A stretch of 64,000 bases of DNA from assembly GCA_963729625.1 (NCBI GenBank), contig CAVSOU010000010.1, positions 224,001 to 288,000 on the forward strand, in the 5' to 3' direction. The position numbers and the translations under genes are program-made. A model generated the notes under the pieces. It was given only the letters and a program-made list of their open reading frames with translations. It searched no databases and was not told the origin of the DNA. The first letter of the stretch is position 1, and each line of letters starts with the position of its first letter. Below, piece by piece: positions 1-64,000 of the stretch. Origin of the DNA: an uncultured bacterium (GTDB lineage: Bacteria > Chloroflexota > UBA5177 > JANWHV01).

Positions 1-222
1 CCGGGCTTTCTGGCACGCGTTCGATCGCTGACCGCGGTACCATTGGTTGTTGGGTTCGGCATCTCGAGGCCCGAACATCTCGCGCGGCTGCGCGGAGTGG
101 CCGACGGAGCGGTCGTAGCCAGCGCGCTGGTCGACCTAATCGACAACACACGGGAGCAGGAGAGGGATACTGCAATCGCCGCATTCGTGAGGGAGTTGCA
201 CGCGTCATGCTCCGCTTCCTGA
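1..222 (+). CDS. trpA: Tryptophan synthase alpha subunit, 3' part (truncated by window edge)
   Basis: Frame 1 reads ...VPLVVGFGISRPEHLARLRGVADGAVVASALVDLI..., the TrpA C-terminal motifs; TGA at 220-222 overlaps the aroC start. Confidence 0.9.
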   Translation, partial: PGFLARVRSLTAVPLVVGFGISRPEHLARLRGVADGAVVASALVDLIDNTREQERDTAIAAFVRELHASCSAS

Positions 223-1463
223 CCGCTGGAGAGTCGCACGGCCCGCAGCTGACAGTTATCGTCGACGGCTACCCTGCCGGTGTGCCCATTGACGCAGCGT
301 ATATCGACGGTCATCTTGCGCGGAGACAGCAGGGTCACGGGCGAAGCGAACGGCAAAAGATGGAGCGCGACCGCGCCGCGATCGTTGGTGGCGTCCGCGG
401 TGGGCTCAGCCTGGGCGGCCCAATCGCCGTGACCATCAACAACCTTGTCTGGAAGGACTGGCAGACGCGCATGTCGGTCACCCCGGCGGACCTGGGTGAC
501 CAGGTCACGCGGCTTCGTCCCGGACATGCCGATCTTGCAGGCTCGCTGAAATACGGGCACAGCGATGTGCGGAACGTGCTCGAGCGCGCGAGCGCGCGCG
601 AGACCGCCGCACGCGTAGCGGTAGGTGCGCTGGCAGGCCTGTTGCTGGATCAGTTCGGCATCGTCGTGTACTGCCACACCCTCTCGATCGGCCCCGTGGC
701 GGCGCCTGTCTTGCCGGAGCGATACCAGGTAGGCGTGCCTGGACACACGCCGAGCAGCGAGTGGCAGAGTCTGTGGGATGCAGTCGAGGAATCGCCGGTA
801 CGGTGTGCCGACCCGGAATGCGGACGTCGTATGGTTGACATAATTGACGAGGCCAAAGCGGGCGGATTCACGTGGGGAGGGGTGGCTCAGGTCGTGGCGT
901 ACAACGTGCCGGTCGGCCTCGGCAGTCACACGCAGTGGGACCGCCGTCTGGACACCGCACTGGCGGCCGCGCTGATGAGCATTCCGTCGGTAAAAGGGGT
1001 GGAAATCGGCACCGGCTTCGCGTCCGCCGCAAGTCCCGGCAACCAGGTGCACGACGTGATCCGGCATGGCGGACCCGCGGGCTGGACACATCTCTCCAAC
1101 CGGGCGGGAGGTGTTGAAGGCGGCATCAGCAACGGAGAGCCGGTGATCGTGCAGGCTGCATTCAAGCCGATAGCCACGATGCGCCATGCGCTTCCGTCCG
1201 CCGATCTCAGGACGGGCCAGGACGTGACCGCGCACTATGAGCGCTCGGACACGTGCGTGGTGCCCGCGGGCGCCGTAGTTGCCGAAGCAATGGTGCGATG
1301 GGTGCTCGCCTGCACCCTGCAAGAAAAATGCGGAGGAGATTCGCTGAAGGAAATGCGACGCAACTACAAGGGATTCATCGACGAGCAGCGAGAAAGAGTT
1401 CCAGTCGAACAGGTTCGCGACGGAAACCAGCAGTCGGGAGGCAGCGGTGCAGAGCGTCTTTAG
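207..1463 (+). CDS. aroC: Chorismate synthase
   Basis: MLRFLTAGESHG, RPGHAD, LERASARETAARVA, NRAGGVEGG, ERSDTC motifs. Confidence 0.97.
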   Translation: MLRFLTAGESHGPQLTVIVDGYPAGVPIDAAYIDGHLARRQQGHGRSERQKMERDRAAIVGGVRGGLSLGGPIAVTINNLVWKDWQTRMSVTPADLGDQVTRLRPGHADLAGSLKYGHSDVRNVLERASARETAARVAVGALAGLLLDQFGIVVYCHTLSIGPVAAPVLPERYQVGVPGHTPSSEWQSLWDAVEESPVRCADPECGRRMVDIIDEAKAGGFTWGGVAQVVAYNVPVGLGSHTQWDRRLDTALAAALMSIPSVKGVEIGTGFASAASPGNQVHDVIRHGGPAGWTHLSNRAGGVEGGISNGEPVIVQAAFKPIATMRHALPSADLRTGQDVTAHYERSDTCVVPAGAVVAEAMVRWVLACTLQEKCGGDSLKEMRRNYKGFIDEQRERVPVEQVRDGNQQSGGSGAERL

Positions 1464-2430
1464 CGGCATCCAGCCAACCGGTCAATTGCATCTCGGCATA
1501 TATTACGGCGCGATGAAAAACTGGGTGCAATTGCAGGACAGCTATGACTGCATTTACTGCATCGTGGACCAGCACGCGCAAACCATCGAGTACGATCCCT
1601 CCACGATGCAGCAGCGTATTCTCGACGCGGCCTGCCTGTATCTGGCCAGCGGACTGGACCCTGCGAAATGTGTGCTGTTCGTGCAATCGCACGTCAAGGA
1701 GCATACCGAGCTGGCGTGGTACCTGGGAACAATCGCGTCGCTTGGTCAGCTCGAGCGGATGACGCAGTTCAAGGACAAAGCGGAGCAGCATGGATCCGCG
1801 AACCTTGGCTTGCTCGCCTACCCCGTGCTCATGGCAGCGGATATCTTGCTGTACAGGGCGGCATTCGTACCAGTTGGCGAGGATCAAACGCAGCACCTCG
1901 AGCTGACCCGAGATCTCGCCGAGCGATTCAACTCGCGGTTCGGCGACGTGTTCGTAGAGCCCCGGATTCTGCTCACGAGAGGAAAGCGGATCATCGGCCT
2001 TGACAACCAGGGCAAGATGAGCAAAACGAAGCCGGACCATACCAGCATCGCCATGATCGACCCGCCCGATGTTGTGTGGCAGAAGATTCGACCGTCGGTC
2101 ACGGACCCCGCGCGAGTGCGGCGAACCGACCCCGGCGATCCGAACAAGTGTCCGATCGGCCTCCTGCATTATGCGCTGTCGAGCGCCGAGGACATCGCCT
2201 GGGTTGAGCATGGCTGTACGACGGCCTCCATCGGCTGTATCGACTGCAAGAAGCGATTGGCCCAGAATATCGACAACGAGATGGGACCGATCAGGCGGCG
2301 CTACGAGGAGCTGCAGGCAACACCGGACCTTGTGCGGGACATCTTGCGTGACGGTGCCGATCGTGCGCGCGCCATCGCGTCGTCGGTCATGGAAGACGTG
2401 CGAGCCAGCATGGGTATGAAGCCGTTGTAG
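1447..2430 (+). CDS. trpS: Tryptophan--tRNA ligase
   Basis: [37 protein letters not shown]. Confidence 0.96.
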
Positions 2431-2449
2431 CGGTCCATAGCGCGAGGAA

Positions 2450-2478
2450 TTGCCTGCGGGCGTCGACGGTGGTAGTAT
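2450..2478 (+). promoter_or_regulatory. Sigma70-type promoter of tRNA-Pro
   Basis: TTGCCT (2450-55), 17 bp, TAGTAT (2473-78) with TG extension, 8 nt before the tRNA. Confidence 0.65.
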
Positions 2479-2486
2479 AACGGGCA

Positions 2487-2563
<77 letters not shown>

Positions 2564-2577
2564 GGGTTTCAAGGGTA

Positions 2578-2603
2578 AATGCCGGTCCAGACGGGCCGGC
2601 ATT
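2578..2603 (+). terminator. Hairpin downstream of tRNA-Pro
   Basis: AATGCCGGTCC-AGAC-GGGCCGGCATT; weak U-tail. Confidence 0.5.
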
Positions 2604-2759
2604 CGTGCGTATTGGCTGGAGAGTTGGAGAATTGGCGGATAGTAGCCCGCCGCCTGCGTGCGCGGGCATGGCATCTGAGTGGGCCGGGGTTCGACCGCGT
2701 TCCTGTCCAGTCGTGTCTAGGTCACGGCGCTCTCGTACCAGTTGGGAGTGTCTCGCGCC

Positions 2760-2804
2760 TTGACAGTCATGGAAAAGCTACATATAATGTAACTAAACCA
2801 TGAC
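2760..2804 (+). promoter_or_regulatory. Consensus sigma70 promoter overlapped by an inverted-repeat operator (abiE autoregulation)
   Basis: TTGACA (2760-65), 17 bp, TATAAT (2783-88); imperfect palindrome GTCATGG...TACAT-ata-ATGTA...CCATGAC at 2766-2804. Confidence 0.85.
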
Positions 2805-2831
2805 ATATTGAGGAATGTGCAGAGGGCGCAC

Positions 2832-3497
2832 GTGCAGGACACCACCAGGACAGAGGATAGCGGGACCGCGCCACGACCCGACCACCGTAGTCTGTGGTAC
2901 ATTGCCGCGGATCAGGGCGGGTATTTCACCGCGGACCAGGCGCAATCCTGCCACATCAGCCGGCGGATGCTCACCCACCACGCGCGCACCGGCCGCTACG
3001 AGCGGATCCGTCACGGTCTATATCGGCTGCGCGACTTCCCACCATCAGCGCATGAAGACGTGCTGGCGGGCTGGCTCGGGGTCGGTGCGGACCGGGGTGT
3101 CGTCTCGCATGAGAGCGCGCTCGCGCTCTACGACCTGACGGACGTGATCCCGAGCGCGGTGCATGTCACGGTGCCGCGCGCGCGGCGCTGGCTCGTGCCA
3201 CGCGAGGGCGTCGTCCTGCACACAATGACACAGCCACTGGCCGCGGACGACGTGGCGTGGCAAGACGGCATACGCCTCACGGCACCGGCGCGCACGCTTT
3301 TCGATGTCGCCGAGAGCGGGACAGCGCCCGAGCAGGTGATGCGGGGCGTCCGCACGGCCCTCGCGCGCGGCCTCGTCGTCGCCGATCAGCTGCGCTCGGC
3401 GCGCGACCGCTCCTCTCCCGGCGCGCGTCTGATCGCGCGCGCACTCGATGAGAGTGTCGCTCCTGACAGAGGCACCGAGGGGCAGCGTCCCATATGA
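2832..3497 (+). CDS. Type IV TA antitoxin, AbiEi family
   Basis: QGGYFT..QA, ERIRHGLYRL, VSHESALALYDL, VHVTVP, T.PARTLFD. Start uncertain: GTG 2832 has an AGAGGG RBS; TTG 2808 is the alternative. Confidence 0.9.
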   Translation: MQDTTRTEDSGTAPRPDHRSLWYIAADQGGYFTADQAQSCHISRRMLTHHARTGRYERIRHGLYRLRDFPPSAHEDVLAGWLGVGADRGVVSHESALALYDLTDVIPSAVHVTVPRARRWLVPREGVVLHTMTQPLAADDVAWQDGIRLTAPARTLFDVAESGTAPEQVMRGVRTALARGLVVADQLRSARDRSSPGARLIARALDESVAPDRGTEGQRPI

Positions 3498-4411
3498 GGT
3501 ACCGCAGCGGTAGCCACTTCCGCGACGCGATCGAGGCCCACGTGCGCGCTCTGTCACAGGTGAGGCAGCGCACGCCGGAACGTCTCCGCAAGGAGATCAC
3601 GTTCGATCGGCTGCTTGCGCGGCTCCTGCACGTCGCGCCGGACCGCTGGGTGCTCAAAGGCGGCTTGGCCCTCGACCATCGGCTGGGAGACCGGGCACGT
3701 ACTACCAAGGACATGGACCTCGGCCGGCGCGACGACGTCGACGCCTCGACGAGCGACCTGCAGCGGGCCGCGGCCTTGGATCTGGGCGACTACTTCTCCT
3801 TCACAATTCGCCTGTCGAACGAGTTGCCGGATCTGCTTGAGGAGGGCGTTGCCGCCCGCTACCACGCTGCCGCAAGCCTGGGCGGCCGCATCTTCGAGAC
3901 CGTGGTCGTTGACGTCGGCTTCGACGCGCCCGCCCCGGAGCAGGTCGATCTTGTCCCTGGGCGTAATCTCCTCGCGTTCGCCGGTATCGCCGCCGTTCCG
4001 ATCCCGACGCTGCCGCTACCCCTGCATGTGGCCGAAAAGCTGCATGCGTATACCCGCGTCTACGGGGATGGCCGGCATGCGTCGACCCGGGTCAAGGATC
4101 TGGTCGATCTCGTGCTCATCGCGACATCCAGTACGCTCCGGGCAGGAGACCTCGCCGATGCGCTCACGCGAACATTCACCCGACGGGACACGCACCCGCT
4201 TCCGGAGGCTCTCCCCAAACCCCCTGGTGACTATTGGCCTCCGGCCTATGCCACGATGGCAGGGCGCGTTGGCCTGGACCCCTCGATCGATGCCGGACAC
4301 GCCGTGGCGGCAGCGCTGTTGGACCCAGTCTTGTCCGATAGCTGTGCAAGAGTCCTGGTGTGGCATCGTGACGCTGGCCGGTGGATGACGCCGGACGAGA
4401 GCGCAACCTAA
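3494..4411 (+). CDS. Type IV TA toxin, AbiEii/AbiGii nucleotidyltransferase
   Basis: WVLKGGLAL..RTTKDMD, AEKLHA, STRVKDLVDL; ATGA overlap with the antitoxin. Confidence 0.92.
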   Translation: MRYRSGSHFRDAIEAHVRALSQVRQRTPERLRKEITFDRLLARLLHVAPDRWVLKGGLALDHRLGDRARTTKDMDLGRRDDVDASTSDLQRAAALDLGDYFSFTIRLSNELPDLLEEGVAARYHAAASLGGRIFETVVVDVGFDAPAPEQVDLVPGRNLLAFAGIAAVPIPTLPLPLHVAEKLHAYTRVYGDGRHASTRVKDLVDLVLIATSSTLRAGDLADALTRTFTRRDTHPLPEALPKPPGDYWPPAYATMAGRVGLDPSIDAGHAVAAALLDPVLSDSCARVLVWHRDAGRWMTPDESAT

Positions 4412-4498
4412 CGACCTTGTCCTGGGGATCGCCCGACTCCCACCACTGCCCGTGGCGATCCGCATCTACCGGAGGGCGGCGCCGATCGGCACCATGTT

Positions 4499-4810
4499 GA
4501 GGAGGCGCTCGGGCTCGGATCAGGCCAAGACGCCTATCGTCTCGCCATCGCGGTAGCGCTCTCGAAGAATCTTCTGCCAACTCCAGAGGGAGTGCGGCGC
4601 ACAACGGCCTACAACGTCCATGGTGTCGATCCCGATGGAACTTTGAAGGCGGCCGTGCTCGCTCTACGGGGCGACCATCATGATCGGCCTTACGCGCTGA
4701 TCGAGCGACTGGCCGAAGCGGGGCTTCGCGATCTTGCGGGCTACCTTGATCAAGGGCTGCCACTGAGGAAGTATTTGGCTGCGCTCGTACCTCAGGCCGA
4801 TGGAGATTAG
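4499..4810 (+). pseudogene. 5'-truncated remnant of a small protein, possibly DndE-like/dnd-associated
   Basis: Open frame EEALGLGSGQDAYRLAIAVAL...YNVHGVDPDGTL...IERLAEAGL with no start codon between the abiEii stop and residue ~30 of the remnant; family resemblance from memory only. Confidence 0.4.
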
Positions 4811-4888
4811 GACTGTTCGAGCTGGCTTCCACACCGTGTTTTGGCAAGGTAGTAAGCTGACGAGTCCGATGTCGGTGATTGTGCCGGC

Positions 4889-5119
4889 AGCTTCTTGTGG
4901 GGACCGGATAAGTGCACGGGACGGGTGCTGATCCTGGTTGGCTATTCGACCAGCGACGTCCAGCATGCGCACAAGTATCACGTCCACGCCACGGTGTCCG
5001 CCATAGAACGCTGCCAGTACTGCGTGGGCTACGAGAATAACCTGCCCATCTACGTCCTGACCAAGCCGGCCGGCCTGGCCTTCGCGAAGCTATGGGGATC
5101 GCTCAAGTACTTTGACTGA
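4889..5119 (+). pseudogene. C-terminal fragment of a GT39/ArnT-like membrane glycosyltransferase
   Basis: LWGP..CTGRVLILVGY...ENNLPIYV...LWGSLKYFD resembles the C-terminus of that family; upstream part absent (in-frame TAA at 4853). Confidence 0.5.
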
Positions 5120-5242
5120 GCGCTCCGACGCTGCCGTGCCTCGCTTTTGCCCGCCCACTTTGGTTATCTGGCTTCTCCTCAGTCGAGCATGCGCCAGTAC
5201 GTCCGATCTCACTCGTCACGTACGGCTGCGGGACGTTCCACC

Positions 5243-6412
5243 CTAATGGATTGTGTCTCCGAGCCGGCTCTCGTCGATTGACACGCCGAGGCCGGGTCCG
5301 ATCGGCACCGGCAGACAGCCGTCCTCAAGCGGCAAGGCAAGCCGGGTGTCGTCGGGCGGAAGCAGCAGATTCGGATGAAGGGCAAGTTCGGTGAACTCAA
5401 CGGCGCCGGAGACCGCGACGGACGAGGCCGCGAGGTGAAGCTTCGCGGCGCCCTCAAGCCCCAGCCCCCACGCGGTGCCGAGGACGCAGCCGACTCCGGC
5501 TGCCTCCGCGATGGCGATGATCTTCCGCGCGTTGGCGAGACCACCGGCCTTGCCGAGCTTCACGTTGAGGACATCTGCCGCCCCGCAGCGTACGATCTCG
5601 AAGGCGTCCTGCGGCGTATAGCAACTTTCGTCAGCCTCAATCAGGGTGTCGACGCGACTCCGGACGTACGCCATGCCGCGAAGATCCCATGCGGGCACAG
5701 GTTGCTCCAGCAGTTCCAGCCCAACCCCGAGCCTCTCCGCGACCTTGCAGAGCGTCACTCCTTCCTTTGGCGTGTAGCCCTGGTTTGCGTCGGCGCGGAG
5801 CGAGATATCGGGACCGACCGCGTCACGAATGACCTTTAGCGCGTGCGCGTCCTGGACCGGATCGCCGCCTATCTTTGCTTTGAAGGCGCGGACGCCGAGA
5901 GCCATAAGACGCACGCATTCGTCAGCCATCTGCTGCCCCGGCCCGGCCGCGATCTCGATTGCCACCAGCACACGTGTGCGCTCGGTGCCGCCAAGCAGGG
6001 CGCTGACGGAAACGCCGCGGGCACGGCCAATCAGGTCGTGCAGCGCGAGGTCGATCCCGCTGATGGCGCAGGACTGGCCACGGTAGTCGATCACGTGCAG
6101 AAGTTCGTCTCGGTGGAACGGGTCCCGCCCGACGAGCTGGGGGCCAAGATAGTCGCGGATCGCGGCGGCCACGCCTTCGACCGTGTTCCCGAAGAACCCG
6201 ATGTCGGCCTGCGCTTCGCCAAAACCCACGTGGCCGTCGTCCGTCTCGATACGCACGACGACGTACTCGAGAAGCGGTCCGGGTCGCTTCGGGGTGATGC
6301 GGCTGCGGCGGCCGTGCCAGTGAATCTTCGTTCCGTACCCGGCTGTGGCGTAGGGCGCCGATGGGATCGGGAGCACTACCTCTTGCGCGGTCACCTGCGT
6401 GATGCGCGTCAT
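5243..6412 (-). CDS. Enolase superfamily (mandelate racemase/muconate lactonizing enzyme) protein
   Basis: KAK, DANQG, EQP, DES and NVK motifs; ATG 6412 overlaps the upstream stop (ATGA). Confidence 0.9.
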   Translation of the reverse strand: MTRITQVTAQEVVLPIPSAPYATAGYGTKIHWHGRRSRITPKRPGPLLEYVVVRIETDDGHVGFGEAQADIGFFGNTVEGVAAAIRDYLGPQLVGRDPFHRDELLHVIDYRGQSCAISGIDLALHDLIGRARGVSVSALLGGTERTRVLVAIEIAAGPGQQMADECVRLMALGVRAFKAKIGGDPVQDAHALKVIRDAVGPDISLRADANQGYTPKEGVTLCKVAERLGVGLELLEQPVPAWDLRGMAYVRSRVDTLIEADESCYTPQDAFEIVRCGAADVLNVKLGKAGGLANARKIIAIAEAAGVGCVLGTAWGLGLEGAAKLHLAASSVAVSGAVEFTELALHPNLLLPPDDTRLALPLEDGCLPVPIGPGLGVSIDESRLGDTIH

Positions 6413-7434
6413 GGTTCGACCTTGAGGCGATGGGCGTTCTCGGCGAAAGCAACGAGAAGCGCACAGGTGGCGTCGAGATCCCGTGCCGCGCAAATCTGCA
6501 CCGTTGAGTGCATGTAGCGCACAGGCGCGCCGACTGTCGTGACGAGGGCCCCTCGGCCCGTGCGCTGCAATGCAGACGCGTCCGTGCCGCCGCCAATGTT
6601 GCGCTGTATCGGGATCCCTCGCTCCGACGCGACAGCAAGGAGCAGGTCGATGACCTGCCGATTGCCGATCGTAAGGCGATCCATCATGTAGATGCCGGCG
6701 CCCTCGCCCAGACTGCATGTCTGCTCCTGCGGCTTCGAATACGCACTCTGGCACAGGCTGCCGTCGATGGCCAGCCCGATCTGCGCCTCGATAGCGGCGG
6801 CGGCGACAGTAGCGCCGCGCACGCCCACCTCCTCCTGCACGGTGCTGACGGCATAGACATCCACGGCCGTGTCGCCAAGCTCGGTCATCGCCTGCAGCAG
6901 GCAATAGAGTCCGACCCGGTCGTCGAAGTTCCGGCCCATGTAGATCCCGTCCCGAAGCTCGACGAACTCTTGCGCGTACGTTATCGGGTCTCCAGGACGG
7001 ACCAGGCGCTTGACTTCGTCGACTGGCAGCCCGAGGTCGATACGGAGGCTGTTCAGTGCGGGCGTCGACTCGGGCTCGTCCATCTTCGGCGCGACGACGC
7101 CGTGCACGGGCTCAACGCCGTGCACGACCACGTGCTGCGAGACCGTTGAAGGCGCGTGGATCCCGCCGATAGCGTCGAAATACACGTATCCGTGGTCGTC
7201 GACGTATCTGACCATCAGTCCAATTTCGTCCGCGTGCGCCATCAAGGCGAGGCGAAGCGGTTGGTCTTTGGACGCACGCGTCGCCTTCTTCACGCCGATA
7301 ATATTGCCCAGCCGGTCTCGTTTGACTTCGTCGCAGGTCAGTCTGAGGCTTTCCGCCGCGATCTCCTGAACGGGCTCCTCGAACCCCGACGGGCCCGTCG
7401 CGTTTGCCAGTGCCCTGAGTAACTCAACGTTCAT
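6409..7434 (-). CDS. M42 family metallo-aminopeptidase
   Basis: GPSGFE, AHADEIG, FDDRVG, TVQEEVG, GGTDA, RYMHS. Confidence 0.93.
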   Translation of the reverse strand: MNVELLRALANATGPSGFEEPVQEIAAESLRLTCDEVKRDRLGNIIGVKKATRASKDQPLRLALMAHADEIGLMVRYVDDHGYVYFDAIGGIHAPSTVSQHVVVHGVEPVHGVVAPKMDEPESTPALNSLRIDLGLPVDEVKRLVRPGDPITYAQEFVELRDGIYMGRNFDDRVGLYCLLQAMTELGDTAVDVYAVSTVQEEVGVRGATVAAAAIEAQIGLAIDGSLCQSAYSKPQEQTCSLGEGAGIYMMDRLTIGNRQVIDLLLAVASERGIPIQRNIGGGTDASALQRTGRGALVTTVGAPVRYMHSTVQICAARDLDATCALLVAFAENAHRLKVEP

Positions 7435-9284
7435 ATCGCTCCTACTCTCGTTTCTGATGACTTGCGCAAGCTCGCCGGCACGGACGCGATGAGGCGCACC
7501 GTATACTCGTGTGCCGGCCGCTCGAGAACGTCTGTGATATCGCCCTCCTCGACTATCAGGCCTCGGTAACACACGTAGACGCGGTCGACGACTTGTCGGA
7601 CAACCGCGAGGTCGTGCGTGATGAAGAGGTAGCTAAGCCCGAGCTGCTCGCGCAGCTCCGCGAGCAGATTCAGCACCTGCGCCTGCACTGAGACGTCGAG
7701 GGCGGAGACGGGCTCATCGAAGACGATCAGCTTCGGCTCGACCGCGAGCGCTCTCGCGATCGCGACCCGCTGGCGCTCGCCGCCGGAAAGTGTTGAAGGT
7801 AGGCGCCGCGCATACGACTCCGGAAGACCGACCTGGCGCAGTAGCTCGCGCACCCGAGCGTCCGTCGCGCTGCGCGCGCAGCCGTTCGCCCGTAGCACCT
7901 CGGCAAGCGCCTTCCCGGCCGGTTGCTTCGGGTCGAGCGACGAGTACGGGTCCTGAAAGACGATCTGCACCATCTTCCGGAGTTCACGCCCCCTCTTGAA
8001 GCCTGTCGCTGCGTTGCATTCTCCGAGCCCATCGACACGGATTGAGCCCGTCGTCGGGCGCTCGAGACCGACGAGGCATCTGCCGAGCGTCGTCTTCCCG
8101 GAGCCGGACTCTCCGACGAGGCCGACGCTCTCTCCCCGGTCGATCCTGACTGACACGCCGCGGAGCGCGTGCACCTGGTGGGAGCTTCGACCGCCCGCGA
8201 ACACCTTCGTCAGCCCCTCGATCGCGACGAGCGGTCGCGGTCGCTCCTCGGCCTGGGGGGCAGGGGGGCGCCCGAGGAGCAGCGCATCGAGCGCGTCTGA
8301 GATCTCTTCGGCAATCTCCGGGACGCGCGCGCACGCCGACCGTCGCTGAGGCCCGACGCTGACGAGCGGCGGCGTGCCGTCGCGGCAGCGGTCTGTCACC
8401 CACCTGCACCGGGGCGCGAACACGCAGGTGCCGATGACATCGTCGGGTTCCGGCACGCTGCCCTCGATCACGGGTAGCTGTGCGAGCGTGCGGTCGACGG
8501 GTGGGTCGGATGTGAGCAGCCCGAGCGAATACGGATGAAGAGGTCGACGTTCGAGCTCTCCCGCGGGAGCGGTCTCGACGACTGTCCCCGCGTAGAGGAC
8601 GTAGACGCGCGAGCAGACCGAAAAGGCTACGCGGAGGTCGTGGGTGATCAGAATCAGACCCATGCCGCGAGCCTCCTGAAGCGAGCGAAGCAACGCAAGG
8701 ATCTGCGCCTGCGTCGTCACATCGAGCGCGGTCGATGGCTCATCGGCGATCAGCAACTCAGGGTCGCGTGCGAGTGCGGCAGCGATTGCAACGCGCTGGC
8801 GCATCCCGCCGGACAGCTGGAACGGGTAGCGGTGCGCGACGTCGGGTTCGTCGATGCCCACCTCGGCGAGACGGCGTGCCGCCTCAACGCGGTATGAGCC
8901 CCAGCGTTGGCGGCGTTTCGACCCGAGCACGAGCCCCTCGATGATATGGTCGCCGACCCGCAGGAGGGGATTCAGCATGGTGAATGGGTCTTGGTAGATG
9001 AGCCCGATTCCGCCACCGCGGATCCGGTCCATGTCGCGTTTCGATGCAGTCATCAGGTCTGCGCCCTGGAACGAGATCTTGCCGGTGGCGGTGACGCCCG
9101 CTGGAAGCAGTCGCATAACTGCTTTCGCGAACATGGACTTGCCACTGCCGGATTCGCCGACAATGCCTACGGTCTCGCCCTGCGCGAGCTCCAGGTCGAC
9201 ACCCGACAGGATTGTGCGAAAGCCGCCTTCCGTGGGTCGTCTGATGCGGACATCGCGCGCGACGAGGAGTGGATCGGTGCTCAT
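7431..9284 (-). CDS. Peptide ABC transporter ATP-binding protein, fused DppD/F
   Basis: Two GESGSGK Walker A motifs, LSGGMRQR and LSGGERQR signatures, oligo_HPY segment with CxFAPRC. Confidence 0.95.
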
Positions 9285-10141
9285 CTTCGGACCGAGGCCT
9301 GCGTGTAGCGCTCGTAGATCCAGTCGCCGATCAAGTTGACCGACGTGGCGAGTAAGACGATCGCCAGTCCCGGTGCAAGCGCGGCCCACGGGTTTTCGAA
9401 CAACACTTGCTGTCCTTCCGTCAACATCAGGCCCCAGTCCGCCGTTCCCGGCTGTGAGCCAAGGCCGAGAAACGAAAGCCCGGCAAGCGCGACGAGGTTT
9501 GAGCCGAAGTCGACGGCGAAATCCGCTAGCAGGATCGGCAGGATGTTCCTGGCGATGTGGAGATACATGATCCTCCACCCCGGTACGCCTGCTACGCGAA
9601 GCGCCTCCACGTACGCGAGGTTGCGCTGACCAAGTGCGCCGCTTCGCACGAGCCGGATGTCGCCCTGTACGTTCAGTAGACACAGCACCGCCACCGCGGT
9701 CCAGTAGCCGCCTTGCACAACGGTCACGACGACGATGGCGATCAGCAGGCCGGGCAAAGCGAAGAAGAAGTCGACGACGCGCATCGTCGCCGTATCGAGC
9801 AGTCCGCCGATATATCCGGCCCCGATGCCGATGAGCCCGGAGATGAGGAAGCCGCTCACGGCGATGATCACGGGACCAACGAGTGCCGGATGAGCGCCTG
9901 CGATGACGCGGCGGAAGACGTCGCGACCCAGCTCGTCGGTTCCAAGCCAGTGGAGACTCGTCGGTGTCGCACCAATCGCGAAGGGATCCGTGTTGCTGAT
10001 CGAGCCAGGGAATACAAAGCCTCCGACGAATGCCGCCAGGACGACGATCGTGGCATAGCCAATACAGAACGCGATGAGGGCTGGAATGCGCCAGCGCGCG
10101 CCGAAGCGTGCGCGGGGCCGCCGCAGCGCAATCGCCATCAC
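9281..10141 (-). CDS. Peptide ABC transporter permease (DppC-like)
   Basis: HWLGTDELGRD, YVEALR EAA loop, LSFLGLG..P..DWG. Confidence 0.94.
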   Translation of the reverse strand: MMAIALRRPRARFGARWRIPALIAFCIGYATIVVLAAFVGGFVFPGSISNTDPFAIGATPTSLHWLGTDELGRDVFRRVIAGAHPALVGPVIIAVSGFLISGLIGIGAGYIGGLLDTATMRVVDFFFALPGLLIAIVVVTVVQGGYWTAVAVLCLLNVQGDIRLVRSGALGQRNLAYVEALRVAGVPGWRIMYLHIARNILPILLADFAVDFGSNLVALAGLSFLGLGSQPGTADWGLMLTEGQQVLFENPWAALAPGLAIVLLATSVNLIGDWIYERYTQASVRR

Positions 10142-11205
10142 GACAGCCGCCCGAAGGTGACTCGCGGGTCGATCGCCACGTAAAGCAGGTCGATGATGAT
10201 GTTCGCGCAGACGACCCAGATCGCTACCAGCAGGACGATCCCTTGAATCACTGGGATGTCGGTATTGTTCACCGCCGAGACAAGGAGCCCGCCGATACCG
10301 GGGATTCCGAAGACGGCCTCGACAAACACCGTTGCTGTCAGCGCGGAAGTAACCAGCAACCCAGATGCGGTCAGGATCGGGATCAGCGCGTTTCTGAGCA
10401 CGTACCGCGTGTAGATCCGCCGGCGAGAAACTCCTCGCGCGCGTGCGAAGGCGACGTAGTCCATCTCCGTTTGCTCGAGCATCGCCGCGCGCGAGATCTT
10501 CGTTACGAAGCCAAGAGGCGCCAGCGCCATCACAACACCGGGCAGGATCAGGTGGTTCACCTCGTCGAAACCGCCGTTGCCGAGGCCAACGACCGGAAAG
10601 ATGGTCCAGTGAATGGCGAAGGTGTAGAGGAGCACAATCGCAAGGACGAAGCTCGGGAAGCTACCGGAGAAGATACCGGTCGCGACGGCTATGCGGTCTA
10701 CGAGTCCGCCGCGGGATCGCGCGGCAAGCATCCCGAGACTGATGCCGATCGTGAGCGAAATCACTATGGCGATCGCGTTCAGCGCTAAGGTCACTCCGAA
10801 GCGTTGCCTGAGCTCGGTCGCCACCGGCTCGCTCGTGTAAATCGAGGTACCGAGGTTCCCGTGGACTACGTCGCGCAACCACGTCACGTATTGCGTGAAA
10901 AGCGAATCGTTTAGGTGATAGCGGGCCTTGATCGCCTCGACGGCCGCTGTGTCCGTCGCGTGGCCGCCGAGCAGGGCGGCCACCGGTCCGCCGGGAACGA
11001 GCGACGTAAGCAGGAAGACGACGACCGTGACGCTAAACACGATTGGGATGAGGAGCAAGATGCGACCTACCGCGTAAGCTCCGAGTCCGCTGCGTCGCGC
11101 GGCTGCCTCCCGTCGACTTCGCCAACGGCTGAGCCAGGCTCGTCCCCGTTTCGTCTCTTCACTCCTAGCTTGTCCGCCGTCGCATCGCTTCAGAGGTTTC
11201 GCCAT
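10138..11205 (-). CDS. Peptide ABC transporter permease (DppB-like)
   Basis: GNLGTS, HLILP, DYVAFARARG, LRNALIP; start placed at ATG 11205, downstream of the hairpin. Confidence 0.93.
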   Translation of the reverse strand: MAKPLKRCDGGQARSEETKRGRAWLSRWRSRREAAARRSGLGAYAVGRILLLIPIVFSVTVVVFLLTSLVPGGPVAALLGGHATDTAAVEAIKARYHLNDSLFTQYVTWLRDVVHGNLGTSIYTSEPVATELRQRFGVTLALNAIAIVISLTIGISLGMLAARSRGGLVDRIAVATGIFSGSFPSFVLAIVLLYTFAIHWTIFPVVGLGNGGFDEVNHLILPGVVMALAPLGFVTKISRAAMLEQTEMDYVAFARARGVSRRRIYTRYVLRNALIPILTASGLLVTSALTATVFVEAVFGIPGIGGLLVSAVNNTDIPVIQGIVLLVAIWVVCANIIIDLLYVAIDPRVTFGRLS

Positions 11206-11213
11206 ATCCTGTC

Positions 11214-11262
11214 GCCTTGCTGTGGCGTCCCTCCAGTGCCGGCGGGACGCCACAGGCAAGGC
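11214..11262 (-). promoter_or_regulatory. Intercistronic stem-loop between SBP and permease genes
   Basis: GCCTTGC-TGTGGCGTCCC pairs with GGGACGCCACA-G-GCAAGGC. Confidence 0.7.
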
Positions 11263-11268
11263 GATGGC

Positions 11269-12900
11269 CTACATGCTGTTCAGGTCGTTCAGCCAGAGGC
11301 TCCAGGGCGTGAACGCGTGGAGATTGCTGAATGACCAGCCGTTCTTCACCGCCACGACCTGATCGTTCCAGCCCAGGTTGATCAGTGGCACTGCTTGGGA
11401 CGCAAGCGCCGCCGCCTGGATCGTCAGTGTGGCAGCTTTCGATGCCGGTGTCGCGGTCAGGGACTGCTTCAGGATTGAGTCGACCTGTGGGTTGCAGTAG
11501 TTCGATGAGTTGTTGCCGTTGAACACAGCCTGGTCGCAGTTGAAATATTCCCACGGCATCTCATGCGGATCCGGGGCATCGGGCGAGTTGCCGATCATCT
11601 GCACGCCTAGGTTCGGCTTGTGATTCAAGATGATCTGGAACCGCGGGCCGCCTGGCATCAGGCGAAGCGTGACGTTCACGCCGATCTTCGCCCAGTCGTT
11701 CTTCACTATTTGCGCCGCCAACGTATCGTACAACGAGTCTGTCGGAACGTTGATGGTCGTTGAGAACCCATGCGGAACCGGCGACGCTGCCAGCGATGCC
11801 TTGGCCTTCGCGAGGTCGAAGGGCAGGTTCAGGAACAGCGTTCCGTACAACTTAGACACCGTCGCGGCCGGCAGACTCGCCGAGTAGATCGATGGGTCGT
11901 TCAGCGTCACCGCGACCCGGCCATAGCCGCGCATGACCGCCTGCTGGATCCCCGCTGCATCGGTCGCGTAGGCAAGCGCCTTGCGCACGTTGATGTTACT
12001 GAATGGGAACTGCTTCATGTCCAGCGTCAGTGCCTGCCAGTAGTCCGCGGCGTATGCCTGAACGTGGCTGAACGACGCATATTGCGCGGCCATCGCAGCC
12101 TGAACCGAGAACGTGCCATCGATCTCGCCGCTGCGAAGCGCGAGCAACATTGTCTGCGCATCCGGGATCCCCTTGAAGATGATCGTGTCCCACTTCGGCT
12201 TCGGGCCGTAGTAGTACGGATTCCTCACGAGAGTGATCTGCGAGTCAGGCACATACTGCTGAACCATGTACGGTCCTGCGCCGACCGGAAGCACCTGCGG
12301 AGTCCCATAGTTCTGCAGGTTTGCTTCGACAGACTTCTTCTCGTAGACGAAGCCGACGATGCTGGCGGGGAGGTACTGCACGAGCGAGTCTGGGTGCGTG
12401 AGTACCACGGTCACCGTGTCTGGACCAGTTGCAGTGACCGACTTGACGCTGCTGAAGAGCGCGGCCTCCTGCGCGGCAACCTTCGGATCGAGCTGGAGCC
12501 CGAGCGTGTACGCGATATCCGTCGCCGTGACCGGGCTTCCGTCCGAGAACTTCACGCCGGGGCGGACGGTGTAGACGTACTTCGTCGGGCTGACTTGCTT
12601 CCACGCCGAGAAGATCGCCGGCTGCAGCTGCTGCTGCGGGCCATACGTGAGCATCTGCCCCTGGATCAGCACCATGACCCAGGAGCCCAGGGTCGAGTAG
12701 TCAGTCGGGACAAAGAGCGTACGCGGCAGAGCCTGAACTCCCCACGTCAGCGTGGTGCCGGCAGCCTGCGCCGTGGCGCGTGCTTGGCTCGCGGGGACGC
12801 TCCCCGCGCCGGCAACGGTTGCGCCAGCGATGAGCGTCGCCACGACGAGACGTAGCACGCTTCTGCTTCGACCAGCAGTCGAGATTCTCGGAAGATGCAT
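11269..12900 (-). CDS. Peptide ABC transporter substrate-binding protein (family 5)
   Basis: Signal peptide; VRPGVKFSDGSPVTATD, GAGPY, VRKALAYA; ATG 12900 preceded by purine-rich RBS. Confidence 0.93.
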   Translation of the reverse strand: MHLPRISTAGRSRSVLRLVVATLIAGATVAGAGSVPASQARATAQAAGTTLTWGVQALPRTLFVPTDYSTLGSWVMVLIQGQMLTYGPQQQLQPAIFSAWKQVSPTKYVYTVRPGVKFSDGSPVTATDIAYTLGLQLDPKVAAQEAALFSSVKSVTATGPDTVTVVLTHPDSLVQYLPASIVGFVYEKKSVEANLQNYGTPQVLPVGAGPYMVQQYVPDSQITLVRNPYYYGPKPKWDTIIFKGIPDAQTMLLALRSGEIDGTFSVQAAMAAQYASFSHVQAYAADYWQALTLDMKQFPFSNINVRKALAYATDAAGIQQAVMRGYGRVAVTLNDPSIYSASLPAATVSKLYGTLFLNLPFDLAKAKASLAASPVPHGFSTTINVPTDSLYDTLAAQIVKNDWAKIGVNVTLRLMPGGPRFQIILNHKPNLGVQMIGNSPDAPDPHEMPWEYFNCDQAVFNGNNSSNYCNPQVDSILKQSLTATPASKAATLTIQAAALASQAVPLINLGWNDQVVAVKNGWSFSNLHAFTPWSLWLNDLNSM

Positions 12901-13142
12901 CTCCGCATTCCCCTTTCCGGGTTGAAACGCCGAAGCCGCTCGGTTGCGCCCGCAGACGTCAACCCGAGGCAGCTCGACAGGTCGGTTACGACCGTACACG
13001 CCGCGCATCGCGCAGCAAGACAACTACTACACAGGGATTGCACATCAGTACAAGCTACAAGAAGCCCAAGTCAAGCCGTACGTCCTACGCTCGACACCCC
13101 CTTTCGTTCCTCAGCCGCACCTCGGCTCGATTAGTAGACCAT

Positions 13143-13171
13143 ATCGTATAATGTATACAATGGGTTGTCAA
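13143..13171 (-). promoter_or_regulatory. Sigma70 promoter of the peptide ABC operon with a GntR-type palindrome in the spacer
   Basis: Minus strand TTGACA (13171-66), 17 bp, TACGAT (13148-43); TGTATACA at 13152-59. Confidence 0.75.
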
Positions 13172-13260
13172 GCTGACTTCGATGCTTCGGCATCGGAGGT
13201 TCCCGGCGCCAAATGCTCCCACTGAGACAGGCGCTCTTCCGCCCGGCCCTTGCTGTCCGG

Positions 13261-13310
13261 TTGACAAGCGGCAGGGCAGTGATGGATATTGGATACAAAA
13301 TGGTAGCCAA
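13261..13310 (+). promoter_or_regulatory. Promoter and GntR-type operator for the pepP-gntR-dapA-like operon
   Basis: TTGACA at 13261, weak -10 GATATT; TTGGATAC-AAAATG-GTAGCCAA inverted repeat at 13289-13310. Confidence 0.55.
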
Positions 13311-13338
13311 GAATCGAGAGGGTGAAAGCGATAGGGTC

Positions 13339-14748
13339 GTGATAGAGGCAACGAGAACAGGTGCCGACGAGCGGCAAACGCCCCCGGATGGACAGCCCGA
13401 ATTGACCTCCGATGAATACGCCACGCGCCGCGGCCGTGTCTATGAGGCGATCGGCCCCAACGCGCTGGCCGTCGTCCAGGGCGCCGTGGCGCCCGGCGGA
13501 TTCTACCCCTTCCGTCAGTCGAATGAATTCTACTACCTCTGCGGTATCGCGGCGCCGCATGCGTACCTGCTCCTGAACGGACGCACGCGCCAGACGACTC
13601 TCTACCTTCCGCACCGGGACAGCCGCCGCGCCGCGAGCGACGGGGAAGGCCTGTCCGCCGAGGATGAGGACGGCGCGAGGCGCCTCAGCGGGGTTGAGGC
13701 CGTAGCCGGTCCGGAGCGGCTGGCCGCCGATCTGGCCGCGGTCCTCTGGCGCGGGCCGGCGCCTGCGCTCTACACGCCGCACGCTCCTGCCGAAGGAGCG
13801 GCAGCCACGAGGGATATGATGCTCACCGCGGCCGCACAGGCCGCCTCCGACCCTTGGCACGGCGCGGAGGCGCGCGAATCGCTCTTCGTGCGGTCCATCA
13901 CCGCTCGGTTCCCCCAGTTTGAGGTGCGCGACTTCACACCGATCCTTGATCGGATGCGTTTGATCAAGAGCGCGGCGGAGGTGGCGCTTCTGCGCCGGGC
14001 CGCGCGGCTGTGCGGCCAAGGTCTCGTGGAGGCGATGCGCTCGACCACTCCCGGGGCCATGGAGTATCAGCTGGCGGCGACCGCGCGCCTGGTGTTCGCG
14101 AACGGCGGCGCGCAAGGCGACGGCTATCAGCCCATCGTGGCCTCGGGCGCGAATGCCTGGCATGGCCATTACTCTGCCAACAACTGCGCCCTGCGCGCAG
14201 GGGACCTGGTCTTGATGGACTACGCGCCCGACTACCACTACTACACGAGCGACATCGGGCGCATGTGGCCGGTCGATGGGATTTACCGGCCGTGGCAACG
14301 CGAGCTCTACGGATTCATGGTTGAGTACCATAACCGACTGTTGACGCACATTCGGCCCGGAGTGACAGCGACCGCCATACTGAAGGAAACAGCGGGAGAG
14401 ATGGAGGACGTGATCGCGCGAACGGCGTTCTCCAAGCCGATCTACGAGCAGGCAGCTCGGCGAACGCTCGTGTTTGCCGGACACCTCTCGCACCCGGTCG
14501 GCATGGCCGTGCACGACGTCGGGGACTACCGGCCCGATGCCCTGGTGCCCGGCCTCGTTATCGCCGTGGATCCGCAGCTGTTGGTGCCGGAGGAACGGCT
14601 CTACGTTCGCGTGGAGGACACCGTCGTCGTGACCGGCGACGGCATCGAAAACCTCACGGGCTTCGTGCCGAGCGCGCTCGACGAGATCGAGCGTCTGATG
14701 CGCCAGAGTGGGCCATTGCAACGGAATGCTGCTGTCAATGAGCCTTGA
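13339..14748 (+). CDS. Xaa-Pro aminopeptidase (M24B)
   Basis: FRQSNEFYYLCG, MRLIKS..E, LMD, SDIGR, SHPVGMAVHD, RVEDT; start uncertain. Confidence 0.92.
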   Translation: MIEATRTGADERQTPPDGQPELTSDEYATRRGRVYEAIGPNALAVVQGAVAPGGFYPFRQSNEFYYLCGIAAPHAYLLLNGRTRQTTLYLPHRDSRRAASDGEGLSAEDEDGARRLSGVEAVAGPERLAADLAAVLWRGPAPALYTPHAPAEGAAATRDMMLTAAAQAASDPWHGAEARESLFVRSITARFPQFEVRDFTPILDRMRLIKSAAEVALLRRAARLCGQGLVEAMRSTTPGAMEYQLAATARLVFANGGAQGDGYQPIVASGANAWHGHYSANNCALRAGDLVLMDYAPDYHYYTSDIGRMWPVDGIYRPWQRELYGFMVEYHNRLLTHIRPGVTATAILKETAGEMEDVIARTAFSKPIYEQAARRTLVFAGHLSHPVGMAVHDVGDYRPDALVPGLVIAVDPQLLVPEERLYVRVEDTVVVTGDGIENLTGFVPSALDEIERLMRQSGPLQRNAAVNEP

Positions 14749-15499
14749 CGATCTTCCGGCCGAAGCTATCCGCCAGCGCCGCACGTCTTCCAGCATGGTT
14801 GCGGACGTGTTGCGCGAGGCAATCATGCGGGGCACGCTCAAAGGCGGCCAAACGCTGCGGCAGGACGAGCTGGCCAACCGCTTCGGCCTGAGCCGCATCC
14901 CTGTGCGCGAGGCCCTGCGCCAGCTCGAGGGCGAGGGGCTGGTCACCGTACAGCCCCACTGCGGCACGGTCGTCTCGCAGTTCTCGGGCGCCGAGCTGCA
15001 GGAACTGTGCGAGATACGTGTCGCCCTTGAAGCCACGGCGTTGCGCCTGGCCATCCCTCGGCTAGACGACGACACGCTGAACCGGGCCGCGGCTATCCTG
15101 GTAGAGACTGACGGCGAGACGAACGTGCTCGAGCACTGGAGCCGGAACAACTGGCGTTTTCACTCGACGCTCTACGAGCCCGCCGGGCGCCCGCGCCTCC
15201 TGTCGATGATCAAGACCCTTCACGACACGGTCGATCGCTACCTGCGCCTGCACGTGTCGATCCTGAACTACAAGACGAAGGGTCAGGCGGAGCACTGGAG
15301 CATTCTCGACGCTTGCCGGCGGCGCCAGAGCGCGGTGGCGGTCTCGCTGCTGGAACAGCACATCGAGGCAGTGGCAGTTCTGCTCTCCGATTACCTTGGC
15401 GGCGAGCTCAACTCTGTGGCATCCGGCGACGCGGCGCGGCTGGCTGAGACCCGCGACAGCGCGGCGAGCACGGCAGCCACGGCGGGAAGGGGAAGGTAA
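14738..15499 (+). CDS. GntR family regulator (FCD domain)
   Basis: LANRFGLSRIPVREALRQL winged helix; NWRFH..L and EH..I FCD motifs. Confidence 0.94.
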   Translation: MSLDDLPAEAIRQRRTSSSMVADVLREAIMRGTLKGGQTLRQDELANRFGLSRIPVREALRQLEGEGLVTVQPHCGTVVSQFSGAELQELCEIRVALEATALRLAIPRLDDDTLNRAAAILVETDGETNVLEHWSRNNWRFHSTLYEPAGRPRLLSMIKTLHDTVDRYLRLHVSILNYKTKGQAEHWSILDACRRRQSAVAVSLLEQHIEAVAVLLSDYLGGELNSVASGDAARLAETRDSAASTAATAGRGR

Positions 15500-15589
15500 G
15501 CGCATGCTCAACGCACGAATCTGTCGTCGGTTCGCTCACTGCGGATCCGCCCAACTCACGACCGCTCTCGATTCGCGACTGAAGGTAGC

Positions 15590-16522
15590 GTGATGAGAAT
15601 CACGTGGCACGGCGTGTTACCCGCAATGACCACACCCTTTACCGCCGACGGCGGCGTCGACCACGCCTTCTTCGCCGAGCACTGCGCGGCCCTGGCCGCT
15701 GCCGGTTGCACAGCGCTGGTACCGTCCGGCTCGTTAGGGGAGGCGGCGACGCTGACATTCGACGAGAAAGTCGCGTTGCTGGAGACCGCAGTGCGCTCGG
15801 TCGGCGATCGCATCCCGATCGTCCCCGGAATCGCCGCCCTTTCCACGGCCGACGCCGTGCGCCTGGCCCAGGCGGCCGAGACGGTGGGGTGCAGCGGTCT
15901 GATGGTGCTGCCGCCCTATGCATACTCCACGGATTGGCGCGAGATGAAGGCGCATATTGCGGCCGTGATCGGAGCGACGGAATTGCCGATCATGCTCTAC
16001 AACAACCCCGTCGCCTACACGACCGACTTCCTCCCCGAGCACATTGCCGAGCTGGCTCGCGAGCACGCCAACTTGGCGGCGGTCAAGGAGTCCAGCACTG
16101 ACACGCGCCGCGTAAGGGCCATCCGCGCGCTGCTGGGCGACCGGCTGGAGATCCTGGTGGGCGTGGATGACGGCATTGTGGAGGGGGTGGAGGCTGGAGC
16201 AGTCGGCTGGGTCGCCGGGCTGGTCAACGCCTTCCCGAGTGAGTCGGTCGAGCTCTTTCGACGGGCCATCGCCATGCATGAAGGGCGCGGCGATGCAGTC
16301 GCGCTGGAGGCGTTGTACACCTGGTTCCTGCCCCTGTTGCGGCTGGACACCGTGCCAAAATTCGTTCAATTGATCAAGCTGGCGCAGGAGATGGTTGGGC
16401 TGGGCACCTCCCGGGTACGACCTCCTCGCCTCGAGCTAGCGGACGCCGAGCTGGAAGAGGCTCGGAGCGTCATCCAACAAGCGCTCGCGCATCATCCGAG
16501 CAAAGGAGCCGGAGCCCACTGA
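15590..16522 (+). CDS. DapA-family protein, resembling delta1-pyrroline-4-hydroxy-2-carboxylate deaminase
   Basis: WHGVLPAMTTPF, GSLGE, LYNNP, KESS, PKFVQLIKL; subfamily call is inference. Confidence 0.85.
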   Translation: MMRITWHGVLPAMTTPFTADGGVDHAFFAEHCAALAAAGCTALVPSGSLGEAATLTFDEKVALLETAVRSVGDRIPIVPGIAALSTADAVRLAQAAETVGCSGLMVLPPYAYSTDWREMKAHIAAVIGATELPIMLYNNPVAYTTDFLPEHIAELAREHANLAAVKESSTDTRRVRAIRALLGDRLEILVGVDDGIVEGVEAGAVGWVAGLVNAFPSESVELFRRAIAMHEGRGDAVALEALYTWFLPLLRLDTVPKFVQLIKLAQEMVGLGTSRVRPPRLELADAELEEARSVIQQALAHHPSKGAGAH

Positions 16523-16625
16523 ACGGTCGGGGCTGGCGCGCAGCATGAGCCCTTAAGCAAGGCGTCAGCCTTTTCCGGTTTTTCAGGGCACGTGGCGTGA
16601 GCGAGTTTCTTGTAATCGCATTTGC

Positions 16626-16978
16626 TCATAATGTCCAGATGAGCTGTCGGATTGCAACGGGATCGATGTCTCTCTCGATGCGGGTCTTGGCGCTCGATGC
16701 CGTCGCAAGCGTCCTGGAGTACACGATCTTGTCGGCGGCTCGCCATACTGCCGCGAAGTCCTGCTCAACGGGTGTCTGGTCGGTCCGCGTGTGTGCGGTT
16801 TCCCAGTACGCCATCACGTCGTACATGCGGCGCCCGTCGAGGTAGTGCCCGCGGACCGCTCCAGGTCATTCACGAACTGGTGCACTTCCTCGTCGGGCGC
16901 CGCCCAGTCGAAGTTGCCGTCTTCGTCTGCCACGAACCCGTCCACCGACGTGATCGCCGAGTAGATCAGCTTGGACAT
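16626..16978 (-). pseudogene. Dihydrofolate reductase/RibD C-terminal family protein, frameshifted and 3'-truncated
   Basis: MSKLIYSAITSVDGFVAD...AGT, frame change near 16840, then GRRMYDVMAYW...KIVYSRTL, early stop. Confidence 0.85.
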
Positions 16979-17330
16979 TGCAGCCTCCCTTCGCGCCGAC
17001 GGCGCGGATAAGCCAGTACTTCTCCGGCGCCGGACTCCTGAGTTCGATTGGTACTCTACCCCTGCTACCCCAGCGTCTCGATGGATGACGCGGCGGCGTG
17101 TTGCACCTACAGAGGCATATGCCTGCGGCATTTCGGGGCGTCAAGAGGCCAGCCGGAACAGCAAACTACACCTTTGACGAAAGCGGCGATGTAGCATAGG
17201 CAAGGGCGCATATCGGGCTGAACGATAGGCCCTTGGCACGGCATGCAGTGGGCCGGGATGCGCGCCCTGGGCCCACTTGTGCCATACCGCCCCTGCCACA
17301 GACGGTTCGGTCGCAGGAAGGGAGTGAGGG

Positions 17331-18260
17331 ATGGAGAAACTGGACTTTGGGTTGGTGATGCGGGTCTCGGCACGGGGCGGCACGGTGGCAGACATGGTCG
17401 CCATGAACGAGAGGGTCCTGGCTGCTTGCATGGAGCACGATCTGGCGGCGTGGGTCGTGGACCACTTCCAGTTCGACGCCATGCCGGTGCTCGAGTGCCT
17501 CTCGCTGGTCGCGCATTCCGCTGGCCGCGCGCCCGGGGTGCGCTTTGGCACGCTCGTGCTTGGGCAAGGGTATCGCAACCCGGCCCTGGTCGCGAAGATC
17601 GCCGCGACGTTGCAGTTACTCACGGGCGGGAGGTTCATTCTGGGACTCGGCGCGGGATGGAAGGAGGACGAGCACCGTGCCTATGGCTACCCATACCCGC
17701 CTATTGCGACCCGCATTGCCCAGCTGGAGGAGGCGGTGCAGGTCATCCGCGCCATGTGGACACACTCCCCGGCCAGTTGGAGGGGCGTACACTACTCGGT
17801 GAAGGACGCGTATTGCGAGCCGCGCCCCGAGCCGCCGCCCATACTGATGATCGGTGGCGCGGGCGAGCGACGGACCCTGCGCGTCGTCGCGCGCCACGCC
17901 GATTGGTGGAACGCGGATTACTACTCCCCGACCGAGTATGCGCGAAAGCTCGCCGTCCTGCGCGAGCATTGCCGTGCGGTCGGGCGCGATGTGGCCGCCA
18001 TCGTGCCTACCTACTACGCAACAGTCAGCCTGGCGCGGGACCCGCATGCCGTCGCCGGCATGATGCCGTTGAGCCATCGCGGAGACCTGTATGTGGTACA
18101 GGGCGACCCCGACGCGGTGACACGCCAGCTCGAGCAGTTTGCAGCTCTCGGAGTGCGGCACATGCAGCTTTCGTTCACGGACTTTCCTAGCACGGGGGGG
18201 CTCGAGCTGTTCCTGTCCGATGTGTTGCCTCGCTTCGCGCGAGTAGGCCAACGGGAATAA
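17331..18260 (+). CDS. LLM-class flavin/F420-dependent oxidoreductase
   Basis: DHF, GTLVL..GYRNPALVAK..ATL, GRFILGLGAGW, PPILMIGG, VARHADWWN; RBS present. Confidence 0.92.
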   Translation: MEKLDFGLVMRVSARGGTVADMVAMNERVLAACMEHDLAAWVVDHFQFDAMPVLECLSLVAHSAGRAPGVRFGTLVLGQGYRNPALVAKIAATLQLLTGGRFILGLGAGWKEDEHRAYGYPYPPIATRIAQLEEAVQVIRAMWTHSPASWRGVHYSVKDAYCEPRPEPPPILMIGGAGERRTLRVVARHADWWNADYYSPTEYARKLAVLREHCRAVGRDVAAIVPTYYATVSLARDPHAVAGMMPLSHRGDLYVVQGDPDAVTRQLEQFAALGVRHMQLSFTDFPSTGGLELFLSDVLPRFARVGQRE

Positions 18261-18334
18261 ACGGCCGGGGACGGCCGGGGCGGCGATAGTCGGTCGAGCT
18301 GGACCATTCAGCTGGCGTCTGAGAGGGGAGCAGG

Positions 18335-18505
18335 CTGAACGTCGCCGATAGAAGGCTGAAATTCGATACACTCTCCAAGTGCTACGGAGACGTCGTTGCG
18401 CTTCAGGACCTCAGCTTTAGCGTTCGGGCAGGTGAGCTCTTCTGCTTCGTTTGAGCTAACGGCGCCGGCAATGCGACCACCATGCGCATCGCCATGGGAC
18501 GTGCT
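18335..18505 (+). pseudogene. N-terminal remnant of an ABC ATP-binding protein
   Basis: LKFDTLSKCYGDVVALQDLSFSVRAGELFCFV*ANGAGNATTMRI: degenerate Walker A with TGA at 18452. Confidence 0.75.
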
Positions 18506-18511
18506 TGGTGC

Positions 18512-18934
18512 CGGGAGATCGTTTTTCGCCTGCTGCTGGGCGAGCAGGGCCACCGGCTGCGCCACCTGCCGCTATTGGGCGGGCACAGCCACCGCATCGC
18601 CCGGGCCGTCGAGCGGCTGCGCACCGAGTTCGACCGGCACCTGCGCATCGACGACCTCGCGCAGGAACTGGGCATGAGCTGATCAGGATTCCACGACCAC
18701 TTCAAGGCGATCACGGACCTCAGTCCGCTGCAGTTCCAGAAGGAGTTGCGCCTGCGGGAGGCTCGGCGCCTGATGCTGGGCGAGCATCTCGACGCCACCA
18801 GTGCCGGGTTCCGCGTCGGGTACCACGAGGCGTCGCACTTCAGCCGTGACTACAAGAAGCATTTCGGCATCTCGCCGGCGCGGGACATCGAGCACTTGCG
18901 CGCGACCGTAAGTGGCGCGGTGCAGCAGGTTTAG
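18512..18934 (+). pseudogene. C-terminal remnant of an AraC family regulator
   Basis: REIVFRLL...[33 protein letters not shown]...[11 protein letters not shown]; in-frame TGA at 18680. Confidence 0.85.
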
Positions 18935-18970
18935 ACTGAACCCACCAGAGGAACGCTCGACAAAAGGAGA

Positions 18971-19996
18971 TCACGGACCATAGGCCGCCTTGACCACTGC
19001 GCATGCGCGCAGCGTCACCCACTTACTCGGGCGGCCCTGGGAGTCCACGTCCGCCCAGGTCTTGCCCCTGGACACCGCCTGGTTCCGCCAGCGGCCGTCG
19101 CGGTCTTGTTTGCCCAGCAGCCATGTGAGAGCTGCCCCCAGACGCTCATCTCTTGCGAAGCCGAGCGCGCATAAGGCCTCCAGATTCTGGAGCATATCGG
19201 CGACGTAGCCGATGGGGAAGGCCAGCTTGAACCAGGATTGGCTGGGCGTAGAGGCTCCCCGGCCGGCCGGATATGTCGCGATGGCCGGGTCGCACCCCAA
19301 GAGGAACTCGACGCCCTGTTTGATCGCCCGGCGCACCGGATCCGTCCGTCGTTCGGCAGGAATGCGAGCGAGCGCGAGGAGCGCCTTGATCGCGCCCCAG
19401 GCGCATGGCAGATGCGCGTTCGCCGCACAGCAAAAGCCCGGCCCGCTGGTGCCCGACAAATAGTAGCTGCCGAAGTCGTCACCGGTGATTGCGCGCGCTT
19501 GCCAGTCAATCGCGCGCTGCACACGCTCGTCTTCAATCCAGCCGAAGCCGATCAGGGCATGCAGCAAGTTACCGTTCAGGCAGTGAATCACGAGCGACGG
19601 CCCCGGCGCCGCGTCTCGGGCTCCGCCGCCCCAGGCCGCGAACCCCCCCGAGCTGGCCTGCGTGTGTGAAAGCACGTAGGCACATGCCGCCTGCACCCGC
19701 CCATCGTCACCGTCCGCGCTCATCTGATCGAGAAATATGAGCTGCCAGACGGTCCCGCGGTATTTCGGGCTGTATCCCGGGCCCGGCTTGACCCAGAATC
19801 CTTCCGGATCCTGCGCCGCAAGAATGGAGGCGATTGGGTCGGCACGCATTGCGGCGGCCTGCGCCTGGCGCACCTCCGGAGCGGAGGCCGGCAGGTCAAG
19901 AAGCCGGCAGAGCGCCATATGGCGCACGGCAGGGGTTTCCGCGTCGAGCAGCCAGGGTAGCGGATCTCCGTTGAGCTTGTCCTGCCAAGTGCTCAT
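18971..19996 (-). CDS. Prenyltransferase/squalene cyclase-like alpha-toroid protein of unknown function
   Basis: QW-like repeats AQDPEGFW and KQDRDGRW, PKYRGTVW, PSKWVTLRA; strong GAAGGAGG RBS. Confidence 0.75.
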   Translation of the reverse strand: MSTWQDKLNGDPLPWLLDAETPAVRHMALCRLLDLPASAPEVRQAQAAAMRADPIASILAAQDPEGFWVKPGPGYSPKYRGTVWQLIFLDQMSADGDDGRVQAACAYVLSHTQASSGGFAAWGGGARDAAPGPSLVIHCLNGNLLHALIGFGWIEDERVQRAIDWQARAITGDDFGSYYLSGTSGPGFCCAANAHLPCAWGAIKALLALARIPAERRTDPVRRAIKQGVEFLLGCDPAIATYPAGRGASTPSQSWFKLAFPIGYVADMLQNLEALCALGFARDERLGAALTWLLGKQDRDGRWRNQAVSRGKTWADVDSQGRPSKWVTLRACAVVKAAYGP

Positions 19997-20260
19997 TGCC
20001 CACCTCCTTCACATCGTCCATGCCTGTGCGGGGAGGTCCGCCGTCAAGGGCTGATTCCCGGCGCGGTACCGCTTCCCCGAACGAGCCGACAAGGGCACTG
20101 ACGCGATACCTCGTTCGATTGTGCCGACCGGGCGCCCATCACTCCTGGCCCGCGCACATTGGCACATAGTCGACAGCAGGACCGCGCGGTACGCCTGTAT
20201 TGTCGCCCGCACGATGATTTGATCGCAAATATCGCGAAGCGGTGCTGCGCGGCCCCCTGG

Positions 20261-21055
20261 TCAACATCTGAGGCTGGTGGATGGCAGGCTGCTCCGCACG
20301 CCTGACTTCATGTGACGCAGCAGGCCGAGTGAGGCGACTTGAAGGCACACGGCGACGCCCAGCGCGGTAAGAAACGCCGGTGCGATGCCGCTTCCCGGCA
20401 AGAGCTCGGCAAGAACGAAGTAGAAGCCGACAGTGGCCGACAGGCCGAGCACGAACCCACGCAGCAAGCTCGCCGCCGCGGCACGGCCACGCTGGGCGTG
20501 CGTAAAGGCAACGAAGATGCTCCCGTAGACCGGGAACGGCGCTATGAGGCCGGTCAGGCGGGCGCCGAGCGGCTGCGCCAAAGCCGTCAGAAGCAGAACG
20601 AGCACGGTCGCGGCCGCCATGCGCGCCGGCAGATCCCAGGGAGGGGCCGAGTACCGGGCATCGCCCCCGCTGCCCTGTCCGGGCATCACGTGGAGTGCGA
20701 GCGCCATGCCGGCCGCGACCACGATCAGCCAGGGCACTGCGCCCAGCTTGATTGGCTGCAGGACGAGCGTCGCCGTGACGAACGCGAGGCCGCCCGCGAG
20801 AACGGTCGTTCGCCAGCCGGCCATCCTGCCGATGTACGCGTAGGTCAGGCAGAATGCTACCTGCGACAGCGTGGCCGAGAGCGTGCCTACCGCGACAGAG
20901 GTTGCGAACGTCGTGCCATGCGTCAAAGCCAGGAGAAACGACACCGGGCCCGAGGTAAGTGGAAGACCGATGATGCAGCCGCTCACGGCCGGGCCCCAGC
21001 GCCTTCCTGCCAGACTGGCAGAGAGGATGAGCACGGGCGAGAGAAGCAACTTCAA
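20261..21055 (-). CDS. Conserved multi-pass membrane protein
   Basis: About 8 hydrophobic segments, GRRWGP..G...GLPLTSGP; the true start may be a damaged codon at 21070. Confidence 0.75.
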   Translation of the reverse strand: MKLLLSPVLILSASLAGRRWGPAVSGCIIGLPLTSGPVSFLLALTHGTTFATSVAVGTLSATLSQVAFCLTYAYIGRMAGWRTTVLAGGLAFVTATLVLQPIKLGAVPWLIVVAAGMALALHVMPGQGSGGDARYSAPPWDLPARMAAATVLVLLLTALAQPLGARLTGLIAPFPVYGSIFVAFTHAQRGRAAAASLLRGFVLGLSATVGFYFVLAELLPGSGIAPAFLTALGVAVCLQVASLGLLRHMKSGVRSSLPSTSLRC

Positions 21056-21156
21056 TGCGAGCGTGTCTACAGCCGCTACCTCCAGCCGGAAACGTACACG
21101 CCTTTATGGTAGCCACCTGAAGCGCCGTGCGGGAAACCCGGTGCGGGCGGATGACG

Positions 21157-21999
21157 TTAGCCCTTGACGGCCCCGGCTGTCAGCCCTTCGACCAACCACC
21201 GCTGCACGAGCGCGAACAGGATGACGACGGGAACGATGATGATCACGGTGCCCGCGGCAACCTGTCCCCACTGGAGTATCAGCGATGAGCTGATCTGGTA
21301 GATGTAGAGTGGCATCGTGGCCGTGGCACTGCTGCTGGAGATGATAGACGCGAAGAGGTAGTCGCCCCACGACACGATGAAGGCGAAGAACGCCGCCACG
21401 GCCAGGCCGGGCAACGACGTGGGCAGCACGATCCGCACCAGGGCGGTCAGCTTGTTGCAGCCGTCGACCAGCGAGGCCTCGATCAGCGCCTGCGGCACGG
21501 CGTCCATGTAGCTCTTGAGCATCCACACGCAGAACGGCAAGGCCAGGATGGTTTGGCCCAGGATCATACCGAGATACGTGTTGGTCAGGTGCAGGTCCAG
21601 GATGATCGTGTAGAACGGCACCAGGATCAGCACGCTCGGGAACATCTGCGACGTCAATATGGTGATCAGCAGGAAGCGCCGGCCCCAAATGCGGTACTTG
21701 CTCAGCCCGTACGCAGCCAGTGTCGAGACCACGAGCGACAGCGCGGTCACCGACAGGGCGATGATCGTCGAGTTCTTGAGGTAGTCCTCAATCGAGCCTG
21801 ACGCAGACTGCCAGATGTCCTGGTACGAGCTGAAAGTGAAATCCCTCCCCTGCGGGATCAGGTTTCCACTGAAAATTGCCTGCGTGGTCTTGAACGATTG
21901 CAGCACCAGCCACAGGATCGGTATCAGGAAAAAGCCGTAGTACAGGAAGAGCAACACATAGATCATCACCATCCTGTACCACGTCATCCGGTTAATCAT
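21157..21999 (-). CDS. Carbohydrate ABC permease (MalG-like)
   Basis: NSTIIA, AAYGLS, IEASLVDGC EAA motif, SWGDYL. Confidence 0.94.
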   Translation of the reverse strand: MINRMTWYRMVMIYVLLFLYYGFFLIPILWLVLQSFKTTQAIFSGNLIPQGRDFTFSSYQDIWQSASGSIEDYLKNSTIIALSVTALSLVVSTLAAYGLSKYRIWGRRFLLITILTSQMFPSVLILVPFYTIILDLHLTNTYLGMILGQTILALPFCVWMLKSYMDAVPQALIEASLVDGCNKLTALVRIVLPTSLPGLAVAAFFAFIVSWGDYLFASIISSSSATATMPLYIYQISSSLILQWGQVAAGTVIIIVPVVILFALVQRWLVEGLTAGAVKG

Positions 22000-23003
22000 G
22001 TCTCCGTCTCCTTCACCGTGAGGATGTACGGAATGGAGACGACAAGCAGTATGACCATCATGATGACGCCTGCCGATGCGGCGTATCCCGCCGTGTAGTT
22101 GTGCCAGAACTGGAGGTACACGTAGACCGGCAGCACCAGCGTGGCGTTGATGGGCCCGCCACCGGTTGACAGATACACGAAGTCGAAGTTGTTGAATGTC
22201 CAGAGCACGTGGATGATCACCATGATCATGGCGATGTAGGCAATACCCGGCATGGTGATGTGCCGGAACCGCGAAATCGCCGAGGCGCCGTCGATGGCCG
22301 CGGCCTCGTACCGTTCGGCCGGTATGGAATTCATTGCCGCGAACAGCGCAATGCCGAAAAACGGCGTGTTCCGCCAGAGGTGCATGATCACGATCGAAGG
22401 AAAGGCGGTGTTCAGATTGCCGAACCAGTACGCGTTGAACTGCTTCAGGCCGAGATCTCTGAGGATGATGTTGAACAGGCCGTAGCTCGGCAGCCATACG
22501 AGGTTGAACATCATCACCGTGGCAACCACCGGGATGGTCCAGCTGGCCATTGTCACGCTGCGGAAGAACTGGATTCCCGGCACTTTCTCGTGCAGCAAGA
22601 GTGCCAGCCCGGTGCCTAGCACCAGCTCCAGGATCACGACGATAGCGGTCAGCTCTACTGAGTTGAGCAGCGCGGACGCGGGGTTACTGTTCCAGCTGGG
22701 AAAGCCGTTCCAGAAAGCAGAGTCGGCGAAGAGATTGCCAAAATTGTCGAAGCCCACCCAGTTCTGGACGCCAGGGGTCAGGGTGCCGGCATTCGTGAAG
22801 CTGAGAATAACACCCTGCAGCACTGGGTAGAGCACGACGAAGCCGATCAGCGCCAGCGCCGGCAGCGCCAGCACGTAGCCGAACCATTCGCGTTCTGGCA
22901 TATGAAGGACATCCGCGATGGCCCGCGGCAGGGGGCCGGGCTGGAGCCGAAGCCCCAGCCCGGTCTCGTCGGAAGCACCGGCGCGATCGGTCGGATCTTG
23001 CAT
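21996..23003 (-). CDS. Carbohydrate ABC permease (MalF-like)
   Basis: VGFDNF, YEAAAIDGA..FRHITMP, TGGGP. Confidence 0.93.
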   Translation of the reverse strand: MQDPTDRAGASDETGLGLRLQPGPLPRAIADVLHMPEREWFGYVLALPALALIGFVVLYPVLQGVILSFTNAGTLTPGVQNWVGFDNFGNLFADSAFWNGFPSWNSNPASALLNSVELTAIVVILELVLGTGLALLLHEKVPGIQFFRSVTMASWTIPVVATVMMFNLVWLPSYGLFNIILRDLGLKQFNAYWFGNLNTAFPSIVIMHLWRNTPFFGIALFAAMNSIPAERYEAAAIDGASAISRFRHITMPGIAYIAMIMVIIHVLWTFNNFDFVYLSTGGGPINATLVLPVYVYLQFWHNYTAGYAASAGVIMMVILLVVSIPYILTVKETET

Positions 23004-23014
23004 GAACGATTCTG

Positions 23015-24358
23015 CTAGAGCACGCCACGCGCCAGCAACGTGTTCAAGTCGTGATACAAAGCCGTGCCGGCCTTGGCCGCAGTGGTCTGGTTGTACACCA
23101 CCGGCTGCAGCTCCTTGAAGATGGCGTCGAAGACGGCCGTCCAGTTCAGCGGATCGAGCGCCACGCCGTTCGGCACCAGCGCGCCGAAATCCTTGTGCCA
23201 CCAGTCCGAGGCCTGGGCGTCGGAACGCGTGGCGATAAAGCCGGAATCCGCCGACCAGACTTTCAGAACTTTCTCGGAGGTCAGGAACTGGATGGCTTCC
23301 CAGGCCGCGGCCTGGTTCGGGCTGTACTTGTTGAGCAGCAGCGGCTTGACTTCCAGATAGGTTCCGCTGCCGCCGCCGGGAGCGATCGGCAACGGCACGA
23401 TCGCCGTATCCTGTTGAATGATGTACTTCGGCAGGCCGCCGCCGTACGACTGGTAGGCCAGCATCCAGGGGCCTTCCGGCACCATGGCAAACTTGCCCGT
23501 GACGTAGCCGATGTCCTCGGAGTTATAGTCGATGCCAAGATACGTGTTGTCGATTGCAGGCTGGCTCCCCTTTGACTGCCCGTAGAACAAGTCGTGGTAC
23601 AGCTGATAGACCTTGGCGAGCTCTGCCGGCGTCGAATTGACCGACCACTTCTTCGTGGCTGGGTCCAGCTTGAAGAGGTGCTTGTTGATCTGGAAGAACC
23701 AGGAGATCCACTCCTGCGGACCACGCACCGAGGACACCATGGTGCACACCCCGAAGCCCGACATGCCGAGCACCGGACCATAGGATGCCTCGGTCTGGCC
23801 CTTGGTCGTAATGTACGAGGCCGTCTCCAGCAGCTCCGGCCAGGTCGTGGGAATCTTCAGCCCATAGTGCTTGAGTATGCTCTTGCGCACGAGCATGCCG
23901 CGGGCATTGGTGTTGTACGGGATACCGTACAGTTCGCCGTTGTAGGTCAAAGCGGAAACGGTGGAGGGGAAGAACTTGGTGTGGTCCGGCCAAGCGGCGA
24001 ACAGACTTGTCAATGGCGCGAGGTCTCCTGCGCGCACGCAGGCCACCATGTCCTCCCACAGGTCTTCCATGATGTCCGGAGAGCCAGTCTTGGCCTGCAG
24101 GAGGAACTTATCCTGCTGCTTTCCGTAGTCGCCCGGACCGTAGTCAGTCGTGAACTGGATGTTCGGAAGCGTGTCGTTCTTCAGGAACCAGGGAAGAAAC
24201 ACCTTGGTGTCCTGGCCATTGAGGAATGGAGTAGACCAGAAGGTAACAGGTGTCTTTCCTGCTGCCATTACGCGCTGCAACGAGCGCGGGTTCCCTAGTG
24301 CCGCCAGGGCTGCGGCCGCTCCAGCTCCCTTGAGGAATGTCCGCCGAGATGATGCCAT
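23015..24358 (-). CDS. Carbohydrate ABC substrate-binding protein with Tat signal
   Basis: SSRRTFLKG twin-arginine signal; YNGELYGIP, PTTWPEL, GKFAM; CAGGAG RBS. Confidence 0.92.
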   Translation of the reverse strand: MASSRRTFLKGAGAAAALAALGNPRSLQRVMAAGKTPVTFWSTPFLNGQDTKVFLPWFLKNDTLPNIQFTTDYGPGDYGKQQDKFLLQAKTGSPDIMEDLWEDMVACVRAGDLAPLTSLFAAWPDHTKFFPSTVSALTYNGELYGIPYNTNARGMLVRKSILKHYGLKIPTTWPELLETASYITTKGQTEASYGPVLGMSGFGVCTMVSSVRGPQEWISWFFQINKHLFKLDPATKKWSVNSTPAELAKVYQLYHDLFYGQSKGSQPAIDNTYLGIDYNSEDIGYVTGKFAMVPEGPWMLAYQSYGGGLPKYIIQQDTAIVPLPIAPGGGSGTYLEVKPLLLNKYSPNQAAAWEAIQFLTSEKVLKVWSADSGFIATRSDAQASDWWHKDFGALVPNGVALDPLNWTAVFDAIFKELQPVVYNQTTAAKAGTALYHDLNTLLARGVL

Positions 24359-24793
24359 AGCATTGTCTCCTGTCTACAAACGGTGATAACAACGACCAAG
24401 CAATTCGTCACGCTGCTCGTATCGCCCGGTCGCGAAACTCTGGCACGTGTCACGGGAACCGTCTTGGGCCTCGAAAGAGACTGCGCGGCATGGAACAGCC
24501 CGGTTCGCATCTGCCGCCATGCGCGTTACGTGCAACCAAGCGCCTCCTAGATGCGGCGCTCAACGCACCGATGCACGTCTCGAGATCCTGCACGGCTGGT
24601 TCTGGAGCAGGCAACGCTCAATATGCCGGCCAGTCCTCCTGCTGTTTCATCGTGGACCTGATGCGAGCTGTCCGGAAACAATCGTCACACTCTTGGCAAG
24701 GCGTAAACGATGAGTGGAGTTCACACCAGTCCACAGGACGACCTACAGCCTAAGGCACAGCGAGAATCGGTTCAAGCGAATACTACATCGGCA

Positions 24794-24844
24794 TGGACGT
24801 ACAAGAGTGTTTCCAGTATAATGCGTCTGGATTCGGCATGTCAA
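24794..24844. promoter_or_regulatory. Overlapping divergent sigma70 promoters
   Basis: Plus strand: TGGACG, 17 bp, TATAAT (24817-22). Minus strand: TTGACA (24844-39), 18 bp, TATACT (24820-15). Confidence 0.65.
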
Positions 24845-24966
24845 GGCGGCCGTTTCCGATGTTTCGGCGTTGCAAGTTTCCACATGTTTCGGCTATTTGG
24901 GTCACACCGGTAGATCGCCACAAGACGCAGACAGCCGTAAGGTGATAGCAGAGGACGGGAGTCAGA

Positions 24967-26016
24967 ATGCCTGCATCGCTCCGCGATGTAGCTCGCAGTG
25001 CCGGTGTGTCGGTTGCTACCGCCTCGCGCGCCCTGAATGGGTCGGGCGGGCGCTCCGTATCTCCGGAGGCGCAGGCGCTCGTCCGGAACGCGGTGGAGCG
25101 GCTGCAATACCGTCCGCCTGCGGCACCGGCCCGGCAGAGCAGAGGCCCCTCCGGTGCAACGCGACGGACAAACAGCATCGGTCTGCTGCAGCGAGCGACC
25201 TATCGCTATACCGACCCCTTCTGGTCGCCAGTGCTGGAGGGCGTCACCAAAGAAATATTGCGGCAGGGATATCACGTTCGCTGTCTCTATACTTTGGATG
25301 ACCTGACCCACCCCCGGCGCAGGCAGCTGCTGAACGCACGGTATATCGACGGCCTGATTCTCATCGGGGACGTTGGCCTTACCGACGACCTCGTCGAGCT
25401 CGTGCCGCCCGAGCACGTCGTCGTCATCGCCGGTTCCGACGCCACGCGATGGGAATCAGACGTCCGTTTCGACGTGATTACCATGGAGAAGCATGTGGCA
25501 ATGGACAGCCTGATCGGCCACGTCGCCGCTCAAGGCCACCGCCGACTTGGCTACCTGGGCCCGACCCCCGAGCACGACCGGCGCGCGGAAGGGTTCGTGT
25601 ACGCGCTGGCTCGCCACGGCCTCCCGCTTGTACCGGGTCTGTTCGTGGAGTGCGATTTCGGTACCGAAGCTGGGCATGCCGCTGCGTTGTCGCTCCTGAG
25701 TGCGCGTGCGCGCGACCTGGACGGCCTGATCTGTGCCTGCGACACTATCGCGATCGGCGCCATGCGTGCCGCAAAGGAGATCGGACTCCACCTGCCCGTT
25801 GACCTGGCTATCGCGGGCTTTGACAACATCCGATTCTCGCGCGACCTCGATCCCCCATTGACGACCGTACAGGTACCCAAGGAGTTGATGGGCGAGCTGG
25901 CCGCGCGACGCGTGATCGACTGCATCAACCACCCCGATTGGCCGCCGATCATTCAGATGGTGCCAACAAAGCTGGTGGTCCGTGCATCGTGCGGCGAGGC
26001 GCCGGCCGGCGCTTAG
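24967..26016 (+). CDS. LacI family transcriptional regulator
   Basis: LRDVARSAGVSVATASRALN HTH; GFDNI..PPLTTV. Confidence 0.95.
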   Translation: MPASLRDVARSAGVSVATASRALNGSGGRSVSPEAQALVRNAVERLQYRPPAAPARQSRGPSGATRRTNSIGLLQRATYRYTDPFWSPVLEGVTKEILRQGYHVRCLYTLDDLTHPRRRQLLNARYIDGLILIGDVGLTDDLVELVPPEHVVVIAGSDATRWESDVRFDVITMEKHVAMDSLIGHVAAQGHRRLGYLGPTPEHDRRAEGFVYALARHGLPLVPGLFVECDFGTEAGHAAALSLLSARARDLDGLICACDTIAIGAMRAAKEIGLHLPVDLAIAGFDNIRFSRDLDPPLTTVQVPKELMGELAARRVIDCINHPDWPPIIQMVPTKLVVRASCGEAPAGA

Positions 26017-26056
26017 CGCGTAAGAACAGGACTGACGGAGTGAAAGGATTGGACTG

Positions 26057-27385
26057 ATGGTCAAGATCGCGCTCATTGGAGCGGGCAGCGTGGTGTTTAC
26101 GCGAAATCTGATTGGCGACGTGCTGTCGTATCCTGCGTTGCACGACTGCACAATCAGCCTCATGGACATTGACGGTGAGCGGCTGGCCCTGGCGCGCGAT
26201 CTGGTGCAGGCCATTATCGACCAGCGCGGTATCCCGGCGCGCGTTGAGGCCACATTGGACCGGGCGTCCGCAGTCCGTGACGCGCGCTATGTCATCGTCA
26301 CGATGCAGGTGGGAGGGCTCGAGGCATACGCAATTGACATCGAGATTCCGGCCCGCTACGGGGTCGGGCAGTGCGTGGGCGACACGCTCGGCCCGGGCGG
26401 CATCTTCCGCGGCCTGCGAACCATCCCGGTTCTGCTGGACATCTGCCGTGAGATGGAGGATCTCTGTCCTGCAGGCGGCTTGATGTTGAATTACTCGAAC
26501 CCCATGGCAATCAACTGCTGGGCAGTCGCGTCGACAGGCAGGCCGCACGTCGGTCTCTGCCATAGCGTTCAGGGCACCTCGCGCATGTTGGCGAAATGGA
26601 TTGGCGTACCTTATGAGGAAGTCGACCATCGTGTCGCGGGAATCAATCACCAGGCCTGGTTCCTCGACCTCCGCCATCGCGGCGTGGACGCCTATCCGCG
26701 GCTGCGCGATCGCATTCGCGATGGCGACGTGATCGGCCAGGAGCCGGTACGCGTTGAGCTCATGCGCCAATTTGGCTACTTTGTGACGGAAAGCAGTGGG
26801 CACGCCTCGGAGTACGCTCCGTACTTCCGCAAGTCTCCAGCAATGGTCGACGAGCTCCGCGCGCGTTTCACGTCTCCAGAGGACGAGTGGTTCGACTGGG
26901 GACGTACCGGCGGCTACCTCAAGGAATGCCGCCGCCGCCTGACGACGTACCTCGACGACGTGCGCGCCCAGGCCGCCGGCCAAACGCCGTTGCCGGAGGG
27001 TCGCAGCGACGAGTACGGAGCCGGGATCATCAATGCCATGGAGACCGGTGTCCCATTCAGGTTCAATGGAAACGTGCCGAACACGGGCCTGATCGCGAAT
27101 CTGCTACCGGGGTCCTGTGTTGAGGTACCGTGCCTGGCAGACGGCATGGGCGTGCAGCCGACCGTGATTGGCATGCTTCCATCCCAACTTGCGGCGCTGA
27201 ATCGCACGGCTATCAACGTTCAGGATTTGGCTGTGGCAGGCGGGCTTCGCGGCGATCGCGAGGCGGTTGTGCACGCCGTCATGCTGGATCCGCTCACGTC
27301 GGCGATCTGCACCCTCGATCAGATTCGCAACATGACCGAAGAGCTATTCGCGGCCGAAAGCGCGTGGCTGCCGCAGTTTAGCTGA
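26057..27385 (+). CDS. melA: GH4 NAD+-dependent alpha-galactosidase
   Basis: KIALIGAGSVVF, GDTLGPGG, NYSNP, GLCHS, GINH, TESSGH.SEY. Confidence 0.9.
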   Translation: MVKIALIGAGSVVFTRNLIGDVLSYPALHDCTISLMDIDGERLALARDLVQAIIDQRGIPARVEATLDRASAVRDARYVIVTMQVGGLEAYAIDIEIPARYGVGQCVGDTLGPGGIFRGLRTIPVLLDICREMEDLCPAGGLMLNYSNPMAINCWAVASTGRPHVGLCHSVQGTSRMLAKWIGVPYEEVDHRVAGINHQAWFLDLRHRGVDAYPRLRDRIRDGDVIGQEPVRVELMRQFGYFVTESSGHASEYAPYFRKSPAMVDELRARFTSPEDEWFDWGRTGGYLKECRRRLTTYLDDVRAQAAGQTPLPEGRSDEYGAGIINAMETGVPFRFNGNVPNTGLIANLLPGSCVEVPCLADGMGVQPTVIGMLPSQLAALNRTAINVQDLAVAGGLRGDREAVVHAVMLDPLTSAICTLDQIRNMTEELFAAESAWLPQFS

Positions 27386-27567
27386 CGCGGCGGCTGAAGA
27401 AGGTCACGACGACTCAGAGGCTTATTCGCGCAAACCAGGCGAAGAGGCGGCTAAGGCCGAGTATGCTGTTGGCAGCGGCGTACGCTATCATGGTGTTTGT
27501 AGTATCTCCGACTCTCTCAGTGCTGTGCGTCTCGTAGCGCGCGAATGGATTGAAACGTGCCACGACC

Positions 27568-28629
27568 ATGAGCCCTTCGCCGCATACACTCGTCATCGAC
27601 GGGCACAACGACGTGCTCCTCAGGCTATGGGAGGCCGACGGTCACGCCGCGCCTGACTTCTTCGCCCGAGGAAGTATCGGCCATCTCGATCTGCCGCGGG
27701 CAAAGGAAGGCGGTCTGGGCGCTGGGTTCTTCGCGGTCTTTGCGCCGGACCCTACCGAGCCGATAGACTCGGTGATCTCAAGCGCTGCGATGTACCAGGC
27801 TGACCTGCCGAGTCCCCTGCAGGGCGATTATGCCCTGCGAGTGAGCATCGCGCAGGTGGCCAGGCTCTTCCGGCTGGAACAACAGTCTGGCGGCCAGTTC
27901 AAGGTCGTGCGCGCCGTGACCGAGCTGGAGGAGTGCCTGCGGTCCGGTGTTCTTGCCGCGATTCTGCATATGGAAGGCGCGGAACCGATAGACGAAAGTC
28001 TCGATTCGCTGGAGGTCTTTTACCAGGCGGGGCTGCGCTCCCTGGGGCTCGTGTGGAGTCGTCCCAACGCCTTCGGAAACGGGGTACCGTTTCGCTATCC
28101 TTCCTCGCCGGACACCGGCCCGGGCCTGACTGATGCGGGTCGGGCGCTGGTGCGATCGTGCAACAGGTTGGGCGTGCTCGTCGATCTCTCGCATCTGAAC
28201 GAGCAGGGTTTCTGGGCGGTCGCGTCGCTGACCACTGCTCCGCTCGTGGCCACGCACTCCGGCGCACATACGATTTGTCCTGTAAGCCGCAATCTGACCG
28301 ACAAGCAGCTTGATGCGATTCGGGAGTCCGACGGCATCGTGGGGATGAACTTCGCGGTGAGGTTCTTGCGGCCCGATGGTGCGAACTCTCCGGACACGAC
28401 GTTGGAAACGATGGTGCGGCACCTTGACTACTTGGTGGAGCGGCTTGGCATCGACCACGTGGGGCTTGGCTCGGACTTTGATGGAGCAGTCATCCCCGAG
28501 GCGATCGGCGATGTTGCCGGCCTTCCGGTTCTGCTGAATGCTCTGCGCTCAAATGGTTACGACGAGAGTAACCTGGCGAAGCTTGCGCACGGCAACTGGC
28601 TGCGCGTCCTGCGGACTACATGGCAGTAG
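27568..28629 (+). CDS. Membrane dipeptidase family (M19)
   Basis: IDGHND, MEGAE, DLSHL, ATHS, RNLTD, GSDFDG. Confidence 0.94.
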   Translation: MSPSPHTLVIDGHNDVLLRLWEADGHAAPDFFARGSIGHLDLPRAKEGGLGAGFFAVFAPDPTEPIDSVISSAAMYQADLPSPLQGDYALRVSIAQVARLFRLEQQSGGQFKVVRAVTELEECLRSGVLAAILHMEGAEPIDESLDSLEVFYQAGLRSLGLVWSRPNAFGNGVPFRYPSSPDTGPGLTDAGRALVRSCNRLGVLVDLSHLNEQGFWAVASLTTAPLVATHSGAHTICPVSRNLTDKQLDAIRESDGIVGMNFAVRFLRPDGANSPDTTLETMVRHLDYLVERLGIDHVGLGSDFDGAVIPEAIGDVAGLPVLLNALRSNGYDESNLAKLAHGNWLRVLRTTWQ

Positions 28630-28795
28630 CCGCAGGCAGACGTATGGCGCACGTCCCAGATCGCGCCATCGGGAATCACGGCTGATCGAGGCCTCGTAGC
28701 TGCCGTTCATTGCCGAACGGCTGTGCTATGCAGAAGGCCGGAGCACGAGCAGGGCGATCCTGACCACTCGGGCAACGCCGCCCTCTGCAAAGCGT

Positions 28796-28825
28796 TTGAC
28801 ACGATCACACGCGATAACCTACACT
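28796..28825 (+). promoter_or_regulatory. Sigma70 promoter of the second peptide ABC operon
   Basis: TTGACA, 18 bp, TACACT. Confidence 0.6.
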
Positions 28826-28984
28826 GAGGCACCATTTAGCAAGGTTCTTGGACTGGTCCGAGAAGGAGGAGGTGTGGATCGCGCCTATCATGAAGAGGTC
28901 CGGCGGGCCGTCAAAGCCCAATTCCGATTGCGCGGGAATGGACATTCAGGAATTCATCGCAAGTTCTTTGGGAGGATGAAGCTC

Positions 28985-30604
28985 ATGACTCGCAGGAAGG
29001 TTGCCCGATCGCTGGCGGTAGCTGTGCTGCTCGGCGTGACAATTGTCGCGCCTGCAGCAGGCCGGCACGCGCTGGCGAGCGCACCACAAGCCAAGATCAC
29101 GACGCTCGTCGTGGGCTGGGACGTTTCGGACGGCAAGACACTGGATCCGAACCGGGAGTACGAGTTTACGGGTCAGACCACCGATCACCAGCTCTACGAC
29201 TCGCTGGTCACCCTGAAGGGTGGCGATGTGGCCAACATACAGCCTGACCTTGCCACGAGCTGGAAGGTCACGGGCGGCGGCACCGTGTTCACGTTTACGC
29301 TTCGGCAGGGGGTGAAATTCTCGAGCGGTAACCCGGTGACTGCAGACGACGTCGTCTTCTCGTACAAGCGATTGCAAAACCTGAAGGACAATCCGTCGAC
29401 GCTGATCGGCGGCATGAAAGATATCAAGGCGCTCAATCCTTCTACGGTCCAGATCACGCTGAGCGCTCCCGACGTGTCGTTCCTGGGCGCCATGGTAGGA
29501 CCGCAGTTCGCCGTACTTGATTCCAAGACGGTAATCGCGCACGGCGGTACGGACGCGGCGGATGCTGCCAAGACAGACACCGCGACGGCCTATCTCGATG
29601 CCAACTCGGCGGGAACCGGGCCCTACATCTTGAAGGAGTGGACCCGCAACACGCGCATCGTGCTGGACCGCAATCCCAGCTACTGGGGTCCGGCGCCATA
29701 CTTCCAGGAAGTGATTCTCAACGGCGTGAAGGACTCGCAGACTCAGATGCTGCAGCTGCAGAAGGGCGACGCGGACATGGCTTTTGCCCTGTCGTCCGAC
29801 CAGGTTGCGTCGCTGAAGTCTGCTCCAGGGGTAAAGGTCTCGGTCGGGGCAACTCTCGACTACATCTATCTGGCGATGAATATGTCCCCGGCGATCTCCA
29901 AGCCACAATCCAGCGCGCTCGTTCGCCAGGCGATCCGCTACGCGATCGACTACAACGGGATCATCAAAGACCTGCTGAACGGGACGGGGCAGCACATTGC
30001 CAGCGTGATCCCGATTGGCTACGTCGGCAACAGCGTGGCGCAGAATGCCGCGCAGCGTATCAACACGGATCCGGCCAAGGCCAAGGCTCTCCTGGCGCAG
30101 GCAGGTTATCCGAACGGATTCACTACGTCGATCACCTATCCATCTCCCCTGTCGTTCGACGGCGTCAACTTCGACGTGATGGCGCCAAAGGTCGCCAACG
30201 ACCTGAAGTCCGTCGGGATCACGGCGACGCTGAAGGCTGTACCGTATTCCACGTGGCTGGCGAACTACCGCGCGCGCAAGGAGCAGATCAGCCTGGGTCC
30301 GTGGGGCGCCGACTATCCAGATGCCTATGACAATCTCAGCTATTTTGGCCCGGGCGACAACGTGGGCCTGCGCGTGAACTACACAACTGACGGAAATCTG
30401 CCGGCCCTGATCGCGAAAGGCGATACGATTGCAGACAATGCCCAGCGCGGGGCGCTTTACAATCAGGTCCAGCAGCAGCTCTTGAAGACCGGCCCGTTCG
30501 TTACCCTTGTGGAGCCGTCGTTCCCGGTCGGCCTTCGTGCCAATATCAAGGGATTCGTCTACACGCCGATCTGGGATGTTTCATTCGCGGAGCTAAGTAA
30601 GTAG
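28985..30604 (+). CDS. Peptide ABC substrate-binding protein (family 5)
   Basis: GGAGG RBS at 28971; TLDP, LRQGVKFSSGNPVTADDV, GTGPY, VRQAIRYAID. Confidence 0.93.
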   Translation: MTRRKVARSLAVAVLLGVTIVAPAAGRHALASAPQAKITTLVVGWDVSDGKTLDPNREYEFTGQTTDHQLYDSLVTLKGGDVANIQPDLATSWKVTGGGTVFTFTLRQGVKFSSGNPVTADDVVFSYKRLQNLKDNPSTLIGGMKDIKALNPSTVQITLSAPDVSFLGAMVGPQFAVLDSKTVIAHGGTDAADAAKTDTATAYLDANSAGTGPYILKEWTRNTRIVLDRNPSYWGPAPYFQEVILNGVKDSQTQMLQLQKGDADMAFALSSDQVASLKSAPGVKVSVGATLDYIYLAMNMSPAISKPQSSALVRQAIRYAIDYNGIIKDLLNGTGQHIASVIPIGYVGNSVAQNAAQRINTDPAKAKALLAQAGYPNGFTTSITYPSPLSFDGVNFDVMAPKVANDLKSVGITATLKAVPYSTWLANYRARKEQISLGPWGADYPDAYDNLSYFGPGDNVGLRVNYTTDGNLPALIAKGDTIADNAQRGALYNQVQQQLLKTGPFVTLVEPSFPVGLRANIKGFVYTPIWDVSFAELSK

Positions 30605-30655
30605 CTCGACACACTTGCCCGCAACCAATAGACAGGTTCTCGGCGCCCACGATCG

Positions 30656-30750
30656 CTTCCGGTTGAGAAGCCGTTGGCTGGAAGGGAGGTACGTGGCCGG
30701 CAATGCCGGCCACGTACCTCCCTGCTAACCGGTATGCTTGTCACCGGAAG
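30656..30750 (+). repeat. Long intercistronic stem-loop with a perfect 20 bp inverted repeat core
   Basis: AGGGAGGTACGTGGCCGGCA-A-TGCCGGCCACGTACCTCCCT (30683-30723), nested in CTTCCGGT...ACCGGAAG. Confidence 0.85.
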
Positions 30751-30861
30751 TAACGGCTGCATGCCTTGCGCTCAGGGGTTGTTTACGCGTTCCATGGCAG
30801 GCGCTTACGATCGCGTCGACGGGACGCGAACAGACCCTTATCCGGGAGACCCTGCGTTTCG

Positions 30862-31881
30862 ATGAGTCTTGGATCCTTCATCCTTCGCCGCCTTCTGCTG
30901 ATCATCCCGGTGGTGGTCGGTATTACGGTGGTAACCTTTCTCGTTTCGCATTCCGTGCCTGCCGACCCAATCGCCGCCAACCTGGGGCAGCGCGCGCAGG
31001 ACGACCCTGCAATCATCCAGCAGTACCGTCACGAGTGGGGCCTGGACAAGTCGTTGCCCCAGCAATATGTCACGTACGTCTGGAACATAGCGCACGGCGA
31101 TATGGGAATATCGATTTCCACGCGGCGCCCGGTCGTCGAGGATTTAAAGCAATATTTCCCCGCCACGGTGGAGCTGTCTGTCGCGGCGCTCCTGTTTGCG
31201 ATGCTCGTCGGCATCCCGCTTGGCGTGGTCGCGTCCACCCATCGCGATCGGCCGGTCGACCATCTTGCCCGAGGGCTCTCGCTCGTCGGCGTGGCCACGC
31301 CGGTATTCTGGCTAGGACTGATGCTACTCGTCCTGTTCTACTCCAAGCTTGGCTGGGCGCCGGGTCCTGGTCAGCTTGATGCCGACTACAATCCACCGCC
31401 TGTCCACACTGGCATGATCATCGTCGATAGCATCCTGGCCGGCGATACCGATGACTTGCAGAACAGCCTCGAGCATCTGATCCTCCCGGCGCTCACGCTC
31501 GGTAGCTACACGATGGGCATTATCACGCGCATGATTCGCAGCAGTATGGTTGAGGCGCTCGCCCAGGACTACATTCGCACGGCCAAGGCAAAGGGCGTGG
31601 CGAGGCGGCGAATTGTCTACCGGCACGCGCTGCGAAACGCATTCATACCCACGCTGACCCTGGTAGGCTTGGCGTTCGGCAGCCTCCTGTCCGGCGCCGT
31701 TCTGACCGAAACCATCTTCTCCTGGCAAGGAATCGGTTCCTACGCCACGAAGACCGCTGCGCTGCTCGACTATCCGGCGATCATGGGCGTGGCTCTAGTG
31801 ACCGCGGTGATCTATGTGTTTGTCAACCTCTTGGTCGATATTCTGTACGGCGTGTTGAACCCACAGATTCGAGCGCGATGA
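30862..31881 (+). CDS. Peptide ABC permease (DppB-like)
   Basis: FILRRLL, GDMGIS, FPATVEL, QDYIRTAKAKG. Confidence 0.95.
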   Translation: MSLGSFILRRLLLIIPVVVGITVVTFLVSHSVPADPIAANLGQRAQDDPAIIQQYRHEWGLDKSLPQQYVTYVWNIAHGDMGISISTRRPVVEDLKQYFPATVELSVAALLFAMLVGIPLGVVASTHRDRPVDHLARGLSLVGVATPVFWLGLMLLVLFYSKLGWAPGPGQLDADYNPPPVHTGMIIVDSILAGDTDDLQNSLEHLILPALTLGSYTMGIITRMIRSSMVEALAQDYIRTAKAKGVARRRIVYRHALRNAFIPTLTLVGLAFGSLLSGAVLTETIFSWQGIGSYATKTAALLDYPAIMGVALVTAVIYVFVNLLVDILYGVLNPQIRAR

Positions 31882-32783
31882 TGGCTGCGAACCAGATAGC
31901 GGGGCCGGCAACCGGCGATCCCCTGAGTGGGGAGATTGGTATCGGGCAGGTGAGCCGGCGAAGCAGGATGCGAGTCCTGTCTCGCAACCGGCTAGCCGTT
32001 ACCGGCCTCGTGATCGTACTGTTCTGGCTGCTGATCTCGCTGCTGTCGCCGGTGCTGCCGCTTCTCGATCCGTACTTCGAGGACCTGTCGCACCGGCTCC
32101 AGGGACCTGGGGTCGCCGGACATCTGCTTGGCACTGACTCGGTCGGCCAGGACGTTCTCAGTCGCCTGCTGCACGGTGGCGCGACATCGCTGGAGCTCGG
32201 CGCGCTGGTGGTCATCCTGGGCGGCGTGATCGGGCTTACGATCGGCGTGGCGGCCGGCTACTACGGCGGGGTCGTCGACGAAGTCCTCATGCGCATGACG
32301 GAAGTTGTGCTTGCGTTTCCAGTGATCGTGCTGGCTATCGCCGTGGCCGCTGGATTGGGCGCGAGCGAGAGGAACGCGGTGATCTCGCTGATGGTCGTCT
32401 GGTGGCCTTCGTACGCGCGGCTCGGCCGTGGCCTTGTGCTTGGCATCAAGGAGCACGAATACGTGACGGCAGCGCGAGCGCTCGGTCAGGGGACACGCGG
32501 AATCATGTGGCGCACGATCCTGCCGAACATGATCAGTCCCGTTGTCGTGTATGCGACCATCGATCTGGGCAACGCGATCACCACCCTTGCCGCGCTCAGC
32601 TTCATCGGCGTGGGCGTGCCGCCGAACACGCCCGAGTGGGGCGTGATGATCAGTCAGGGCGCCAACAACTTCGATCAGTGGTGGATTTCCGTGTTCCCCG
32701 GCGTCGCGCTCTTCAGCGTCATCGTCGGTTGCAACTTCTTCGGGGACGGGTTACGCGACGCTCTCGACCCTCGTGCGCAGTAA
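31878..32783 (+). CDS. Peptide ABC permease (DppC-like)
   Basis: HLLGTD, EYVTAARALG, PEWG, GDGLRDALDP. Confidence 0.95.
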   Translation: MMAANQIAGPATGDPLSGEIGIGQVSRRSRMRVLSRNRLAVTGLVIVLFWLLISLLSPVLPLLDPYFEDLSHRLQGPGVAGHLLGTDSVGQDVLSRLLHGGATSLELGALVVILGGVIGLTIGVAAGYYGGVVDEVLMRMTEVVLAFPVIVLAIAVAAGLGASERNAVISLMVVWWPSYARLGRGLVLGIKEHEYVTAARALGQGTRGIMWRTILPNMISPVVVYATIDLGNAITTLAALSFIGVGVPPNTPEWGVMISQGANNFDQWWISVFPGVALFSVIVGCNFFGDGLRDALDPRAQ

Positions 32784-32842
32784 AGGAGCTTCCTGTGCTC
32801 GGCGAGGACTCGGGAGCGTGAGTGGCGCGGGAATCGGGAGGT

Positions 32843-32929
32843 TGGTGCCGAGGAGGAGACTCGAACTCCCATGAGCGCGATGCTCGCTAGCCCCTCAAGC
32901 TAGTGCGTCTGCCATTTCGCCACCTCGGC
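32843..32929 (-). tRNA. tRNA-Leu (anticodon GAG)
   Basis: GCCGAGG/CCTCGGC acceptor stem, CTAGC-TTGAGGG-GCTAG anticodon arm, long variable arm, GTTCGAGTC, CCA; 87 nt. Confidence 0.96.
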
Positions 32930-32940
32930 TTACCTCCGGT

Positions 32941-32969
32941 AGTATAGGGGTCACCTGGCAAGATGTCAA
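32941..32969 (-). promoter_or_regulatory. Sigma70 promoter of tRNA-Leu
   Basis: TTGACA, 17 bp, TATACT on the minus strand. Confidence 0.8.
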
Positions 32970-33258
32970 ACTCCCTGCGGGCTAGATAGATAGGCACCGG
33001 CAAACGTCCGATTCCTGCCTCAAAAGCCTGTTTCCTGCTTGAAACAGGAATAAGTTATCCAGCGGGCTTGCGCGGCCACACACTGTCGTCGCCGCGGGGA
33101 GTCGTCGCGGTTGCGGCCGGTCGTTGCGGTCGTCGCGGGCGGGAGCCGGCGCCATGCCTTTCGCGGCTCGTTGTCGCGTGCCGAGGTTGCCGCCCTGCCG
33201 GCCCAGGCGTAGAGCTGGGGCTTAGCACCCTGCGCGCTGGACGATTATCCAAACGGCA

Positions 33259-33287
33259 TGGACAAGCCCGCTTGATCGGACTAGAAT
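33259..33287 (+). promoter_or_regulatory. Putative sigma70 promoter
   Basis: TGGACA, 17 bp, TAGAAT. Confidence 0.55.
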
Positions 33288-33474
33288 GGGCCGCCAGGCG
33301 AGGAGGCGACCTCCCGCGCCACGCGCCGAGCGTGATTCCCGGCCCGTTTGAGAGTCCCGTAGAGTGTTTGGCCTGGAGTTGCGAGCGCTTCGACTGTTAG
33401 TCTGGGCGTGTGGAAGGGATGAGTGCCTGCAACGGCGATAACCCGATTCTCAGTTCGTGGAGCGGGGCGCGAAC

Positions 33475-33733
33475 ATGACAACGATTCTGAGCAGAGCGAG
33501 ACGTGCCTTGATCATCGCCCGGGTCGGGACCGTGCTGGTAGCAGCAGCGTGTGCCACTTACGCCGCGGGCTTACGGTTGCTTGATGGTGGTTCCGGCTTC
33601 GGCGCCAGTCTTGTCAGCCCCGGCACAGGCACAAGCCCACTTGCGTTACAGTCTGCTCTTCGCGTTAGGGGCGGTGGTGACCAGCGCAACGTTATGCGTG
33701 GCTGTTGCACGGATATCTCGCGCAGTGCGATGA
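33475..33733 (+). pseudogene. Putative frameshifted small membrane protein
   Basis: Hydrophobic N-terminal segment in one frame; second hydrophobic segment (YSLLFALGAVVTSATLCVAV) in another frame. Confidence 0.35.
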
Positions 33734-33770
33734 TCGCCGCAGTGGAACAGCGTTGCCGTCGGAGGTGGGC

Positions 33771-34330
33771 ATGAAAGGCAAAATGCCCGGCGTGAGCCGA
33801 AGTACGGCGGCTGCGACCTGCGTGTTCTTGATTCTTGCGGGCTGCGCGGTGGTCGCGGCTCACGTCCTTGATGACAAGATTCCCGTATCCGCAGATCGCT
33901 ATGATGCGCTAGACATAACGCCGCCCTATTGGCTGCTCCTCGGCTGGGGGTAGTACTTCTGCTAGTGTTCGCCGCTTCGAAAGCGTGGATGGCCCCCATC
34001 AGCGGAGGTGTCAGCCGGGCTCTCTTCCGACTGGCCGGCGCAGGGACGTTCCTCGATGGCCTGCTCATGGCATTCGGTGATTGGAATGCGATTACCAGAC
34101 CATGTGCACCCGGAGAGGACTCAATCTGCTTCATCGGATGTACCTGCAGTAGAATCGATCAGGCGGATTGGGCGAAGTGGGTGCACTGAGACAGACTTCA
34201 GATCCCCCTGCACCTGGGGGCCTGCGTGCTGCTCGTCATCGCATTCCGCTTTGCAGCCCTGACCTGGAGGCAGCTGCGAAGCAGCACCGTCAAAGATCAA
34301 AGATCGAGACACACACCAAGCCCTGCTGAC
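33771..34330 (+). pseudogene. Putative degraded membrane protein (frameshift near 33945, in-frame TGA at 34187)
   Basis: GGAGG RBS plus ATG; successive TM-like segments across two frames and past a stop. Confidence 0.4.
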
Positions 34331-34354
34331 AGAGCAGTTCAGTGCCTCGATGCG

Positions 34355-34792
34355 ATGAACGGGCGACCTGAAACGCAGCGCTTGGACGGCGGCGAATGCG
34401 CCATCTTGGCGGCCCGGCTGCTCAACTACGATCGTGTTCCTCCCTGGCAGGCGCTGCCTGACGACGACGCGCTACAACTGTCCGAACCGTTCCTCGACGT
34501 CGAGTGGGAGGACGTGCTTGGCGCGCTGTATGACGCGATGGCTGAGGGAAGCAGGCGATTCGTCATTCGCAAAGAGGGCTTGACCGCGCATGCACCATAC
34601 AACGCGCTGGTGGCGTATCGGCGCCCCGAGCGTCGCAGCTTCTGGGTCAGCCTGCTCGTGGAATTCGCCGCTCCCTCGTTGCCCGATGCAGTCAACGAGC
34701 GACCCGAAACGCAGTGGCCGGATGGCAGCGAATCGCTAGTGGTCTCCCCTCCTGACACGTCGACTGAGGTGCCAGTAACTTACTACTACTGA
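34355..34792 (+). CDS. Hypothetical protein
   Basis: Protein-like acidic ORF (3' part of ORF 34226-34792); start uncertain. Confidence 0.4.
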   Translation: MNGRPETQRLDGGECAILAARLLNYDRVPPWQALPDDDALQLSEPFLDVEWEDVLGALYDAMAEGSRRFVIRKEGLTAHAPYNALVAYRRPERRSFWVSLLVEFAAPSLPDAVNERPETQWPDGSESLVVSPPDTSTEVPVTYYY

Positions 34793-35302
34793 TTCTCGTG
34801 GGCTGCTCAATGGTCGCGGCTCACCTCAGCATTTCCCGGCTTGGGCAAGCAGGAATCGCAGTATTGACGGTCCGCGCCGTGCACAGGTTGACCGCAACGG
34901 GTACATGTGGGCGAAAACGCGGGCCGCGGGAAAGATGCCGGCTTTGGCGGCTTGGTGCGCACGCCAGCCCGGCCGCACTGCACCTGCTCTGGGTCAACAG
35001 CGTAGGAAGCGCTGAGGGGTTTGGATCCGGCTTCTTGGGACTGCCAGCACGACCGCCGTGCGCGGATTCGTCACGGGTGCTGGCGCCGACCCTACACTAC
35101 CCGCCGTCGTGTGTGCCGATGCCTCCCGCAGACTGCTGGCCGTCGTGTCCACCTGCCATGGGGCGCCCGCCTCATCGCCGCTCGTACCGGTTCTACGGCC
35201 TGCCCTCGCGTTCGGCCGCGACCTGTGGTGCGGCAGGCCTAGGCAGCTCGCAGCCACCAGGCGCTAGGGCGGCACGTGCTGCAACCAGGGAAGAATGGCT
35301 TG

Positions 35303-35524
35303 CTATAAGCTGCTGGAGACGGTATTCAACGTCGTCGAAATCCGGGGCTGCAAGTACTTGAGAGCCACGATCACAAGAATCGCGATCAGGGCGAGAATGA
35401 GCGCGTACTCGACCAGCCCTTGCCCCTTGTGCGTATCGAGCAGCCGTGCGAACCACTGCTGGAATCTGATGGTCGCCAGCTGAACTCTGTCGGCAAACCG
35501 TGCCTTGGTCGGGTCCGATTCCAT
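35303..35524 (-). CDS. Flp/Fap family type IVb pilin
   Basis: KG|QGLVEYALILALIAILVI prepilin cleavage and Flp motif; AAGGAG RBS. Confidence 0.92.
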   Translation of the reverse strand: MESDPTKARFADRVQLATIRFQQWFARLLDTHKGQGLVEYALILALIAILVIVALKYLQPRISTTLNTVSSSL

Positions 35525-35631
35525 CAGAGATCTTCTCCTTGCGCTCCGCGGGAGTACCGAAACCGCACCAAACCGTGGAAACTGCTTCTGCCTCTATGCC
35601 ACATTCTCGCACGGTTATTGCGGTTCGCTGA

Positions 35632-35661
35632 TACCCGAATGGGTACTACCCGAAATGGGTG
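35632..35661. promoter_or_regulatory. Tandem palindromes upstream of the pilin (NarL/LuxR-type sites)
   Basis: TACCC-GAAT-GGGTA followed by TACCC-GAAAT-GGGTG. Confidence 0.55.
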
Positions 35662-36104
35662 CCGGAGGGCTGGAAGCCGGTTGAGCGACGCGAGGGCACG
35701 CGCAATAGTGCTGAGGCCGCGACCGACGCCCTTGGCGTCGCACTGACAGTTCGGCAGGGTCCTTGCTCTGTCATTGCGAGAGAACTCTCGCTGCTGCTCC
35801 AAGCGCCGGCCTCCTGGCTCCAGCGTTCGACAGTCGCCTCGGAGCACCAGCTGCTCTAGCTGGAACGCGAGCTGAGCAACAATGGGCTTTTTGACGGATG
35901 TTCTGCCGCAGGCCGCACCGTGAGCATATCGGTGGCGAGAAAGCTGCCGGACCGGGTTCACAGCACAGCGGCAGTGGAGGTGACGAGATGCAAGCCTTCA
36001 GGCCGGCGACAGCCGGCGAAAACCCATGCTCGCGACCACATATGGTGGTGTCTTGCGGCTTGGTCGGCGAGAATCAGGTAGGCCCTGCACCGCCCGAGCC
36101 ACAA

Positions 36105-36133
36105 TTGACAGGTCGGCAACAAGCGGTTAGACT
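36105..36133 (+). promoter_or_regulatory. Sigma70 promoter upstream of nusA
   Basis: TTGACA, 17 bp, TAGACT. Confidence 0.75.
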
Positions 36134-36139
36134 CCTCAA

Positions 36140-36302
36140 GGGAGCCATAGCCACTGGCTGCGTTTTGGTGTGCCCAGAATCCGCGAAATGTGCCTGGCGG
36201 CGCAGTGGGGCTTCGTGGTGTTCTTGTGCGTGCAGGAAGCGCATTCGACCAAGGCTTGAAGGGAACCAACGCGTAGCAGCAAAAGCGCAGTAGGCAGGGC
36301 TT
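36140..36302 (+). ncRNA. Candidate structured RNA (6S-like rod) or structured nusA leader
   Basis: Nested base pairing traced by eye from the 5' and 3' ends inward, with a central bubble; begins at the expected transcription start. Confidence 0.4.
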
Positions 36303-36334
36303 AGCAAGCCGGCGTGATCGCTGTCACGGCGTGG

Positions 36335-36360
36335 AGAAGTGGGCACGATGCCCACTTCTT
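36335..36360 (+). promoter_or_regulatory. rimP/nusA leader-type hairpin
   Basis: AGAAGTGGGCA-CGA-TGCCCACTTCT, 65 nt before nusA. Confidence 0.7.
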
Positions 36361-36424
36361 GCTATCTGGGGACGTTTTCGCGAGGTTCGAGGTTGGGCAT
36401 CGAGCAGTAAGGGCGAGCGACACA

Positions 36425-37513
36425 ATGAAAAACGATTTTCTCACTGCAATCCTGCAGATCACGGACGAGAAACATTTGCCCAAAGACGTCGTGGTCCAGG
36501 CGATTGAATCGGCGCTCACCGCGACATACAAGCGAAACCTGGGTCCCGTGCCGGAGGTCCACGTACGGCTGAATGAGCATACCGGCGAGTTCAGGATATT
36601 CGCCGAGAAGCGCGTCGTGATCGACGTCAAGGATCCCAAAGTCGAGATCTCGCTCAAGGACGCGCAGGAGCTGCCCGAGACGGCGGGGCTGGACGCAGTC
36701 GTGGAAGTGGAAATCGTGAAGCCCGCGGACTTCGGGCGAATCGCCGCACAGACCGCTCGGCAGGTCATCATGCAGCGTATCAACGACGCTGAGCGCGACA
36801 AGCTCTACAGTGAACTCGTCGGGCACGAAAACGACCTGCATGGCGGCATTGTGCAGCGGATCGAACCAGGGCGAGGAGTAGTCCTGGACCTCGGAAAGGT
36901 CGAAGCCCTGCTCCCTCCTCAGGAACAGGCCCCCGGCGAACACTACCGAGTAGGGCAGCGTCTGAAAGTCTATATGATGGAGATCGCCAAGTCGCCGCGT
37001 GGACTGCAGGTTACAGTCTCCAGGACGCATCGGAACCTTGTGAAGCGGCTCTTCGAGCTTGAGGTCCCGGAGATCTTCACTGGTTTGGTGGAAATCAAGG
37101 CAATCGCCCGCGATCCGGGAGTGCGTACTAAGGTTGCGGTAGCGGCACGACAGGAGAATGTCGATCCCGTCGGCGCGTGCGTGGGGCAGCGAGGCGTGCG
37201 TATCCAAAACGTGGTGAACGAATTGAATGGCGAGAAGATCGACGTTGCGCAGTGGAACAGCGATCCGGCAACTTTTGTTGCGAACGCACTCAGACCGGCG
37301 ACGGTGCTTCGGGTCACAATCGATGAGAGCACGAAGAGCGCGCTGGTCGTCGTCCCAGAGCGTGAGCTTTCCCTGGCAATAGGCAAAGACGGACAGAATG
37401 CGCGTCTCGCCGCGCGCCTGACCGGTTGGAGGATCGACATCAAGCGCCCGTCCGAGCAGGCGGTTACCGAGCAGACCGGCCCGAACGTAGCGAGTGGCGG
37501 GCACAAGAGATAA
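36425..37513 (+). CDS. nusA: Transcription termination factor NusA
   Basis: FGRIAAQTARQVI, DPVGACVG.RG, SLAIGKDGQNARLAARLTGWRIDI. Confidence 0.98.
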   Translation: MKNDFLTAILQITDEKHLPKDVVVQAIESALTATYKRNLGPVPEVHVRLNEHTGEFRIFAEKRVVIDVKDPKVEISLKDAQELPETAGLDAVVEVEIVKPADFGRIAAQTARQVIMQRINDAERDKLYSELVGHENDLHGGIVQRIEPGRGVVLDLGKVEALLPPQEQAPGEHYRVGQRLKVYMMEIAKSPRGLQVTVSRTHRNLVKRLFELEVPEIFTGLVEIKAIARDPGVRTKVAVAARQENVDPVGACVGQRGVRIQNVVNELNGEKIDVAQWNSDPATFVANALRPATVLRVTIDESTKSALVVVPERELSLAIGKDGQNARLAARLTGWRIDIKRPSEQAVTEQTGPNVASGGHKR

Positions 37514-37522
37514 GAGATCGCT

Positions 37523-37852
37523 ATGTCCACGCCCAATCGCCCACAGAAGGCCGCGACTGCGAAGAGAAAGTCCGCAACCAAGCATGTGCCGGAGCGCACC
37601 TGCGTGGCATGCCGGACTTCGCGGCCAAAGCGGCACCTGGTCCGTGTCGTACGTACCGCGGAAGGGAACGTAGAAGTAGATAGAACCGGCCGGAAGGCTG
37701 GAAGGGGTGCGTACCTGTGCCCGGCTCAGGAATGCTGGCGACTTGCCAGGACCAGGAAGTCACTGGATCAAGCGCTCTCCGTGACTGTCACGGCCGATGC
37801 GTGGGCACTGCTCGAAGAATATGCAGAACGATTACCGGAGGCGCGGATTTGA
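37523..37852 (+). CDS. ylxR: YlxR/RnpM family RNA-binding protein
   Basis: PERTCVACR, GRGAYLC. Confidence 0.93.
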   Translation: MSTPNRPQKAATAKRKSATKHVPERTCVACRTSRPKRHLVRVVRTAEGNVEVDRTGRKAGRGAYLCPAQECWRLARTRKSLDQALSVTVTADAWALLEEYAERLPEARI

Positions 37853-37874
37853 AGCGCCTGCTTCGGAGGTAACT

Positions 37875-39803
37875 ATGGCGGGACAACGACCTGGTGGTGG
37901 CAATAGAGGAGGAACCAGACGTCCAGGTGGTCGCGGCAGTGGCCCGCGACCGGGAGGACGTGGAGGTCAGCGCGGTGCCCCGGGCGGCGTCGCAGTTCTT
38001 GAAGGGCGCGACGAAGGACTGGCATCCGCAGACCGGCTGCAATCGGTTGAGCTTCCATCGGTCATGACCGTCAAGGAACTCGCGGAAACGCTGTCCGTCG
38101 AGCCGGTACAGGTAATGAAGCTCCTGATCAAGAATGGCATGATGGCCACTATCAATCAGGAAATCGACTTTGATACGGGGGCCATTGTTGCGTCAGAGCT
38201 GGGTGTCGAAGCTACCGAGCAAAAGCGTGCCGCGCCCGAAACGGAGCCCCAGCAGGCGGTCATAGAGGGTTCGCTGCCTGTCGAGGACGACCCTGCGAAG
38301 TTGAAGCCGCGGCCACCGGTCGTAACTATTATGGGCCACGTCGACCACGGAAAGACGTCGTTGCTGGATGCCATTCGGCAGACAAACGTCGTCGCGGGCG
38401 AAGCAGGCGGCATTACCCAGCATATTGGTGCGTATCAGGTCGAGAAGACTGGTAAGAGGATTACGTTTCTTGACACGCCTGGACACCAGGCGTTCACGGC
38501 CATGCGCGCTCGCGGCGCGCAGGTAACCGACCTGGTCATTATTGTGGTCGCGGCCGATGATGGTGTGATGCCTCAGACCCGCGAGGCGATCGCGCACGCC
38601 AGGGCGGCCCGCGTCCCCATTGTCGTGGCCATCAACAAGATTGACACTCCGGGCGCCAATCCTGACCGCGTGAAGCAAGAACTGGCGCTGATCGGCGTCC
38701 AGGTCGAGGAATACGGCGGCGACGTGGTGTGTGTCGAAGTCTCGGCGAAGAAGAAGGTCGGTCTGCAAGAGCTGCTCGACATGATTCTGTTGGTCACTGA
38801 GATACAGGACTTGAAGGCAAATCCGGACCGGCCGGCTATCGGCACTGTGGTCGAGGCACGTCTCGACCGCATGAAGGGCTCGATGTGCACGGTGCTCGTT
38901 CGCAGCGGCACCCTCAGGCAGGGCGACACGGTGGTCGTCGGCAGCGTCTACGGCCGGGTGCGGGCTATGTACAACGATCGCGGCAAGCCGATCAAGGCAG
39001 CAGGCCCGTCGTTTCCAGCCGAGGTACTCGGTCTTCTCAACGTGCCGGCCGCGGGTGACACGCTACAAGTGTTTAGCGACGAGAAGTATGCACGCACATT
39101 GGCCGGCGACCGCGCGCGCGAGAAGCGCGCCGAGTCGTTGCAGCCTACCAAGAAGCTTGGACTCGCCGACCTGTCGTTGTTCATTCAAGCCGGCCAGATG
39201 AAGGAGCTGAACATCGTCCTCAAGGCCGATGTCCAGGGCTCGGTCGAGGCGGTCAGGAGTGAGCTTGAGAAGCTCTCGAATGAAACCGTGAAGCTCAACG
39301 TGCTGCTGTCGGACACCGGACCGGTTACCGACTCCGACATTCAGCTCGCGGCGGCGTCGCAAGCCATTGTCGTCGGATTCAACGTCAGACTTGACGCCGG
39401 CGCCAAGAACGCCGTGAGCGCTACCGGCGTCGACGTGCGATTTTATGACATCATCTACAAGCTGACCGAGGACATTGAAGCAGCGTTACGCGGAATGCTC
39501 GATCCGTCGTATGAAGACGTCGTTACGGGCCACGCCGAGGTCTTGCAGATCTTTCCTGCGTCCAAGACCGAGAAGGCCGCCGGATCGAAGATCATCGACG
39601 GGACAGTGCATCGCGCCGACAACGTGCGGGTCCTTCGGAACGACAAGGTCGTTGGCGAGTCGAAGGTTGTTTCGCTGCGCCGCGGTCGAGACGATGCGCG
39701 CGAGGTCAACTCCGGTTTCGAGTGCGGCATCGTACTGGACCAATACAACGATTTCGAGGTTGGCGACATTCTCGAGAGTTGGACGCGAGCGAAGGTAGTG
39801 TAG
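37875..39803 (+). CDS. infB: Translation initiation factor IF-2
   Basis: [27 protein letters not shown]; GGAGG RBS. Confidence 0.98.
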
Positions 39804-39806
39804 TCA

Positions 39807-40160
39807 ATGACGCAGTACAGGTCAGAGCGCCTGAGCCACGCCATCCAGCGTTTCGTGAGCGAGGCACTGCAGTTTGAGCTTCGAGATCCACGCTTGAACA
39901 TGGCAAGTGTTACCAGGGTCGAGGTAAGCCATGACATGCAGCATGCAAAAGTATTCATCAGCGCAGTGACTCCAGAAGACCGCGATGAGGCCGCTAAGGT
40001 ACTTGAGCGCGCCCGCGGATTCTTGCGAAGAGGCCTCGCCGCGCAACTCACCACGCGAACCACTCCTGAACTGCACTTCGTCGCCGATCCATCGGTGGTC
40101 GGCGGTGACCATGTCCTGGCGATCATGCGGGAGATTGAAGCGCAGGAAGGATCGCGGTAG
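39807..40160 (+). CDS. rbfA: Ribosome-binding factor A
   Basis: LRDPRL, VEVSHDMQHAKV, TPELHF. Confidence 0.95.
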   Translation: MTQYRSERLSHAIQRFVSEALQFELRDPRLNMASVTRVEVSHDMQHAKVFISAVTPEDRDEAAKVLERARGFLRRGLAAQLTTRTTPELHFVADPSVVGGDHVLAIMREIEAQEGSR

Positions 40161-41179
40161 TGCAGGAAGGCGGAAGCGCCCAGGGCGGCGGCAACAATGC
40201 GTCGCTACGTGAGATCGCAGGCTTGCTTCGTGCCAGTCACGATGTCATTGTGCTCACGCACCGGAACCCCGACGGCGACGCGGTGGGTTCAGCCACGGCG
40301 TTGGCCGCTGCACTTCGGGGCATGGGAGCGGGCGTGACATTGGTGTGCCCGGATCCCGTGCCAGGCTACCTGCTCAAGGTACCGGGAGCATCGGACTTCA
40401 TCCATTCCATCGAGCGGACCGACTACGATCTCGTGGTGTCGGTGGACGTGTCGGATCCATCATTGCTCAAGCCGCTTCCCGTTGCTGAGGCTGGGTTCTT
40501 TCGAGACCGCCCCTCGATCAATATCGACCATCATTTCAGCAACCTCTACTATGCGAGCCTCAACTACGTTGACGTCGATGCCGCCTCGGCGACAGAGATC
40601 GTGGGCACCCTGTTACGCGATGAGCTTGGACTGGACTACACGACCGAGATTGCATCCGGCCTGCTGTACGGCGTGGTCAACGACACGCATTCGTTTCAGA
40701 ATTCGAACACGTCGCCAAGGACACTTCGCTTCTCCGCTGAACTGGTCGAGGCCGGCGCGGACCTCGCGGGCACCGTCTTCAATCTGCTGCTGGAGAAGCG
40801 AGTTTCGGCGGCACGCCTGTGGGCAGTGACGCTTCCCTCCCTGCGTTTTGCCGACAACGAGCGGGTCGCAATGCTCACCGTGTCGCTCGACGCCCTGACG
40901 CGTGCGGGCGGCACGATGGAAGATGCGGACGGCCTCGTTGAATTCCTGCGCAACATTCAAGGAGTTGACATGGCTGTGCTCTTTAAACAGACATCGCCCG
41001 ACGAGTATCGCCTGAGTCTGAGGACAAGTCCTGTTGTCGACGCCACTGTCGTGGCCGGAACCTTCGGTGGCGGCGGGCATCAGCGAGCCTCAGGGGGTGA
41101 TGCGCGAGGTACACTGGAGGACATCGAGCGACGTATTATGGCGGTATATAGTGCGACTCGCGCGTCCGACACTACGTAG
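40160..41179 (+). CDS. nrnA: DHH/DHHA1 phosphoesterase (NrnA-like)
   Basis: HRNPDGDAVGS, IDHH, SLR, GGGGH. Confidence 0.9.
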   Translation: MQEGGSAQGGGNNASLREIAGLLRASHDVIVLTHRNPDGDAVGSATALAAALRGMGAGVTLVCPDPVPGYLLKVPGASDFIHSIERTDYDLVVSVDVSDPSLLKPLPVAEAGFFRDRPSINIDHHFSNLYYASLNYVDVDAASATEIVGTLLRDELGLDYTTEIASGLLYGVVNDTHSFQNSNTSPRTLRFSAELVEAGADLAGTVFNLLLEKRVSAARLWAVTLPSLRFADNERVAMLTVSLDALTRAGGTMEDADGLVEFLRNIQGVDMAVLFKQTSPDEYRLSLRTSPVVDATVVAGTFGGGGHQRASGGDARGTLEDIERRIMAVYSATRASDTT

Positions 41180-41345
41180 ACGAAAGGCGCCGTTTCGGCC
41201 GAACGCGTGGCGCCAGCGGGCCGGAGCGCAAGAGTGCCAGGAGGAGATGGTCTCTCTGCTATGGTAGTTGCGTCTAGACCATGCGAGCATAGTCCCGTAG
41301 CAAGCGGTGTCGGTTGGACGGTACCGGCGAGTCCCTTCTAGAAAA

Positions 41346-42389
41346 ATGGACGGAATACTGGCGGTCGACAAACCCTACGGATGGACCTCCCATGATGTTG
41401 TGGCGAAGCTCAGAAGCCTGGCACATCAAAGGCGAATAGGGCACGCGGGTACGCTCGATCCCATGGCGACGGGCGTGCTGCTTCTTTGCCTGGGTGATGC
41501 CACGCGTGTGAGCGAGATGCTCATGGAGGGCGTGAAATGGTACCTGGCTCGAGTGGCGTTCGGCGTGGCCACCGACACGGACGATGCCCTGGGGACCGTT
41601 CTTTCCATGCAGCCAGCATCCTTCACGGTCGAGCAGCTCATCGCTGCCCTGCGGCAGCAGGTCGGAGCATTGCAACAAACCCCCCCGGCTTTCGCGGCGA
41701 TCAAGAGCGGAGGTGTGCCGAGCTATCGGCGGGCGCGCGCGGGTCAGGCAGTAGAGCTCGCACCGCGATCTGTCACGGTCCACTCCATCACGCTCCTCGA
41801 ATTCGCACCGGCCGGCGGCAAAGTCTCGGCGGGACCGTCAGGCGGGACAAGGCGAGGCGGTGATGCAGATACCACGTCGGCTTCGCGCCCAGGCGGTGAA
41901 AGTCCCGCGCGGGGCGCAATGGGTGCTTTCGCGCGGCCATCAGGGTTGGCCCGGGCAACGATTCTCGTCTCGTGCGGTAAGGGAACATATATCCGGTCGA
42001 TCGCTCGAGACGTCGGCAGCGCGCTCGGCTGCGGAGCGCACCTGTCTGGCCTGCGACGGCTCGCCAGCGGAGGGTTCACCACAAGCGATTGCGCGGAGAT
42101 CGGCGACCTCCAGAGAGTGACGGCCGATCAGGGCCTGACGGCGATTGAACGTCGCCTTGTGGACACTGACGCGGCATTGGCAGATTGGCCCGCGATCGTG
42201 GTGGATGCCAAGCTGGCAGCCGGAATCGCGAACGGCGCGCGGTTCGTGGTCGAGCGCGTGCTTCCCCAACGACGTGCCCGCCTCTACAGCACTCGTGGGG
42301 CTCTTCTCGGCCTCGCGGACGTCGATACACTGCGGGCGGACCATTCCACCGTACAGCCGTACATCGTGTTTGCCGGAGCGGCGTCGTGA
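41346..42389 (+). CDS. truB: tRNA pseudouridine(55) synthase
   Basis: DKPYGWTSHDVV, GHAGTLDPMATGVL, CGKGTYIRS. Confidence 0.96.
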   Translation: MDGILAVDKPYGWTSHDVVAKLRSLAHQRRIGHAGTLDPMATGVLLLCLGDATRVSEMLMEGVKWYLARVAFGVATDTDDALGTVLSMQPASFTVEQLIAALRQQVGALQQTPPAFAAIKSGGVPSYRRARAGQAVELAPRSVTVHSITLLEFAPAGGKVSAGPSGGTRRGGDADTTSASRPGGESPARGAMGAFARPSGLARATILVSCGKGTYIRSIARDVGSALGCGAHLSGLRRLASGGFTTSDCAEIGDLQRVTADQGLTAIERRLVDTDAALADWPAIVVDAKLAAGIANGARFVVERVLPQRRARLYSTRGALLGLADVDTLRADHSTVQPYIVFAGAAS

Positions 42390-43288
42390 CGGTGAAGGTA
42401 GCCCGCACGTTTGAGGACGTTCGTCTTGATACGCCAGCCATGCTGTCTATCGGTACCTTCGACGGCGTGCATCGTGGCCACCGATTCCTCTTGGAACAAG
42501 CGCGAAATCGAGCCATTGAGCAGCAGTTCGCGCTTGTGATCGTCACCTTCGACCCGTGCCCTGCCGTGATCCTGCGTCCGGATGTCGGTCGCTATCAGAT
42601 CAGCACGCCGGCGCAGAAGCTACAACTCCTCGACAACCTCGACTCCAGCCTCATCGTGCTGCTGACGTTCACGCCTCAGCTCTCGCGCTTGAGCGCGGAA
42701 GCGTTCATGGATGAGCTGGAGGCACGTCTGCAGCTCAGAGAGCTTTGGGTCGGCCAGGACTTCCGGTTTGGACACGACCGCCGTGGCGATCCGGACATGC
42801 TGGCCGTACGGAGCCGGACGTCCGGATTCTCGCTCCACGTCGTCAGTCGAAGGATGGACGACAAGGAGAGCATATCGAGCTCCCGAATTCGCGGCGTGAT
42901 CGCTCGCGGAGATGTCGAAAATGCGACGCCGCTGCTGGGGTATCCATTTCGACGTGCCTCCGAGGGAGTCGCGGCGGCCACGTGGATCTCCGGCGGGGAC
43001 TGCGTTTCATGTTCGATCGCGCCCCACCTTCTGCTTCCCGCCGACGGCATGTATGCCGTTCAGACTTCCTCGGGAATACAGACCGTTGCTCTCGTAGCCG
43101 GATCGGCGCAGAAAGCGCAGCTCATGGTCAAAGGCACTGAGGCGGGCAGCTCGTTCGAGGTCGAGTTCGTGCACTGGCTAACGACATACGGCGAGTATCT
43201 GCACGACCCAGCACGCTGGGACGTTGCCGCCACTACACTAGTGTCTCGGTGGCAGCGTCCCACCTACGCGCCGATCAGCAGTCACTAG
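42386..43288 (+). CDS. ribF: FAD synthetase (RibF-like); FMN adenylyltransferase domain intact, kinase domain degenerate
   Basis: IGTFDGVHRGH, VGQDFRFG, ISSSRIR; no GR.LGFPTAN motif. Confidence 0.8.
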   Translation: MTVKVARTFEDVRLDTPAMLSIGTFDGVHRGHRFLLEQARNRAIEQQFALVIVTFDPCPAVILRPDVGRYQISTPAQKLQLLDNLDSSLIVLLTFTPQLSRLSAEAFMDELEARLQLRELWVGQDFRFGHDRRGDPDMLAVRSRTSGFSLHVVSRRMDDKESISSSRIRGVIARGDVENATPLLGYPFRRASEGVAAATWISGGDCVSCSIAPHLLLPADGMYAVQTSSGIQTVALVAGSAQKAQLMVKGTEAGSSFEVEFVHWLTTYGEYLHDPARWDVAATTLVSRWQRPTYAPISSH

Positions 43289-43308
43289 CTTCCGGATCGC
43301 CGAGCAGG

Positions 43309-43545
43309 TCAGTGGCACCCACACGAGCCACATGATCCACCGCTGCAGCTACCGCAGCCGCCCGACGCGCTGGTGTCAGCACTGCTCGAGTCGCCGGCAC
43401 CGACGCTTGCGAAGGTGGACACCAGCTTCTGCACCTTCGGGCTATGACAGTGCCGGCAGACGACTGAGTCTGCTACCGCCCGCATCTGCACGAATAGCTC
43501 GAATCGCCGGGAACAATCAGTACACTTATACTCGTAGACAGGCAT
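43309..43545 (-). CDS. FmdB family zinc-ribbon protein
   Basis: MPVYEYKCTDC...CRHCHS with Cys-rich tail; GGAGG RBS. Confidence 0.92.
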   Translation of the reverse strand: MPVYEYKCTDCSRRFELFVQMRAVADSVVCRHCHSPKVQKLVSTFASVGAGDSSSADTSASGGCGSCSGGSCGSCGCH

Positions 43546-43724
43546 CGTGACCTCCAGAGCTGCGTGAAGTGGCATGCATTGTACGGACTCGCCCGCCAAC
43601 CGACGGTATGTCTTTCCGGCCGTGGCGAGCGCCAACCGCTCATGACCAGACCGGAATCGAACCTGGCAAGATAGTGTAGGTGATGGTAGCAAGTTCTGGG
43701 TTGCCAGCCAACGGCGAGGATCAG

Positions 43725-44507
43725 ATGATGCCGGGCGCCGCGTCGAGAGCGGAGGCGATGCAGGCGCTGCTCGGCATCCGCTTCAACGATTCGCAGCTGT
43801 TGCTACAGGCCCTGCTGCATCGCTCTGCCGTGCTGGAGCGTCAACGCGTGCACGGTGCGCTGCCGCTGGTGGCCTCAAACGAGCGCCTGGAATTTCTCGG
43901 CGACGCGGTGCTCAGCATGCTTGTGGCGGAATACGCGTATCAGCATTTTACAGACTACGACGAAGGAAGGCTTACCGAAGTCCGCGCAGCTCTCGTGCGC
44001 CGCTCCACGCTGGCGATTCTTGCCGACGGCCTGGGAATCGCGGAGTTGCTTTATGTTGGGCGGTCAGAGCGCAAGAGCGGCAGCCGAGGAAGGATGACGG
44101 TTCTCGCCGAGGCGCTTGAGGCTGTTGTGGCTGCGGTGTACCTCGACCAGGGTTTGGAAGTCACTCGCCACATCGTATTCAACATGCTCGCGGGTAGAAT
44201 TCCGTACCTCTTGCACAGGGCGGACGCCCTGAATCCCAAATCTCGGCTCCAAGAACTGGCACAGTCGACCATGCGTTTGCTCCCCACCTACGAGCTGCTG
44301 GGCCGCACCGGACCGGCGCATGACAGCCGCTTTACCGTGACCGCGTGGGTTGGCGAGCAGTGTGCGACCGGACACGGTACGTCGAAACGGAGCGCAGAAC
44401 AGCATGCCGCGCAACTGTTGCTTGAGGTAATTGAATCGACTGCGGCTGAATTTCACGAGGCCGTGCACGCACAGGCCGCCCAGCCCGATGGGCATCCCGA
44501 TGGCTGA
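43725..44507 (+). CDS. rnc: Ribonuclease III
   Basis: NERLEFLGDAVL, NPKSRLQE, dsRBD ending SKRSAEQHAA. Confidence 0.96.
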   Translation: MMPGAASRAEAMQALLGIRFNDSQLLLQALLHRSAVLERQRVHGALPLVASNERLEFLGDAVLSMLVAEYAYQHFTDYDEGRLTEVRAALVRRSTLAILADGLGIAELLYVGRSERKSGSRGRMTVLAEALEAVVAAVYLDQGLEVTRHIVFNMLAGRIPYLLHRADALNPKSRLQELAQSTMRLLPTYELLGRTGPAHDSRFTVTAWVGEQCATGHGTSKRSAEQHAAQLLLEVIESTAAEFHEAVHAQAAQPDGHPDG

Positions 44508-45696
44508 CACGCGTGCACGGCGCGAGCGCACGGGATCAGATGATCGTCCGCGCCAGCTCACTCTATTCGACCTGACTGACGAGGCCGAAGCAGCATCCGC
44601 ACCGCTGGCGAAGCGCACCGTGGCGACCGGCACATCGGCTGCGACGGCGCCCGCTGAGTCGCACGAGCGTGATGCGGCGATGGCGTCTCGTGCCGGCCTG
44701 CCAGGCGACTTCGAAAATGACCGGCTGGCAGGACCTTTCAGCGTGACGGCCTCAGCTCCTCGCCCCGGAGCCGCGACGCTACGACCGGCGATCGACGAGT
44801 ACAAGCAGTACCTAGCGGCAATGAACCGATCCAAGCATACGCGCGACAGCTTCGGGCTCGATCTCAAGCTGTTGCTCGAGCACCTCGGCAACGCGCCGCT
44901 TCATGCCATCGGCGAGCGGGATCTGAGATCGTTCATCAGTTGGGTCAGCGTACAACGGGGCAACAGCGCCACGTCAGTGCGGCGAAAGGTGGCAACGCTC
45001 AAGAATTTCTTCGCCTATCTCCGGCGCGAGCGCGCCATACCAACGGATCCTGCCGCGACTTTGATCTATCCAGAGATCTATCCCGCCTTGCCCGAGTTCT
45101 TGGAGGACGACCAGGTCGCGGATCTGCTCGAGGCGGCCGGTGAGCACCTATTTTGGAAAGCGCTCGTGCTCCTCATGCTTGAAACGGGGTTGAAGCGCGA
45201 TGAGGCGGTCGCGCTCGGTCGCACCGATGTGGTCCTGAGCCGCGACGCGCATGCCTCCTATCTCGTCGTACGAGAGACCGAACAGGCCAAACGACTGCGA
45301 TCGCGCAGATTGGACATCGGAGACGACCTGGCCTCGCTTCTCATCGACTTCGTGAACACGCAGCCCGAGCGTGAGCGGTTCTTTGAAGTCTCCGCCCGCG
45401 GGGTCAACTTCATCGTCGAGACATGCGGCAAACGGGCCCATATTGCCACGAAGGCAAACAAGCTCACGCCACAGATCCTGCGAGCGACTTTTGCCGTGCG
45501 TGCGATGCGCGCAATGGTTGCACTAGAGGACGCGCGGCGGAGTGCTGGCGCTGCCGAGTCCGCAGTAAGTGCGATGGCCGACCAGCACGACCTGCAACTG
45601 TTGCGGTTACTTGGCCTGCACGAAGAGCCCGAGTCGGCGAAGAAGTACCGCAAGCTGGTACGCGGCTGGTCGGAGCACACGAGGCTCGGTGGATGA
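44500..45696 (+). CDS. Divergent tyrosine recombinase (XerD-like) with non-canonical active site
   Basis: SAM-like core-binding domain (SVRRKVATLKNFFAYL), LPEFL, ETGLKRDE, TPQILRATFA, LLGL...KKY. Confidence 0.85.
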   Translation: MADTRARRERTGSDDRPRQLTLFDLTDEAEAASAPLAKRTVATGTSAATAPAESHERDAAMASRAGLPGDFENDRLAGPFSVTASAPRPGAATLRPAIDEYKQYLAAMNRSKHTRDSFGLDLKLLLEHLGNAPLHAIGERDLRSFISWVSVQRGNSATSVRRKVATLKNFFAYLRRERAIPTDPAATLIYPEIYPALPEFLEDDQVADLLEAAGEHLFWKALVLLMLETGLKRDEAVALGRTDVVLSRDAHASYLVVRETEQAKRLRSRRLDIGDDLASLLIDFVNTQPERERFFEVSARGVNFIVETCGKRAHIATKANKLTPQILRATFAVRAMRAMVALEDARRSAGAAESAVSAMADQHDLQLLRLLGLHEEPESAKKYRKLVRGWSEHTRLGG

Positions 45697-45780
45697 CGAC
45701 CCGGCGCGCAGTGCTATCGTCGGCAACCTGGGCGATATCTCGGACGGATCGCCCGCAGTCACCAGCCGTAGCACACCGAG

Positions 45781-46965
45781 TCAGCCAAGCTCGCTGATCG
45801 CATCGAGGACGGCCTCCGCGACATCTCGCTTGCTGGCCATGGGCACCTCTCTCGGCTCCGTTCCAGGCCGGCACAACCAGACGTGGTTGGTATCGGTGTC
45901 GAATCCGGCGCCGGGCTCAGAGACGTCATTGGCCACGAGGAGGTCGGCACCCTTCTGATCCATTTTTTCACCCGCCCGGTGCAATAAGTCTTCAGTTTCC
46001 GCGGCGAATGCGACGATGCGCGTTCCTGGAGGCCGGGATATGGAGCGCAGTATGTCAACCGTAGGCACAAGTGGCAACGACAGCTCTCGAGGAGATCTAC
46101 TAATTTTGCTGGGAGAGGGGTCAGCAGATTTGTAATCGGCGACCGCCGCGGCCATGATCAAAATGGTATTGTCGCTCATACATTTCTGTACCGCAGCAAA
46201 AAGATCATCAGCTGTCCAGATCTGGATTACTGCAGCCCCTGATGGGGGCGCCAACGCGACAGGCCCGGTAATCAGCGTCACGTCCGCGCCGCGGCGCGCG
46301 GCCGCCTCGGCAAGCGCATAGCCCATCTTGCCCGAACTGCGATTCGAGATGTAGCGGACCGGGTCGATAGGTTCCTGCGTTGGCCCGGCCGTGACCACGA
46401 CGTGCCGTCCGGCAAAGTCACGCGGGCGCCATATGCGGGCCAGAATTGCGGACACGATTTCTGCCGTATCCGCGAGACGTCCCACGCCGCGCGTGCCTTC
46501 CGCCAGATAGCCGCTGGCTGGCCCTACAAATCGTGCGCCGCGCGCCTTGAGCGTGGAAACGTGCTGCAGCGTGGCAACGTTTATCCACATCGACGTGTTC
46601 ATCGCCGGCGCGAACAACAACGGTGCGCTGGAAGCCAGTAGCAAGGAGCCAAGCGCATCGTCCGCTATTCCCAGTGCGCATTTGGCGATTACGTTCGCGG
46701 TTGCCGGAACAACGGCCACAAGAGCGGCGGCATGAGCGAGCCGGATGTGGGAGATGTCCATATCTGGCTGCTCGTCCCACAGGCTCGTGAGAACAGGATG
46801 ATGTGTGATACTTTCGAACGAAAGCGGCGCCACGAAGCGCGTCGCATTTTCGGTCATGACCGTGCGCACGGAGACGCCGTTCTGCACGAGTTTGCTGGCT
46901 ACGTCGAGCGCCTTGTACGCCGCTATGCTTCCCGTTACACCGAGAACGACAATGGTCTCAGTCAC
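45781..46965 (-). CDS. coaBC: Phosphopantothenoylcysteine decarboxylase/synthetase
   Basis: [43 protein letters not shown]. Confidence 0.97.
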
Positions 46966-47172
46966 CGCGGCTCCCTCGCAAGAACGTGTTCTGCAACACG
47001 GGCCCCCGAAAAAGGTTGGTTGGCGAACTACTCCGCCAGTGTACCGCTCCAGTGGGCCGTCTCGGTATCCGATTGGCTGGGAACGCGGTCTTCGCCTATA
47101 CTCTATGTGCTGCGGTGCCAACACCGGTTGAATCCGAAGACCGCTCGAGTCCGTAGTTAAGGAGTAGGGACG

Positions 47173-47454
47173 GTGGCTGCCAAGAGTGATGGTGCGATTA
47201 AATACCCTAGCTCGAAGCTGGTCAAGAACCTGAACGTGTTGTCCGCGGGGCTGGGCATTGCCAGCATAGTTCTTGATGCCGTGGTGCCAGTGGTGCAACA
47301 GGTCGGGAAGAAGAAGCAGGCGAAGGAAGGGCTTGAGCGAGCGATCTCTCTCATGATCTTCTTCACTGCGATTCGCACCGTGCCACGCCTCATTCGCGAG
47401 ATTCGCAAGTTGCGCGCGCAGATCGGAACGCCGGTCGCCGGGGAGAACCCCTAA
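47173..47454 (+). CDS. Small hypothetical protein, possibly membrane-associated
   Basis: AAGGAG RBS plus GTG; two hydrophobic stretches; first gene before rpmE. Confidence 0.6.
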   Translation: MAAKSDGAIKYPSSKLVKNLNVLSAGLGIASIVLDAVVPVVQQVGKKKQAKEGLERAISLMIFFTAIRTVPRLIREIRKLRAQIGTPVAGENP

Positions 47455-47522
47455 CCGGGATCGGCACATGTGGGACCTGACGTGCACGCATGTCAGAATA
47501 CACAGAGAGTAGGACAGAACAG

Positions 47523-47765
47523 ATGAAGCCAGGTATCCATCCCGTCTACAACCACGACTGCAGGGTTACGTGCGCTTGTGGCAATACGTTTCTGACCGGT
47601 TCAACGGCCAAAGCCGTGCGCGTCGACGTGTGCGCGAAGTGCCATCCGTTCTACACCGGCCAGCAGCGCATTATCGACACCGGTGGACAGGTCGAGCGCT
47701 TCCTGAAGCGACAGCGGCGAACCGAAGGTACCGAGCAACCGGCAAGCGCCGCTGGCAGCTCCTAG
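47523..47765 (+). CDS. rpmE: 50S ribosomal protein L31 (Zn-binding type)
   Basis: [21 protein letters not shown]. Confidence 0.97.
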
Positions 47766-47893
47766 CGCCGATAGGTCCGGCGTAAGGGTTGGCCAGAGAT
47801 GGCGAGGGGCGTAGCGAGAATCGAACATTCATGGCTGCGCCTCTCGCCATGCTGTGGAGCGCGAATAGTAGCCACGGCCGGGAGAGAACGGGT

Positions 47894-48790
47894 ATGGCAA
47901 CACACTATGGAGGCCAAGCCCTCATCGAGGGCGTGCTGATACGCGGCCGTGTCGGACTGTTCGCCGCGGTGCGCGCGCCAGACGGCAAGATTGTTACGCG
48001 CGAGATTTCGCTGCCTTCCCACCGCCGCGGCGTGCTCGGACGTTTGCCGATCATGCGAGGACTGCTGGCGCTGGGTGACACCATTGCCTTCGGCTCTCAG
48101 ATGCTGCTGTTCTCAGCCGACGTCGCGGCCGGCGGTTCTGGCCAGGCGCCAGGCCCCACTGGCAGACGCGCCACCGTCGGCGTGGCGGGTGCGGCGGCCA
48201 TTCTGTTCGCTATCGCGCCCGCCATGGTGTCCGCTCGCCTGAAGAAGCCCAAAGCGAATCGGAAGAAGCAACAAGCGGGTTTTGCCGACCATCTTGTCGA
48301 GAGCGCAACGCGCGTTGGTATCTTCTTGGCCTATCTTTCGGCGGTTGGCCGCCTCAAAGACGTGCGGCGTATTTTCGCCTATCACGGGGCGGAGCACAAG
48401 TCGATCAGTGCGCTCGAAGCGGGGGCAGAGCTTGTTCCAGCATCGGTGCAGGCATTCGATACGGCGCACCCTCGTTGCGGCACGGCGTTCCTCTTTCAGT
48501 CGATGCTGACCTCCAGCATCGTCTACGGCCTCGTAGGCAACCGAACTCCATTGGGGAGGATCGGCACGCGAGTGGCACTCGTACCAGCCGTCGCTGGCAT
48601 CAGTTTCGAGGTGCTGCAGTTCAACGCCAAGCACCTGGATTCACCCATTGTCAGGCTGCTCAACGTACCAGGCATGTTGCTTCAACGCATCACGACGCGG
48701 CAGCCCACCGACGACCAGGTCGAGGTTGCGCTCGCCGCGCTTCAAGGGGCGCTAAGGATGGACGAGAAGAGCGAACAGACTGAGCAATGA
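47894..48790 (+). CDS. DUF1385 membrane protein
   Basis: YGGQALIEGV, YHGAEHK, HPRCGT.F, TTRQP. Confidence 0.92.
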   Translation: MATHYGGQALIEGVLIRGRVGLFAAVRAPDGKIVTREISLPSHRRGVLGRLPIMRGLLALGDTIAFGSQMLLFSADVAAGGSGQAPGPTGRRATVGVAGAAAILFAIAPAMVSARLKKPKANRKKQQAGFADHLVESATRVGIFLAYLSAVGRLKDVRRIFAYHGAEHKSISALEAGAELVPASVQAFDTAHPRCGTAFLFQSMLTSSIVYGLVGNRTPLGRIGTRVALVPAVAGISFEVLQFNAKHLDSPIVRLLNVPGMLLQRITTRQPTDDQVEVALAALQGALRMDEKSEQTEQ

Positions 48791-49872
48791 ACGAAGTTAC
48801 CATCGCTGAGCGCCTCGCAGACTTCAAGCGGCGCTACGACGACCTCACGAGCGCATTGTCGGATCCGGCGGTCTTCTCGGATAGTGGGTTGCTCACGACC
48901 TACGGTCGCGAGCAGTCCGATGTGGCGCCGTATGCGGAGCTCTGTGACGTCATGCGCGGGCTCGAGGGAGATATCGCTCTGTACGATGAGCTGCTCAGCT
49001 CTGGGCTGGAGGGCCCAGATTTCGAGGATGCCCGCGCCGAGGTTCGCCGGCTCAGCGCCGAGCGCGCCGAGCTTCTCGAGAGAGCCCGGCAAATGTTGCT
49101 GCCCAAGGATCCGCACGACGACAAGAGCGTGATCGTCGAGGTGCGTGCCGGCACAGGAGGCGAGGAGGCAGCCCTGTTCGCGCTCGAGCTGTTCCGCATG
49201 TACAACCGCTATGCCGAGCGTAAAGGTTGGATCGTCGACCTCGTCAGCCTATCGGAAAGCGGCGCAGGCGGCACGAAAGAAGCCGTATTCGAGATATCAG
49301 GTCGAGGCGCGTATAGCCGCCTCAAGTACGAGAGCGGCGGGCATCGGGTGCAACGCGTGCCGGTCACCGAGTCCAGCGGCCGGCTTCACACCTCCATGGC
49401 TACGGTGGCAGTCCTGCCTGAGGTTGAGGACATCGACGTCGAGGTCAACGAATCCGACCTCCGCATCGACGTCTACCGCTCTACCGGCCACGGTGGCCAG
49501 AGCGTGAATACGACTGATTCGGCCGTTCGCATCACACACATTCCTACCGGCATGGTGGTGACCTGCCAGGACGAAAAATCGCAACTCAAGAACCGCGCAA
49601 AGGCCATGGCGGTGCTTCGGGCTCGCCTCTACGACATTGAGCAGCGCAAGCGCAATCAGGCGTTGAGCGAGCATCGGAAGCTACTGATCGGCAGCGGCGA
49701 TCGAAACGAGCGCGTGCGAACGTACAACTTCCCTCAGGATCGCCTCACAGATGAGCGCCTCGCCATGAACTTCCATAATCTGCCCGTGATTATGGACGGC
49801 GATCTCGACGCACTGCTGAATGCCCTCGCAGCAGTCGACCGCGAGGAGCAGCTCGCGTCGACCGCTTCGTAA
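48787..49872 (+). CDS. prfA: Peptide chain release factor 1
   Basis: PVT specificity motif, GGQSVN, RTYNFPQ. Confidence 0.97.
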   Translation: MNEVTIAERLADFKRRYDDLTSALSDPAVFSDSGLLTTYGREQSDVAPYAELCDVMRGLEGDIALYDELLSSGLEGPDFEDARAEVRRLSAERAELLERARQMLLPKDPHDDKSVIVEVRAGTGGEEAALFALELFRMYNRYAERKGWIVDLVSLSESGAGGTKEAVFEISGRGAYSRLKYESGGHRVQRVPVTESSGRLHTSMATVAVLPEVEDIDVEVNESDLRIDVYRSTGHGGQSVNTTDSAVRITHIPTGMVVTCQDEKSQLKNRAKAMAVLRARLYDIEQRKRNQALSEHRKLLIGSGDRNERVRTYNFPQDRLTDERLAMNFHNLPVIMDGDLDALLNALAAVDREEQLASTAS

Positions 49873-49924
49873 CCCGCTGGGTCAGTCGATGCGCGACGCG
49901 TTCGCTTCCGGGACCAACGCGCGA

Positions 49925-50800
49925 ATGAACGGCAAGGACTGGCACCACACCGTCGGCGTGGTGCTGGCAACGGCGCGAGCATCGCTTGCCGCGCGCGAGA
50001 TACCGGAACCCGCTCTGGAGGCTTCCGTGCTGCTTGCCAGTCTCCTCGGCCGCTCCCGCGCATGGCTGGTTGCGCACGCGGATGCAGGCGTTTCCAAACC
50101 CGGGTCGGCCTGTTTCCTCGCGATGGTGGAGCGCCGGTGTCGCCGCGAGCCTACTGCCTACATACTTGGCCAGAAGCAATGGCTTGACATAACTCTTGAG
50201 GTGAATCGCAGCGTGCTGATTCCGCGACCGGAGACCGAGCTACTGGCCGAGGAAGCGATTGCCGCACTGAGCGATCTCCAGCGATCGCTCGCTCGCCCGG
50301 CGATCGCGGTCGACGTCGGAACAGGTTCCGGCGCGCTGGCAATCGCGATGGCTCGCGCGGTCCCCGGCGCGCGGGTGCTGGCGATTGACAACAGCGCGGG
50401 CGCCCTGCGCGTCGCGCGCACCAATGCGCGGCGTCTGGGAGCGCTCACCGTGCAGTTTCTTCTCGGCAACTTCCTCGCGCCGGTTACTATCAAGCCCGAT
50501 ATTGTGGTCGCCAATATGCCCTACGTACCCACGTGCGAAGTCGACACCCTCGAACCGGAGCTCACCTACGAGCCGGTCCGCGCGCTTGACGGAGGTCCAG
50601 ACGGCCTGGATCTGATCCGTGAGCTGCTCCACCAGGCGAAGCACTCGCTTGCGGCTCACGGGCGGCTCATGTTCGAGGGCGGAGCCGGGCAGTCGCACGC
50701 GATCGCCCTTGCGTTGCGTGGACACTGGCCCGATGCTCAGATTCGCATCAGGCAGGATTATGCAGGGTTTGACCGGATTGTCGTGGCGAAGACCGAGTGA
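49925..50800 (+). CDS. prmC: Release factor glutamine methyltransferase
   Basis: LIPRPETE, DVGTGSG, ANMPY, ALDGGPDGL; start uncertain. Confidence 0.94.
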   Translation: MNGKDWHHTVGVVLATARASLAAREIPEPALEASVLLASLLGRSRAWLVAHADAGVSKPGSACFLAMVERRCRREPTAYILGQKQWLDITLEVNRSVLIPRPETELLAEEAIAALSDLQRSLARPAIAVDVGTGSGALAIAMARAVPGARVLAIDNSAGALRVARTNARRLGALTVQFLLGNFLAPVTIKPDIVVANMPYVPTCEVDTLEPELTYEPVRALDGGPDGLDLIRELLHQAKHSLAAHGRLMFEGGAGQSHAIALALRGHWPDAQIRIRQDYAGFDRIVVAKTE

Positions 50801-50820
50801 CTCCGCGTGTGGAGGCTGGT

Positions 50821-51795
50821 CTAGATGGCCAGATCTCGCGATACAAGCGCATAGAGTACGGCTTGTCCGGTCGGCAGCCTGTTGGCAGCCTGCTGGAACA
50901 CAATCGACTGCGGCCCATCGATCACCGGAGACGCCACTTCCTCCGACCGATTTGCCGGCAGACAGTGCATGAACACAGCGTCTTCCCCGGCGTAGCGCAT
51001 GAGCGCAGAGTCAACACGATATTTGGAGAATACCTTGGCGCGCGCCGGTCGTTCGTGGTCCGCGTTGCCCATTGAGACCCACAGATCGGTGTAGACGGCA
51101 TTTGCGCTCTTCACCGCTTCGTACGGATCGGCCGTGACAGTCAGGCGGCCTCCCGTAGTCTCGTTCTTCTCGATTGCCCAGGCAGTCACCTGAGGCTGCG
51201 GCTCGTAACTCGGAGGCGAAGCGACCACCATATCAATCCCGATGATCGCGGCTGCTTCGATGAGGCTGTGCGTCACGTTATTGTTGCCGTCGCCCACGTA
51301 GGCAAGCCGCAGCCCGGCCAGGCTTCCAAAGTGCTCCCGCAGTGTAAGGAGGTCCGCCAGGCTCTGGCACGGATGGTGTTCGTCCGTCAAAGTATTGACC
51401 ACCGGAACGGTTGCCGCGGCCGCAAACCGTTCAACGTCTGCATGTGCGAACGTTCGGATGCAACAAGCCGCCGCATAGGCGCTGACCACGCGCGCCGTAT
51501 CCTCGATCGTTTCGCCTTTGCCCATCTGCAGCTCGGCGGGACGTACCGTGATCGGGTGGCCCCCAAGGCGGGCAACAGCCGTCTCCATGGAAATGCGGGT
51601 GCGCGTTGACGGCTTGTCGAAGAACAGGACGACCGAGCAGCCCCCTAGAGCGTCGCGGTGCGCAAGCGGCTCGCGCTTGAAGGCGGAGGCGAGATCGAGC
51701 AGGCCGTAGAGGCTTTCGCCCGAGAGGTCCGCCGTTTGCAGCAGATTGCCGGGAAATGCTGGCTTGGTTTGTGGTACCAGCGTAGCCGCACCCAT
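50821..51795 (-). CDS. argF: Ornithine carbamoyltransferase
   Basis: STRTR, HPCQ, WVSMG, HCLP. Confidence 0.95.
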   Translation of the reverse strand: MGAATLVPQTKPAFPGNLLQTADLSGESLYGLLDLASAFKREPLAHRDALGGCSVVLFFDKPSTRTRISMETAVARLGGHPITVRPAELQMGKGETIEDTARVVSAYAAACCIRTFAHADVERFAAAATVPVVNTLTDEHHPCQSLADLLTLREHFGSLAGLRLAYVGDGNNNVTHSLIEAAAIIGIDMVVASPPSYEPQPQVTAWAIEKNETTGGRLTVTADPYEAVKSANAVYTDLWVSMGNADHERPARAKVFSKYRVDSALMRYAGEDAVFMHCLPANRSEEVASPVIDGPQSIVFQQAANRLPTGQAVLYALVSRDLAI

Positions 51796-51982
51796 TCTTC
51801 TCTCCCCGTATGCTACATGCCGGTGTACTACTGTGCACGCGGTCGAGGCCGTCTCGTCGATGCGACATCGACATGTCAGGGGCCTCGAACAAGCAGCGAA
51901 AGCCCTGCGTTGTCCTGCTGCAAGGCGACCAGGCGCGAGACGCGCCCTCGGCTCCCAACTGCACAGCACTAAAGATTTATGA

Positions 51983-52016
51983 TTATGCATTATACTGCAA
52001 TTCCATACGCGATCAA
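51983..52016 (-). promoter_or_regulatory. argF promoter with an ARG-box-like palindrome over the -10
   Basis: Minus strand TTGATC, 16 bp, TATAAT; the -10 lies within TTGCAGTATAATGCATAA. Confidence 0.6.
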
Positions 52017-52072
52017 GGCGACAGGAAGTCGATAGCTGCGGGCTCCGGTCAGGCGACTCGTGCTACCTCCGG

Positions 52073-53269
52073 TCAGATGAACTGCCGCCACACCTGATTC
52101 GCAAGCAGGTATCCTCGGCTTGCCAGGCGAAGATTCCCATCAGCACATTCGACAAGCCCAAGATCACTCAGCCGGTCGATCGTCTCGCGATGTGCATCGA
52201 GCAGGCTGCCCCCAAAGCGACTATCGAACGTGGGCACGTGAACACCCCTCATCAACCGGAGTCCCAACATTATCGCGTCGGAACGCGCTCTGGCCGCGCC
52301 GATGGTTTCGCTCGACGCTGTGGGCAGCGCTCCCATTTTCAGCCTCCGAATGTAGCCCTGGAGACCTCGAATATTCGCGAATCGTATGCCGTCCACGTAG
52401 CTGTGCGCGGAGAGTCCGACGCCAAGGTAGGGCTCGTGCTCCCAGTAGAGCAGGTTGTGCCGGCAGCGGTGCCCGGGCAGGGCCCAGTTTGATATCTCGT
52501 ACTGTATGAGTCCACGGGCGGCAAGCACTTCCTGCGCCAGTTCATACATGTCCGCGGCGTCGTCGTCCGGCGGCAGCACAGTCGCGCCGGACCGCACCTG
52601 ATGGTGCAGCAGTGTTTCAGGCTCAAGAATCAGACCGTATACGGACAGATGGTCGGGCTTCTCATCCAGCACCGTGCGTAGCGTCGCCTCCCAACCGGCG
52701 AGGTCCTGTCCGGGCAGCCCGAAAATCAGGTCGGCACTGACCGAATCGAACCCCGCCGCACGAGCGCTTTTCAGCGTCGCCAATGCTTGCTCCGCATCGT
52801 GGATGCGGTTCAACCGCCTGAGTATCTCGTCGTCAAGCGTCTGGACCCCGACGCTCAGCCGGTTGACGCCCGCGCCACGCAACGCTCTCATGTGCCCAAG
52901 GTCGAGCGTGCCTGGGTTTGCCTCGAGCGTAACTTCCGCATTCGACGCGAGGCGAAATCGCTCTCGGATAGTGCAGAGAATGCGCTCAATGAATGCGACC
53001 GGCAGCCGGCTGGGAGTCCCGCCTCCAAAAAACACGCTGGTCACAAATCGTCGCGGATCGAGCGGGGCGCGCCGTTCGATCTCGTCGATCAGGCAATCCA
53101 CATACGTTCCCATGTGCGCGTCCTCGCCCGCATAGGTTGCGAAGTCGCAGTACGTGCAGCGGTATTGACAAAACGGAATGTGCACGTAAATGCCGAGAAC
53201 CGCGTCGGCTGGCGCCTGAACGCGATCGACATCGGTCGTCGGCGACTCGAGGGTTTCGTTTTCCGCCAA
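52073..53269 (-). CDS. hemW: Radical SAM heme chaperone HemW
   Basis: YVHIPFCQYRCTYCDF, GGGTPS, YEISN, HNLLYW. Confidence 0.93.
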   Translation of the reverse strand: MAENETLESPTTDVDRVQAPADAVLGIYVHIPFCQYRCTYCDFATYAGEDAHMGTYVDCLIDEIERRAPLDPRRFVTSVFFGGGTPSRLPVAFIERILCTIRERFRLASNAEVTLEANPGTLDLGHMRALRGAGVNRLSVGVQTLDDEILRRLNRIHDAEQALATLKSARAAGFDSVSADLIFGLPGQDLAGWEATLRTVLDEKPDHLSVYGLILEPETLLHHQVRSGATVLPPDDDAADMYELAQEVLAARGLIQYEISNWALPGHRCRHNLLYWEHEPYLGVGLSAHSYVDGIRFANIRGLQGYIRRLKMGALPTASSETIGAARARSDAIMLGLRLMRGVHVPTFDSRFGGSLLDAHRETIDRLSDLGLVECADGNLRLASRGYLLANQVWRQFI

Positions 53270-53400
53270 TTCACGTTATCCTTCTGAGGCCCGTGCCGGC
53301 AGCCGGTGACTTGCCCCACCTTGAAGGTGCCACACGGCCCGCGGCCGAGCGAATGCGGTTGCTGTGATGTCCCCATACTGCGACTCTGAGGATCGATAGC

Positions 53401-54021
53401 ATGAAAGTCTTGCTGGCCACTTCGAATAGACACAAGATCGCGGAATACAGGCGGCTTTTCGCCGGATCCGACATCACAGTGGTAACACCTGACGAGGTAG
53501 GCGTGACGCCGCCGGCAGTGGCGGAGGATGGAGCAACATTTGGTGCCAATGCGTTCAAGAAGGCTCGCACCCTTGCACTTGCCGCCGCATGGCCTGCATT
53601 GGCGGACGATTCGGGCATCAGCGTCGATGCCCTCGCAGGTGCGCCGGGACTGCGGAGCGCACGATTCGGCTCGCCGCTGCTGGATGACCGGGGGCGTGTG
53701 CAGTATCTCCTTGAGTGCGTCAAGGATGTTCCGCCAGGCCGGCGCTGCGCGCACTATACGTGCGCCCTGGCGCTGGTGCTTGCAGACGGCACGTCGCTTA
53801 CGGCGCAGGGCAGGCTCTACGGCGAGATCGCGCCTGAAGCGAGCTCGGGCACGACAGGCTTCGGCTACGATCCCATTTTCATCGTGCCGCGGACCGGCCG
53901 AACTGTCGCGGACATGACGCCGGAGGCGAAAGACACGATCAGCCACCGTGGTAACGCGGTGAGACGACTACTGAGATACATGGAGCACCGCCGCTCCAAG
54001 CTGGGTACACTGGAACTGTGA
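53401..54021 (+). CDS. rdgB: dITP/XTP pyrophosphatase
   Basis: ATSN..K, ADDSG, GFGYDPIF, SHRG. Confidence 0.95.
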   Translation: MKVLLATSNRHKIAEYRRLFAGSDITVVTPDEVGVTPPAVAEDGATFGANAFKKARTLALAAAWPALADDSGISVDALAGAPGLRSARFGSPLLDDRGRVQYLLECVKDVPPGRRCAHYTCALALVLADGTSLTAQGRLYGEIAPEASSGTTGFGYDPIFIVPRTGRTVADMTPEAKDTISHRGNAVRRLLRYMEHRRSKLGTLEL

Positions 54022-54962
54022 ATATCCCACGCCCGTGGCGGTCGCCTGAGCCAGGCGACCATAAGCGCGTGAGCCTGGCACAAGAAACGCGCGAAATACT
54101 GCATGCGTATCGCGTGCACCCGCGCCAGCAGCTTGGCCAAAACTTCCTCATCGATCGCGAGGCGCTGCAATCCGTGGTAGAGGCAGCTGAGCTGAGTCAT
54201 GGAGATCAGGTGCTTGAAATTGGCCCGGGAATCGGTACGCTCACGATCGCGCTGGCCGAGGCCGGGGCTGATGTCGTCGCTCTCGAGCTGGATCCGGCGA
54301 TGGCTCGCATTGCGGCCGAGCGTGCGGCTCCCTATTGCAACGTGCGCGTCCGCGAAGGAAACGTGCTGCACACGGATATCGCCGACATTCTCGACACTGA
54401 AAAAGCCTACTCAGTGGTCGCAAACATACCCTACTACATTACGGCTCCCATCCTGCGCTACTTCCTCGAAGCTCCCAGAAAGCCCCGTACCCTGGTGCTC
54501 ATGGTGCAGCGCGAGGTTGGAGAACGCCTTGCGGCCGCGCCAGGGAAGATGAGCGCGCTGTCCGTGTTCGCCCAGGTGCACGCGTCGGTGGAGATCGTGC
54601 GCCAGGTGCCGGCGACGTCGTTCATACCTCCGCCCGATGTGGCATCGGCAATCATCCGGCTCAAGCTCCACGTTTCGCCGCCGGTCCCTGAGATGGAGCT
54701 GCCGTATCTGTTCACGGTCGTGAAGGCGGGCTTCAGTGCGAAGCGCAAGATGCTCCATAATGCGCTGGACCGTGGGCTGCCCAACTCGAGCGTGGTCATC
54801 GACAGCGCGCTCCACGCCACCGGTATCGAGCGCACGCGACGGGCTGAGACGCTGAGCCTGAAAGAGTGGCGAGCGCTCGCCACGGCTCTCCGTCTCGACG
54901 TGGCCCATGTGCCAAAGAACGCGAGGCTGGAGAGCGATTCGGCATCGAGCAGGGCCACATGA
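54018..54962 (+). CDS. rsmA: 16S rRNA m6,2A methyltransferase
   Basis: LGQNFL, EIGPG, ANIPYYIT, RAETLS. Confidence 0.96.
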   Translation: MNIPRPWRSPEPGDHKRVSLAQETREILHAYRVHPRQQLGQNFLIDREALQSVVEAAELSHGDQVLEIGPGIGTLTIALAEAGADVVALELDPAMARIAAERAAPYCNVRVREGNVLHTDIADILDTEKAYSVVANIPYYITAPILRYFLEAPRKPRTLVLMVQREVGERLAAAPGKMSALSVFAQVHASVEIVRQVPATSFIPPPDVASAIIRLKLHVSPPVPEMELPYLFTVVKAGFSAKRKMLHNALDRGLPNSSVVIDSALHATGIERTRRAETLSLKEWRALATALRLDVAHVPKNARLESDSASSRAT

Positions 54963-55615
54963 CCGAGGAATCTATCAAAGGGCCCGCGACCAAGCTGATC
55001 GTCGGACTCGGCAACCCCGGCAAGCGCTACGCCCGGACACGCCACAATGTCGGTTTTATGGTGGTCGATGAGCTGGCCCGCAGGTTGGGGTCGCGGGGCT
55101 GGCGAGAAGAGCGGCTGGCCTCAACGAGTGAAGCATCGTTTGGCGCCATCCTGCTGTATATCGTCAAGCCGCAGACGTTCATGAATCTCAGCGGACAGGC
55201 CGTGATTCGTTGCGCATCGCGAATCGGGGCGAAGCCGGAACACATTCTGGTCGTCAGTGACGATCTCGACCTTCCGTTTGGCCGGCTGCGCCTCCGCCCG
55301 GGAGGCAGCACCGGAGGCCACAACGGCCTTCGCTCGGTCGCGGCCGAGCTGCAGACCGAAGGCTTTCCTCGCCTGCGAGTGGGAATCGGAAGGCCGGATG
55401 AGGGAGACCCGATCGATTACGTGCTGGCGCCGTTCAGCTCGTCTGAGGTGACCGAGCTGCCCAGACTCTGCGCGGCAGCGGTCGATATGATCACCGTTGC
55501 AGTTGAAGCCGGCCTTCTCGTCGCGATGAACCGATTCAACGGACTTGGCAATGCACTCGCACCGGCAACCGGCGCAAACCCACCTGCACCGCCTGTCCCT
55601 GGCCAGTCGGCTTAA
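54959..55615 (+). CDS. pth: Peptidyl-tRNA hydrolase
   Basis: VGLGNPG..Y..TRHNVG, KPQTFMNLSG, GGHNG. Confidence 0.96.
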   Translation: MTEESIKGPATKLIVGLGNPGKRYARTRHNVGFMVVDELARRLGSRGWREERLASTSEASFGAILLYIVKPQTFMNLSGQAVIRCASRIGAKPEHILVVSDDLDLPFGRLRLRPGGSTGGHNGLRSVAAELQTEGFPRLRVGIGRPDEGDPIDYVLAPFSSSEVTELPRLCAAAVDMITVAVEAGLLVAMNRFNGLGNALAPATGANPPAPPVPGQSA

Positions 55616-55628
55616 GTGGAGGCGAGAG

Positions 55629-58600
55629 ATGCCTAGCCCGCCGGCGAACCTGCATCCACTGACGCGACACCTCGCCGGGTCTCAGTCTATGGCCCGGGTA
55701 CTGGACATGCTGCGACAGACCGGCTTGGTTGCCGTTCACGGCGCGCCACGGTCCAGCCAGCCGGCGCTCGCAGCTGTATTGCAATTGGAGACAAGCGCCG
55801 CGAAGGCGAGGCAGGTGCTGCTCATCACCTCCGATCCCGAACAGGCTGCCATCTGGGCGGACGAGATCCGGTACTGGGTAGAGCCAGCCGTCGAGGTGCT
55901 TCCGTTCCCAGCGCTCGAAGCGCTTCCGTACGAGCGTGCCGCTCCCGAGCCCGGGATCGTGCAGCAGCGCCAGGCTGCCTTGGAGGCGCTTTCGGGTGGG
56001 CGACCGGCCGTAGTGGTGGCGCCGGCGCGCGCGCTGCTACAGCCGTTGCAAGAACCGCGCGGCTTCCGATCTCGCACCCAGGTCTTCGAAGCTCGTGCCT
56101 CGATGGCGGTGTCGGCAGTTGCAGCGAACTGGCAATCGCTCGGCTACGTTGTCACGAGGGTCGTGCAGCAGCCTGGTGAATTCTGTCGGCGGGGCGGCAT
56201 TGTAGATGTCTATCCGGCAGACGCGGAATGGCCAGTGCGGATTGAGCTCGCGGGTTCGGAGATCGATTCGCTCCGTCTGTTCGACCCGGCGACGCAGCGA
56301 TCGATCGGGCCGGTCTCAAGTTTCAAGGTGGGCCCCGTACATCCCTTCACGCTACCTGCACAGGAAAGCGTGTTGCGCGACCTCGCGGCTGTCGACCGCT
56401 CCACGTGTCTTCCGCACGTGCGCGCCCGCTGGGATGAAGAGCTGCGATGCCTGAGCGAGGGCAAGCGCTTCGACGGTCTGGAGTTCTACACGCCCTACCT
56501 CACGCAGCCACAGGTGTCAATCCTGAGCTACCTGGCCGACTCAGCAGTGCTGCTACTCGACGACCGTACTGAGCTCGCCCGTACGATGAACGACCTCGTC
56601 CAGCAGGCGCGGGAACTGAGCGATGAGCTGGTGGCACGCGGCGAAATTCCGCCCGGACTGTTGTTCCCGTTGCTCGCGCCAGAGCAGATCTCGGAGGAGA
56701 TCGACGTGCTGCCGCGTCTTGAATGGCGGACTCGCGGTGGCGCGGGGAGCTTCGATCTCGGTACCCACGACTCGCTGCGCACGTCCCCAACCTACGGAGG
56801 CAGCCTCAAACGATTCTTGGAGGACTGCGACGAGTTCCGCAAGCAGGAAGAGCGAGTGATCATTGTCTCGCTGCAGGAGCAGCGTCTTGCCGAGCTGTTG
56901 CGCGAATCCGGCGTGCCCGTGACTGAGCTGGCGACACTCACAGCGCTTCCGGATCGCGGCACTGTCGTAACCGTTCCCGGGCAGCTTCCTGAGGGCTGGC
57001 TTGCACCAGAGGCCCACATCGTCGTGCTCACCGACGCCGAAGTGGCCGGCTGGGTCCGGCCGCGCGCTGCCGCGCGCTTCCACCGGGATGCCGACGAGAA
57101 CCTCGCGCTTGATTTCCTGCCCGGCGACTATGTCGTGCATATCGAGCACGGCATCGGCCGATATCAGGGTGTCGTCAAGATGGGTAGCGGACGCGCTGAG
57201 CGCGAGTACCTCGATTTGCAGTATGCCGGGACCGACCGCCTCTACGTCCCCACCGACCAGCTCGACAGAATCACGAAGTACCGCGGCATGGGTGAGGAGA
57301 CTCCAGCCTTGAGTCGCCTCGGCACACAGGAGTGGACGCGCGCCAAGGCAAAGGCAAAGGAGTCTGTCGACGCCATTGCTCGCGAGCTCCACGATCTTTA
57401 CAACTTCAGAGAGCATGCCGAGGGACACCCATTCACAACCGACGGGCACTGGCAGCGCGAACTCGAGGCGGCTTTCCCGTTCGAGGAGACTGTGGACCAG
57501 GCTCAGGCGATTCTTGACGTCAAGGCGGACATGGAACGGCCGCGGCCGATGGACAGACTGGTGTGCGGAGACGTCGGCTACGGCAAGACCGAAGTGGCTT
57601 TGCGAGCCGCCTTCAAGGCGGTCATGGATGGGAAACAGGTGGCTGTCTTGGTCCCAACCACGGTTCTGGCCCAGCAACACTACAACACCTTCCGCGATCG
57701 CATGCAGGCCTTCCCCGTTCAGGTCGCTGTGCTCAGCCGCTTCCATGCGCGCCGCGAACAGCTCAAGGTCGTCGAGGGGATCGAGCAGGGTAACGTAGAT
57801 ATCGCCATCGGTACTCACCGGCTGTTGCAGAAGGATGTCCAGTTCGCGAAGCTTGGACTGCTGATCATTGATGAGGAGCAGCGCTTCGGCGTCAGGCACA
57901 AGGAACATCTCAAGCAGATGCGTCGCAGCGTGGACGTGTTGACGCTCTCTGCCACGCCAATCCCGCGAAGCCTGCACATGGGCTTGACTCAGGTCAGGGA
58001 CCTCAGCGTCATCGCTACCGCGCCGGAGGGGCGTCTTCCAATCAAGACGTACCTCGAGCCGTTCGACGAGCACCACGTTCGTGATGCGGTCATGCGCGAG
58101 ATGGACCGCGGCGGCCAGGTGTATTTCGTGCATAATCGCGTACAGACGATTGAAGCGATTGCGGAGCGGCTTCGCCACCTCGTGCCCCAAGCCCGTGTCG
58201 CCGTCGCGCACGGACAGATGCGCGACGATGCGCTCGAACGAATCATGTTCGATTTCGCCGACCGCCGTTTCGACGTTCTGGTGTGCAGCACGATCATCGA
58301 AAACGGTCTGGACATCGCTAACGTGAACACTATGATCGTGAATGAGGCCACGCAGTTTGGCCTCTCGCAGCTGTATCAGTTGCGTGGACGCATCGGCCGG
58401 GGAAGCCGCAGAGGCTACGCGTACCTTCTCTACAATTCCAACGTTCCGGTGAGCAGAACCGCGGAGCGCAGGCTCAAGGCTATCTTCGAATCCACTGAAC
58501 TGGGCGCGGGATTCCAGATCGCGCTGAAGGATCTCGAGATCCGTGGCGCCGGCACCATCCTGGGCAGCGCCCAGCATGGCCATTTGGTTGCCGTAGGATT

Positions 58601-59186
58601 CGACCTGTACTGTACCATGCTGGCCGAAGCGGTAAACGAACAGCGCGGTTTGCCTTCGAGCAGCACAGCTGAAAGGACCGCGCCGGTCATCACGCTGCAG
58701 GTCGACGCCTACATCCCACCGGAATACGTGGAGGACGAGAATCAGCGGCTTCGCCTCTATCAACGCCTGGCCGGCCTGTCGTCGGTGGAGGGCGTCGAAG
58801 ACTTGGGGGCCGAGATGCGAGACCGATTCGGGCCACTGCCGGAGCCGGTTCAAGCAACTCTCGCCATAGTGCGCATCCGTATCAAGGCGGAACTCCTTCA
58901 CATTTCGTCCATAGCTGTCGATCCGATGTGGCTCGTTATGCGCGGTTCTCCCAGCACGACGTACGACCGCGTGAGCCTCTATACGCGGTACGGCATGGCC
59001 GCGAGAATCGATCGCGGAAATCTGCGCGTGCCGCGGTCGAAGATCCTGCCAAGCGGGATCGATGCGGCCGAGGAGATCCTCGATCGCGCGGTTGAGGTAT
59101 CGCGAGCGAGCGCCGGCGGCACCATGGTGAGGCCGCCGCAAACAGACCGCCGTCCCGTCTCGGCCGGCCGCGGCTTTCCCGGGTGA
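55629..59186 (+). CDS. mfd: Transcription-repair coupling factor
   Basis: CarD-like domain, GDVGYGKTEVA, DEEQRFG, QLRGRIGR, DLEIRGAG. Confidence 0.97.
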   Translation: MPSPPANLHPLTRHLAGSQSMARVLDMLRQTGLVAVHGAPRSSQPALAAVLQLETSAAKARQVLLITSDPEQAAIWADEIRYWVEPAVEVLPFPALEALPYERAAPEPGIVQQRQAALEALSGGRPAVVVAPARALLQPLQEPRGFRSRTQVFEARASMAVSAVAANWQSLGYVVTRVVQQPGEFCRRGGIVDVYPADAEWPVRIELAGSEIDSLRLFDPATQRSIGPVSSFKVGPVHPFTLPAQESVLRDLAAVDRSTCLPHVRARWDEELRCLSEGKRFDGLEFYTPYLTQPQVSILSYLADSAVLLLDDRTELARTMNDLVQQARELSDELVARGEIPPGLLFPLLAPEQISEEIDVLPRLEWRTRGGAGSFDLGTHDSLRTSPTYGGSLKRFLEDCDEFRKQEERVIIVSLQEQRLAELLRESGVPVTELATLTALPDRGTVVTVPGQLPEGWLAPEAHIVVLTDAEVAGWVRPRAAARFHRDADENLALDFLPGDYVVHIEHGIGRYQGVVKMGSGRAEREYLDLQYAGTDRLYVPTDQLDRITKYRGMGEETPALSRLGTQEWTRAKAKAKESVDAIARELHDLYNFREHAEGHPFTTDGHWQRELEAAFPFEETVDQAQAILDVKADMERPRPMDRLVCGDVGYGKTEVALRAAFKAVMDGKQVAVLVPTTVLAQQHYNTFRDRMQAFPVQVAVLSRFHARREQLKVVEGIEQGNVDIAIGTHRLLQKDVQFAKLGLLIIDEEQRFGVRHKEHLKQMRRSVDVLTLSATPIPRSLHMGLTQVRDLSVIATAPEGRLPIKTYLEPFDEHHVRDAVMREMDRGGQVYFVHNRVQTIEAIAERLRHLVPQARVAVAHGQMRDDALERIMFDFADRRFDVLVCSTIIENGLDIANVNTMIVNEATQFGLSQLYQLRGRIGRGSRRGYAYLLYNSNVPVSRTAERRLKAIFESTELGAGFQIALKDLEIRGAGTILGSAQHGHLVAVGFDLYCTMLAEAVNEQRGLPSSSTAERTAPVITLQVDAYIPPEYVEDENQRLRLYQRLAGLSSVEGVEDLGAEMRDRFGPLPEPVQATLAIVRIRIKAELLHISSIAVDPMWLVMRGSPSTTYDRVSLYTRYGMAARIDRGNLRVPRSKILPSGIDAAEEILDRAVEVSRASAGGTMVRPPQTDRRPVSAGRGFPG

Positions 59187-59323
59187 GTCAACCGAATTCA
59201 GGTCGCGGTGCTGTCCCCGGTTGCCACTCCTCGATGCGGGTATTGCATCTAGACTGAGCATGGTGGTGAGAGCTGCGCAGGCCGCGGCTCGACCGGCGAG
59301 TTGCAATCAGTGCTGGAGTTGAG

Positions 59324-60373
59324 GTGAGTCAGGTGACACACGGCATCGGGGCGCGGAAACGCCCGACTTCGCCAACCGTCCCCTTGAAGCGCGCGGCCAG
59401 TGCCGTCACCACCATCGCGAACGCCCCGAAGGAAGCTAGTGATTCTGGAGCGAATCAGCAGTCGGCGTTGTCCCAGGCCGCTCACGATTTCCTTGTCGAG
59501 CAGCGAGCGCGGCACGGAGGCCACTCCCACAGCTTTCGCGCGCGATCCTCGGACTTGCGTCTACTCGTCGTCTGGGCGGCGAGCCGGAGTATCAGCGAAC
59601 CCGAGCAGTTGACGAGGACGGTCCTTCGCGCCTGGCTCTCAGACCTGCATGAGCTCGGCTACGCCCGAAGCTCAATGGCCCGAATGCTGTCGACGGCACG
59701 CTCATTCATCCGTTTCCGCGAGCTTGGCGGAGCCACAATCGACCGAGCGGCTCTCACGTTGAGCGCGGGGAGGCAGTCGAAGTCTCTCCCCGACGTGTTG
59801 ACAGAACCGCAGGCCGCTCGGCTGATGGATACTCGCGCGAACGATCTGGCAGGTGGTCTCAAGCCACTCCCATTGCGAGACCAAGCGGCCCTCGAGCTGC
59901 TGTACGGCACTGGTATGCGCGCCGCCGAGCTCTGCTCGCTCCGAATGGGTGACGTGGCGCTGGAATCCCGCGAGGTCGTCATCATGGGCAAAGGCTCGAA
60001 GGAGAGGCGCGTGCTGTTTGGTGCGCCCGCTGCGACCGCGGTGCGGGCATACCTTGCCAGCTCCAGACCGCTGCTCGTCGCCAGGGCGCCTGCCCACGAC
60101 ATGCTGCTGGTCAACTGGCGAGGCGGGCCGCTCAGCGTGCGGGGTCTCGCTCTCATCGTGGAAAAGCGAGCACAAGAGACGGGCCTGTCAGGCGGCCTGC
60201 ACCCGCACACCCTGCGGCATTCGTTTGCCACGCATCTGCTGAACGGTGGGGCGGATCTCCGCACAGTCCAGCTCTTGCTCGGGCACGAAAGCCTCGCCAC
60301 CACGCAGAAATACCTCCACGTTGCGGATCCTCGTCTGCACGACCTGTACCATCGTTGCCACCCACGTGCATAA
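59324..60373 (+). CDS. xerC: Tyrosine recombinase XerC
   Basis: Intact R (TGMR), K (GKG), HTLRH, LGH, Y (TQKY); C-terminal HPRA. Confidence 0.88.
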   Translation: MSQVTHGIGARKRPTSPTVPLKRAASAVTTIANAPKEASDSGANQQSALSQAAHDFLVEQRARHGGHSHSFRARSSDLRLLVVWAASRSISEPEQLTRTVLRAWLSDLHELGYARSSMARMLSTARSFIRFRELGGATIDRAALTLSAGRQSKSLPDVLTEPQAARLMDTRANDLAGGLKPLPLRDQAALELLYGTGMRAAELCSLRMGDVALESREVVIMGKGSKERRVLFGAPAATAVRAYLASSRPLLVARAPAHDMLLVNWRGGPLSVRGLALIVEKRAQETGLSGGLHPHTLRHSFATHLLNGGADLRTVQLLLGHESLATTQKYLHVADPRLHDLYHRCHPRA

Positions 60374-60475
60374 CGTGCGACCTTGGGCCCTGAGCCAAAT
60401 CCCAGGCGATATTCTTGCCGCCGGCACACATGACGTACACTGAGGCTTGGGGCACCTAGAGTGTGACCCCCCAGG

Positions 60476-61021
60476 ATGGCTCAAGTGACTCGATACAGAA
60501 GCACAACGGTTGTCGCCGTCATGCGCAATGGTGTGGCGGCGCTGGCTGGAGACGGACAAGTCACGCATGGCGAGGTTGCGCTAAAGCACAATGCGCGCAA
60601 GATTCATCGAGTGTACAATGATAAGGTGGTGGTTGGGTTTGCCGGATCCGCGGCGGACGGCATCACCCTCGTCGAGCGGCTTGAGGGCCAGCTCGTGCAG
60701 CATGGTGGTCAGCTTCGGAAGGCGGCAGTAGAACTGGCAAAAGATTGGCGAACCGACAAGTACCTCAGACGGCTTGAAGCTGAGGTGGTTGCGGCGACCG
60801 CCGAGGAGTTGCTTGTTGTCACCGGCACCGGCGATGTGATTCAGCCCGATGAAGGCGTGATCGCGATCGGCTCCGGCGGCCCCTACGCATATGCGGCCGC
60901 GACTGCCCTGCTGCAGCACACCGACCTCAGCGCGCCCGAAATCGCGCGGTCGGCGCTGCTCATCGCCGCCTCACTCTGCATTTATACAAACGACCACATT
61001 ATCGTCGAGACCCTGCCGTAA
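60476..61021 (+). CDS. hslV: ATP-dependent protease subunit HslV
   Basis: STTVVAV, GDGQVT, AKDWRTDKYLRRLEA, IGSGG. Confidence 0.96.
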   Translation: MAQVTRYRSTTVVAVMRNGVAALAGDGQVTHGEVALKHNARKIHRVYNDKVVVGFAGSAADGITLVERLEGQLVQHGGQLRKAAVELAKDWRTDKYLRRLEAEVVAATAEELLVVTGTGDVIQPDEGVIAIGSGGPYAYAAATALLQHTDLSAPEIARSALLIAASLCIYTNDHIIVETLP

Positions 61022-61122
61022 TGTATGTGGTGCGACCCCACCGTTCCCAGTCGATCGCGCGAGCCGTCGCGGCGGGCGATTCAACGCTTGCCGTGCGGAT
61101 TGACATGTAGAGGGAAGCTCCG

Positions 61123-62547
61123 ATGGACGAAAAGAAGCTGGAATCGTTGACACCCAAGCAGATCGTGCTGGAGCTCGACAAGTATATCGTGGGCCAGGAC
61201 AAGGCAAAGCGCGCTCTGGCTATCGCTCTGCGCAATCGTTATCGCCGTCAACTCGTGCCAGCGGAGCTTCGTGACGAGATCACTCCCAAGAACATCCTGA
61301 TGATCGGGCCGACGGGTGTCGGAAAGACCGAGCTGGCGCGGCGAATCGCCAAGCTCGCCGATGCCCCATTCATCAAGGTCGAGGCCACCAAGTTCACCGA
61401 GGTCGGCTACGTTGGGCGCGATGTCGACTCGATCATCCGTGACCTCGTCGAGACCAGTGTCACTATGGTGCATGATTCCCAGGTTGAGGAAGTGCGCGCC
61501 GAGGCAGAAGGCCTGGCAACGGAGAAGCTGATCGGGTACCTCGTCGGCTCGCTGGACGGCGACAGCGCAGAGACAACTCCCCCGAGCTCGGAAAACGGCT
61601 CGAAGCCGACTGAGAAACCCGTCGTCGCCGAAAAAAAGAAGGCCGGTGATCTGGCGCGCGCGCGAAGGCGGCGCAAGTCGGTCGCCAAGATGCTCGCCGA
61701 CCAGAAGCTCGAGGAACACATCGTGGAGATCGAGCTGGAACCCGAAGACTCCGGCTGGCCTGCCATGGAGTTCACGGCCGGATTAGGCGGTGACGATGTC
61801 GGCGAGGCGTTCCAGGACTTCCTCGCGCACATGCAGAGCCAGAGAAAGCGGTCGCGCCAGGTGCCGGTGCGCGAGGCACGGAAACTGCTCATCCAGGAGG
61901 AGTCCAACAAACTGATCGATTGGGATGCGGTAGTGGATCGCGCGGTCGAGAAGGTCGAGCAAGGTGCGATTGTGTTTATCGACGAGATAGACAAGATCGT
62001 CGGGCGAGGAGGCGATACCGGCCCCGATGTATCTGGGGAGGGCGTGCAACGGGACCTCTTGCCGATCGTCGAGGGGTCGCAGGTTACAACCCGATACGGT
62101 TCGGTAAAGACGGAGCACGTCCTGTTTGTGGCTGCCGGCGCGTTCGTGCGCGTGCGTCCGTCGGATCTGATTCCTGAGCTGCAAGGTCGCTTCCCGATCC
62201 GAGTCGAGCTGTCTCGCTTGAGCTTCGACGACTTTGTTGCCATCCTCGCGAAGCCGGACAACGCATTGACAAAGCAATACCAGGCGCTCCTCGCCATCGA
62301 GGGTGTCAATCTCGCATTCACTGAGGAGGGTCTGCGAGAGATGGCGAGATTCGCATGCGATATGAATGAGCGGAATGAGGATATCGGCGCGCGAAGGCTG
62401 CACACCGTGGTGGAGCGGGTGCTGGAGGGCATCAGCTTCGACGCGAACGAGCACTCGGGCGAGGCCGTCGTGGTAGACGCCGAGTATGTCCGATCGCACC
62501 TCGCCGACGTGCTGGCCAGGCCGGATCTCTCGAGGTTCATTCTCTAG
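61123..62547 (+). CDS. hslU: ATP-dependent protease ATPase subunit HslU
   Basis: GPTGVGKTE, GYVG, DEIDK, GVQRDLLP, C-terminal DLSRFIL. Confidence 0.97.
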   Translation: MDEKKLESLTPKQIVLELDKYIVGQDKAKRALAIALRNRYRRQLVPAELRDEITPKNILMIGPTGVGKTELARRIAKLADAPFIKVEATKFTEVGYVGRDVDSIIRDLVETSVTMVHDSQVEEVRAEAEGLATEKLIGYLVGSLDGDSAETTPPSSENGSKPTEKPVVAEKKKAGDLARARRRRKSVAKMLADQKLEEHIVEIELEPEDSGWPAMEFTAGLGGDDVGEAFQDFLAHMQSQRKRSRQVPVREARKLLIQEESNKLIDWDAVVDRAVEKVEQGAIVFIDEIDKIVGRGGDTGPDVSGEGVQRDLLPIVEGSQVTTRYGSVKTEHVLFVAAGAFVRVRPSDLIPELQGRFPIRVELSRLSFDDFVAILAKPDNALTKQYQALLAIEGVNLAFTEEGLREMARFACDMNERNEDIGARRLHTVVERVLEGISFDANEHSGEAVVVDAEYVRSHLADVLARPDLSRFIL

Positions 62548-62762
62548 ACCGCAGCTCTCGGGGCGCTACCAGCGTATCCGCATGGATCACGGCGACACGG
62601 TTCGACGCGAGCCGGGGCTGCCGGGAGGATGGCCGCACCTGGACTCCGTCGAGCTCCGGCCGGGGGACGGACACGACAACCGTGAGCGAGTACCAGTCGG
62701 TCCCGGCTGGCCAGCAGTCACCAGGTTCAGGCGCGCCCACAACCCTCCGACATTCCAGCAAG

Positions 62763-62791
62763 TTGCCGGTGCGTGGGACCTTTGCTAAACT
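62763..62791 (+). promoter_or_regulatory. rpsB promoter
   Basis: TTGCCG, 17 bp, TAAACT with TG extension. Confidence 0.6.
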
Positions 62792-62808
62792 CTATAACTG
62801 GCTCCAAA

Positions 62809-62886
62809 TACACACGAGAGCTGACTGCACGGTGGTGGCTTCGTAGAAGCTATGCGTGCGGAAGGACGCTCTCGGAGGAAACAACC
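62809..62886 (+). ncRNA. rpsB (S2) leader, t44-like RNA
   Basis: ACACACGAGAG...CTCTCGGAGG closing stem and internal hairpin directly upstream of rpsB. Confidence 0.65.
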
Positions 62887-62906
62887 ACAAGAAGGGTCGT
62901 ACCCAC

Positions 62907-63824
62907 ATGGCAGTCGCAAGCATGCGCCAGCTCCTGGAGTCTGGCGTTCACTTTGGCCATCAGACCAGGCGCTGGAACCCGAAGATGCGCGAGTACATCT
63001 TCGCCGAGCGCAATGGAATCCACATCATCGACCTGCAGCAGACGGTTCACCTGCTCCAGGAGGCGTACAGTTACTCGCGAAGCCTCGCCGAACAGGGACG
63101 CACGATCTTGTTCGTCGGCACGAAGAAGCAAGCGCAGGAAGCGGTAGCCGAAGAAGCAGCACGCTGCGGCATGTTCTATGTGAATCAGCGCTGGCTTGGC
63201 GGCATGCTCACCAACTTCTCTACGATTCAGCAGCGGCTTCGCCGCATGCTTGAACTTGAGAATCAGGTCAAGAGCGGGGAATTGGCCAGGCGAACAAAGC
63301 GGGAAGGTTTGCATGTGCAGGAAGAGATAGCGAAGCTCAACCGCATACTCGGCGGCGTGAAAGGCATGCATCGACTTCCGGACGCAGTATTCATCATCGA
63401 CACGAAGAAGGAACGGCTGGCAATCCAGGAGGCGACTCGGCTGGAGATCCCGGTCATCGCGCTGCTCGACACGAATTGCGACCCGGATGAAGTCCAGTAC
63501 CCCATCCCGGCCAACGACGACGCCATACGGGCTGTCCGATTGCTCACCAGCAAGATTGCCGATGCGGTAATCGAGGGAAAGCAGGCTCGCGAATCGGCAA
63601 ATGCGGACCTGGACGTCGAGATGCCCGTAGCCGAGTCATACAGCTTCGCCCCGACGCCAGTTGCCTTTGACGCACCCGCGGCGGTCGCGGCGGCGGTAGT
63701 TGCCGAGGAATCTGAGAAGGAAGCAGCCGTGCTGATTGACGAGAGCGAGCTGAGCTTCGCTCCTCCTGCTATCGACGAGGACGTTGCCGAACCTACCGCT
63801 CCCGCGCCTGGAGACGTCCAGTAG
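62907..63824 (+). CDS. rpsB: 30S ribosomal protein S2
   Basis: [34 protein letters not shown]; acidic C-terminal tail. Confidence 0.98.
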
Positions 63825-63878
63825 TTTGTGCCGGCGTGCACCGTGATACCGCTCACCGTACTCGAAGGGAAAACACTG

Positions 63879-64000
63879 ATGGAGATTACTGCGCAGACAG
63901 TCAAGGAACTGCGCGACATGACCGGCGCCGGGATCATGGACTGCCGGAAAGCTTTGACTGAGGCTGGAGGCAATCTGGCCAAGGCCGAAGCCATCCTCAA
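63879..64000 (+). CDS. tsf: Elongation factor Ts, 5' part (truncated by window edge)
   Basis: [26 protein letters not shown]. Confidence 0.95.

Follow-up and report, generated by a model that had tools for sequence, protein, structure and literature searches.

Tyrosine recombinases are textbook enzymes, and those of the Xer type carry the catalytic residues R-K-H-R-H-Y (Arg-I, Lys-beta, His-II, Arg-II, His/Trp-III and Tyr). The role of Bacillus subtilis XerD in unloading SMC is reportedly independent of catalysis. Among the clients of the beta sliding clamp, Hda (N-terminal QL[SP]LPL), Pol IV, MutS and UmuC carry a clamp-binding motif at one end, the binding consensus being QL[SD]LF or QxxLF, and Tn7 TnsE and some IS transposases also use the clamp. 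To our knowledge no beta-clamp client has a tyrosine-recombinase fold, and none turned up in literature searches. In the passage of PMC12322038 that cites Karaboja 2021, XerD is described as a sequence-specific SMC unloader.

The window (the whole stretch of 64,000 nucleotides that was analysed, from a genome of the phylum Chloroflexota) contains an Xer-like gene whose product, P0001, departs from these recombinases in its catalytic residues and carries a motif of the clamp-binding type near its N-terminus. We put the probability at roughly 60% that P0001 is a non-recombining, DNA-binding pseudo-recombinase tethered to the clamp. No paper describing the family was found in full-text literature searches.

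Gene, fold and catalytic pocket

The gene, its upstream neighbour and the parts of its recombinase-type region are as follows.

43680..44507, + strand: rnc (RNase III), directly upstream of the Xer-like gene (Pfam Ribonucleas_3_3 4.7e-31, dsrm 4.2e-15)
44500..44507, + strand: 8-bp overlap ATGGCTGA, with the Xer-like start codon and the rnc stop codon (read from the sequence)
44500..45696, + strand, stop codon included: gene of the putative Xer-like pseudo-recombinase P0001, 398 aa (open reading frame, translation, Pfam, homologues)
44791..45030, + strand: core-binding (SAM-like) domain, residues 98-177 (PF02899 3.7e-12; confident helices in the model)
45097..45675, + strand: catalytic-type domain with remodelled pocket, residues 200-392 (PF00589, Foldseek, profile alignment)
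45193..45195, + strand: K232 in place of Arg-I, TGLK (paired with Arg in XerD TGLRVSEL)
45298..45300, + strand: R267 at the position of the catalytic Lys in the beta-hairpin (aligned to the Lys of XerD GKGNKER)
45472..45483, + strand: Q325-I-L-R328, with His-II replaced by Gln and Arg-II retained (aligned to XerD HVLR)
45532..45597, + strand: 22-aa helical insert, A345-Q366, ahead of the LGL box (gap in the insert-less relatives of alignment A2; modelled helices)
45610..45618, + strand: L371-G372-L373, the LGH box with Leu in place of His-III (residue counts in 160 relatives)
45646..45648, + strand: Y383 at the nucleophile position, ten residues past the LGL box (spacing read from the sequence)

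The ATG at 44500 falls within the end of rnc, whose stop codon TGA is at 44505-44507, as the earlier note on this DNA had read, and the same gene order and overlap are seen in a genus-mate (G190, locus L022). A search with P0001 returned 91 homologues, and its start matches the N-termini of orthologues (alignment A1). A true start downstream of 44568, which the earlier note had allowed for, is set aside because the protein sequences of relatives as distant as about 30% identity keep both the QLTLF motif and the upstream start. A decayed integrase or pseudogene is ruled out, since the reading frame is unbroken and relatives share the altered residues. One metagenomic protein of 1051 aa (P0093) has a Ser/Thr kinase and a beta-helix fused to an Xer-like domain; as a single case, and possibly a gene-calling artefact, this fusion was not used as a clue.

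By fold, P0001 is a member of the tyrosine recombinase superfamily, with a core-binding SAM-like domain and a catalytic-type domain. Residues 98-177 match Phage_int_SAM_1 (PF02899) with 46.8 bits (Pfam cut-off 22.3), and residues 200-342 match Phage_integrase (PF00589) with 26.2 bits, slightly below the cut-off of 27.1; no dedicated Pfam or NCBIfam model for the family was matched. Foldseek aligned the P0001 model with archaeal XerA (E 5.6e-12) as well as with XerH, XerD and lambda Int, and the family profile aligned with E. coli XerD (1a0p; E 3.2e-20) and with XerA. Public annotation calls the relatives XerC, XerD or integrase, labels that are probably misleading. The helical insert of roughly 20 aa described earlier measures 22 aa when judged against insert-less relatives. 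In the model it belongs to a helical hairpin (helices H324-348 and H353-371). The segment between residues 335 and 371 exists in a long form (36 aa) in 87 of 160 relatives and in a short form (14 aa) in 54. The C-terminal helix past the Tyr position is conserved in A1.

The pocket reads K232-R267-Q325-R328-L373-Y383 where Xer has R-K-H-R-H-Y; P0001 thus lacks the enzyme-type catalytic set. The boxes ETGLK (228-232), PQILR (324-328), LGL (371-373) and KKYR (381-384) agree with the altered TGLK, QILR, LGL and candidate Tyr (KKY) on which the earlier note was built, and in the profile alignment Q325 and R328 face the H and R of XerD HVLRHAF. The replacement of the catalytic Lys by R267 was absent from that list.

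Residues were counted in 160 near-full-length relatives, a set that was seeded from P0001 and is therefore biased towards its own type. The Arg-I position is K in 152 and R in 3; Lys-beta is R in 119 and K in 36; His-II is Q in 125 and E in 22 but never H; Arg-II is R in all 160; and His-III is L in 152, V in 4 and I in 3, again never H. Members found in genomes (L098, L100) additionally have S or T at Arg-I. The Tyr position holds Y in 131 relatives and L, I, F, C or V in the other 29. The hexad KRQRLY is common to 102. The K, Q..R and L that orthologues had been expected to share are thus widely conserved.

N-terminal arm and sliding clamp

Two further features lie ahead of the domains.

44500..44769, + strand: disordered N-terminal extension, residues 1-90 (AF2 pLDDT below 60; alignments A1 and A2)
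44554..44568, + strand: QLTLF, residues 19-23, a beta-clamp-binding-like motif (conservation, enrichment, modelled interface)

The extension of about 90 aa, recognised before as low-complexity sequence, is predicted to be disordered over residues 1-90 and varies in length and sequence among relatives in both alignments. Within it, Q19, L22 and F23 are each at least 90% conserved in A1, and across sub-clades the motif takes the forms QLxLF, QPSLF, QxGLF and QLxLPL, with Q1, L4 and F5 as key positions. The family's 10,564 N-terminal residues contain 101 copies of QxxLF and its 46,785 domain residues contain 7, so that the motif is some 64 times as dense in the arms. The linker that follows has a median length of 56 aa (range 18-128). 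Among the 160 relatives, 101 have QxxLF, 6 have QLxLP, 16 have a called N-terminus shorter than 20 aa and 37 have no motif; 16 of the 29 Tyr-less members fit the broad motif pattern and 12 have strict QxxLF. The four members of families f8 and f32 that were examined (L095, L096, L097, L102) all have the hexad KKDR[VI]L and short N-termini without QxxLF, and form a sub-clade with neither Tyr nor motif. The N-terminal QLxLF expected of orthologues is therefore conserved and enriched in N-termini but absent from these f8 and f32 members.

In the host genome QL.LF occurs only 21 times in 3.51 million residues (12,436 open frames of at least 150 aa), a scarcity indicating that the P0001 motif is not a chance occurrence. 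Terminal copies are found on a UDG-family glycosylase, an HhH protein and P0001, whose QLTLF at residues 19-23 is thus a terminal peptide of the kind carried by clamp clients. A copy inside a 1301-aa frame, an ABC/FHA/PLD protein, was rejected as probably due to chance. The host DinB ends in AQQPLFPLL, which is only suggestive as a motif control.

The assembly from which the window comes is 87% complete and yielded neither dnaN nor Smc, while both are present in genus-mates; the DnaN of genus-mate G190 was therefore used for modelling. The complex model places residues 15-25 of P0001 on this DnaN with a score of 0.66; three runs gave 0.66, 0.66 and 0.69, and the best of 3 controls gave 0.00. 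The mark applied lets through 116 of 157 complexes of solved structure and 2 of 215 mismatched pairs. At least 68% of contacts recur between runs, with a partner pLDDT of only 45-46. The modelled interface comprises residues 15-23 and 25 of P0001 and residues 174-179, 247-252, 281-285, 330, 354, 356 and 370-377 of DnaN. Clamp-peptide complexes have already been solved, so the pass may partly be model memory. The clamp-binding-like motif proposed in the earlier note is thus conserved, and its docking on DnaN is predicted by a model that may be drawing on memory.

Distribution and gene neighbourhood

The family is present in 79 of 301 sampled genomes of Chloroflexota and absent from 222, a family call being a full-length match with E 2.3e-57 or better; the next class of matches, at 3e-45 or weaker and ending at about model position 279, represents canonical Xer. 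A search for related loci with A1 gave 10, every one of them titled Chloroflexota. Among the relatives, one carries the label Dissulfurispiraceae.

The Xer-like family is under selection and is not mobile. The neighbours of the gene are the housekeeping genes truB, ribF, rnc, coaBC and rpmE, no tRNA lies in the 38-52 kb part of the window, and tblastn against 72,556 plasmid and 50,697 phage records gave only generic matches below 36% identity. The mobile setting and the phage or plasmid relatives of a mobile-element integrase are thus lacking, in keeping with the earlier remark that no mobile element lies nearby, and the conserved remodelled catalytic set supports the proposed domesticated, chromosome-borne Xer derivative. 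A role in anti-phage defence was rejected (PADLOC, 0 families for P0001 and P0117).

The window also contains an unaltered Xer gene, given here for context.

59324..60373, + strand: canonical Xer recombinase (translation; PF00589 1.2e-45)

This gene, named beforehand as an intact xerC, has a complete catalytic set (GMR, GKGSKER, HTLRH, LLGH and Y) and is the genome's best PF00589 match. The host genome has two canonical Xer genes in addition to the Xer-like gene, and canonical Xer matches accompany the family in every genome inspected (for example, G209, G005, G018 and G192, and further G066, G238, G171 and G264).

Outside the genus, the neighbouring genes offer no clue to function. An upstream rnc is found in only 6 of 40 loci (L009-L048), namely L009, L010, L019, L022, L025 and L029, of which L009/L025 and L010/L029 look like the same genomes counted twice; all are of genus g1, that of the window itself. 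The functional coupling to rnc put forward in the earlier note was therefore rejected. A conserved neighbourhood was likewise rejected, as 40 flanking ORFs from 20 loci proved varied (MR_MLE, GT4, radical SAM/DUF512, GH113, PMT_2, Tex).

Candidate roles and comparison with known systems

The gene would be a vertically inherited, chromosome-borne derivative of Xer tyrosine recombinases, whose product appears to retain the two-domain DNA-clamping fold around a K-R-Q-R-L-Y pocket and most likely binds DNA but neither cuts nor rejoins it. If QLTLF on the disordered arm docks in the peptide-binding cleft of the clamp, as modelled, the protein would gather at the clamps that stay behind on freshly replicated DNA, where it might mark or bridge specific sites or modulate XerCD or other chromosome machinery. 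A more specific version, which we hold tentatively and at somewhat less than even odds, has a replisome-tethered pseudo-recombinase riding clamps behind the fork and recognising, marking or synapsing chromosomal sites in step with replication, for example at the terminus, at dif-like sites or by bridging sister duplexes. Because Tyr and Arg-II are kept in most members, with positive charge at Arg-I and Lys-beta, slow or unusual chemistry is possible.

That chemistry would be central if P0001 were still active, as a recombinase or in the manner of a topoisomerase, through an atypical pocket in which Lys and Arg have traded places at Arg-I and Lys-beta beside Arg-II and Tyr. Its recruitment to the replisome might then serve, for instance, the resolution of dimers or catenanes at the close of replication. 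Such an enzyme would account for the retention of Y383 (131/160) and Arg-II (160/160), for the charges kept by K at Arg-I and R or K at Lys-beta in most members, and for the canonical ten-residue spacing from LGL to Tyr. However, the 29 Tyr-less relatives keep the rest of the signature, both His positions lack His throughout the 160, Arg-I is S or T in some members, and the host already has two canonical Xer genes. Changing Arg-I to Lys or Lys-beta to Arg cripples catalysis in Cre, Flp and vaccinia topoisomerase, which also counts against an active enzyme, and we consider this explanation unlikely. Alternatively, P0001 might assist or regulate XerC/XerD at dif without any catalysis of its own, taking a structural place in the synapse, with its motif tying dimer resolution to the completion of replication. 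Inactive protomers play a structural part in Xer tetramers, and both the constant company of canonical Xer in the genomes inspected and the conserved helix past the Tyr position favour such a partner. Its odds are nevertheless poor, since the family shows no xer linkage (the window's canonical Xer is about 14 kb away, with unrelated genes between) and the 222 genomes without the family manage without it.

By analogy with B. subtilis XerD, described in that passage of PMC12322038 as a sequence-specific SMC unloader, the protein might unload or block SMC at the terminus. The adjacent, convergent scpA of one lineage (G176, L014) would suit this role, whereas ScpA adjoins the Xer-like gene in only 1 of 15 same-contig comparisons (the other 14 are at least 150 kb apart), Smc is present in 244 of 301 genomes both with and without the family, and rnc-smc synteny was not seen here. 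A link to SMC was rejected on these counts; the SMC/terminus role offered in the earlier note is speculation, and a very unlikely one. It is still harder to credit that QLxLF has a different binding partner from DnaN, or serves as some other conserved signal, and that the clamp docking is a modelling artefact. The low partner pLDDT, the possible contribution of memory and the absence of the motif from some sub-clades would be expected in that case, but the motif fits the clamp consensus at Q1, L4 and F5 across sub-clades, all three controls scored 0.00, and the host genome's other terminal QLxLF motifs are on DNA-repair proteins.

If P0001 is instead a replisome-tethered pseudo-recombinase of the kind outlined above, it would be a new class of client for the clamp network and, among bacteria, the first tyrosine recombinase domesticated for a chromosome role of its own that needs no catalysis. 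A conserved bacterial branch that lacks the catalytic set yet is under selection would be a clear case of prokaryotic recombinase domestication, and the family would offer a handle on chromosome biology in Chloroflexota, a large, little-studied phylum.

P0001 resembles XerC and XerD (TIGR02224/TIGR02225; 1a0p) in having core-binding and catalytic-type domains, in being chromosome-borne and single-copy, and in the retention of Arg-II and, in most family members, of Tyr. It differs in scoring only 76.4 and 71.7 bits, far under the equivalog cut-offs of 335.15 and 329.6, in the change of four of six catalytic positions (to K, R, Q and L), in its disordered arm with QLTLF and its 22-aa insert, and in coexisting with two canonical Xer genes. 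Archaeal XerA (NF040815; 5hxy, 4a8e) is both the best Foldseek match and, with 83.6 bits, the best NCBIfam match; P0001 falls below the 220-bit cut-off, however, and has a bacterial host, a remodelled active site and an N-terminal motif. B. subtilis XerD, in the account of PMC12322038 cited above, is likewise an Xer protein acting as a site-specific DNA-binding factor rather than as a recombinase, but it is a canonical recombinase, able to catalyse, that has taken on an additional task, and no genomic or phyletic tie of the Xer-like family to Smc or ScpA was found. Beta-clamp clients share with P0001 a Q-x-x-L-F or QLxLPL peptide at the end of the protein, followed by a flexible linker and, for P0001, placed by modelling in the DnaN cleft. 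Tn7 TnsE and the IS transposases are comparable as recombination-family proteins steered to replicating DNA via the clamp; those proteins are active on mobile elements, whereas the Xer-like gene is fixed among housekeeping genes and its product looks inactive.

The Xer-like family, its fold and its distribution

P0001, a 398-residue Xer-like protein, represents a conserved, non-mobile family derived from Xer recombinases, in which the catalytic set has been systematically replaced and a conserved peptide of the clamp-binding type is carried on a flexible arm. Its gene is flanked by the housekeeping genes truB and ribF, a zinc-ribbon gene and rnc; beyond it lie coaBC (opposite strand), rpmE and a DUF1385 gene and, farther out, mfd. 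There are no tRNA genes between 38 and 52 kb of the window.

43680-44507, upstream: rnc, its stop codon overlapped by the ATG of the Xer-like gene
44500-45696, + strand: Xer-like gene (P0001), an open frame of 398 codons
44554-44568, + strand: QLTLF motif, residues 19-23, read from the sequence
59324-60373, + strand, farther out: canonical Xer recombinase

The ATG of P0001 overlaps the rnc stop in the string ATGGCTGA. The database entry for the same protein (P0002, 402 aa) starts four codons upstream, and either start includes the N-terminal motif. The zinc-ribbon gene (43309-43692, - strand), divergent from rnc, encodes a small PF09723 protein whose C-terminal tail is rich in Cys, Gly and Ser (…GGCGSCSGGSCGSCGCH).

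Residues 98-177 match Pfam's SAM-like N-terminal domain from phage integrases (46.8 bits), and residues 200-342 match Phage_integrase slightly below its cut-off (26.2 against 27.1 bits). The AlphaFold2 model, built from an alignment of 31 sequences (mean pLDDT 82.1), is disordered over residues 1-90 and confident over 94-392; its top Foldseek matches are XerA (E 5.6e-12), lambda integrase, XerH, Tn1549 integrase and XerD. A 22-residue stretch (A345-Q366), missing in some relatives in the diverse family alignment (A2), is modelled within a helical hairpin (H324-348, H353-371). NCBIfam scores fall far short of the cut-offs for XerA (83.6 of 220 bits), XerC (76.4 of 335) and XerD (71.7 of 330), and no dedicated NCBIfam model matched P0001.

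A word-indexed protein search with P0001 returned 91 proteins at E <= 0.001, and those named by organism are all labelled Chloroflexota except one, a Gammaproteobacteria MAG. When 1.84 billion representatives were searched exhaustively, 26 of the 150 clusters listed scored E <= 1e-30. Look-alike clusters in the Atlas come from Chloroflexota and Thermomicrobiota, and one distant relative carries the label Dissulfurispiraceae. When the A2 profile was run against 237 collected proteins, 180 matched through to the model end, 160 of them near full length; this set was seeded from P0001 and therefore over-represents its type. One metagenomic protein (P0093, 1051 aa) has a Ser/Thr protein kinase domain and beta-helix repeats upstream of the family's Xer-like domain (743-1049), a fusion that may be real or a gene-calling artefact.

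Scores of the A2 profile against 301 genomes sampled across the phylum are bimodal. In 79 genomes, the window's own among them, a match at E <= 2.3e-57 extends to the model end (78 of 297 when four unpublished genomes, including G226, one of the 79, are left out), and a further genome, G138, holds only a fragment. The next class of matches, at E 3e-45 or weaker and ending near model position 279, behaves as canonical Xer genes. Presence is consistent inside coded families (f8, 19/19; f26, 6/6; f22, 20/21), and f2 and f3, placed in the window's own class, have the weak class only. This distribution is consistent with vertical descent and losses. Searches (tblastn) of 72,556 plasmid records and 50,697 phages found generic recombinase matches only, at less than 36% identity and none covering 80% of the query.

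The remodelled active site

Catalytic positions were mapped from alignments of a close-relative profile with two structures, E. coli XerD (1a0p, E 3.2e-20) and XerA (5hxy). The hexad of P0001 is K-R-Q-R-L-Y, against R-K-H-R-H-Y, which we take to be the catalytic residues of XerD.

Table. The six catalytic positions in P0001 and in 160 near-full-length relatives
Arg-I: Arg of XerD TGLRVSEL, K232 in P0001; K 152/160, R 3/160
Lys-beta: Lys of XerD GKGNKER, R267 in P0001 (R269 pairs with the next Arg of GKGNKER); R 119/160, K 36/160
His-II: H of XerD HVLRHAF, Q325 in P0001; Q 125/160, E 22/160, H 0/160
Arg-II: R of XerD HVLRHAF, R328 in P0001; R 160/160
His-III: LGH box, LGL (371-373) in P0001; L 152/160, V 4/160, I 3/160, H 0/160
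Tyr: Y383 in P0001, ten residues on at canonical spacing; Y 131/160, L, I, F, C or V 29/160

The list of altered catalytic residues in the earlier note is thus correct, and the Lys-to-Arg change on the beta-hairpin (R267) is to be added to it. The altered residues are themselves conserved among relatives, KRQRLY being the most frequent hexad (102/160). Relatives without the tyrosine retain the remaining signature, and the named ones are again Chloroflexota, including Aggregatilineales. We infer that the family has lost strand cleavage, because four of the six catalytic positions are changed in P0001, neither His position holds His in any of the 160 relatives, and the tyrosine is dispensable in 29 of them and in one whole sub-clade. 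DNA binding is probably retained, since neither the fold nor Arg-II varies in the close-relative (A1) and diverse alignments, and the same is true of many basic residues in both domains.

The N-terminal motif and its modelled docking on DnaN

At least 90% of A1 rows keep Q19, L22 and F23, and the linker that follows varies freely in length and sequence. Ahead of the first domain, QxxLF occurs in 101/160 relatives and QLxLP in 6/160; 37/160 have neither, and called N-termini are shorter than 20 residues in 16/160. The median start of the motif is residue 13 and the median length of the linker behind it 56 residues; QxxLF is far denser in N-terminal than in domain sequence (101 per 10,564 versus 7 per 46,785 residues). 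Six-frame reading of genomic loci shows that sub-clade variants (QLxLF, QLALPL/F, QPSLF, QPDLF, Q(T/A/S/G)GLF) keep Q1, L4 and F5. The motif is not universal: the four f8 and f32 members read in this way (L095, L096, L097, L102) have a short N-terminus with no QxxLF-type motif, and the hexad KKDR[VI]L, without Tyr. If this is true of all 27 sampled f8 and f32 genomes, about a third of family-bearing genomes carry the motif-less form. In the sub-clade of these four members, the core fold thus persists even where clamp tethering is lacking.

QL.LF occurs 21 times in the 12,436 open frames of at least 150 aa in the window's genome, and its terminal occurrences are in P0001, a UDG-superfamily glycosylase and a helix-hairpin-helix protein, the company expected of clamp clients. 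Both lie outside the window: the uracil-DNA glycosylase (G000:C10:23140-23838) ends in QLSLF, likely a clamp-binding tail, and the frame with helix-hairpin-helix motifs (G000:C11:444981-446456) ends in QLMLFPDFVV and is another candidate client. On the first of these contigs, again outside the window, the genome's DinB homologue (L083:859-2031) has AQQPLFPLL, a QxxLF-like variant, close to its C-terminus.

Searches of the window's assembly (87% complete, 21 contigs) found no dnaN and no smc. Because dnaN is present in 4/4 genus-mates and smc also in genus-mates, the absence of both most likely reflects gaps in the assembly. DnaN of a genus-mate, G190 (32-sequence alignment), was therefore modelled with residues 1-45 of P0001 and their own alignment. 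Three runs scored 0.66, 0.66 and 0.69, against 0.00 for the best of three controls, with at least 68% contact agreement and a peptide pLDDT of 45-46; the score mark of this test is reached by 116/157 solved complexes and 2/215 mismatched pairs. The confident interface joins P0001 residues 15-23 and 25 to DnaN residues 174, 176-179, 247, 249, 252, 281-283, 285, 330, 354, 356, 370 and 372-377. Judged by homology with E. coli beta, the DnaN side of this interface presumably comprises the C-terminal tail and the canonical cleft that separates domains II and III. Since structures of clamps with bound peptides have already been solved, the favourable score may owe something to what the modelling tool had learned from them. 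By the tool's verdict, the modelling supports binding of the N-terminal peptide to DnaN, short of demonstrating it.

Genomic context and rival readings

Full-text literature searching found no description of such a Xer-like family, and 'Chloroflex', 'inactive' and 'non-catalytic' are absent from the main text of a tyrosine-recombinase classification paper (PMC8138268). Among the main rivals to a non-cleaving DNA-binding family, a slow unconventional enzyme would accord with the invariant Arg-II and the tyrosine of most relatives, and it sits poorly with the loss of both His residues and with the Tyr-less members. A second rival is a structural partner of XerCD. Eight PF00589 matches occur in the window's genome, and two canonical Xer genes, their catalytic boxes intact, are among them.

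The third rival is an SMC-related role; the SMC-unloading function of XerD is reportedly independent of catalysis. The coupling to rnc proposed earlier carries no weight, as rnc lies upstream in only 6 of 40 loci (L009-L048), all from the window's genus, outside which flanks vary between lineages. The SMC argument loses its force likewise. scpA adjoins the family gene, convergently, in a single lineage (f47: L028, G176:C187:177341-178885; L014:5965-7821) and is at least 150 kb away in the other 14 genomes with both on one contig; Smc occurs in 244/301 genomes, spread over lineages that have the family and lineages that lack it. The description of XerD as an SMC unloader is given in PMC12322038. 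Genomic context thus points to no functional partner.
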